Below are positions 1 to 21,398 of a DNA stretch of 21,398 nt, piece by piece. The position numbers and the translations under genes were made by a program. The DNA lies in contig JAZDJQ010000002.1 in NCBI GenBank assembly GCA_043803765.1, positions 1 through 21,398 of the forward strand, read 5' to 3'. The DNA comes from Candidatus Iainarchaeum sp. (GTDB taxonomy: Archaea > Iainarchaeota > Iainarchaeia > Iainarchaeales > VGJJ01). The notes beneath the pieces are model-generated. The model was not told the DNA's origin. It did not search any database and saw only the letters and a program-made list of their open reading frames with translations. Position 1 is the stretch's first letter, and the number at the start of each line of letters is the position of its first letter.

Positions 1-12
1 GGAGGGTTCGTG

Positions 13-34
13 GGTTCCCGCTCGAGCGGGAACC
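13..34. repeat. Perfect GC-rich palindrome/hairpin at the window edge
   Basis: GGTTCCCGC-TCGA-GCGGGAACC. The flanks 1-11 and 42-52 also pair imperfectly. It lies downstream of the 107..592 ORF. Confidence 0.6.
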
Positions 35-106
35 AAGAAAAACAAGCACTCCTAAAGGCACTAACCTACAATTTGGAAATAATCAACCGAAAAATCACTT
101 TAACGA

Positions 107-592
107 TTAACTTCCTCTAAAAGAGGAAGTCAACAGAGCCCTTTTTTTGTAAAAGCTTTTCAATTGGTTTTGATTTCCCATCGCTCCTGCAATCAGTTGA
201 ACGCTTGCGAGTAGGGCAAGCTGTTGTTCAGGGGATGAGTTTTTCCATACTTTTTCAATTGCATAATGAACGGACCCGATGTGCCGCCACACATTGCTTA
301 GTGCCCGTAATTCGTTTTGAATGGATTCGCGCGTATGGGAAACATGCCGAATGGCAGCGTATTGATTTTTCAATTTTATACGGCGACTTACAACGAGTTC
401 TTCCGGCATTCCTTCCCTTTCTGCATACCGTGGAACGTGCACACTACCATCTGACTCGAATCGGATTCCTAAATAGGTTAAGCTGCGGGGAGGCGGTGTA
501 AATAGAGGGTGATAAACTCCTCTTCCTCGTATTCCTCGTTGGGGGAAAATCCATTTTTTTCCACGCGAGGGTCGCGGTAGTGGTTTTGTCAT
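107..592 (-). CDS. Hypothetical basic protein
   Basis: 161-aa ORF with ATG start, co-oriented with the 640..960 gene. No recognisable motif. Confidence 0.5.
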   Translation of the reverse strand: MTKPLPRPSRGKKWIFPQRGIRGRGVYHPLFTPPPRSLTYLGIRFESDGSVHVPRYAEREGMPEELVVSRRIKLKNQYAAIRHVSHTRESIQNELRALSNVWRHIGSVHYAIEKVWKNSSPEQQLALLASVQLIAGAMGNQNQLKSFYKKRALLTSSFRGS

Positions 593-639
593 GCTGTTTT
601 GAAATAGTGGTTGGAGGATTTAATCATTTTGTGGAAGGA

Positions 640-960
640 CTACTCTTCCACCCATACTTTAATCCCGCCCACAATTTTAGCTGCTACATTGTAGATGACG
701 GCTCCTGCCGCTCCTGAGACGAATCCAAGAAACGCCCCTAATACGAGGAAGAAGATAAGTCCCAAAAATCCAAATTGCTGGGTTTGTTGGACGAGTTGCA
801 CATCCACTCCTGAAAGCGTTTGCAAATACCCCGATACAATCCCACTTGTTAGCAGAGTAAGCACCCCCACCACTAATCCTACAATGAAACCAAACAATGC
901 ATTTACTTTCCCGAGCATAAGCGGGTCAATCCTTGTGATTTCCATTTTCTTTTCACTCAT
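640..960 (-). CDS. Small two-TM membrane protein, DUF3566-like
   Basis: EITRIDPLMLGKV N-terminus, two hydrophobic Gly-rich helices and a C-terminal YNVAAKIVGGIKV, as recalled for DUF3566-like proteins. Confidence 0.75.
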   Translation of the reverse strand: MSEKKMEITRIDPLMLGKVNALFGFIVGLVVGVLTLLTSGIVSGYLQTLSGVDVQLVQQTQQFGFLGLIFFLVLGAFLGFVSGAAGAVIYNVAAKIVGGIKVWVEE

Positions 961-1070
961 ACCCTATCATACGTGAGCGGGAATTTCTCCATTTTAAATG
1001 TTGTGCCTGCCATTTAGAGAAAAACACATAGGGGGAAGCCAAGGGTATTATATTCAAAAGCGGGATTGGG

Positions 1071-1319
1071 TTGCCAATGGATGCATCCATGGCATACGTT
1101 GCTATTTCCATTGTCGCGCTGGTCATTATCGCATTGTTAGTTGTTTTCGTCAGAAAAAAAAGGGGTCGAAAAGAGTTGACTCCATTGGCTGGCCTCGCAT
1201 TTGGATTCATTTTGGCAGGTATCATTTTTGGGAATGACCGTTCTATTGGATACGGTTTGTTGGTTGCGGGCGGGTTGTTGGCAGTAATCGACATGATAAT
1301 AAAGTGGAAGAAAAAATAG
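1071..1319 (+). CDS. Small membrane protein (3 predicted TM helices)
   Basis: Hydrophobic segments separated by RKKRGRK, with a KWKKK tail. The start may be ATG 1077 or 1089. Confidence 0.7.
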   Translation: MPMDASMAYVAISIVALVIIALLVVFVRKKRGRKELTPLAGLAFGFILAGIIFGNDRSIGYGLLVAGGLLAVIDMIIKWKKK

Positions 1320-1382
1320 GAAATGGCGGCTCCTAGTTGGATTATTGGTTTGAATTATCTATCTTCCTAATTGTTTTTCTTT

Positions 1383-1685
1383 TCATATTTTCAGTGTGCT
1401 TGGACATTCATTGAGCAATTTAAGAGTAGCAAGGAATATTGTTTGTGCTTCTGTTTCAATTGGAACGTTTTTTACTAGTATTTTTCCTGATGGGTAAATG
1501 GAAACACTTATTCCTTGCACGCGTAATACGAGTACGAATTCGGTGAGAATGTCGAGCGGGTGTCCGTTTTCTTTTATTTCGTTCCCTGTTTTTTTCAACG
1601 GAAAACGTGTTTCTTCTTTCGGAATGAACTCATACGAAAGATTGGAGTCGCATAATCTTCCTTTGTAATACGTTGCGTGGAGCAT
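1383..1685 (-). CDS. Hypothetical protein, possible TBP-like (helix-grip) fold
   Basis: 100 aa. VSIYPSGKILV resembles the xIFxSGKxxx strand-turn of TBP-like folds. An AT-rich TATA-like element lies at about 1708-1718. Confidence 0.65.
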   Translation of the reverse strand: MLHATYYKGRLCDSNLSYEFIPKEETRFPLKKTGNEIKENGHPLDILTEFVLVLRVQGISVSIYPSGKILVKNVPIETEAQTIFLATLKLLNECPSTLKI

Positions 1686-1737
1686 GATACGGTCAAATGA
1701 ACGCCGCTATATATTATAGATGTTACCGCATTTTCCA

Positions 1738-2061
1738 TTATCCGAATGTAAGGATTTTATCCGACTCCTCAACCAGTTTAAGTAAATCCTGCATTGTTGA
1801 AATAGGACAAATGTTGCTTCCTTGTTTTTGTCTTGATTTGAGGCAAGTTCCGCAGGCGAGTATTTTGCCTTTGTTCTCAACAAATGCGGTAATCTGCCCT
1901 TTCACATCGTATTTTTCATCCCGGATATCTTCCGCTTCAACGCCTTCATTTATCAAAAAAACACTTACAGCGTGATTCGCTTTCAGTGCCGTTACCGCAA
2001 ACCTGAACGCATTCCACGCTTTTTCCGGTTCCTTCGTTCCCAAAACAATCCCCATTTTCAT
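1738..2061 (-). CDS. DsrE/DsrF-like family protein (sulfur relay/redox)
   Basis: KAWNAFRFA, VSVFLINEGVE, ILACGTCLKSR, CPISTMQDL and SDKILTF are DsrE-family motifs. Start reassigned to ATG 2061 behind a GGTGA Shine-Dalgarno. Confidence 0.88.
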   Translation of the reverse strand: MKMGIVLGTKEPEKAWNAFRFAVTALKANHAVSVFLINEGVEAEDIRDEKYDVKGQITAFVENKGKILACGTCLKSRQKQGSNICPISTMQDLLKLVEESDKILTFG

Positions 2062-2086
2062 TCTATCACCAACCATCAAACTCATT

Positions 2087-2163
2087 AAAAAAACAAGTGT
2101 GGAGAATCGGTTCGTCCATCTTTAATCATTTCCCGAAGGATCATAGTCATCGCCTGTTGAACA
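2087..2163 (-). ncRNA. Candidate structured RNA motif, copy B
   Basis: TGTTCAACAGGCGATGACTATGA-TCC(TTCG)GGA-AATGATTAAAGATGGACGAACCGATTCTCCACACTTGTTTTTTT. It is collinear with the copy at 4423-4498. Confidence 0.5.
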
Positions 2164-2335
2164 TCAACACACGTTATGGATGTTACTCACTTTCGTGGGC
2201 AAAACTTGCCAACACAAAAGCCATTATGCGGCAAAGGGGTTAAATTTTGGTCTCTTTGGGAAACCAAGATTCGCCCGCCTGCTTTTTGTGGTATATGACT
2301 TTTGTTTATAAACCACCAGAATTAGTCGTATGACC

Positions 2336-3079
2336 TCAAATTTTTTCCAGCAAGTCTGAGAGTTTGTCTTGCCCTATTTTCAGCATTGTGGCTGACGCTG
2401 CTATTGTGCCGTCTATTTTGAATCTTTCAAGTTTTTCCTTGAATCCTTTGGCAAGTTTTTTGTCCAAACCCGTTGTTTTTATTCTTTGGCCATTTTTCAC
2501 AACCCACAGTTCGGGGTTGTTTTCCAGCAAAGCATACAAGTCTGCGATGTCTTTTGTTTTTTTGAAGGCATCACTTCTTCTAGGAATGGATTTCAGTTTC
2601 ATTTCAACCAGAATTTTTGGCGAAGGGACCATCACTTGAATGCCCTTGATTTTAACGTGCTCTTTTTCTTTCTTGAAAACCTTTTTGAGCAATGGCTCCG
2701 GCATGGAATGCATTATTTTTGTTGGCGTGGCAATGTCAAAGTAAATGTATGAAAGATTGTGGATTGGGTGTTTTTTGCTTTCTTCCAGGTCAAGCTCTTT
2801 TTCTGTTTCGCTGTGGAATATTCTTACCCAGCGGAATGTTGAATGCGGATGAAAACCCATGTTTTTGAGTTTTTCCTCAATCGTTTTGGGTTTTATTTTT
2901 GTTGGGTCAAAGAAAATGTCAATGTCTCTTGAGCCAATGTGCACAACGTCCTTGTTTTTGAGAGTGTAGTGCACTGCCCAGCCTCCCATTAGGCCAATTT
3001 CATCAATTTCGCTTTTTCCAAGGGCCTTGAAGAAAACATACAAGAATTCGTCGGATTTTTCTATCATCAGTTTTTCCAT
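2336..3079 (-). CDS. AbiEii-like nucleotidyltransferase (type IV TA toxin)
   Basis: GLMGGWAV...GSRDIDIFF is a Pol-beta NTase motif. MKLKS and KDIADL match the AbiEii-type K and KDxxD motifs. Only 7 bp separate it from the antitoxin gene upstream. Confidence 0.85.
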   Translation of the reverse strand: MEKLMIEKSDEFLYVFFKALGKSEIDEIGLMGGWAVHYTLKNKDVVHIGSRDIDIFFDPTKIKPKTIEEKLKNMGFHPHSTFRWVRIFHSETEKELDLEESKKHPIHNLSYIYFDIATPTKIMHSMPEPLLKKVFKKEKEHVKIKGIQVMVPSPKILVEMKLKSIPRRSDAFKKTKDIADLYALLENNPELWVVKNGQRIKTTGLDKKLAKGFKEKLERFKIDGTIAASATMLKIGQDKLSDLLEKI

Positions 3080-3086
3080 TCAATAA

Positions 3087-3794
3087 TCACACTCTGTTGT
3101 TTAGCCATTCTTCCATCAGAAAATTTGCCTGTTCTTCAGCTAGACCGCCAAAGCTCAGTAAATCACTTAAAAGAATTGGCATTGGCGCAACTGAATAGCC
3201 CTTAACTTTTGTTGCATCCTTGAAGAATGCTTCTTGTTCTGTTGGAATTAGGAATAAGTTTGCTTGGCTTTTTTGTGCTTTCAGGCAATTTTTGGAAAGC
3301 AGGTATTTGCTCCATTTTTCTTCCTCTTCTTTCCTAATGTAAATGTGCACTTGGTCTGTTTTTATGTATTGCCTGTAAAGCTCGCTTCCGGCAAAAACGG
3401 TAAATGAATGCGACAATTTTAATCCCTGAACCATTTTCAGGGTTTTGGAAAATTCTAGCGGTGAATGGTAATTGAGTTTTTTCAGGCTTGCAAAAGGCCT
3501 TACAAGCGAAATCATTTTTACAATGTCGCTAGCTCTTGCAACACCATACTCCGCGGTCTTTGTGTCCTTTGTTATAAGGCCGCTTTTTTCAAGTTCTTTT
3601 ACAAAGGTAAATGTCGGGCCATAAGTGAGAGCCAAATCCATTATTGGAAACTGTGTATTCTTTTTGTAAACTGCATCATCTTTTCCGAGCATTTTGGCTG
3701 CGCCTCTCCTCAGTTCTGAAATGCTCCACTTTTTTCCCTTGTTTTTCAATATCCACAAAAGGGAAACAATCCTCTTTTCAGTCAACTCAAGCAT
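3087..3794 (-). CDS. AbiEi-like antitoxin / wHTH transcriptional regulator (type IV TA)
   Basis: N-terminal wHTH-like region (WSISELRR...FVKELEKSGLI). The C-terminus VHIYI...ANLFLIP...VAPMPILLSDLLSFGGLAEEQANFL resembles the AbiEi_2 domain. It forms an operon with the NTase. Confidence 0.8.
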   Translation of the reverse strand: MLELTEKRIVSLLWILKNKGKKWSISELRRGAAKMLGKDDAVYKKNTQFPIMDLALTYGPTFTFVKELEKSGLITKDTKTAEYGVARASDIVKMISLVRPFASLKKLNYHSPLEFSKTLKMVQGLKLSHSFTVFAGSELYRQYIKTDQVHIYIRKEEEEKWSKYLLSKNCLKAQKSQANLFLIPTEQEAFFKDATKVKGYSVAPMPILLSDLLSFGGLAEEQANFLMEEWLNNRV

Positions 3795-3807
3795 GACAAT
3801 ATCTGTT

Positions 3808-3836
3808 TAACGAATAGTATATAAATATAACGAATA
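3808..3836 (-). promoter_or_regulatory. TA operon promoter: TATA box flanked by 9-bp direct repeats
   Basis: Minus-strand TATTTATATA (3827-3818) lies about 25-30 nt before ATG 3794. TAACGAATA occurs at 3808-3816 and 3828-3836. Confidence 0.6.
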
Positions 3837-3849
3837 TGTGCATCGGGGG

Positions 3850-4410
3850 TTAAAACTCAGCCAAATTCCGCTGCTGCTGGTCTTGGTTCGGCCGGCTTCT
3901 TGCGGTTTGGTATTGGTATACCAATGCAATATTCGTCTTTTCATCGGTTGCCTTTCGCGAGGTTACGAAGCCAAAAAGCGGTTTGAGGTAAGCCCAATCT
4001 TGCTTGAATCTGACTTTTTCCTCAAGGCCGAGTTCTTGGATTATTTCAGCATCGGCTTTTCCAGCTGCGCGTAGCTGCCTCGTCTTTGTAACTATTTCGT
4101 TTTGACCGTATTTTGTTTTTTTGTACAAGTCAACAACGCCCTGCAATACGCAGCCCATTCCTGCATGTTCGATAAGGTTACACATTTGGCAGACAAGCAT
4201 CAGATTGGAATGGTGGTTGTTGTTTGGGTTTCCGTCAATGTGGTGAACGATTTGCCATTTGTCTGATTTGAAGCCGCAATATTGACAGGCATAATTGTCG
4301 CGTTCAAGGATTTTCAATCGGATTTGTTTCCATTCCTCTTTACCGGTTTTGTCCGAGGTAATTGTTCTCCATGTATTGGGGTTTGCGTATGATGGGTACA
4401 GTTGTTTCAT
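3850..4410 (-). CDS. HNH endonuclease
   Basis: ILERDNYACQYCG...IVHHIDGNPNNN..SNLMLVCQMCNLIEH gives CxxC/HNH/CxxC. Start reassigned to ATG 4410 behind an AGGTGG Shine-Dalgarno. Confidence 0.9.
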   Translation of the reverse strand: MKQLYPSYANPNTWRTITSDKTGKEEWKQIRLKILERDNYACQYCGFKSDKWQIVHHIDGNPNNNHHSNLMLVCQMCNLIEHAGMGCVLQGVVDLYKKTKYGQNEIVTKTRQLRAAGKADAEIIQELGLEEKVRFKQDWAYLKPLFGFVTSRKATDEKTNIALVYQYQTARSRPNQDQQQRNLAEF

Positions 4411-4422
4411 TTTCCCACCTGT

Positions 4423-4498
4423 AAAAATAATGTGCGGCTCAGTTCGCCAATCTATTATCATCTTTTCTTTCGAAATCTGAGTCGTCGCCTGTTGAACA
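4423..4498 (-). ncRNA. Candidate structured RNA motif, copy A
   Basis: TGTTCAACAGGCGACGACTCAGA-TTTC(GAAA)GAAA-AGATGATAATAGATTGGCGAACTGAGCCGCACATTATTTTT. The first 19 nt are 18/19 identical to copy B. Confidence 0.5.
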
Positions 4499-4500
4499 CC

Positions 4501-7290
4501 CTATTCATCTATAATGCTTCCGGTGAACCCGTCCACTTTGATGGTGCGGAATGCATTCGTTTTAGGATTAACCAGTGTTGCTTGGAATATGGGTCGGAAT
4601 ATTTCGGTTGCCTGTGTTACCACCACATTCGACCATAATTGCGTCAGTTGTGCGTGAATCATGGCCTCGGTAATATGCACATTTTCTCTTGTAATGGCAG
4701 GAACGTGGACTAATTTGATGGGTTGCAGTGAGCCGAGTTCTTTTTCTCCTCCTGTTAGGGGCAGGTCTATTTCTTTGGATGAAACAAAAATAGGTGTTTT
4801 CGTCTCATTTTTGACATGAATTAGTTTTCGGTCTACTAGTTTTACGAGGCTTCTTTTGAGTGATTTTTCGTCTATTCCTGTTTTTTTTACTAGTTCTGGA
4901 ATGGATTGATTGGGCTTGTTTACAATACGGCGCATTATATCAAAATCCTGTCCATTCAATCCACTTACTGCTCCTAGTCCACGTGATGGAACAATTTTCT
5001 TGTTAATATAGTGTAAAAATTCTCCTTTCTCTCCATCGATGAAACACTCGCGCACGTGATAGGATGTTTTTCCGGTATATTGGCGGTATTGGACTTTCCA
5101 CACTGGAACATAGGTAAGATGTACTTCTTGCAGTTGTTCGGTTGGTTTTCCTACTATTCCTAGTACGCTTTTCTTGGATGCTTTTTGGAGAATGTCAACA
5201 ATTTGTTCTTTAGTTGGAGTAATAGGGAGCGCTTCAAATCGTGATTCTTCTTCAGTGGAATCCGGTTCTACCAGTTGGGTTAGTGTATCTGCTTTTTTGT
5301 TGTGCGGCAATTCACTATCAATTTGGGAAATATTTTCTTCTTCAACCGGCCAGTATAGTGTCGCATCTTTTGGATTTATTTTTCCTCCTCGTTCTTCGAG
5401 GGAATCAAGAATATTGGATAAAAGTAATTGGGAATGGTATTTCTGATTGAGTGTTTGAACCACATTCTCAATTGTTTCTTTTTCGAGCATTCCTTCTTTT
5501 TGTAGTTTAGCAAGCAATAATTCTACTGCAAGGGAATGCACTTCTTTTTCGCTTAACTGTTTTTTTCTCTCTCCTGTTTCAGCGTCTCTTCCTTCGTGTT
5601 GGGACATGCGTGGCCGCACGCGCAAAACGAATGCTCTGTTTGTTTCTTCTCTTCTATCCCCAACAAGAGCAGTCCCCACTGGTAATGTTTTGAGAAAGTG
5701 AGGATGTTTGTATCGCATGGGAATAATAGTAGGAGTGCGTTTAGTTACTGATTTGATATCATCATCAAAAATGAGTTTGTGGGACATGATAACATCCAGT
5801 TGACTTAATACGCGCGTGTCAATGGCAGATGGTTGTTGTGTTGCAAAAACTAAACTGCATCCGGGTCTTCGTCCCTGTTTGACATATTCTACTATTGCAC
5901 TTGTTGCAGGAGTGGAAATGTTTCCGCTTGGGATGAGCGTATGTGCTTCGTCAATAAACAGCCATGTTGGAGGGATTTCGTTCTCGAGAAGACTTTCAAC
6001 CGAGCGTTCTTTCACTTCATCTGCTGCTTCTTTTCGTGTTTGTATTTTGCGTGCAGCTAATAATCTTCGTGCTAATATTCCAATCACGAGTGCCGTAACC
6101 GTATCATCGAGGAAACTCGTATCAATAACCGTGAGTTGTCCTGTTTTGGATATTTCGGATAGCGGTGTTCCTTTATCTGAAAATATTCCCCAGCTTTTTG
6201 CTGCTTCAAAACGTGATATGAGGGCGCGTACGCTGTCGGTTTTGTATCCTTTTTCTTTTGAATTTATTTCCACATCGGTTTCCAAGCAACGAGTTAAGTC
6301 TGACAATGTATACGTGCCTTTTTTTCCTTTTACTATTTCTCCTTGCGCATTGTGGTATCCTTTTTCCACTTTCTTGAGTGTTTTTTCTAACAACAATCCC
6401 GTGGGAGAAAATCGTTCAATTCCAAATGTGAGACACCAATCCTCTCCCGTGAGTAATGAGGGTGGAATCGAATAGAGCGAATCATACGTTGAACGAGGTG
6501 TTTCGGCTTTCATTCCTTCCGGGATAAACACCCGCATATTTTCCAGTCCTTGAGGAAGCAAGTCAAAGCTAGGCAGCTCTTTTACTTCTTTTTCTTCCTT
6601 GTTAGGATAACGCATGGACCAAAATACTCCGACGGGATCCACGACGACTACGCCTACATCGGGATTGTGCAGTGCTAATTCTTCTGCGATTACTCCCAAC
6701 ACGTAGCTCTTTCCCGAACCTCTGGCACCGCATACAAACACTACGTGCGGGTTGAGTGAGTCCAAAAATAATTTGTGTTCTTTAAATCGTTCATCATCCA
6801 TTACTCTTCCTAAGTATAATCCTCCTTTCAATCCGCTTTTTTGTAAAAGATTTTTTTTCCTTCCGATGAAGAGTGATTTTTTTCCTTCCATTTCTAAGAG
6901 CTCGAGTTTGAGCAATGATTGTGCATCTTCTATTCCATGTCCGCGTGATTTGAGAATAAGTTGTTCTTTTATTTTTTCACGCGCGGCGGAAGGAGCAGTA
7001 TCCATTGTTGTGCGTGCAGAAGGAGATTCTTCTTCCTCTTCTTCTAAAGCGTCTTCCCCATGAATCCCTTCTTCGTGCGTTCCATGCTCAACGAGCAAAT
7101 CGGCATAAGCATCCGTTTCATCTTCCTCTTCTTCAATGGGGTTTTCGTTCGTTTCATCGTGGTGAGGAGAACGCTCTTCCTCTTCCTCGAGGGGCATTTC
7201 CTCTTTCTTACCAAGTCCCATAATCTCGGCATAAGGGTCCTTGTGCCCTTTTATTCTATGCATTCGCTTAGGACTTTCCTCTGGGCTCAT
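4501..7290 (-). CDS. HerA/FtsK/VirB4-superfamily (DUF87-type) ATPase with acidic N-terminal tail and C-terminal wHTH-containing extension
   Basis: Walker A GARGSGKS, VVVVDPVG, Walker B WLFIDEAH, KQGRRPG arginine finger and LVFATQQPS. The first ~90 aa are Glu/Asp-rich. An HTH-like segment SIPELVKKTGIDEKSLKRSLVKLVDRKLI lies near the C-terminus. Confidence 0.88.
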   Translation of the reverse strand: MSPEESPKRMHRIKGHKDPYAEIMGLGKKEEMPLEEEEERSPHHDETNENPIEEEEDETDAYADLLVEHGTHEEGIHGEDALEEEEEESPSARTTMDTAPSAAREKIKEQLILKSRGHGIEDAQSLLKLELLEMEGKKSLFIGRKKNLLQKSGLKGGLYLGRVMDDERFKEHKLFLDSLNPHVVFVCGARGSGKSYVLGVIAEELALHNPDVGVVVVDPVGVFWSMRYPNKEEKEVKELPSFDLLPQGLENMRVFIPEGMKAETPRSTYDSLYSIPPSLLTGEDWCLTFGIERFSPTGLLLEKTLKKVEKGYHNAQGEIVKGKKGTYTLSDLTRCLETDVEINSKEKGYKTDSVRALISRFEAAKSWGIFSDKGTPLSEISKTGQLTVIDTSFLDDTVTALVIGILARRLLAARKIQTRKEAADEVKERSVESLLENEIPPTWLFIDEAHTLIPSGNISTPATSAIVEYVKQGRRPGCSLVFATQQPSAIDTRVLSQLDVIMSHKLIFDDDIKSVTKRTPTIIPMRYKHPHFLKTLPVGTALVGDRREETNRAFVLRVRPRMSQHEGRDAETGERKKQLSEKEVHSLAVELLLAKLQKEGMLEKETIENVVQTLNQKYHSQLLLSNILDSLEERGGKINPKDATLYWPVEEENISQIDSELPHNKKADTLTQLVEPDSTEEESRFEALPITPTKEQIVDILQKASKKSVLGIVGKPTEQLQEVHLTYVPVWKVQYRQYTGKTSYHVRECFIDGEKGEFLHYINKKIVPSRGLGAVSGLNGQDFDIMRRIVNKPNQSIPELVKKTGIDEKSLKRSLVKLVDRKLIHVKNETKTPIFVSSKEIDLPLTGGEKELGSLQPIKLVHVPAITRENVHITEAMIHAQLTQLWSNVVVTQATEIFRPIFQATLVNPKTNAFRTIKVDGFTGSIIDE

Positions 7291-7368
7291 TCCTCAAAAA
7301 GGGCTTTCTTGGCTTTTAATCCTTCTTCCTTGGGGTGTCATTAAAAACAATAAAATGAAAGAGAAAGC

Positions 7369-7818
7369 ATGCCGCATGAGAAAAAGAAGAAAATGACTCA
7401 ACATGCTACCCCTGCTCATGCAGGAAATGCTCATAGTAGACATTCTCCTTTTTTCATTTTATGGGAATTTCTTACCCTTGCTTGTGTGGTTTTTCTTGGC
7501 CTCACGTTTCTTGACCATACTTTTTTTCACTGGGTAAAAAACGTGGCATTGGAAGAAAGATGGGTAGTAGCAGCTGAAATTATTTTGATTGCTGAGGTGG
7601 CATTGTTGTTGCTTGTGGCACGCAATAAAATAAATTTTGTTAAACGAAACTGGCCTACTATTTTTGCAGTAATTCCATTCGGAAGCGGTTTCCGTGTAAT
7701 ACACGCGTTAAAAGTAATCATTCATGCTGCGGAGAAAACAAAGATAGGCCATCTTTTGAGACATCCTATTGCGGAGACGCGGCGGTGGGTGAGGAAGAAC
7801 ATAGGATTGCCACGATAA
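7369..7818 (+). CDS. Membrane protein resembling a stand-alone voltage-sensor (S1-S4) domain
   Basis: ILIAEVALLLLVARNKINFVKRNWPTIFAVIPF..FRVIHALKV follows the Ion_trans S2-S3-S4 pattern. No pore helix or GYG filter. Confidence 0.65.
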   Translation: MPHEKKKKMTQHATPAHAGNAHSRHSPFFILWEFLTLACVVFLGLTFLDHTFFHWVKNVALEERWVVAAEIILIAEVALLLLVARNKINFVKRNWPTIFAVIPFGSGFRVIHALKVIIHAAEKTKIGHLLRHPIAETRRWVRKNIGLPR

Positions 7819-7959
7819 AAAGAAAAAGAAAAAAAACGAAATGCATTATTGTGTAGCAAAAAAAAATCCAAAATGAAAACTCATCTTTTGGATAAACAAT
7901 AAACGGGTTATTGCCAATGCAAATAACTCTGCCTCGCAGCAGCCAGCCGAAACGGGTTA

Positions 7960-8031
7960 TGGACAAGGGGGGATTCGAACCCCCAGCCTCCCGCATGCGA
8001 AGCGGACGCGCTACCGTTGCGCCACTTGCCC
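7960..8031 (-). tRNA. tRNA-Ala(CGC)
   Basis: GGGCAAG TG GCGC AACGGTA GCGC G TCCGC TT-CGC-AT GCGGG AGGCT GGGGG TTCGAAT CCCCC CTTGTCC A. It carries the G3-U70 alanine determinant and no encoded CCA. A TTTTTAAA box lies at about 8058-8065. Confidence 0.97.
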
Positions 8032-8078
8032 ATTAACTATGTTGGGGGTCGCTGGGTTTAAAAAACAAGTAAAGGAGA

Positions 8079-8113
8079 ATGACATTCTCCTCGCCTAAAG
8101 GCCGAGGTATTAC
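8079..8113 (-). mobile_element. IS200/IS605-family right-end-like remnant (no tnpA/tnpB in window)
   Basis: Minus strand GTAATA-CCTCGGCC-TTTA-GGCGAGG-AGAATG-TCAT: a bulged subterminal hairpin with a TTTA loop followed by a TCAn end motif. Confidence 0.5.
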
Positions 8114-8180
8114 AACCCAAGACCACAGCCCTAACGAGCCGCCGAATAATTAGGAATTCAAGAAATCGTTAGTGTGGCTG

Positions 8181-8447
8181 TTAAATAATCTTTTTTCCAT
8201 TTTTGTCAAATAAATGAATCACGTTTACGGGACACGAGTCTGCGGCTTCTTTGTTGTTGGCATATTTTTCTTGCGTTATTTCTCTTTCCTCTAGAACAAT
8301 TTGATCTCCTTCTTTCGTGTGTTTGCTTTCTTTCAAATCGCTTTTCCCATCAGCGGGGGACATTTCCCAATAATCCGGTGCCACCGCGGCGCAGGCACCG
8401 CAGCCAATACAATTCGTTCGGTCGTGTTGAATCTTAAAATCGGGCAT
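8181..8447 (-). CDS. Single-cluster 4Fe-4S ferredoxin
   Basis: CIGCGACAAVAP ... AADSCPVNVI (CxxCxxC plus a distal CP). A GAGGAG Shine-Dalgarno lies upstream. Confidence 0.93.
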   Translation of the reverse strand: MPDFKIQHDRTNCIGCGACAAVAPDYWEMSPADGKSDLKESKHTKEGDQIVLEEREITQEKYANNKEAADSCPVNVIHLFDKNGKKII

Positions 8448-8576
8448 AATGGGAATGTCTCCTCTTGGGCAGATAATAATGGAAAGAGAAAAGAATCATT
8501 TTAAATGTTTGGGAACAAAATTCACCGAAACCCAACAATAATCATCAAACACCAATTCACAAAGTAACTTAAATGA

Positions 8577-8804
8577 ATGAGTCCATATAATGGTATTATG
8601 CAGTTACTGGGGCTCTTTGGTTTCTCTGGACTATTCGAATTACTCATGGCTTTCTTCTTGGTTCATATTTTTTGGCCAAAAATTAATGTAGTGAGGTTAG
8701 TATTCTATGGTGGGGGGGTTCTTCTTTTCGTTGCGGTATTCACCGGATTGGGTCCCGAATTTGGATCGAACATGGTGAGGGCCATTTGGTCATTTATTTT
8801 TTGA
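8577..8804 (+). CDS. Small hydrophobic membrane protein
   Basis: 75 aa with 2-3 hydrophobic segments. The start may be ATG 8598. Confidence 0.6.
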   Translation: MSPYNGIMQLLGLFGFSGLFELLMAFFLVHIFWPKINVVRLVFYGGGVLLFVAVFTGLGPEFGSNMVRAIWSFIF

Positions 8805-8814
8805 AAGGGATAAT

Positions 8815-9246
8815 ATGGTGGCCGAGCAAATCTTCCAATTCTTTTTGGATGGGGTAGGCACTATTTTTCTCACGTTAGCGGGAATATTTGTCATGAATAC
8901 CAAAGGTATCTCGAATCGTTTTTGGCTGATGGTAATATTCCTTGGATTATTAGGTATCAGTGCAATCGGAATAGGGGGATTCTATGACATTTTTGACAGT
9001 CCGGCATGGACAACCCCCTTCTCGCTTATCATACTCATGACCTATTTTCTTATTATCAAATTCCCTTCCTCATTCAGCATGGCCGGAACGGCCGGAATCA
9101 TCATTATCTATTTTCTCCTCCTTCCAAACCATGTCTTTTGGGCTAATTTGGTAGGGGGAACGGTATACTATCTTTTTTGGGTCGGGTTTTTTTTGGTTAC
9201 CCTCCGCTCGATGAAAGAATGGGGAAAAACTCCTTCCTCTGCCTAG
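8815..9246 (+). CDS. Multi-pass membrane protein, unknown function
   Basis: 143 aa with about 5 hydrophobic segments. It starts 10 bp after the previous stop. Confidence 0.7.
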   Translation: MVAEQIFQFFLDGVGTIFLTLAGIFVMNTKGISNRFWLMVIFLGLLGISAIGIGGFYDIFDSPAWTTPFSLIILMTYFLIIKFPSSFSMAGTAGIIIIYFLLLPNHVFWANLVGGTVYYLFWVGFFLVTLRSMKEWGKTPSSA

Positions 9247-9266
9247 AAAAAAAATTCCTTTTAAAT
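9247..9266 (+). promoter_or_regulatory. BRE/TATA promoter of the tRNA-Gln locus
   Basis: An A-run followed by TTTTAAAT (9259-9266), about 27 nt before the tRNA 5' fragment at 9293. Confidence 0.65.
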
Positions 9267-9292
9267 CTAATCACGTCACTCTTCTAGCGGTC

Positions 9293-9314
9293 AGCCCCGT
9301 GGTCTAGTGGTCTA
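9293..9314 (+). pseudogene. 5' fragment of a tRNA-Gln-type gene (acceptor 5' strand, D stem 5' strand, D loop)
   Basis: AGCCCCG TG GTCT AGTGGTCTA. AGCCCCG pairs 7/7 with CGGGGCT at 10549-10555. Confidence 0.8.
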
Positions 9315-9445
9315 TCCTCCAGCTATTTTTCATAGGGCTCTTATTTTCTCGGTTTAAACCTTTCTTCGCTGCGCTCCAAAAGGATTTAATACATCCAAAA
9401 TCGGCGAAATCGTCCGTGGAAAACCGATTCCATGGAGGAAAACAC

Positions 9446-10435
9446 ATGATTACGGCAGAATGCTGTCGGAATGATTTTAGAAGTGAAAATTGTTCCAGTA
9501 CAATGGACGACGAATTATCTATTTTTGACGCCAAATCCGATTGGTTAAATGATGAGATTTATGTGCACGGGGTTAAGGATGAAGTTAAGGAAATCGCAGA
9601 TAGATTTGGGCCGGTAAAACTCTCAAGAATTCTGAAAGTTGACTATAACAATTGTTTTAGGGAGTGGACTTGTGGAAGAAATCCTATTCGATTGTCTAAG
9701 TTAATAGAGATGATTAATTTATGCGATTCGGAAACGCAAATCAAGCTAAAAGAAAAAATTGATACTAAAGAGTTGAAAATTGGTTGTCGATACTCTCCAC
9801 ATAAAATGAGGTTTCCATCGCACGTTTCAGAAAATCTCGCATATTTAGCTGGATTAATTTTAGGAGATGGAACACTTGCTGGAGATTCGTCGAATACGAG
9901 GGGAAATTGGAACGTAGGTACATTATTTGACGACGAAAACCATCAGAAAATTTATGATAAACTAATAGAGAATGAATTTCAAATTACGCCTAATCACCAA
10001 AAGGATGAAAAGAATTGTTGGTTATCCATTTTCGGTTCAAAGACAACGCAATGGTTCTGGCGATCTTTTTTCGACATGCATAATGGATACAAAGCAAGCA
10101 TCATAACGATACCAAACGTAATTGCAAATTCTTCGAATGGAAGACTACGTGTGACCCTACTTCAAGGATTATTCGATTCGGATGGAACAATTACAAAAAG
10201 AGGTCACGTTCAGTATGCATCCACAAGCAAAGAAATGATTGAACAAGTAAGCAAAATTCTATTTTCGTTTGGTATCGCTCATGGAAAAGCATCATGGCTA
10301 AAAGATCCAAAATATCGGATGCTCCATTCTATTGCGATTCGGCGCAAAAGCAGCGTTTTAAGCTTTGCCAAGCAAATAGGGTTTAGGCACCCGCGTAAAG
10401 CGGCAATATTAGCCAAGTTTAGCCTCGTCGTCTAG
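9446..10435 (+). CDS. Free-standing two-motif LAGLIDADG homing endonuclease with N-terminal HTH-like region
   Basis: LAYLAGLILGDGT and LLQGLFDSDGT motifs, YASTSKEMIEQV, FAKQIGFRHPRK. GGAGG (9434-9438) precedes ATG 9446. No intein splicing termini. The stop TAG lies inside the downstream tRNA. Confidence 0.92.
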   Translation: MITAECCRNDFRSENCSSTMDDELSIFDAKSDWLNDEIYVHGVKDEVKEIADRFGPVKLSRILKVDYNNCFREWTCGRNPIRLSKLIEMINLCDSETQIKLKEKIDTKELKIGCRYSPHKMRFPSHVSENLAYLAGLILGDGTLAGDSSNTRGNWNVGTLFDDENHQKIYDKLIENEFQITPNHQKDEKNCWLSIFGSKTTQWFWRSFFDMHNGYKASIITIPNVIANSSNGRLRVTLLQGLFDSDGTITKRGHVQYASTSKEMIEQVSKILFSFGIAHGKASWLKDPKYRMLHSIAIRRKSSVLSFAKQIGFRHPRKAAILAKFSLVV

Positions 10436-10495
10436 CCTGGACAAAGATGCCGGCCTCTGAAGCCGGAGACGGGAGTTCGAATCTCCCCGAGGCTA
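10421..10495 (+). tRNA. tRNA-Gln(CTG), intact
   Basis: AGCCTCG TC GTCT AGCCTGGACAA AGAT G CCGGC CT-CTG-AA GCCGG AGAC GGGAG TTCGAAT CTCCC CGAGGCT A. It has the A1-U72 pair of archaeal tRNA-Gln. Anticodon at 10457-10459. Confidence 0.95.
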
Positions 10496-10498
10496 CAT

Positions 10499-10536
10499 GT
10501 TTTTTCGCCAACCTTTTGCATTAGCAAAAGGCTGGT
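10499..10536 (+). terminator. T-run plus hairpin after tRNA-Gln
   Basis: GTTTTTT, then GCCA-A-CCTTTTGC(ATTA)GCAAAAGG-C-TGGT. Confidence 0.55.
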
Positions 10537-10539
10537 TCT

Positions 10540-10556
10540 GAATCTCCGCGGGGCTA
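10540..10556 (+). pseudogene. 3' fragment of a tRNA-Gln-type gene (T loop end, T stem 3' strand, acceptor 3' strand)
   Basis: GAAT CTCCG CGGGGCT A is 15/17 identical to the 3' end of the intact tRNA. Its acceptor strand matches the 9293 fragment perfectly. Confidence 0.8.
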
Positions 10557-10674
10557 CTTGTTCCGCTTTTCGCATATTCCTCCCCAAAAAAATAGATCCT
10601 GGATTGTTTGGAGCATTTTTGTTGGATGATGAGCACGCACTCTTTTTTATAGGAAGGATTTCCCTTTTCTCTGT

Positions 10675-11871
10675 ATGAACTTTCGATGGGTAGGGGTAAT
10701 CGTTTTCGTCTGCTTGGTGGTTGTCATGGGTATTCTTATGGTGCCGTGGGAGGATCGTCCGCCTGCGGAGGACACGAATTCATCTTCTCCCCAAGATAAT
10801 AATCACCCCGTGGCTGATGTGTTGGAGAAGCCATCCGGCCTCACGTACGCATACGGAAGCAAATTCGAGCCTCCAGATGGATATGTGTTCTACGGGTACG
10901 GGCAATGGGTGGATTACAACGATAAACTTACTGCAAAAGTAAACAATCCATCATTGCAGCCCGCAAGCGAGTTATTGTTCATCGATATTGGAGACACCCC
11001 GAGAGGATGGAACCCATCTACTATTCGAATGGCATTTGAGCGGATGGAAAGAAATCAGGTGATTCCGAGTATTGATATTGCTTTTCGGGGAAACCATGTG
11101 GATATTTCATCGCTGGATGACCCCTATTATGGTATTGATGAGGAAATTCCAATCAGTATGAAATATCAGCAGCGCATTCGGGACGTGGCGCAGATAGTAA
11201 AGGAATACGGGAAGCCCGTGTTCGTTCGTCTGGGAGGCGAGTTCAATGGTAATTGGAATGGGTATCAACCTTATGCTTATCCGAAAGCGTTCCGAACGGC
11301 GGTGAATATATTTCGCGAGGAAGGGGCAGACAATGCGGCGTTCGTTTGGTGTTACATGCCGGCAGCCCCCGATGATTATTTTGATATGGATGAGAATGGG
11401 AATGCCAAGTGGTTCCCTGGCGATGAATACGTTGATTGGTATTCCATCGACGTGTTCAACCCTAATCAGTTTTCAGGATCGGAATACCGGAGTGATGGAA
11501 AATTGACGAATTATGGAAAGACGCTGGCCTTTCTCTCTGCGGCGGAAGCCCACGGGAAGCCGGTCTTCATCGCGGAAAGCTCTTCCGTCGAAGTAGGCCT
11601 CGATCCCTCATTGAAAACGGGGAAAGCAGTTTGGTCGAGTTGGTTTGTCCCCTATTTCGCGTTCATCCGTGATCACCCCATCATCAAGGGATTCGTCTAC
11701 ATCAACTATGATTGGACCCAGGCGGCTAATTATAAAAAGCAGGGATGGAAGAATGGGGATCTTACGGAAAACGAATACGTGTTGCAGCTCTTCATGGAAG
11801 AACTAGTAAAGGACTTCTACATCAAGAGTCCGCAGCGCCATTGGCTGATGGAGTATGATCGGTTTACGTGA
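10675..11871 (+). CDS. Membrane-anchored/secreted glycoside hydrolase family 26-like protein
   Basis: N-terminal TM/signal segment. VFVRLGGEFNGNW carries the acid/base Glu, WFPGDEYVDWYSIDVFN is family-typical, and KPVFIAES carries the nucleophile Glu. Confidence 0.88.
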   Translation: MNFRWVGVIVFVCLVVVMGILMVPWEDRPPAEDTNSSSPQDNNHPVADVLEKPSGLTYAYGSKFEPPDGYVFYGYGQWVDYNDKLTAKVNNPSLQPASELLFIDIGDTPRGWNPSTIRMAFERMERNQVIPSIDIAFRGNHVDISSLDDPYYGIDEEIPISMKYQQRIRDVAQIVKEYGKPVFVRLGGEFNGNWNGYQPYAYPKAFRTAVNIFREEGADNAAFVWCYMPAAPDDYFDMDENGNAKWFPGDEYVDWYSIDVFNPNQFSGSEYRSDGKLTNYGKTLAFLSAAEAHGKPVFIAESSSVEVGLDPSLKTGKAVWSSWFVPYFAFIRDHPIIKGFVYINYDWTQAANYKKQGWKNGDLTENEYVLQLFMEELVKDFYIKSPQRHWLMEYDRFT

Positions 11872-11997
11872 GCGGGAAGAAACAACACCCTTTGTTGTCA
11901 GCAAGGGAAAATACGGTTTGGAGAAGAAAAAAAGCGCGGCACCGCAAGTGCATGTTTTAATACTTAGAAATGCTTCTCTTCCTTGCGGTGAGTAGAA

Positions 11998-13638
11998 TTG
12001 AGTACGCCGGAATCATTTTCTCGAACAAAGTTTATTGTCGTCACCGGCGGCGTGGTTTCAGGATTAGGAAAAGGAATTGCTGCGGCATCAATTGGAAAAT
12101 TGTACGCATCAATCGGACTGAAAGTTGTTCCCATGAAGCTGGATGGCTACTTGAACGTGGATCCCGGAACGATGAATCCTATTGAGCATGGTGAAGTTTT
12201 CGTTTTGGATGATGGCGGGGAAGTGGATATGGATTTTGGTCACTATGAGCGATTTTTAGGTGTAACCGCCAAGTCGAAGTGGAATTTAACCATGGGAAAA
12301 ATATTTGATTATGTTCGCCAAAAAGAACGCAAGGGGGATTATCTTGGAAAAACGGTTCAGTATATTCCTCATGTTACGAATGCCATCAAAGAGAAAATCT
12401 TCGAAGTGGTGAAGGAAGAAAATCCCGACATCCTGCTCATTGAGGTTGGTGGAACCGTGGGCGATATTGAGAACGAGTTATATATTGAAGCGATGCGCCA
12501 GCTTCGGAACGAAGTGGGAGAGGCCAATATTGCGTATGTCCACTTGACGTATGTTCCGGTATTAGCAAACGTGAAAGAGCAGAAATCGAAGCCTACTCAG
12601 CAGAGCGTTAATCTCCTTCGTCAAAGAGGAATAAAGCCGGATATCTTGGTGGGCCGTTGTTCCCAATTATTGGATAATAGTATCAAGGAACGCATTTCCA
12701 TGTTCTGCGATATAGCAAAGGAAGCGGTTATTACCGGTCTAGATGTGGACAATGTGTATCGTATTCCCATTGTTTTCCATGAGGAGGGAATTACTCACAT
12801 CCTTAACCGGAAGTTGCAATTGAATGGGGTGCCCGACCTTAAGGAGTGGATGGAACTAGCGTCTCGTATCCAGCGGGGCGAAAAAATAGTGCGTGTCGCA
12901 TTGTGTGGAAAATACACGAAGCTGGAGGATAGTTATGCTTCTGTTATTGAGGCGATTCATCATGCGTGTGTGCATCATGCGGTTCGTCCTAAGATTGAGT
13001 GGATTGAAACGACTCGTATTGAGGAGGGAAAATTGACGGTAGCGAAAGCAATGGAGGGAATAGATGGTGTCATCGTTCCAGGCGGATTCGGTTCAAGGGG
13101 AATAGAGGGAAAAATAGAAGTAATTCGGTATGCGCGGGAGCATGGCATCCCGTTCTTGGGTTTGTGTTATGGTATGCAGCTTGCGGTCATTGAATTCGCT
13201 CGCAATGTAAGCGGTTTGCGTGATGCCCATACAACTGAAATCAATCCTAGTACAAATAATCCGGTCATTGATTTGCTTCCCGAGCAGGCAAGTGTGACTC
13301 AAAAGGGGGCAACCATGCGGCTGGGTGGGCAAGATGTCATGATTAAAGAGAAAACGGGGGCATTCCGATTCTTTGGAGAAAAGACCCGGTTGCGTTTTCG
13401 TCATCGTTACGAAGTGAATCCGGATTATATCAAATTATTGGAGAAAAATGGTCTTGTCTTTTCTGGAAAGGCCCCTGAGAGGGAAATCGTGCAGATAATG
13501 GAATTGCCGGGTCATCCTTTTTTCTTTGCTACGCAGGCTCATCCGGAGTTGACGAGTAAGTTGGAATGCCCATCTCCTTTTTTCGACCACTTTATTGAAT
13601 CCTGTACCAATCGGATTACCAAAACATCGCAAGATTGA
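11998..13638 (+). CDS. pyrG: CTP synthase
   Basis: TKFIVVTGGVVSGLGKG, NVDPGTMNP.EHGEVFV, KSKPTQQSV, VPGGFG, GLCYGMQ, RHRYEVN and QAHPE. TTG start with a GGTGA Shine-Dalgarno. Confidence 0.98.
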   Translation: MSTPESFSRTKFIVVTGGVVSGLGKGIAAASIGKLYASIGLKVVPMKLDGYLNVDPGTMNPIEHGEVFVLDDGGEVDMDFGHYERFLGVTAKSKWNLTMGKIFDYVRQKERKGDYLGKTVQYIPHVTNAIKEKIFEVVKEENPDILLIEVGGTVGDIENELYIEAMRQLRNEVGEANIAYVHLTYVPVLANVKEQKSKPTQQSVNLLRQRGIKPDILVGRCSQLLDNSIKERISMFCDIAKEAVITGLDVDNVYRIPIVFHEEGITHILNRKLQLNGVPDLKEWMELASRIQRGEKIVRVALCGKYTKLEDSYASVIEAIHHACVHHAVRPKIEWIETTRIEEGKLTVAKAMEGIDGVIVPGGFGSRGIEGKIEVIRYAREHGIPFLGLCYGMQLAVIEFARNVSGLRDAHTTEINPSTNNPVIDLLPEQASVTQKGATMRLGGQDVMIKEKTGAFRFFGEKTRLRFRHRYEVNPDYIKLLEKNGLVFSGKAPEREIVQIMELPGHPFFFATQAHPELTSKLECPSPFFDHFIESCTNRITKTSQD

Positions 13639-13665
13639 TTAGCTAAAAAAGGTAAACAATGCGTA

Positions 13666-14817
13666 TCACTTCATTAACATAAAATGCAGGGCTTCAGGCA
13701 GGAGGGAAATCATTCCCGGGTGAGTGAATAGTTTTCCAATGAAATGAGAGGGTTCATCCATTTCTCCTTCTTTGGACAAAAATTCTTCGATTCCCGCATC
13801 TTTGAGTTTGAGAAAAAAAGAATTAAGTTGCGTGTCCGTCATCTTTTTCTGGAATTGGTGGATTTTCCAATGCAGTTCCAGTTCTTTGAAAATAGGATTC
13901 ATTCGTGATTCATATTCAGTCAAGGGTGTTCCATTTGTAAAGTGAGAACCGATTACTTTTCCCAGAATATCAGCGGATTTGCAGTTCATGATGATTCCCC
14001 CTCCACTAGTTGCCTTGGTTTGATAGGCAGCATCTCCCAATAATACAATGGGGGGGAAAACGATTTTTCGGATGGGAGGCGCACAGGGAACAAGAAAGGA
14101 ATTGCTCTCCTTGACATGGATGTCAATCTGTTTTTCTTTCAAAAATGCGTTGAATGCGTGAGAAGGATTCACTCCTACTTTGCATCCAATTCCTACTTTG
14201 GCGGACTCGTCGCTTTCGGGAATGACCCATGCAAAAAAATGGGGGGCGAATTCGTTTCCTAAATATAGTTCAACAAAGTTGGGGTCGAATGTTCCGGCTG
14301 CCTTTACTTGATACGTGTGCATAAAATCGGTAGCCGGGCTTTCAATTCCAACCATTTTTCGTAATCGTGAATTCACTCCATCGGCTGCTACAATGACGTC
14401 AGCCTTGCGCATCCCTCCTTTTCCTTTTGTTTGGGTAAAGAGGGTGTTTCCTTTCACGCTCATAACACTCGTACTTAGTTCTACCTGTGCTCCTGCAGCA
14501 ATGGCTTCCTTGTAAAGTGTTTTGTCAAATTTACTCCTGTCCATCACATGCGCAACCGGTTTTTTTCGTTCAATACGTAATTGGGTATTGTTGGGTGAAA
14601 AAATTTTGGCCCCATAAATGTCATTCATAAAACTTGCTTTCAAATCAAATCCTAATTCTTTCGTGTTGCGTGCAGAAATAAGTCCGGAACAGTGTTCAGG
14701 TATTCCTATTTCAGGATGTTCTTCAAAAACGGTGACTGGTATTTTTTGCTCCGCAAGTCGTCTTGCCAGGCGCAGTCCTGCACTCCCCCCTCCTATGATT
14801 CCAACAATCTTATCCAT
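13666..14817 (-). CDS. Geranylgeranyl reductase-family FAD-dependent oxidoreductase (DGGPL reductase-like)
   Basis: IIGGGSAG, EHCSGLI, MDRSKFDK, VAADGVNS, FFAWVIP and LLGDAAYQTKATSGGGI. Confidence 0.88.
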   Translation of the reverse strand: MDKIVGIIGGGSAGLRLARRLAEQKIPVTVFEEHPEIGIPEHCSGLISARNTKELGFDLKASFMNDIYGAKIFSPNNTQLRIERKKPVAHVMDRSKFDKTLYKEAIAAGAQVELSTSVMSVKGNTLFTQTKGKGGMRKADVIVAADGVNSRLRKMVGIESPATDFMHTYQVKAAGTFDPNFVELYLGNEFAPHFFAWVIPESDESAKVGIGCKVGVNPSHAFNAFLKEKQIDIHVKESNSFLVPCAPPIRKIVFPPIVLLGDAAYQTKATSGGGIIMNCKSADILGKVIGSHFTNGTPLTEYESRMNPIFKELELHWKIHQFQKKMTDTQLNSFFLKLKDAGIEEFLSKEGEMDEPSHFIGKLFTHPGMISLLPEALHFMLMK

Positions 14818-14873
14818 GGTTGAGATAGTGCCGTGTCAAAAGCATTAAAAGTCATTCCACGCAAGAAGGGAGT

Positions 14874-15143
14874 GTGTTTTTCCCTTTTTTCATTGGAGTA
14901 ATGCTTCTTTTTCTCTTTTTGATGATAGGGGTTCAGCGATTATTTCTCAATGCATGCAAGGAAAAGAGGCATGCGTCTCCCTGGATTGAGTCCATCGTGG
15001 TAATACTGCTTCTTCTTCCCTTTTTCATATACGGTGCTAATGTCTTGTTTTCTCTTCGGATGGGGGTCGAAGGACTTATTTTTCTTACCGTTGGGGTGTG
15101 GGGAGCAACGCTTTTTTTTCCTAGTGTGAGTAAAAAGAGATAA
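14874..15143 (+). CDS. Small three-TM membrane protein
   Basis: 89 aa, hydrophobic. GTG start after GGGAG, followed by a T-rich tract. Confidence 0.6.
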   Translation: MFFPFFIGVMLLFLFLMIGVQRLFLNACKEKRHASPWIESIVVILLLLPFFIYGANVLFSLRMGVEGLIFLTVGVWGATLFFPSVSKKR

Positions 15144-15163
15144 AATCCCTTTTTCTTTTTTTT

Positions 15164-17653
15164 TTATTCGTCGCTTTTCCAGATGTGGTTTCCTCGTACG
15201 GCAGTACTAGGTTCCCTTGGTCGTGTACTTATGCGTGTGTTGGATGCACGAATGATAGGATTGTTTGATTCTCCAAGACTGCTCTTTACTGTTCGAATGC
15301 TCACAAAAATGAGTCCAATCACTACGATAAATCCTAGAATGAGCGGTAGGCTTCCTCCCACTCCTGATGCAAGTCCTGAAAATCCTGCAAGGAAATCGGA
15401 TTGATTTTCCGGGTTGAGAGTAGCTGCTCCGTCCGCAAACAAGAGTGGGGGTGTTCCTCCTGTTTCGGCGATGCTCGCTGCTTTTGTATTGGCGGTAGTA
15501 ATGTTGTAGATTGTTTTTCCAGTTAATACGATTTCAATTTCTTGTCCTTCATACAAATCGCTTATTTCAAATTGAATGAGCGGGTCATCCTTGAGAACGG
15601 TCATCGCGTAATTAGACTCTAATTGTTCGGCTAATTCGGCTAATTCCTTTGGAACATTCTCAATTAATTTTACATTTCCATGATTCGTTGTGTTTTTCCA
15701 CTTAATGACAAGTTGGAGGACATACTCATCATCCACTCCTTCTATGGGAACCACTCGTATTGTTTTGGTAATCCCCCATTTATTCATATAATCAACTATG
15801 CTTGTTCTCATCCCTTCGTTTTCTGCATTAAACCCTGCTAGTGATAACAGTCCTGCTACTGCATCTTCATTGAGTGAAATAGCATGCAACGCAGGCTCGA
15901 TGGAATCCATTTCGTCCTCTTGGGAATCGACATTATTTTGCACAGGTTGTGAGTTGTTTTCGGATTGTTCATTTTCAGTAGGTTTGGTTGACGGATCCTT
16001 AATCGTGTATGTTTTTTTTACACTGCATCCTCCTGCAGAGTATTTGTAAAACAAGTCAATGACTTTTCCTACTTGATTAGGAACGGCGATCTCCGCTTCA
16101 GCCGTAGTTCCTGTTCCTGTTTTCAAATCTTGTGTTCCTTGTTTTCCTGGAATGTTGGCGCGAAGCTGCCATACCTGACTGCTGGTTGTTGTTACCTTAA
16201 CAGTGGCACTTTCTCCCCCGTAGAGCGGGGGAACATCGAATACCGGGTTGAGCGTGCACGAACCGCCACCGCCTCCACCTCCGCCACCGCCACCGCTTCC
16301 ACTACCGCTCCCCGAATTACTGCTTCCGGAATTTGAACAACCGCTTGTGGTAGCTGAAACCTTTGTGGAAAAATCGCTCATGTTTCCTGCATTATCTCGT
16401 GATTTGACCCAGAAGAAATAAGCAGTACAAGCATCGAGTCCTGATACAGTAGTAGAAGTGCTGCTGGTGGTGGTAGCCTGGGAAGAAGCGGACGCATTAT
16501 CACTTGTGTGTCGAAAAACTAAATACTCTTTCACTCCGCTTGCTCCATCAGTAGAAGCACTCCACGTAAGCTCAATACTGTTCGTGTTAATGCTTCCATT
16601 GTTAAAACCGGATGGAACGGTTGGTGGAGTTCCATCATACTTGATGTCTACACTCACATCTGATGCGGTATTTCCCAATCCGTCTTTTACTGTAATCACG
16701 ATTGTTTTAGTTTCCGTTGTCGTACTACAATTAGGTCCTGTCGTAATGTCGAAGTCCGATATTTCGGTAGCAGCATCATTGAGCGTTCTTTCTACTCCTG
16801 TACTTGCTCCACTGCATTTGAGGAATGCTTTCATTTGTTTAACTCCACTTCCATCAGTAGCATTAATGGTGATAGTAGGAGTCGTGTCATTCGTATAACT
16901 GGTGGTGGCGCTCGCGGAAACACCCGTGGGAGCGTCCACATCGATAGTAAATGGGTAGTTTGTATCCACCCCATTTCCTGCCACGTCACTTATATGCACA
17001 CTCAAAACATGTGTTCCGCTCAAATTTACATCACTCGTCCAGGTGGCAGTTCCGCTCGTCATGGTAACATTGGTATCCGGTGTTCCATCAAAAGAAAACG
17101 TGAATGTGGCGTCATCCACTCCGCTTCCACCGCTTCCATCCGTTGCCGTGAATACAACGACTGGTTTTTTGTTGGTGGTAAAAAATGAGGAAGTGTATGG
17201 CGTCCCGTCGAATGTAGCACTCATGGTGGGTGCTGTTACATCCGCTGGAGTCGTTGTAAATGTTACAGGAACTCCGTTTGATGATGCGGGAAGAGTGGTA
17301 TCAACAAACACGTACCCGTCTGTTGCATTCGCATCAAACGTTAGGGCGTGTGTGCATGTGGCCGTTTCACTTACATTTCCATCACATCCTGCATCTACAA
17401 ACGTGAGAGATCCTTCTACCAAAATGTCGGTTCCTATTTCAAGCGTGTCGTTATCATTGCTGAGGTAAAATGAAACAGTGGGATTTACTCCCAAAAAGTT
17501 TTCATCCAAAAGGGTGAAATGAATCGAAACAGGGGCCCCATCTAAAACGGTGTAAGAAGAATCCGTTATTACTACGATTGGATCGGCCATCACAAAAGCA
17601 GCCAAAAAAATGATTCCTATTATTCCAGTCCATTTGAAAATTCCTCGTTTCAT
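15164..17653 (-). CDS. Large cell-surface protein: signal peptide, Ig-like repeats, FN3 domain, Gly/Ser linker, C-terminal TM anchor
   Basis: Signal MKRGIFKW...VMA. DxxAP/PP and D.xGN Ig-like signatures. FN3 segment SIELTWSAS...VSGLDACTAYFFWVKSRDNAGNMS. Poly-Gly linker, many NxS/T sequons and a TM helix LPLILGFIVVIGLIFVSI. Confidence 0.88.
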   Translation of the reverse strand: MKRGIFKWTGIIGIIFLAAFVMADPIVVITDSSYTVLDGAPVSIHFTLLDENFLGVNPTVSFYLSNDNDTLEIGTDILVEGSLTFVDAGCDGNVSETATCTHALTFDANATDGYVFVDTTLPASSNGVPVTFTTTPADVTAPTMSATFDGTPYTSSFFTTNKKPVVVFTATDGSGGSGVDDATFTFSFDGTPDTNVTMTSGTATWTSDVNLSGTHVLSVHISDVAGNGVDTNYPFTIDVDAPTGVSASATTSYTNDTTPTITINATDGSGVKQMKAFLKCSGASTGVERTLNDAATEISDFDITTGPNCSTTTETKTIVITVKDGLGNTASDVSVDIKYDGTPPTVPSGFNNGSINTNSIELTWSASTDGASGVKEYLVFRHTSDNASASSQATTTSSTSTTVSGLDACTAYFFWVKSRDNAGNMSDFSTKVSATTSGCSNSGSSNSGSGSGSGGGGGGGGGGGSCTLNPVFDVPPLYGGESATVKVTTTSSQVWQLRANIPGKQGTQDLKTGTGTTAEAEIAVPNQVGKVIDLFYKYSAGGCSVKKTYTIKDPSTKPTENEQSENNSQPVQNNVDSQEDEMDSIEPALHAISLNEDAVAGLLSLAGFNAENEGMRTSIVDYMNKWGITKTIRVVPIEGVDDEYVLQLVIKWKNTTNHGNVKLIENVPKELAELAEQLESNYAMTVLKDDPLIQFEISDLYEGQEIEIVLTGKTIYNITTANTKAASIAETGGTPPLLFADGAATLNPENQSDFLAGFSGLASGVGGSLPLILGFIVVIGLIFVSIRTVKSSLGESNNPIIRASNTRISTRPREPSTAVRGNHIWKSDE

Positions 17654-17747
17654 GTGATGACCCCCTTATTACACCGCGTATAGTCCTACCATTTTTGACA
17701 AGTATTTAAAGTCTTCGACTTCCCATCATGTAATAGGAGGAAAAAGG

Positions 17748-18584
17748 ATGGAGTTCCAACTGCGCACGGTTTTTTTCCTTGGAGTGTTGACGGCCCTGTT
17801 TCTCGCAATAGGGTATTATGTAGGAGGAATGGGTGGAATGATCGTGGCATTTTTCTTTGCTGCTATTCTAAACATTGGTTCGTATTTTTTTTCAGATAAA
17901 ATTGTGTTAGCCATGTATCGTGCAACTCCCGTTGATACTAAAACGAATCAGGGTTCTCGTATTTATGGGTTAGTTCAACGCGTTGCGAGTAAGATGCATC
18001 TCCCCCTTCCTAAAGTGTGTACGATTGAACAATCTTCTCCTAATGCCTTTGCTACGGGAAGGAATCCTCATCATGCCGCTATTGTTTTCACAACGGGCAT
18101 TCTTTCTTTGTTAAACGATGATGAATTGGAAGGAGTGATTGCCCATGAGCTTTCGCATGTGAAAAATAGGGACATATTGATTGCAAGTATGGCGGCGACT
18201 ATTGCCGGCGCGATTGGTATGCTTGCTCATTCATTAACCTGGATAGGTATGAGTGGAAGGGATGACAATCGAAATGTAGTAGGAATGATTCTCATTGCCA
18301 TTACCATTCCTATTGTTGCCACATTAGTGCAGCTTGCTGTTTCCCGTTCACGGGAATATTTGGCAGATGAGACGGCCGCTCATGCGTTGCATTCAGGTAG
18401 TGGTCTTGCTTCCGCACTGAAAAAACTGGAAAAAGGAATCCAACGCACTCCTTTCACGAAAGCCAATGAGGGAACCGCGCATTTGTTTATTGCCAATCCC
18501 TTTTCAGCAAACGGAATCATTGGATTGTTTGCAACGCACCCTCCTATTCAGGATAGAATTAAACGATTAGAATCGAGGTTTTAA
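17748..18584 (+). CDS. htpX: Zinc metalloprotease HtpX (M48)
   Basis: PNAFATGRNP, GVIAHELSHVKNRD, SRSREYLAD and FATHPPIQDRI. AGGAGG Shine-Dalgarno. Confidence 0.96.
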   Translation: MEFQLRTVFFLGVLTALFLAIGYYVGGMGGMIVAFFFAAILNIGSYFFSDKIVLAMYRATPVDTKTNQGSRIYGLVQRVASKMHLPLPKVCTIEQSSPNAFATGRNPHHAAIVFTTGILSLLNDDELEGVIAHELSHVKNRDILIASMAATIAGAIGMLAHSLTWIGMSGRDDNRNVVGMILIAITIPIVATLVQLAVSRSREYLADETAAHALHSGSGLASALKKLEKGIQRTPFTKANEGTAHLFIANPFSANGIIGLFATHPPIQDRIKRLESRF

Positions 18585-18621
18585 CCACTCCTAATTAATA
18601 CTTTCCTGATTTCTTTCCTTT

Positions 18622-19602
18622 ATGTCGTTGCGCTGGTTTTCCATTCTAATCACACTGATTATCATTTATTTGGCGGTCACACAATTAAACATTCCACTCA
18701 TCCTTAGATCATTTCTTTCAGCAGAATTGAACTACATCGGGTTTGCACTCGTTTTCTGGTTGCTCCTCATCACAATCAAGAGTATCAAGTGGCAACAAAT
18801 GATGCGTTCATTGAATAGTCATATTGGATTACGAGAATCCATCCGATTGTTGTTCATTGGTCTTTTCATCAGTGTAGCAACTCCGGGGAGATTAGGAGAC
18901 TTTGCGCGCGCGTATTACGTGAAAGACCGCTTACCAATTGGAAAAGGAATCATGGCCGTGCTCATTGACCGGGCAATGGACGTATTCACATTAGTGGTAT
19001 TGGCGACCATTGGATTAGCCATGCTAGCACAAACCAAAGGGGTCATGCTGGTCTCCCCTTTCTGGAGCGCGGGGATTTTGTTGCTATTGGGAGTTGGAAC
19101 ATATTTTTTATTGAAACGCAAGTGGGCGCGCTTTTTTTGGAGTAAAGGAAATAGAGTGCTTCCGCGTAAGTATCATGCGATTATCGAGAAATACGGTGGA
19201 CAATTCTACGATGCCATTCCTCTCCTGAAGAGGAGAACTCCACATCTCCTCCTTGCGGGGATGTGCACTCTTTTTGCGTGGGCCTGTTCCATTACGTTTG
19301 GATGGTTTATCCTGCTCAGCCTTGGACATGCACTCCACTGGGAGGTAGCACTGCTCACGATTCCCGCGCTGGCGCTCATGGAGATTATACCTGCAGGTAT
19401 CCTAGGTATTGGAACGAGGGAAGTGGCCGCGGTGATTGTGTTGGGGGCATACAGCGTTTCCCCCGAGAGTGCGATTGCGTTCTCACTTTTGTATTTTGCA
19501 TTAGGATATATTCCCAGCTTTCTCCTTGGCGCATACTTCTTCAATCGTCACCCTTTCCAGATGGGAAAAAAATACGGATGGAGCCATGCGCCTAATCTTT
19601 GA
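18622..19602 (+). CDS. Lysylphosphatidylglycerol-synthase TM / UPF0104 flippase-like membrane protein
   Basis: KSIKWQ, ATPGRLGDFAR, DRAMD and IPAGILGIGTRE motifs in a multi-pass protein. Confidence 0.87.
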   Translation: MSLRWFSILITLIIIYLAVTQLNIPLILRSFLSAELNYIGFALVFWLLLITIKSIKWQQMMRSLNSHIGLRESIRLLFIGLFISVATPGRLGDFARAYYVKDRLPIGKGIMAVLIDRAMDVFTLVVLATIGLAMLAQTKGVMLVSPFWSAGILLLLGVGTYFLLKRKWARFFWSKGNRVLPRKYHAIIEKYGGQFYDAIPLLKRRTPHLLLAGMCTLFAWACSITFGWFILLSLGHALHWEVALLTIPALALMEIIPAGILGIGTREVAAVIVLGAYSVSPESAIAFSLLYFALGYIPSFLLGAYFFNRHPFQMGKKYGWSHAPNL

Positions 19603-21208
19603 GATAATGAAGGTTTCCCTCATACAAAATGAAGTTTCCTCTCCGGCTAATCTCATGAGCGTTTTCTAAAGGAGGATATTGTGTGATATTCACCACCACA
19701 TATGTCATGGGATATTTTTCCAAAAAATCGGGCACGCAGGAAACACAACGCGTGGCTTGGAGGGCACGATAATCATCCGACTGCTGATACAATTTTTTGG
19801 CACCAGGTGTTTGTAGGAATTGTAGGGTCAGCATAAAATGAGCACCCCGCGGGTCGGCTGGAATTTTACGGCTATATTGGGCCATCTTTCCAATTCCATC
19901 ACTCAAAAACAATACCGGTACGATGCGCGTGTCGTAGGTGGATAACCATTGGGCAAATTGTGCTTCCTCCAAATTTGATTTGCTACCCTTTGCATAGGAT
20001 TCCATGCTGGTAGATGTTCCCAGAATTAGCATTCCTGTCACGAGTAGAACAGCGGCCCCCGCACGGAATCGCTTTGACGGAACCATTTTGCCAAAAAAGT
20101 GTGAACCGAGTAGCACGACTCCTATCAAAGAAAATGCGGGGAGTTTGGTTCCAATAATTAAGTCTGGAATGAATGCATTCAAGAAAACGGCCACAATCAA
20201 TCCGCCAATGCCAATCAAAAGGAGTGTTTGTTCAGCATGCGTGAGGCGCTCGCGCCGATAAAGAGCAATTATTCCAAATGCCAGAGAGAAGAGTGTGGGA
20301 ATAATTCCTACCAGAAAAATATTGCCAATCAGCCCGTTTAGAGTGGGCAGTGCCGTAGGTGCAAGGGGTATTTTTTCCAATCCTGAGAAGGGAAGAAAAA
20401 GGAAAACAAACACGGGGAGCGCAATGAGAGCCACTCCCCCAATTGTATACAAGATATTTTTCCACGCGGGCCGAAACAGCAGCACCCATGCAACCCCATT
20501 GAGAAAACCAATATAGGGGTGGGTTACCGCCGCCGCCCCCAGAAGGAGAAAACCAAGTTTAGATTTTTGTTGAAGTAAGTGAATCGCCATCAGTCCCAAC
20601 CCTGCGGCCAGCATCCATGGATATTCGCCAAGCAATACGTTGTAAAACGGGAGGCGGGTCGTGAGAAAGACGAGGGGAATCCATTCCACACTTATTGAAG
20701 AGAGACCGATGTGTTTTCCAACAAGCATCAGTCCCGTGAGCAAGAGTGCAATACCAATCAGGGAAAATCCCCATAGCGCAGTATGAATAGGAATACCCAG
20801 TCCTGCCAGTTGATGCGCAATGACAGGAAGCCCCATTTGATAGAATAACGGTAGGTTAAAGTAGGGAAGATACGTCGAGGGAATTTGATTTGTGAGGATG
20901 AGCGTGGCCACACTAGGGGTGGCATCCGCACTCAGGTCAAACCCGCCTTGCAATCCAAAGAAAACGATTCCCATGCACAAGACGATAAACAGAAATGCCA
21001 TTCCCGCGTGGGGCAATGCGGGTACATTCGTTTCCTCGTGTGGAAATTTTTTTAGCAATTCAAATGTTACAAGCAGGGAAACGAGTCCCACGACCGGTGT
21101 TAATAATCCGGCGTACCCTGCCCAGAGGGAAAGTATAATCCATACTCCCAGGAAGAGGGAAAACCCCTCAAGCAGGGGAAGGACAACAGAACGAAGAGTA
21201 TGCATCAT
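19592..21208 (-). CDS. Polytopic membrane protein, possible GT-C-fold glycosyltransferase
   Basis: Roughly a dozen TM segments, an early loop with DLSADA...YLPY...FYQMG, and a soluble C-terminal domain ending YVVVN...FILYE. It overlaps the convergent flippase-like gene by 11 bp. Confidence 0.7.
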   Translation of the reverse strand: MMHTLRSVVLPLLEGFSLFLGVWIILSLWAGYAGLLTPVVGLVSLLVTFELLKKFPHEETNVPALPHAGMAFLFIVLCMGIVFFGLQGGFDLSADATPSVATLILTNQIPSTYLPYFNLPLFYQMGLPVIAHQLAGLGIPIHTALWGFSLIGIALLLTGLMLVGKHIGLSSISVEWIPLVFLTTRLPFYNVLLGEYPWMLAAGLGLMAIHLLQQKSKLGFLLLGAAAVTHPYIGFLNGVAWVLLFRPAWKNILYTIGGVALIALPVFVFLFLPFSGLEKIPLAPTALPTLNGLIGNIFLVGIIPTLFSLAFGIIALYRRERLTHAEQTLLLIGIGGLIVAVFLNAFIPDLIIGTKLPAFSLIGVVLLGSHFFGKMVPSKRFRAGAAVLLVTGMLILGTSTSMESYAKGSKSNLEEAQFAQWLSTYDTRIVPVLFLSDGIGKMAQYSRKIPADPRGAHFMLTLQFLQTPGAKKLYQQSDDYRALQATRCVSCVPDFLEKYPMTYVVVNITQYPPLENAHEISRRGNFILYEGNLHYLKD

Positions 21209-21274
21209 CTCACCGGATACTTGACCATCCTCCCTTTAAATGAGTAAAGGGCTTTTCAGGGCTTGTTGAAATCC

Positions 21275-21318
21275 TTTATAAATAGCCTAAAATAGGAGGT
21301 TTTGCCTCCTACTTTAGG
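21275..21318 (+). promoter_or_regulatory. TATA box followed by a 14-bp-arm inverted repeat
   Basis: TTTATAAATA at 21275-21284, then CCTAAAATAGGAGG-TTTTG-CCTCCTACTTTAGG at 21286-21318. Confidence 0.6.
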
Positions 21319-21328
21319 TGGTTTTCGT

Positions 21329-21398
21329 ATGAGTATTCTGATTCCTGTCGAATATAATTCCTTCTATTCGCTCGCGGAGCGAGCCTTTAGCGAGGCTC
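21329..21398 (+). CDS. 5' end of a gene running off the window (MSILIPVEYNSFYSLAERAFSEA...)
   Basis: An AGGTGG Shine-Dalgarno 7 nt before the ATG. The frame is open to the window end and a promoter lies upstream. Confidence 0.5.
   Translation, partial: MSILIPVEYNSFYSLAERAFSEA

What the first reader, a model, noticed from the sequence alone, without database searches (positions are those of the whole stretch)
9293..10556. tRNA-replacing homing element: LAGLIDADG nuclease plus recoded rescue tRNA-Gln nested inside a gutted tRNA gene
Seen: the order is promoter, tRNA 5' fragment (9293-9314), LAGLIDADG ORF, complete tRNA-Gln(CTG) (10421-10495), T-run/hairpin, tRNA 3' fragment (10540-10556). The two outer fragments pair with each other (AGCCCCG/CGGGGCT), so they come from one gene. 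Its central part (3' D strand, anticodon arm, 5' T arm) is absent. The inner tRNA is a different allele (AGCCTCG/CGAGGCT). Established: homing endonucleases normally spare essential genes by sitting in introns or inteins, and integrase-type islands leave one tRNA fragment rather than both ends. No integrase, intein or recognisable intron is present here. Inference: the nuclease cuts the middle of the naive tRNA-Gln gene, the retained ends and flanks serve as homology arms, and the element supplies a cleavage-resistant replacement. This would be a natural splicing-free counterpart of engineered home-and-rescue gene drives. I do not know of a description of this architecture, but cannot verify novelty.
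Basis: partly seen in the sequence, partly recalled or inferred. Interest (0 to 1): 0.93.

Follow-up and report, generated by a model that had tools for sequence, protein, structure and literature searches.

The report
Homing nuclease cassette overwriting a tRNA gene
In a tiny DPANN archaeon, a selfish DNA-cutting enzyme gene that is physically fused to a working glutamine tRNA gene sits among the leftover ends of an older copy of that tRNA, and it belongs to a large, apparently undescribed family of such nuclease-plus-tRNA units.

Summary
Window 9293-9314 is a tRNA-Gln 5' end behind its own TATA-like box. An intact two-motif LAGLIDADG ORF (9503-10435) runs into a complete tRNA-Gln(CUG) (10421-10495). 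A T-run and hairpin follow, then a tRNA-Gln 3' end (10534-10556). The two outer pieces pair with each other, not with the inner tRNA.

The nuclease-tRNA-Gln unit occurs in 27 of 196 genomes of the order (Iainarchaeota-type MAGs). Two same-genus genomes have syntenic sites without the nuclease, and others keep only its 3' remnant. Paralogous nucleases abut Leu, Arg, Thr, Ile and Val tRNA genes, and nuclease clades track tRNA identity. So this is a tRNA-gene-specific homing-endonuclease family that needs no intron or intein.

Fragments are not a constant part of the element: 5' fragments occur at 2 of 26 orthologous loci, 3' fragments at 3 of 26. The hairpin plus 3' copy recurs downstream of 12 other tRNAs in this genome without any nuclease.

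Best reading: the cassette invaded a naive tRNA-Gln near its D-loop and supplied or co-converted the working allele. The 3' relic is probably older and independent. Cleavage, resistance of the inner allele and current mobility are untested.

The parts
9259..9266 (+). A/T-rich TATA-like box, 27-34 nt upstream of the outer 5' fragment. Read as the promoter of the older, 'naive' tRNA-Gln gene.
   Evidence: Sequence. The nuclease-free tRNA-Gln genes of G002 and G003 carry comparable boxes at about -29..-39. The promoter function is inferred, not tested.
9293..9314 (+). 5' relic of an older tRNA-Gln gene: acceptor 5' strand, D-stem 5' strand and D-loop. The secure core is 9293-9310. The last bases may already belong to the leader's anti-Shine-Dalgarno segment.
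   Evidence: Pattern search found 2 hits against 0.00 expected. The first 16 nt are identical to G005's tRNA-Gln(CUG). A 20-nt probe from the genome's own tRNA-Gln(UUG) hits 9294-9313 with at most 2 mismatches.
9315..9448 (+). Diverged copy of a conserved structured leader: an anti-SD segment, the motif at 9338-9359, nested helices, then SD GGAGG and ATG 9446.
   Evidence: The motif occurs in 54 of 196 genomes of the order, while reversed-pattern controls gave at most one hit in any genome. RNAalifold on 29 copies gave 33 pairs, 10 with compensatory changes. It is 76-89% identical to leaders in other families.
9503..10435 (+). LAGLIDADG homing-endonuclease gene, 310 aa: an N-terminal domain of about 100 aa that looks helix-turn-helix-like, plus two LAGLIDADG domains. 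The frame is also open from 9416/9446. The stop codon TAG lies at tRNA positions 13-15.
   Evidence: Pfam LAGLIDADG_3, E 9.9e-17 and 18 of 18 orthologues. Both motifs and their Asp residues are invariant. The profile matches PI-PfuI (5.7e-10) and I-DmoI (3.6e-7) across both domains. It is the only free-standing close copy in the genome.
10355..10363 (+). TATA-like box GTTTTAAGC inside the nuclease's 3' coding end. Read as the start of the promoter/5' leader of the inner tRNA-Gln.
   Evidence: It starts the conserved block shown in the alignment. Nuclease-free relatives keep about the last 85-130 nt of the nuclease gene in front of tRNA-Gln, in most cases from about this box onward; this holds for G004 and G005 and for eight genomes of family f24, four of them fetched and read. 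The function is inferred.
10421..10495 (+). Complete tRNA-Gln(CUG), the only one in the assembly. Its allele has the acceptor pair U5:A68 and T stem GGGAG/CTCCC.
   Evidence: ARAGORN and Rfam RF00005 at 59.6 bits.
10500..10535 (+). T-run (10500-10505) followed by a 12-bp hairpin (10508-10519 / 10524-10535). It is a member of a REP-like hairpin family.
   Evidence: Sequence. The same T-run plus hairpin plus GGTTCTGAAT module lies downstream of other tRNAs in this genome and in 8 of 16 other genomes of the genus. Hairpin arrays also occur away from tRNAs.
10534..10556 (+). 3' relic: a T-loop-like GGTTCTGAAT with one extra base, then the T-stem 3' strand, acceptor 3' strand and discriminator of the older tRNA-Gln allele.
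   Evidence: Pattern search found 2 hits against 0.00 expected. The last 16 nt are identical to the 3' ends of the working tRNA-Gln(CUG) genes of G005 and G002. Two differences from the inner tRNA fall at paired positions 65 and 68.

Best explanation
The locus holds a free-standing LAGLIDADG homing-endonuclease cassette of a family that lives at tRNA genes in this archaeal order. MAG titles of related loci name Candidatus Iainarchaeum (DPANN).

The cassette consists of:
- a structured leader that pairs the ribosome-binding site with an upstream anti-SD segment;
- the nuclease gene, whose reading frame runs into the tRNA;
- a complete tRNA gene, whose likely promoter lies in the nuclease's last ~65 nt.

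In this genome the cassette entered a resident, nuclease-free tRNA-Gln(CUG) gene near its D-loop (about position 18-22). The old promoter and the first ~20 nt of the old tRNA were left stranded upstream. The working tRNA downstream is the cassette's allele, either carried whole or co-converted over the remaining ~55 nt during double-strand-break repair. The essential tRNA is therefore kept by replacement or duplication of the gene rather than by splicing.

The downstream hairpin plus 3' relic most likely predates the invasion. It is one of many such modules behind tRNA genes in this genome, and it preserves the old allele because it lay beyond the conversion tract.

Shown: the anatomy, family membership, presence/absence at one syntenic locus, the tie between nuclease clades and tRNA species, and the distinct alleles.

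Inferred: the cleavage site, the repair pathway, the order of events and the promoter roles.
For: - Anatomy and non-chance status of both relics.
- Intact nuclease with both catalytic motifs invariant in 18 of 18 orthologues; Pfam and PDB profile matches.
- The nuclease-tRNA-Gln unit occurs in 27 of 196 genomes of the order; 3 copies are interrupted by a stop and 1 is cut by a contig end. A tRNA-Gln start lies at or near the ORF end in 25 of 26 loci.
- Syntenic nuclease-free sites exist in G002 and G003, with pyrG downstream.
- Remnant-only sites exist in G004 and G005 and in eight f24 genomes.
- All 20 further paralogue loci have a tRNA sequence at the ORF end: 15 direct, 4 inverted, 1 displaced 3' fragment.
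- In G002, a complete tRNA-Thr is followed by the nuclease gene and then by the 3' two-thirds of another tRNA-Thr allele.
- Nuclease clades match tRNA identity: Gln clade 22 rows at support 99, Leu clade 19 rows at 99. The tree needs 10 label changes, against a shuffled mean of 36.8, and 0 of 200 shuffles were as low.
- The outer pieces equal the common genus allele (16/16 and 16/16 to G005), whereas by my count from the sequences the inner tRNA differs from G005 at about 14 of 75 positions, including compensated pairs.
- The outer 5' piece has a TATA-like box at the distance seen in the nuclease-free alleles.
- Independent loci with relics of another allele: G033 and G116.
- The 3' module is independent of the nuclease: 12 other tRNAs of 46 carry it, and G002's nuclease-free tRNA-Gln(CUG) has two in tandem.
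Against: - No cleavage or expression data exist, and no sequencing run was listed. Activity, cut site and current mobility are unknown.
- Within the Gln clade the nuclease tree follows host families, and nuclease DNA identity (66-72%) equals that of pyrG (66-71%). That fits long vertical descent, or even a host function, as well as recurrent homing.
- 5' relics are absent from 24 of 26 orthologous loci, and from all 13 leader-bearing paralogue loci tested at up to 4 of 16 mismatches. Insertion inside the tRNA body is documented only for a few loci.
- If the cut site lies wholly inside the tRNA, the working copy should also be a target. No consistent protective difference was found.
- How the leader joined the old D-loop (an illegitimate junction) is unexplained.
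- The origin of the hairpin/3'-copy modules is unexplained, so their independence from past nuclease cassettes is not proven.
Confidence: 0.5

Rival explanations
1. Single-event 'home-and-rescue' nest. One cassette (leader, nuclease, complete resistant tRNA, terminator hairpin) replaced the middle of a naive tRNA-Gln in one double-strand-break repair. Both outer pieces served as homology arms. The nuclease-free hairpin/3'-copy modules at other tRNAs would be scars of similar cassettes that lost the nuclease by recombination between the 5' relic and the inner 5' end.
For: - Both outer pieces come from one allele and the inner tRNA differs by compensated pairs.
- The same pattern is seen in G033 (Val), and a nest with both relics in G116 (Gln).
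- Arrays of relics have the most diverged copy outermost: three 5' units before tRNA-Arg(CCG) in this genome and three 3' units after tRNA-Ser in G002. That is what repeated nested replacement predicts.
- 3' relics outnumber 5' relics, as expected if direct-repeat deletion removes the nuclease together with the 5' relic.
- A hairpin of the same type flanks relics in the distant family f17, and in mirror image at the 5' side.
Against: - At nuclease-free tRNAs most 3' copies are identical or nearly identical to their tRNA: 4 at 16/16 and 4 at 15/16 of the 12. That looks duplicative rather than like replacement by a foreign allele.
- The hairpin is a general repeat that also forms arrays far from any tRNA.
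- Co-occurrence of 5' and 3' relics in this genome (3 tRNAs) is close to the ~1.7 expected from independent frequencies of 6/46 and 13/46 (my arithmetic).
- Fragments are missing at most nuclease loci.
Confidence: 0.22
2. Domesticated or resident gene with no current homing. The HTH-LAGLIDADG protein is an old, vertically inherited partner of tRNA-Gln, for example a regulator or a DNA/RNA-processing factor. The outer tRNA pieces come from unrelated small-repeat or recombination events around tRNA genes.
For: - The nuclease tree follows host families, and divergence equals that of pyrG.
- The ORF is intact in 23 of 27 genomes.
- The tRNA's likely promoter is embedded in the ORF and survives as a remnant where the ORF is lost.
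- tRNA-end copies are common without any nuclease.
Against: - The distribution is patchy: 27 of 196 genomes, 6 of 17 in the genus. Interrupted copies and remnants also exist. This argues against an essential host role.
- The catalytic Asp residues are invariant, unlike what I recall for inactivated LAGLIDADG-derived regulators such as WhiA.
- There are many paralogue lineages, each tied to a different tRNA species and in two orientations.
- Displaced fragments of other alleles abut nuclease genes.
Confidence: 0.15
3. Classical site-specific integration. The fragments are att-site remnants of integrase-type (or casposon-type) elements that targeted the tRNA, and the nuclease is a passenger.
For: - Archaeal integrative elements are known to leave tRNA fragments. 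An example is a tRNA-Thr 5' fragment 1.8 kb upstream with a recombinase element in Caldiarchaeum (PMC3293823, abstract read).
- This genome does have classical-looking repeats: tRNA-Phe at 822 nt, and tRNA-Tyr at 5.6 and 6.4 kb.
Against: - There is no integrase between the fragments. The three tyrosine recombinases of the genome lie on other contigs.
- No Cas1 was found in the 93%-complete assembly.
- The inserts at the other tRNAs are only 41-195 nt long.
- 5' and 3' relics of one allele flank a different complete allele, which conservative integration does not produce.
Confidence: 0.05
4. Artefact or split gene: a metagenome misassembly, or an intron-containing or split tRNA whose exons are the outer pieces.
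For: The genome is a 19-contig assembly. The window is a whole contig. No reads could be laid on it.
Against: - The same nuclease-tRNA fusion is assembled independently in 26 other genomes of the order, and relic-bearing nests in two other assemblies.
- No middle exon exists in the assembly.
- A product spliced from the outer pieces alone would lack an anticodon arm.
Confidence: 0.03

Closest known systems
Phage T4 SegB, a free-standing GIY-YIG homing endonuclease in the tRNA gene cluster (PMC2330249; abstract and discussion passages read)
   Same: - A nuclease gene standing free beside tRNA genes.
- SegB cuts inside tRNA genes, at a site containing the T-psi-C motif GGTTCRANTCC.
- It drives inheritance of itself together with neighbouring tRNA genes by repair from the donor.
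- No intron or intein is involved.
   Different: - GIY-YIG fold and a phage genome, versus a LAGLIDADG fold in an archaeal chromosome.
- Here the ORF physically overlaps one specific tRNA.
- Each nuclease lineage here is tied to one tRNA species.
- Relics of the overwritten gene remain.
- Activity here is untested.
Organellar nuclease genes beside duplicated gene ends. In Endoconidiophora resinifera mtDNA, degenerate LAGLIDADG ORFs lie between cob and a partial C-terminal duplicate of cob, and atp6 is followed by a C-terminal duplicate (PMC6279837, section 11 passage read). The Allomyces atp6 case is recalled, not read.
   Same: - A complete working gene, a nuclease gene and a displaced partial copy of the same gene.
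- The host gene is kept by duplication or replacement of its end instead of by splicing.
   Different: - Those are protein-coding genes in mitochondria.
- Here the gene is a 75-nt tRNA in a cellular chromosome, with the nuclease upstream (or inverted at the 3' side) and a conserved structured leader.
I-DmoI and other archaeal intron- or intein-borne LAGLIDADG enzymes
   Same: Single-chain two-domain LAGLIDADG fold by profile: I-DmoI E 3.6e-7, PI-PfuI E 5.7e-10.
   Different: Those sit in spliced rRNA introns or in inteins. This one has an extra N-terminal domain and sits in neither.
Integrative elements at archaeal tRNA genes, for example the Caldiarchaeum tRNA-Thr locus with a 5' fragment 1.8 kb upstream and a recombinase-bearing insert (PMC3293823, abstract read)
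   Same: A tRNA fragment is separated from a complete tRNA gene by about 1-2 kb of mobile DNA.
   Different: That insert encodes a recombinase and is a repeated transposable element. Here the insert encodes a LAGLIDADG nuclease, and no recombinase is present.
Engineered home-and-rescue / cleave-and-rescue gene drives (recalled, no paper read)
   Same: The logic of cutting the wild-type essential gene while carrying a working copy.
   Different: Those are synthetic and Cas9-based. Here resistance of the carried tRNA is unproven, and no consistent recoding was found.

Membership tests
LAGLIDADG endonuclease (single-chain, two-domain) | Two LAGLIDADG motifs, each ending in an acidic residue followed by Gly | tested here: met
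   The motif cores GLILGDG and GLFDSDG are present. D122, G123, D227 and G228 are invariant in 18 of 18 aligned orthologues.
LAGLIDADG endonuclease (single-chain, two-domain) | Profile match above the curated cut-off, and similarity to solved enzymes over both domains | tested here: met
   PF14528 scores 61.4 bits against a cut-off of 22.5, and matches 18 of 18 members. PI-PfuI 5.7e-10 and I-DmoI 3.6e-7 cover profile positions ~105-300.
LAGLIDADG endonuclease (single-chain, two-domain) | Site-specific DNA cleavage leaving 4-nt 3' overhangs | not testable with these tools
   This needs purified protein and substrate DNA.
Homing endonuclease gene (mobile, selfish) | Presence/absence polymorphism at the same locus in related genomes | tested here: met
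   The gene is present in G000, G001, G012, G015, G016 and G017. It is absent at the syntenic site in G002 and G003. Only remnants remain in G004 and G005.
Homing endonuclease gene (mobile, selfish) | Degenerating copies alongside intact ones (gain-decay-loss cycle) | tested here: met
   Three of 27 copies are interrupted by a stop (G116, G111, G025). Remnants of the last ~85-130 nt are found in at least 10 genomes by BLAST, of which 6 were read.
Homing endonuclease gene (mobile, selfish) | Phylogeny incongruent with the host (horizontal spread) | tested here: not met
   In the Gln clade, rows of families f1, f24, f11 and f2 each form one supported group (supports 99, 97, 99, 100). Transfers inside families cannot be seen with one genome per species.
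Homing endonuclease gene (mobile, selfish) | Cleaves the empty allele and spares its own | not testable with these tools
Sequence comparison gave no consistent protective difference.
   The outer halves pair 7 of 7. The inner tRNA differs at paired positions 5:68 directly, and at 49:65 by inference from the G005 allele. G033 shows the same pattern.
   5' fragments occur at 2 of 26 orthologous loci and 3' fragments at 3 of 26. None of 13 paralogue loci has a 5' fragment and 1 of 13 has a 3' fragment. The 3' module occurs at 12 tRNAs without a nuclease.
Archaeal intron-containing, split or permuted tRNA | All exons are present and a splice motif joins them | tested here: not met
   No anticodon-arm exon fitting the outer pieces exists in the assembly. 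ARAGORN with intron search and Rfam see only the inner complete tRNA.
Integrase-type island or casposon at a tRNA gene | A recombinase (tyrosine integrase or Cas1) lies inside the inserted DNA | tested here: not met
   The only ORF of 60 aa or more between the fragments, besides one 76-aa antisense ORF that I judged spurious, is the nuclease. PF00589 hits lie on contigs C1, C14 and C17. PF01867 gave no hit.

The most novel reading that the evidence does not exclude
A whole family of natural, splicing-free 'cut-and-replace' drives acts on tRNA genes. Each LAGLIDADG lineage cuts one tRNA species and travels with a complete, protected copy of that tRNA plus its own promoter, terminator hairpin and a translation-gating leader. 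It repeatedly overwrites resident tRNA genes. On this reading, the tRNA-end relics behind 13 of 46 and before 6 of 46 tRNA genes of this genome are the fossil record of such overwriting. Selfish nucleases would then be a main driver of tRNA allele turnover in these reduced archaeal genomes.
Probability: 0.25. Interest if true: 0.9.

Novelty: new variant of a known kind. Interest (0 to 1): 0.72.

Why it matters
Homing endonucleases are thought to survive in essential genes by hiding in introns or inteins. The alternatives described so far come mainly from phages and organelles: free-standing genes next to their target, or a nuclease gene beside a duplicated gene end.

This locus shows a third setting, a cellular archaeal chromosome. 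There a diversified LAGLIDADG family is welded to tRNA genes:
- the reading frame ends inside the tRNA;
- the tRNA promoter lies inside the nuclease gene;
- a conserved leader occludes the ribosome-binding site;
- each nuclease lineage is tied to one tRNA species.

It gives a concrete, testable system for three questions. How does a nuclease target a gene as small and conserved as a tRNA without killing the host? Do tRNA alleles get overwritten by selfish elements? How do tRNA gene fragments, which confuse tRNA annotation, arise?

My full-text searches found no description of this family. These searches cover open-access papers and preprints only. Supplementary files were not consulted.

Tried and rejected
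- **Split or intron-containing tRNA built from the outer pieces.** Rejected. No middle exon exists, and ARAGORN and Rfam see only the inner tRNA.
- **Integrase island.** Rejected. No recombinase lies in the insert.
- **Casposon or miniature casposon for the hairpin modules.** Considered because the copies cover the last 13-16 nt of the tRNA. No Cas1 was found in the assembly and no terminal inverted repeats were seen by eye. Left unexplained.
- **C/D-box RNA, primer-binding-site-like copy, or T-loop repair scar as readings of the 3' modules.** Dropped. No C box is present and no CCA follows. The T-loop-like GGTTCTGAAT is the same whatever the tRNA's own T-loop.
- **In-situ divergence of the inner tRNA.** Rejected as unlikely. 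The presumably neutral relics equal the genus-typical allele, while the working tRNA differs at about 14 of 75 positions.
- **Import of the cassette from another family.** Suggested because the leader motif is otherwise almost absent from the genus. Not supported by the nuclease tree, where G000 groups with G001 and G015.
- **The 5' fragment at the second nuclease locus (contig C14 position 41327).** A hit with 4 of 14 mismatches has about 0.8 expected by chance in the 2.4 kb scanned (my arithmetic). I do not count it as evidence.
- **Sequencing runs.** None was listed for the stretch, so there is no read support and no RNA holder listed.
- **Close-relative searches.** The search for related loci with the single protein found no relative. 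The alignment-based scan did. A 24-nt exact stretch across the promoter/5'-relic junction found nothing in metagenome contigs.
- **Stale result.** In one search locus L196 (1140 nt) shows a result carried over from L195. It is dropped, leaving 23 of 39 leader loci with a detectable nuclease ORF. The HMM was built from Gln orthologues only, so it can miss paralogues.
- **Tree caveats.**
  - It is the quick IQ-TREE search, not the finished careful one.
  - Rows left out: L051, L055-L058 and L060 (partial, interrupted or intein), L189 (same place as L038), L196 and L201.
  - Eight labels were set by hand.
  - The row labelled Gln outside the Gln clade (L205) actually abuts an inverted tRNA-Ile.
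  - Two rows labelled 'none' (L184, L031) abut inverted tRNA-Thr.


Full report
**What is in the window.**

- An A/T-rich TATA-like box (9259-9266) precedes by 27-34 nt a 22-nt stretch (9293-9314). That stretch reads as the acceptor 5' strand, D-stem 5' strand and D-loop of a tRNA-Gln.
- A 310-aa ORF (9503-10435; the frame is open from 9416) matches Pfam LAGLIDADG_3 at E 9.9e-17.
- Its TAG stop lies inside a complete tRNA-Gln(CUG) at 10421-10495 (ARAGORN; Rfam 59.6 bits).
- After the tRNA come a T-run (10500-10505), a 12-bp hairpin (10508-10535) and a second tRNA-Gln 3' end (10534-10556).
- Patterns for the tRNA-Gln 5' and 3' ends each hit exactly these two places, with 0.00 expected by shuffling.
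- The outer acceptor halves pair with each other (AGCCCCG/CGGGGCT). The inner tRNA has AGCCTCG/CGAGGCT and a different T stem, so outer and inner are two alleles.
- The assembly (1.02 Mb, 19 contigs, 46 tRNA genes) has only this one tRNA-Gln(CUG).
- No anticodon-arm piece elsewhere could complete the outer fragments.

**The nuclease.**

An alignment of 18 orthologues shows both LAGLIDADG motifs with their acidic residues invariant. It also shows a conserved N-terminal domain of about 100 aa that looks helix-turn-helix-like; that is my reading, and no family matched it. The profile matches the solved enzymes PI-PfuI (5.7e-10) and I-DmoI (3.6e-7) across both domains. All 18 members hit LAGLIDADG_3. 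In this genome the other LAGLIDADG matches are two inteins and one free-standing paralogue.

**The nuclease-tRNA unit is old, patchy and order-wide.**

- DNA search of 41 relatives found nuclease plus tRNA at 66-72% identity in four same-genus genomes and one genome of another genus. Two more genomes (G004, G005) keep only the last ~100 nt of the ORF in front of tRNA-Gln, with other genes inserted upstream.
- A protein search of 196 genomes of the order found recognisable orthologues in 27. Three are interrupted by a stop and one is cut by a contig end.
- In 25 of 26 fetched loci a tRNA-Gln start lies at or within a few tens of nt of the ORF end. Many of those tRNAs carry D-arm or anticodon introns, so ARAGORN missed them.
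- Titles of related MAG records name Candidatus Iainarchaeum and allies.
- G002 and G003, in the same genus, have an intact tRNA-Gln(CUG) at the syntenic site, with pyrG downstream. They have no nuclease, and a TATA-like box lies about 30-40 nt upstream.
- In family f24, eight nuclease-free genomes still carry the last ~85-130 nt of the nuclease gene in front of tRNA-Gln, in most cases from a TATA-like GTTTTAAG box onward. G004 and G005 do the same.
- I read this as the tRNA's promoter and 5' leader being embedded in the nuclease's 3' end (window 10355-10420). This is inference.
- The nuclease's DNA identity to genus members (66-72%) equals that of pyrG (66-71%).

**A family tied to tRNA genes.**

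- This genome has a second case on contig C14: a 349-aa HTH-LAGLIDADG ORF (41424-42473, 25% identical) that ends inside tRNA-Arg(GCG).
- Window 9326-9402 turned out to be 76-89% identical to DNA in other families of the order. It is part of a ~150-nt leader.
- The leader's motif occurs in 54 of 196 genomes, with up to 5 copies per genome. Reversed-pattern controls gave at most one hit in any genome.
- The leader pairs an upstream ATCACCTCC-type segment with the GGAGGTGAT ribosome-binding site. RNAalifold on 29 copies gives 33 pairs, 10 with compensatory changes.
- Of 39 usable leader loci, 23 have a detectable LAGLIDADG ORF downstream. Several have a conserved ~45-aa ORF in between.
- All 20 further free-standing paralogues examined have a tRNA sequence at the ORF end: 15 direct, 4 inverted (the ORF runs antisense into the tRNA 3' side) and 1 displaced 3' fragment. 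The tRNAs are Leu, Arg, Thr, Ile and others.
- A quick maximum-likelihood tree of 67 proteins groups them by the neighbouring tRNA: Gln 22 rows at support 99, Leu 19 rows at 99, and two Arg groups and a Thr group at 98-99. It needs 10 label changes against a shuffled mean of 36.8, and 0 of 200 shuffles were as low.
- Inside the Gln clade the rows follow host families.
- Each nuclease lineage has therefore stayed with one tRNA species for a long time. This fits target-specific homing enzymes, but it also fits vertical descent.

**What the outer fragments are.**

*Among the orthologous loci.*
- Fragments are the exception. A 5' fragment upstream of the nuclease occurs at 2 of 26 loci (G000, G116). 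A second 3' end within 900 nt occurs at 3 of 26 (G000, G116, G193).

*In other assemblies.*
- G116 (another family) shows a full nest: an older 5' piece with a mirror-image hairpin, a second 5' piece, a frameshifted nuclease, tRNA-Gln, a hairpin and a 3' copy.
- G033 has a paralogous nuclease at tRNA-Val. Its outer pieces pair with each other (GGGCCTA/TAGGCCC), while the inner gene is GGGCCTG/CAGGCCC.
- G002 has a complete tRNA-Thr, then a nuclease gene, then the 3' two-thirds of a different tRNA-Thr allele.
- So nuclease genes do sit beside displaced pieces of other alleles. This is the pattern known from organellar nuclease genes next to duplicated gene ends (PMC6279837, passage read).

*In this genome.*
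- Copies of tRNA ends are common without any nuclease. Twelve other tRNAs of 46 have a copy of their last 16 nt (up to 3 mismatches) 41-195 nt downstream. Most are preceded by the same T-run plus hairpin plus GGTTCTGAAT module.
- Five others have a copy of their first 16 nt 72-185 nt upstream, one of them in a three-unit array.
- The module occurs in 8 of 16 other genomes of the genus.
- G002's nuclease-free tRNA-Gln(CUG) carries two in tandem.
- The hairpin alone forms arrays far from tRNAs.
- No Cas1 is present, and the three tyrosine recombinases lie elsewhere.
- I could not explain how these modules arise.

**Most likely history.**

- The outer 5' piece with its close TATA-like box looks like the nuclease-free alleles of G002 and G003.
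- Both outer pieces equal the common genus allele: 16/16 and 16/16 to G005's working tRNA. The inner tRNA differs from that allele at about 14 of 75 positions (my count from the sequences), including compensated pairs.
- A working tRNA should change more slowly than neutral relics. The inner gene was therefore replaced, not diverged in place.
- I conclude that a cassette (leader, nuclease, tRNA) entered a resident nuclease-free tRNA-Gln near its D-loop. The working tRNA is the cassette's allele, either carried whole or co-converted over ~55 nt.
- Because hairpin plus 3' copy modules are frequent and nuclease-independent, the 3' relic was probably already there. The single-event nest remains a live rival.
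- Cleavage, cut site, protection of the inner copy and present-day mobility are all untested. No consistent sequence difference separates nuclease-linked from nuclease-free tRNA-Gln alleles: G012 (with nuclease) and G002 (without) share the same anticodon arm.

**Comparison with what is known.**

- The nearest functional precedent is T4 SegB. It is a free-standing GIY-YIG enzyme that cuts tRNA genes at the T-psi-C motif and spreads itself with neighbouring tRNA genes (PMC2330249, abstract and discussion passages read).
- The nearest architectural precedent is the organellar nuclease gene beside a duplicated gene end (PMC6279837).
- tRNA fragments next to mobile DNA are known in archaea, but with recombinases (PMC3293823, abstract read).
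- Full-text searches for LAGLIDADG with DPANN/tRNA, Iainarchaeota with homing endonuclease, and free-standing nucleases with tRNA duplication found no description of this family. Supplementary files were not consulted, and subscription journals are not covered.
- I therefore rate it a new variant of a known kind. It is of real interest because of the family's size, the ORF-tRNA fusion, the embedded promoter and the gating leader.

**Limits.**

- No sequencing run was listed.
- The genome collection holds one genome per species, so recent transfers and population polymorphism cannot be seen.
- Promoter assignments are by eye.
- The tree is a quick search.

Noticed in passing
G000 contig C14 41327-42630 (same genome, not in the window): A second nuclease-tRNA unit. 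A 349-aa HTH-LAGLIDADG ORF (41424-42473, 25% identical) ends inside tRNA-Arg(GCG) at 42459-42533. A 14/16 copy of the tRNA's 3' end lies 81 nt downstream behind a GTGCGTTCCCG-type motif. A weak 5'-like stretch at 41327 is not above chance.
   Followed up: partly
window 9315-9448; loci L142-L211: A conserved ~150-nt structured leader in front of these nuclease genes. An upstream anti-SD segment pairs with the ribosome-binding site. It gives 33 consensus pairs, 10 with compensatory changes, and occurs in 54 of 196 genomes with up to 5 copies each. No Rfam family matched the window copy at E up to 1.
   Followed up: partly
L030 ~543-677 (G033); L212 reverse strand ~2050-2180 (G136); L217 reverse strand ~1430-1545 (G127): A conserved small ORF of about 40-45 aa lies between the leader and the nuclease gene in several cassettes. 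It ends in a ..ELTDRELWIL..GGDF-like motif. It is absent or degenerate in the window's copy.
   Followed up: no
G000 C1 48906-48973 and 50053-50263; C18 91776-91851, 92975-93082 and 18530-18590; C7 2915-2986; C4 39149-39258; C18 114320-114411, among others: Twelve further tRNAs carry a T-run plus hairpin plus T-loop-like GGTTCTGAAT (or GTGCGTTCYG) followed by a copy of the tRNA's own last 13-16 nt. No nuclease is present. Several copies are exact. The trailer after the copy often resembles the trailer after the tRNA. The origin is unexplained.
   Followed up: partly
G000 C18 91420-91701; C7 3062-3155 and 19236-19310; C9 10795-10883; C18 15855-15927: Copies of the first 15-17 nt of Arg and Ser tRNAs lie 72-185 nt upstream of the complete genes. 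Each is followed by a GC hairpin with a T-rich loop and by a second hairpin holding a TATA-like box about 30-38 nt before the tRNA. Three such units stand in tandem before tRNA-Arg(CCG), with the outermost the most diverged.
   Followed up: partly
G000 C6 12330-12520; C18 54758-55020; C12 36696-36790; C11 56218-56290: Tandem arrays with a period of about 48 nt. They repeat the same T-run plus CCCCGGGG..AAAAAGGCCG hairpin, away from or without tRNA copies. This is a REP-like repeat family of the genus.
   Followed up: no
L241 (G002:C4) 818-1975: A complete tRNA-Thr(CGT) is followed by a nuclease gene starting 4 nt later. The 3' two-thirds of another tRNA-Thr(CGT) allele lies at the ORF end: 40 of 41 identical in the middle, with a different acceptor strand. 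This is a different topology from the window's.
   Followed up: partly
L038-L054 (tRNA-Gln genes next to orthologous nucleases in other families): Many of these tRNA-Gln(CUG) genes carry an insert of about 30-45 nt in the D-arm region and/or an anticodon-loop intron. ARAGORN missed or mistyped them, for example calling one tRNA-Gly with a 60-nt intron.
   Followed up: no
G000 C5 17697-20699 and C18 130010-133003: Two large ORFs of about 1000 aa contain LAGLIDADG-type inserts that look like inteins. By eye one looks like a ribonucleotide reductase; neither was scanned against a family library.
   Followed up: no
G000 C1 55758-56610; C12 129384-135874; C9 ~5773: These look like classical att-site repeats. 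A 30-nt exact copy of the tRNA-Phe 3' part lies 822 nt downstream. Copies of the tRNA-Tyr 3' end lie 5.6 and 6.4 kb away, and another on a different contig. They are candidates for integrated elements. A tyrosine recombinase gene also lies about 0.5 kb from tRNA-Met on C14.
   Followed up: no
window 10356-10420 and loci L007, L008, L218-L221: Where the nuclease gene has been lost, its last ~85-130 nt persist in front of tRNA-Gln at 71-81% identity in the BLAST matches, although no longer coding. This suggests the stretch now serves as the tRNA's promoter and 5' leader.
   Followed up: partly

What the first reader, a model, noticed from the sequence alone, without database searches (positions are those of the whole stretch)
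10411..10440. Endonuclease ORF terminates inside the tRNA it carries
Seen: the last codons AGC CTC GTC GTC TAG (S-L-V-V-stop) are tRNA positions 1-15, and the stop is U13-A14-G15 of the D arm. Inference: the overlap welds nuclease and rescue tRNA together. RNase P cleavage at 10421 would also strip the stop codon from the nuclease mRNA, coupling tRNA maturation to silencing of a toxic nuclease. I see no convincing TATA box just upstream of 10421, so the tRNA may be processed from a ~1.2-kb precursor starting near 9290.
Basis: partly seen in the sequence, partly recalled or inferred. Interest (0 to 1): 0.75.

Follow-up and report, generated by a model that had tools for sequence, protein, structure and literature searches.

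The report
Homing endonuclease gene welded to tRNA-Gln
A selfish DNA-cutting enzyme gene in a tiny DPANN archaeon runs straight into the glutamine tRNA gene and takes its stop codon from it, and relatives across the phylum do the same at this and other tRNA genes, an arrangement I could not find described in print.

Summary
The LAGLIDADG ORF (9446/9503..10435) ends AGC CTC GTC GTC TAG, which is tRNA-Gln(CUG) positions 1-15 (tRNA 10421-10495). The stop is U13-A14-G15.

It is not a one-off. All 25 family loci checked across Iainarchaeota sit at a tRNA-Gln(CUG). In 19 of 26 scorable loci the stop lies inside the tRNA. In the other 7 it lies 1-34 nt upstream. Of 25 other free-standing LAGLIDADG ORFs, 21-23 touch a tRNA with their 3' end, 7 of them antisense. 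One is in this genome, at tRNA-Arg.

Best reading: a free-standing homing endonuclease gene parked at the tRNA gene it targets or travels with. The overlap is a DNA-level by-product of tight linkage. In this window the cassette lies between stumps of an older tRNA-Gln gene (9293-9312 with its own TATA; 10536-10556), so "rescue tRNA" is plausible here.

RNase P-coupled silencing is untested and not a conserved requirement. An internal promoter (10354-10363) cannot be excluded.

Earlier notes of this scan report the same theme in other DPANN and Patescibacteria genomes. Four literature searches found no description.

The parts
9258..9267 (+). TATA-like box (CTTTTAAATC). It lies 35 nt upstream of the 5' tRNA stump and is probably the promoter of the former resident tRNA-Gln gene.
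   Evidence: The PWM built from 25 tRNA upstream regions of this genome scores it 7.5. It is one of only two hits of 6.5 or more in 9200-10440.
9293..9312 (+). 5' stump of a tRNA-Gln gene, positions 1-20 (AGCCCCGTGGTCTAGTGGTC). Similarity to the tRNA ends in the D loop.
   Evidence: It matches 19 of 20 bases of the 5' end of tRNA-Gln(UUG) on contig C18. Genome-wide only two hits exist at 3 or fewer mismatches, this one and the real tRNA.
9351..9360 (+). Second TATA-like box (GGTTTAAACC), a candidate promoter of the nuclease gene.
   Evidence: PWM score 8.8. Inferred only.
9446..10435 (+). LAGLIDADG homing endonuclease ORF. ATG 9446 is preceded by GGAGG at 9434-9438. The start conserved in relatives is ATG 9503, and the ORF lister starts at GTG 9416. 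The stop codon is included.
   Evidence: The AF2 model has pLDDT 90.2. Foldseek hits are TliVMA and PI-PfuI inteins and I-DmoI.
9845..9871 (+). First LAGLIDADG motif (LAGLILGDG) with its conserved Asp.
   Evidence: Coordinates are computed from A1 numbering. D122 is invariant in 25 sequences.
10160..10186 (+). Second LAGLIDADG motif (LQGLFDSDG) with its conserved Asp.
   Evidence: D227 is invariant in 25 sequences. The sequence was read.
10354..10363 (+). Candidate internal TATA-like box (CGTTTTAAGC) inside the ORF, 67 nt upstream of the tRNA.
   Evidence: PWM score 6.2, below my 6.5 cut-off. The codons GTT TTA do not vary at synonymous sites in 13 and 10 sequences. The box is retained in the G004 and G005 remnants.
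10421..10495 (+). Intact tRNA-Gln(CUG). Its acceptor stem AGCCTCG/CGAGGCT differs from both stumps.
10421..10435 (+). The 15-nt overlap of ORF and tRNA. The stop TAG at 10433-10435 is U13-A14-G15.
10500..10505 (+). T6 run after the tRNA, a likely archaeal terminator.
   Evidence: Its function is inferred.
10512..10531 (+). Hairpin CCTTTTGC-ATTA-GCAAAAGG, unique in this genome. Near-identical hairpins precede 3' tRNA-Gln stumps in G116 and G110.
10536..10556 (+). 3' stump of a tRNA-Gln gene, from the T loop to the discriminator base (TTCTGAATCTCCGCGGGGCTA). It has no T-stem partner.
10066..10071 (+). T6 run inside the ORF. T5 runs lie at 9326-9330 and 9522-9526. All are possible partial terminators for read-through from upstream promoters.
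   Evidence: Inferred.

Best explanation
This is a free-standing, probably still active, two-motif LAGLIDADG homing endonuclease gene. It sits immediately 5' of the chromosomal tRNA-Gln(CUG) gene and reads into it. The ORF has no stop codon of its own and uses U13-A14-G15 of the tRNA.

It belongs to a nuclease family that has kept this position at tRNA-Gln(CUG) while Iainarchaeota (DPANN) diversified. Copies come and go between related genomes as intact, broken, remnant or absent, which is how selfish homing genes behave.

The overlap is most likely a DNA-level consequence of very tight linkage between the nuclease gene and the conserved tRNA gene that it targets or travels with. The 3' end of the ORF needs no control sequence, so it can be pressed against the tRNA. 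The tRNA-encoded tail is incidental.

In this window the cassette (nuclease plus tRNA) lies between a 5' stump (positions 1-20, still with its own TATA box) and a 3' stump (positions 54-73) of an older tRNA-Gln gene. Here the nuclease probably arrived together with the tRNA it reads into and overwrote the resident gene.

Shown: the anatomy, the family-wide association, the presence/absence pattern and the conserved catalytic residues. Inferred: nuclease activity, the target site, the overwriting event and how the tRNA is transcribed.
For: Identity of the protein:
- Pfam PF14528 scores 61.4 bits.
- Both motif Asp residues are invariant in 25 sequences.
- The AF2 model has pLDDT 90.2, and Foldseek hits are intein-type and I-DmoI nucleases at probability 1.00.

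Position:
- 27 of 215 Iainarchaeota genomes carry a family member at E <= 1e-50.
- All 25 linked tRNAs align as tRNA-Gln with anticodon CTG.
- Of 26 scorable loci, 19 stop inside the tRNA, 12 of them at positions 13-15. The other 7 stop 1-34 nt upstream.

The tail is incidental: three frames are used, giving SPVV*, APWSSG* and ALSSS...*.

Selfish life cycle:
- The locus is syntenic (HerA-like gene, tRNA-Ala, small ORFs, [nuclease], tRNA-Gln, pyrG).
- The nuclease is intact in 6 genomes, a 30-35-codon remnant in G004 and G005, and absent in G002 and G003.
- Broken copies occur in G116, G025 and G111.

Generality: 14 same-strand, 2 probable and 7 antisense tRNA contacts among 25 other LAGLIDADG ORFs. 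One is in this genome at tRNA-Arg(GCG), with TAA at positions 13-15.

Overwriting in this window:
- Both stumps carry the ancestral C5/G68, while the inner tRNA has T5/A68, C9 and a different D loop.
- A TATA-like box lies 35 nt upstream of the 5' stump.
- G116 has the same layout, with a near-identical hairpin before its 3' stump.
- The C14 locus also has a hairpin before a 3' stump, but its hairpin sequence differs.
Against: - No cleavage assay and no RNA data exist, so activity, target and transcription are inferences.
- 5' stumps occur in only 2 of 27 family loci. At 3 or fewer mismatches, none of 18 other nuclease-tRNA loci has one. Overwriting is therefore not shown to be the general route.
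- 3' stumps with hairpins also follow tRNA-Gln genes that lack the nuclease (G002, G018, G209). They may have another origin. The same genome holds integrase-type scars at tRNA-Met, according to an earlier scan note that I did not test.
- The nuclease tree follows host families exactly: 8 label changes, the minimum possible. That fits long vertical descent and would also fit a domesticated gene.
- tRNA 5' sequences of alleles with and without the nuclease are often identical, so how occupied alleles escape cutting is unexplained.
Confidence: 0.7

Rival explanations
1. The tRNA has no promoter of its own and is cut by RNase P out of a roughly 1.2-kb precursor that starts near 9290. The same cut removes the nuclease's stop codon, so tRNA maturation silences a toxic nuclease.
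For: - No TATA-like hit of 6.5 or more lies in 9361-10440, while hits lie at 9258 (35 nt upstream of the stump) and 9351.
- The stop lies inside the tRNA in 19 of 26 loci. Any mRNA that carries its stop codon therefore also carries the RNase P site. This follows from established RNase P biology.
- The gap between ORF and tRNA is never more than 34 nt, which leaves no room for an external promoter.
Against: - 7 of 26 homologues have their own stop upstream of the tRNA.
- 7 of 25 other LAGLIDADG ORFs face their tRNA antisense, where RNase P plays no part.
- T5/T6 runs at 9326, 9522 and 10066 would attenuate read-through.
- A conserved TATA-like CGTTTTAAGC lies 67 nt upstream of the tRNA. Its GTT TTA codons do not vary, and it is retained in the G004 and G005 remnants.
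- 10 of 27 more distant loci have TATA-like hits 34-50 nt upstream of the tRNA, inside the ORF.
Confidence: 0.15
2. Home-and-rescue cassette as the general mechanism. The mobile unit is nuclease plus a cleavage-resistant tRNA, possibly with the T-run and hairpin. The nuclease cuts resident cognate tRNA genes. The cassette replaces their middle and leaves 5' and 3' stumps. Hairpin-plus-stump units without a nuclease, and tandem units, are footprints of earlier invasions.
For: - A stump-nuclease-tRNA-hairpin-stump layout occurs at G000 tRNA-Gln, at G116 tRNA-Gln (two 5' stumps) and, in degenerate form, at G000 C14 tRNA-Arg.
- The hairpin before the 3' stump is near-identical in G000, G116 and G110. 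The C14 hairpin differs in sequence.
- Tandem 3' units occur in G002, G018 and G110.
- The inner tRNA differs from the stumps at positions 5, 9 and 68 and in the D loop.
- The 5' stump ends at position 20, where 8-11 of 25 linked tRNAs carry an intron.
Against: - Only 2 of 27 family loci have a 5' stump.
- Hairpin-plus-stump units also occur at nuclease-free loci and at tRNA-Gln(UUG).
- A separate small element with the same kind of hairpin sits between a 15-nt 5' copy and the real tRNA, with no nuclease, in 8 genomes plus G116. Stumps can therefore arise without this nuclease.
- Altered D loops in nuclease-linked alleles hold only within the genus (6 of 8). Seven linked alleles elsewhere have ordinary D loops.
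Confidence: 0.35
3. The stumps are unrelated to the nuclease. They are attachment-site scars or small insertions left by other mobile elements that use tRNA genes, and the nuclease simply sits upstream of the tRNA.
For: - 3' stumps occur at 2 of 7 nuclease-free tRNA-Gln(CUG) loci.
- Earlier scan notes describe integrase-type scars at tRNA-Met in this genome (not tested by me).
- The small hairpin element occurs without a nuclease.
Against: - Only 40 nt separate the tRNA from the 3' stump, and no integrase or ORF lies between them.
- The 5' stump keeps a promoter and lies exactly at the outer edge of the nuclease cassette.
- The two family loci with 5' stumps are the same two that have this hairpin and a 3' stump.
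Confidence: 0.3
4. A domesticated LAGLIDADG protein with a cellular role, for example in tRNA-Gln expression or as a DNA-binding regulator, rather than a selfish nuclease.
For: - The nuclease tree mirrors host families.
- 23 of 27 family copies are full-length, despite identity down to about 40%.
- WhiA, a LAGLIDADG-fold regulator, is among the fold hits.
Against: - The distribution is patchy, 27 of 215 genomes.
- Remnants and broken copies exist in close relatives that keep the tRNA.
- Both catalytic Asp residues are invariant.
- Other LAGLIDADG families touch other tRNAs in either orientation.
Confidence: 0.08
5. The nuclease lies in a giant archaeal (bulge-helix-bulge) intron at position 20/21 of a tRNA-Gln gene whose exons are the two stumps.
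For: The 5' stump ends at position 20, the site of D-loop introns in relatives. Archaeal LAGLIDADG nucleases are known from such introns in rRNA (recalled; I-DmoI and I-Tsp061I are among the fold hits).
Against: The stumps together cover only positions 1-20 and 54-73, with no anticodon arm. A complete tRNA (Rfam positions 1-71 of 71) lies inside. I saw no bulge-helix-bulge pairing by eye and ran no formal search.
Confidence: 0.03

Closest known systems
Mobile endonuclease ORFs (mORFs) of fungal mitochondria: Allomyces macrogynus atp6; Glomus atp6, atp9, cox2, nad3 (PMC3630166; passages read with 'find')
   Same: A LAGLIDADG or GIY-YIG endonuclease ORF inserts into a gene without an intron. It brings a replacement copy of part of that gene and leaves the native part as a nearby duplicate. 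The ORF can be in phase with, and lack a stop before, the carried piece.
   Different: There the target is a protein gene in mitochondria and the carried piece is its 3' end. Here the target is an archaeal chromosomal tRNA gene. The ORF reads into the 5' end of the tRNA, the unwanted upstream RNA would be removed by tRNA processing, and stumps are seen in only a minority of loci.
Phage T4 SegB, a free-standing GIY-YIG homing endonuclease in the tRNA gene cluster (PMC2330249; outline and abstract read)
   Same: A free-standing homing endonuclease lies among tRNA genes. Its recognition site contains the conserved T-psi-C motif of a tRNA gene, and it drives inheritance of itself and of neighbouring tRNA genes (intronless homing).
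   Different: SegB belongs to another nuclease family and acts in a phage. No ORF-tRNA overlap is reported in the abstract. Here the association is one nuclease family to one tRNA species, in cellular chromosomes, and has lasted across a phylum.
Archaeal intron- and intein-encoded single-chain LAGLIDADG nucleases (I-DmoI, I-Tsp061I, PI-PfuI, TliVMA intein)
   Same: They are the closest in sequence and fold: hmmsearch E 3.8e-12 to PI-PfuI, Foldseek E 1e-11 to 1e-7. They share the two-motif monomer and the catalytic Asp pair.
   Different: Those sit inside introns or inteins that splice out. This one has neither. It has an extra N-terminal helical region of about 105 residues and abuts a complete tRNA.
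LAGLIDADG-bearing insertion sequences in rRNA genes of CPR bacteria (PMC11270868; search listing and start of abstract only)
   Same: Homing endonuclease genes inserted in structural RNA genes of ultra-small organisms.
   Different: rRNA rather than tRNA, and bacteria rather than archaea. I did not read the paper, so further comparison is open.
tRNA punctuation of animal mitochondrial transcripts (recalled, not looked up)
   Same: tRNA excision defines the 3' end of an upstream mRNA and can decide whether it has a stop codon.
   Different: There, processing completes stop codons. Here it would remove one. Nothing at the RNA level has been shown for this locus.

Membership tests
LAGLIDADG homing endonucleases (single-chain, two motifs; Pfam PF14528) | Profile match above the curated cut-off | tested here: met
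   PF14528 scores 61.4 bits against a cut-off of 22.5, E 9.9e-17.
LAGLIDADG homing endonucleases (single-chain, two motifs; Pfam PF14528) | Two LAGLIDADG helices, each ending in the metal-binding acidic residue | tested here: met
   The motifs are LAGLILGDG and LQGLFDSDG. D122 and D227 are invariant in 25 family sequences.
LAGLIDADG homing endonucleases (single-chain, two motifs; Pfam PF14528) | Pseudo-dimeric alpha-beta-beta-alpha-beta-beta-alpha fold | tested here: met
   The AF2 model has pLDDT 90.2. Foldseek gives probability 1.00 to TliVMA and PI-PfuI inteins and I-DmoI, with TM up to 0.79 on the target.
LAGLIDADG homing endonucleases (single-chain, two motifs; Pfam PF14528) | Site-specific double-strand cleavage of a long target | not testable with these tools
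   Needs a cleavage assay.
Free-standing homing endonuclease genes (intronless homing, T4 Seg/Mob type) | ORF not embedded in an intron or intein | tested here: met
   A stand-alone ORF of 310-329 aa with its own candidate promoter and ribosome-binding site. It is followed by a complete tRNA, and no extein is present.
Free-standing homing endonuclease genes (intronless homing, T4 Seg/Mob type) | Presence/absence polymorphism at one syntenic locus among close relatives, with decaying copies | tested here: met
   Intact in 6 genomes, remnant in G004 and G005, absent in G002 and G003, all at the same locus. Broken copies occur in G116, G025 and G111.
Free-standing homing endonuclease genes (intronless homing, T4 Seg/Mob type) | The nuclease cuts the nuclease-free allele close to its own gene, and the occupied allele is resistant | tested here: inconclusive
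   6 of 8 linked alleles in the genus have altered D loops, while nuclease-free alleles and the 5' stump have the ordinary one. Seven linked alleles in other families have ordinary D loops. Cleavage itself cannot be tested here.
mORF-type elements (endonuclease ORF plus replacement part of the invaded gene) | A duplicate, native part of the invaded gene lies beside the element | tested here: inconclusive
   Met in this window (5' stump 9293-9312, 3' stump 10536-10556) and in G116. A 5' stump occurs in only 2 of 27 family loci.
mORF-type elements (endonuclease ORF plus replacement part of the invaded gene) | The carried copy diverges from the native stump | tested here: met
   The inner tRNA has T5, C9, A68 and the D loop AGCCTGGACAAAG. 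The stumps have C5, G9, G68 and AGTGGTC.
mORF-type elements (endonuclease ORF plus replacement part of the invaded gene) | The ORF is fused to, or lacks a stop before, the carried gene part | tested here: met
   A 15-nt overlap with the stop inside the tRNA.
Archaeal bulge-helix-bulge intron-encoded nucleases | The ORF lies in an intron whose two exons together make a complete RNA gene | tested here: not met
   The stumps cover only positions 1-20 and 54-73. A complete tRNA (Rfam 1-71 of 71) lies inside the putative intron.
Integrase-type integrated elements at tRNA genes (attachment-site scars) | Direct repeat of the tRNA 3' end, with an element (integrase or its remains) between the repeats | tested here: not met
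   The repeat is present, but only 40 nt (a T run and a hairpin) lie between the tRNA and the stump, with no ORF. I did not search the window for integrase genes.

The most novel reading that the evidence does not exclude
Iainarchaeota, and DPANN and Patescibacteria more widely according to earlier scan notes, carry natural 'cut-and-rescue' gene-drive cassettes aimed at tRNA genes. Each LAGLIDADG nuclease family cuts one resident tRNA gene and overwrites it with a cassette in which the nuclease ORF is physically fused to a cleavage-resistant replacement tRNA, so recombination cannot separate drive from rescue. Stumps, hairpin units and D-loop introns at position 20/21 would be the fossil record, and the defences, of repeated invasions. 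tRNA processing by RNase P would stand in for splicing, making the cassette harmless without any ribozyme or intein.
Probability: 0.3. Interest if true: 0.85.

Novelty: new variant of a known kind. Interest (0 to 1): 0.7.

Why it matters
Homing endonuclease genes are thought to survive in essential genes by hiding in self-splicing introns or inteins. Here a whole set of LAGLIDADG families in ultra-small archaea has neither. Instead each presses its 3' end against a specific tRNA gene, often taking the stop codon from the tRNA.

If the proposed logic holds (a conserved tRNA gene as target, tRNA processing instead of splicing, and in some loci a replacement tRNA brought along), this is a third way for such genes to be harmless. 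It would be a natural counterpart of engineered cleave-and-rescue drives.

There are practical consequences:
- These ORFs and their tRNAs are easily mis-annotated. ARAGORN missed the tRNA-Arg at C14 and mislabelled intron-bearing tRNA-Gln genes.
- Nucleases that recognise tRNA genes would be new specificities.
- The stumps and D-loop introns give a testable record of past conflict at tRNA genes.

Tried and rejected
- RNA evidence: the look-up of sequencing runs listed no RNA holder.
- Viral origin: 11 viral contigs encode only weak relatives, 23-44% identity over parts of the protein. I did not follow them.
- Wider DNA context: genome contigs returned five loci with the same coordinates and contig lengths as five found by the genome search. 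Metagenome contigs gave three short contigs, two with the tRNA-Gln at the ORF end and one ending at the ORF end.
- D loop as the cleavage target: three hints converge on positions 20-23. They are the stump end points, the introns at position 20 in 8-11 of 25 linked tRNAs, and the altered D loops within the genus. However, nuclease-free genomes in the same families also seem to have D-loop introns (rows, read by eye), and 7 linked alleles have ordinary D loops. I keep it only as a lead.
- Giant-intron reading: rejected because exon parts are missing.
- Stumps as exons of a second functional tRNA: rejected. No D stem, T stem or anticodon arm can be formed (sequence read by eye).
- Hairpin 10512-10531 as a dispersed repeat: rejected. 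It is unique in the genome at 2 or fewer mismatches.
- TATA scoring: my PWM is rough. 7 of 25 genuine tRNA upstream regions score below 6.5, and 15% of random 115-nt windows reach 6.5. It cannot decide between an internal promoter and co-transcription.
- I did not compute dN/dS (identity of 55-72% is too saturated). I did not use complex prediction. I did not work out what the small hairpin element next to 15-nt tRNA-Gln 5' copies is.
Full report
**1. The observation**

The window is contig C2 of a 1.02-Mb, 19-contig genome with 42% G+C. Record titles of related loci name Candidatus Iainarchaeum, a DPANN archaeon. Earlier scan notes say the same.

The ORF 9416..10435 (+) ends ...AKFSLVV*. ARAGORN finds tRNA-Gln(ctg) at 10421-10496. 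Rfam's tRNA model matches 10421-10495 at 59.6 bits over model positions 1-71 of 71. The last five codons, AGC CTC GTC GTC TAG, are tRNA positions 1-15, and TAG (10433-10435) is U13-A14-G15.

The protein is a LAGLIDADG nuclease:
- Pfam PF14528 scores 61.4 bits against a cut-off of 22.5.
- It has two motifs, LAGLILGDG and LQGLFDSDG.
- The AF2 model has pLDDT 90.2.
- Its nearest solved folds are the nuclease parts of the TliVMA and PI-PfuI inteins and I-DmoI.

Likely starts are ATG 9446, seven bases after GGAGG, or ATG 9503, the start shared by all orthologues.

**2. The family at tRNA-Gln(CUG)**

Orthologues with 55-66% identity occur in five of 40 relatives first searched. C-terminal remnants occur in two more. 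All eight loci, the window's own included, abut a tRNA-Gln(ctg), and the frame runs into it. All six full-length ORFs are open.

A search of 5.8 billion proteins gave 26 family members with 39-72% identity. By eye, against the three-frame translations, 18 of the 26 end in tRNA-Gln-derived peptides:
- 9 end in SPVV-type tails, and 2 more read through after SPVV.
- 6 are in the ALSSS-type frame.
- 1 is in the APWSSG frame.
- 8 show no such tail, one of them truncated.

Across 215 Iainarchaeota genomes, 27 carry a family member at E <= 1e-50. All 25 linked tRNAs that I could cut out align to tRNA-Gln with CTG at the anticodon. Many carry introns near position 20 and/or 38. ARAGORN's other labels for these intron-bearing genes are, I think, mis-assignments.

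Of 26 loci where the ORF end can be scored:
- 19 stop inside the tRNA. Twelve are at positions 13-15. One uses T plus A1-G2.
- 7 have their own stop 1-34 nt upstream.

So homologues do end in tRNA-derived peptides, but not always and not in one frame. The tail itself is not conserved. The abutment is.

**3. Selfish-gene behaviour**

The locus is syntenic: HerA-like gene, small gene, tRNA-Ala(cgc), small ORFs, [nuclease], tRNA-Gln(CUG), pyrG. The nuclease is intact in six genomes. It is a 30-35-codon remnant in G004 and G005, which share one deletion/insertion event. It is absent in G002 and G003, where a TATA box lies about 37-40 nt upstream of the tRNA. Broken copies occur in G116, G025 and G111. 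Both motif Asp residues are invariant in 25 sequences.

The nuclease tree (23 rows; broken copies and remnants left out) follows host families exactly, with 8 label changes, the minimum possible. Descent has therefore been mostly vertical or among close kin. This fits long residence with repeated loss. It leaves a small chance of domestication.

**4. Not only tRNA-Gln**

I examined 25 further free-standing-size LAGLIDADG ORFs, taken in list order. About ten more candidates were not fetched. The results:
- 14 read into a tRNA on the same strand.
- 2 more are followed at once by a tRNA 3' half.
- 7 run into a tRNA on the opposite strand.
- 2 have no tRNA. One of these lies inside a 16S rRNA gene.

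The tRNAs include Leu, Arg, Thr, Val and Gly. One case is in this genome: C14:41406-42473 ends ...SARVV*, with TAA at positions 13-15 of a tRNA-Arg(GCG) that ARAGORN missed. Rfam scores that tRNA at 60.3 bits.

It is always the 3' end of the ORF that touches the tRNA, and either orientation occurs. The common cause is therefore more likely at the DNA level (linkage to a target) than at the RNA level.

**5. What is special in this window**

Upstream of the nuclease lies AGCCCCGTGGTCTAGTGGTC (9293-9312), positions 1-20 of a tRNA-Gln. A TATA-like box lies 35 nt upstream of it, at 9258-9267. Downstream of the intact tRNA come a T6 run, a hairpin (10512-10531) and then TTCTGAATCTCCGCGGGGCTA (10536-10556), which runs from the T loop to the 3' end.

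Both stumps have the usual C5/G68. The inner tRNA has T5/A68, C9 and a different D loop. The simplest reading is that a resident tRNA-Gln gene was overwritten by a cassette that brought the nuclease and the tRNA it reads into.

G116, in another family, has the same layout with two 5' stumps and a near-identical hairpin. The C14 locus has a degenerate version with a different hairpin.

Against generality:
- Only 2 of 27 family loci have a 5' stump.
- None of 18 other nuclease-tRNA loci has one at 3 or fewer mismatches.
- Hairpin-plus-3'-stump units also follow tRNA-Gln genes without a nuclease (G002 twice, G018 twice, G110 twice, G209).

**6. How the tRNA is transcribed**

A PWM built from 25 tRNA upstream regions of this genome finds only two hits of 6.5 or more in 9200-10440. 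They lie at 9258 and 9351, both upstream of the ORF.

Other evidence points the other way:
- The best internal site, CGTTTTAAGC at 10354-10363 (score 6.2), is 67 nt upstream of the tRNA. It occurs in 6 of the 8 f1-family loci.
- Its codons are GTT in 13 of 13 sequences and TTA in 10 of 10 sequences with Leu. Where Leu is replaced, the codon is ATA in both Ile sequences and AAA in the one Lys sequence. Neighbouring synonymous sites vary.
- The site survives in the G004 and G005 remnants.
- 10 of 27 loci, all outside this family (f1), have TATA-like hits 34-50 nt upstream of the tRNA, inside the ORF.
- T5/T6 runs lie at 9326, 9522 and 10066.

The PWM is rough, and no RNA run was listed. Co-transcription and an internal promoter both remain open.

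The RNase P argument is sound as logic: any mRNA that keeps its stop codon contains the RNase P site. A regulatory role is unshown. The 7 of 26 homologues with their own stops, and the antisense cases, show it is not a conserved necessity.

**7. Comparison with what is known**

The closest design is the mitochondrial mORF. It is an endonuclease ORF that inserts into a gene, brings a replacement part and leaves the native part as a duplicate, sometimes without a stop before the carried piece (PMC3630166, passages read).

The closest functional precedent for a nuclease aimed at tRNA genes is T4 SegB, whose site includes the T-psi-C motif (PMC2330249, abstract read).

Four searches (listings only) turned up no description of LAGLIDADG ORFs fused to tRNA genes in archaea. 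The library is limited to open-access papers and preprints.

Earlier notes of this scan report the same theme at other tRNAs in other DPANN and Patescibacteria genomes. They are unchecked AI notes. My own survey inside Iainarchaeota agrees with them.

**8. Verdict**

The 'welded nuclease and tRNA' reading is supported as anatomy and as a family trait. 'Rescue tRNA' is plausible for this window but not shown to be general. RNase P-coupled silencing is untested and not required.

I class the finding as a new variant of a known kind: a free-standing or mORF-like homing endonuclease gene that uses a tRNA gene boundary.

Noticed in passing
L135:506-1574 (G000 contig C14:41406-42473); tRNA at L135:1560-1633: The second free-standing LAGLIDADG ORF of this genome (about 25% identity) ends ...SARVV*, with TAA at positions 13-15 of a tRNA-Arg(GCG). 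ARAGORN missed this tRNA and Rfam scores it 60.3 bits. A hairpin plus a degenerate tRNA-Arg 3' stump lies about 80-100 nt downstream, and a degenerate 5' stump lies upstream of the ORF.
   Followed up: partly
L115-L134, L089, L090, L009 (relatives): Free-standing LAGLIDADG ORFs of Iainarchaeota almost always touch a tRNA gene (Leu, Arg, Thr, Val, Gly) with their 3' end. Of 25 examined, 14 do so on the same strand, 2 probably do, and 7 do so antisense.
   Followed up: partly
L102-L109 (G051:C5, G096:C21, G099:C16, G100:C52, G103:C58, G121:C113, G152:C79, G163:C1); also L084:1355-1400: A small element sits in front of tRNA-Gln(UUG or CUG) genes. In order it has a 15-nt copy of the tRNA 5' end, a hairpin (..CCTTTT-loop-AAAAGG..), GCGAAAAAA, an inverted copy of tRNA positions 4-13 and a short spacer, followed by the real tRNA. 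The promoter lies upstream of the copy. The reverse complement of the window's 10497-10535 resembles the hairpin plus A-run part. Its nature is unknown.
   Followed up: partly
L033 (G002), L027 (G018), L112 (G110), L113 and L114 (G209), L103, L107: One or two tandem units of hairpin plus tRNA-Gln 3' end (from the T loop onward) lie downstream of tRNA-Gln genes that have no nuclease. This includes a genome of another class (G209), at both of its tRNA-Gln genes.
   Followed up: partly
Family loci L062-L086: tRNA-Gln(CUG) genes of many Iainarchaeota carry introns in the D loop (about position 20) and/or at 37/38, sometimes both. ARAGORN then assigns wrong anticodons (Ser, Glu, Gly, Lys, Leu, Arg).
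   Followed up: partly
Whole genome G000: ARAGORN finds only 28 tRNA genes in a genome that is 93% complete. At least one ordinary-looking tRNA (Arg-GCG on C14) was missed, so the tRNA set is under-called.
   Followed up: no
window 10675-11871: A GH26-like glycosyl hydrolase gene lies between tRNA-Gln and pyrG only in this genome. In relatives pyrG follows the tRNA within about 60-1400 nt. It is a local insertion just beyond the 3' stump.
   Followed up: no
L013, L014 (G004, G005), about 100-420 nt upstream of tRNA-Gln: In both genomes the body of the nuclease gene is replaced by the same DNA, which may encode a divergently oriented gene with an A+T-rich promoter region. It is a single shared event.
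   Followed up: no
window 9452-9465; L004, L005 upstream of the nuclease start; L135 about 55 nt before the ATG: A motif GGC(G/A)GAA(T/C)(G/A)G recurs just upstream of, or at the start of, nuclease ORFs of two different LAGLIDADG families. In the window it falls in the optional N-terminal extension MITAEC.., which is shared with database homologues P0007 and P0008.
   Followed up: no
window 7959-8032 (-): tRNA-Ala(cgc) is syntenic with the tRNA-Gln locus in relatives, but its orientation differs between genomes.
   Followed up: no
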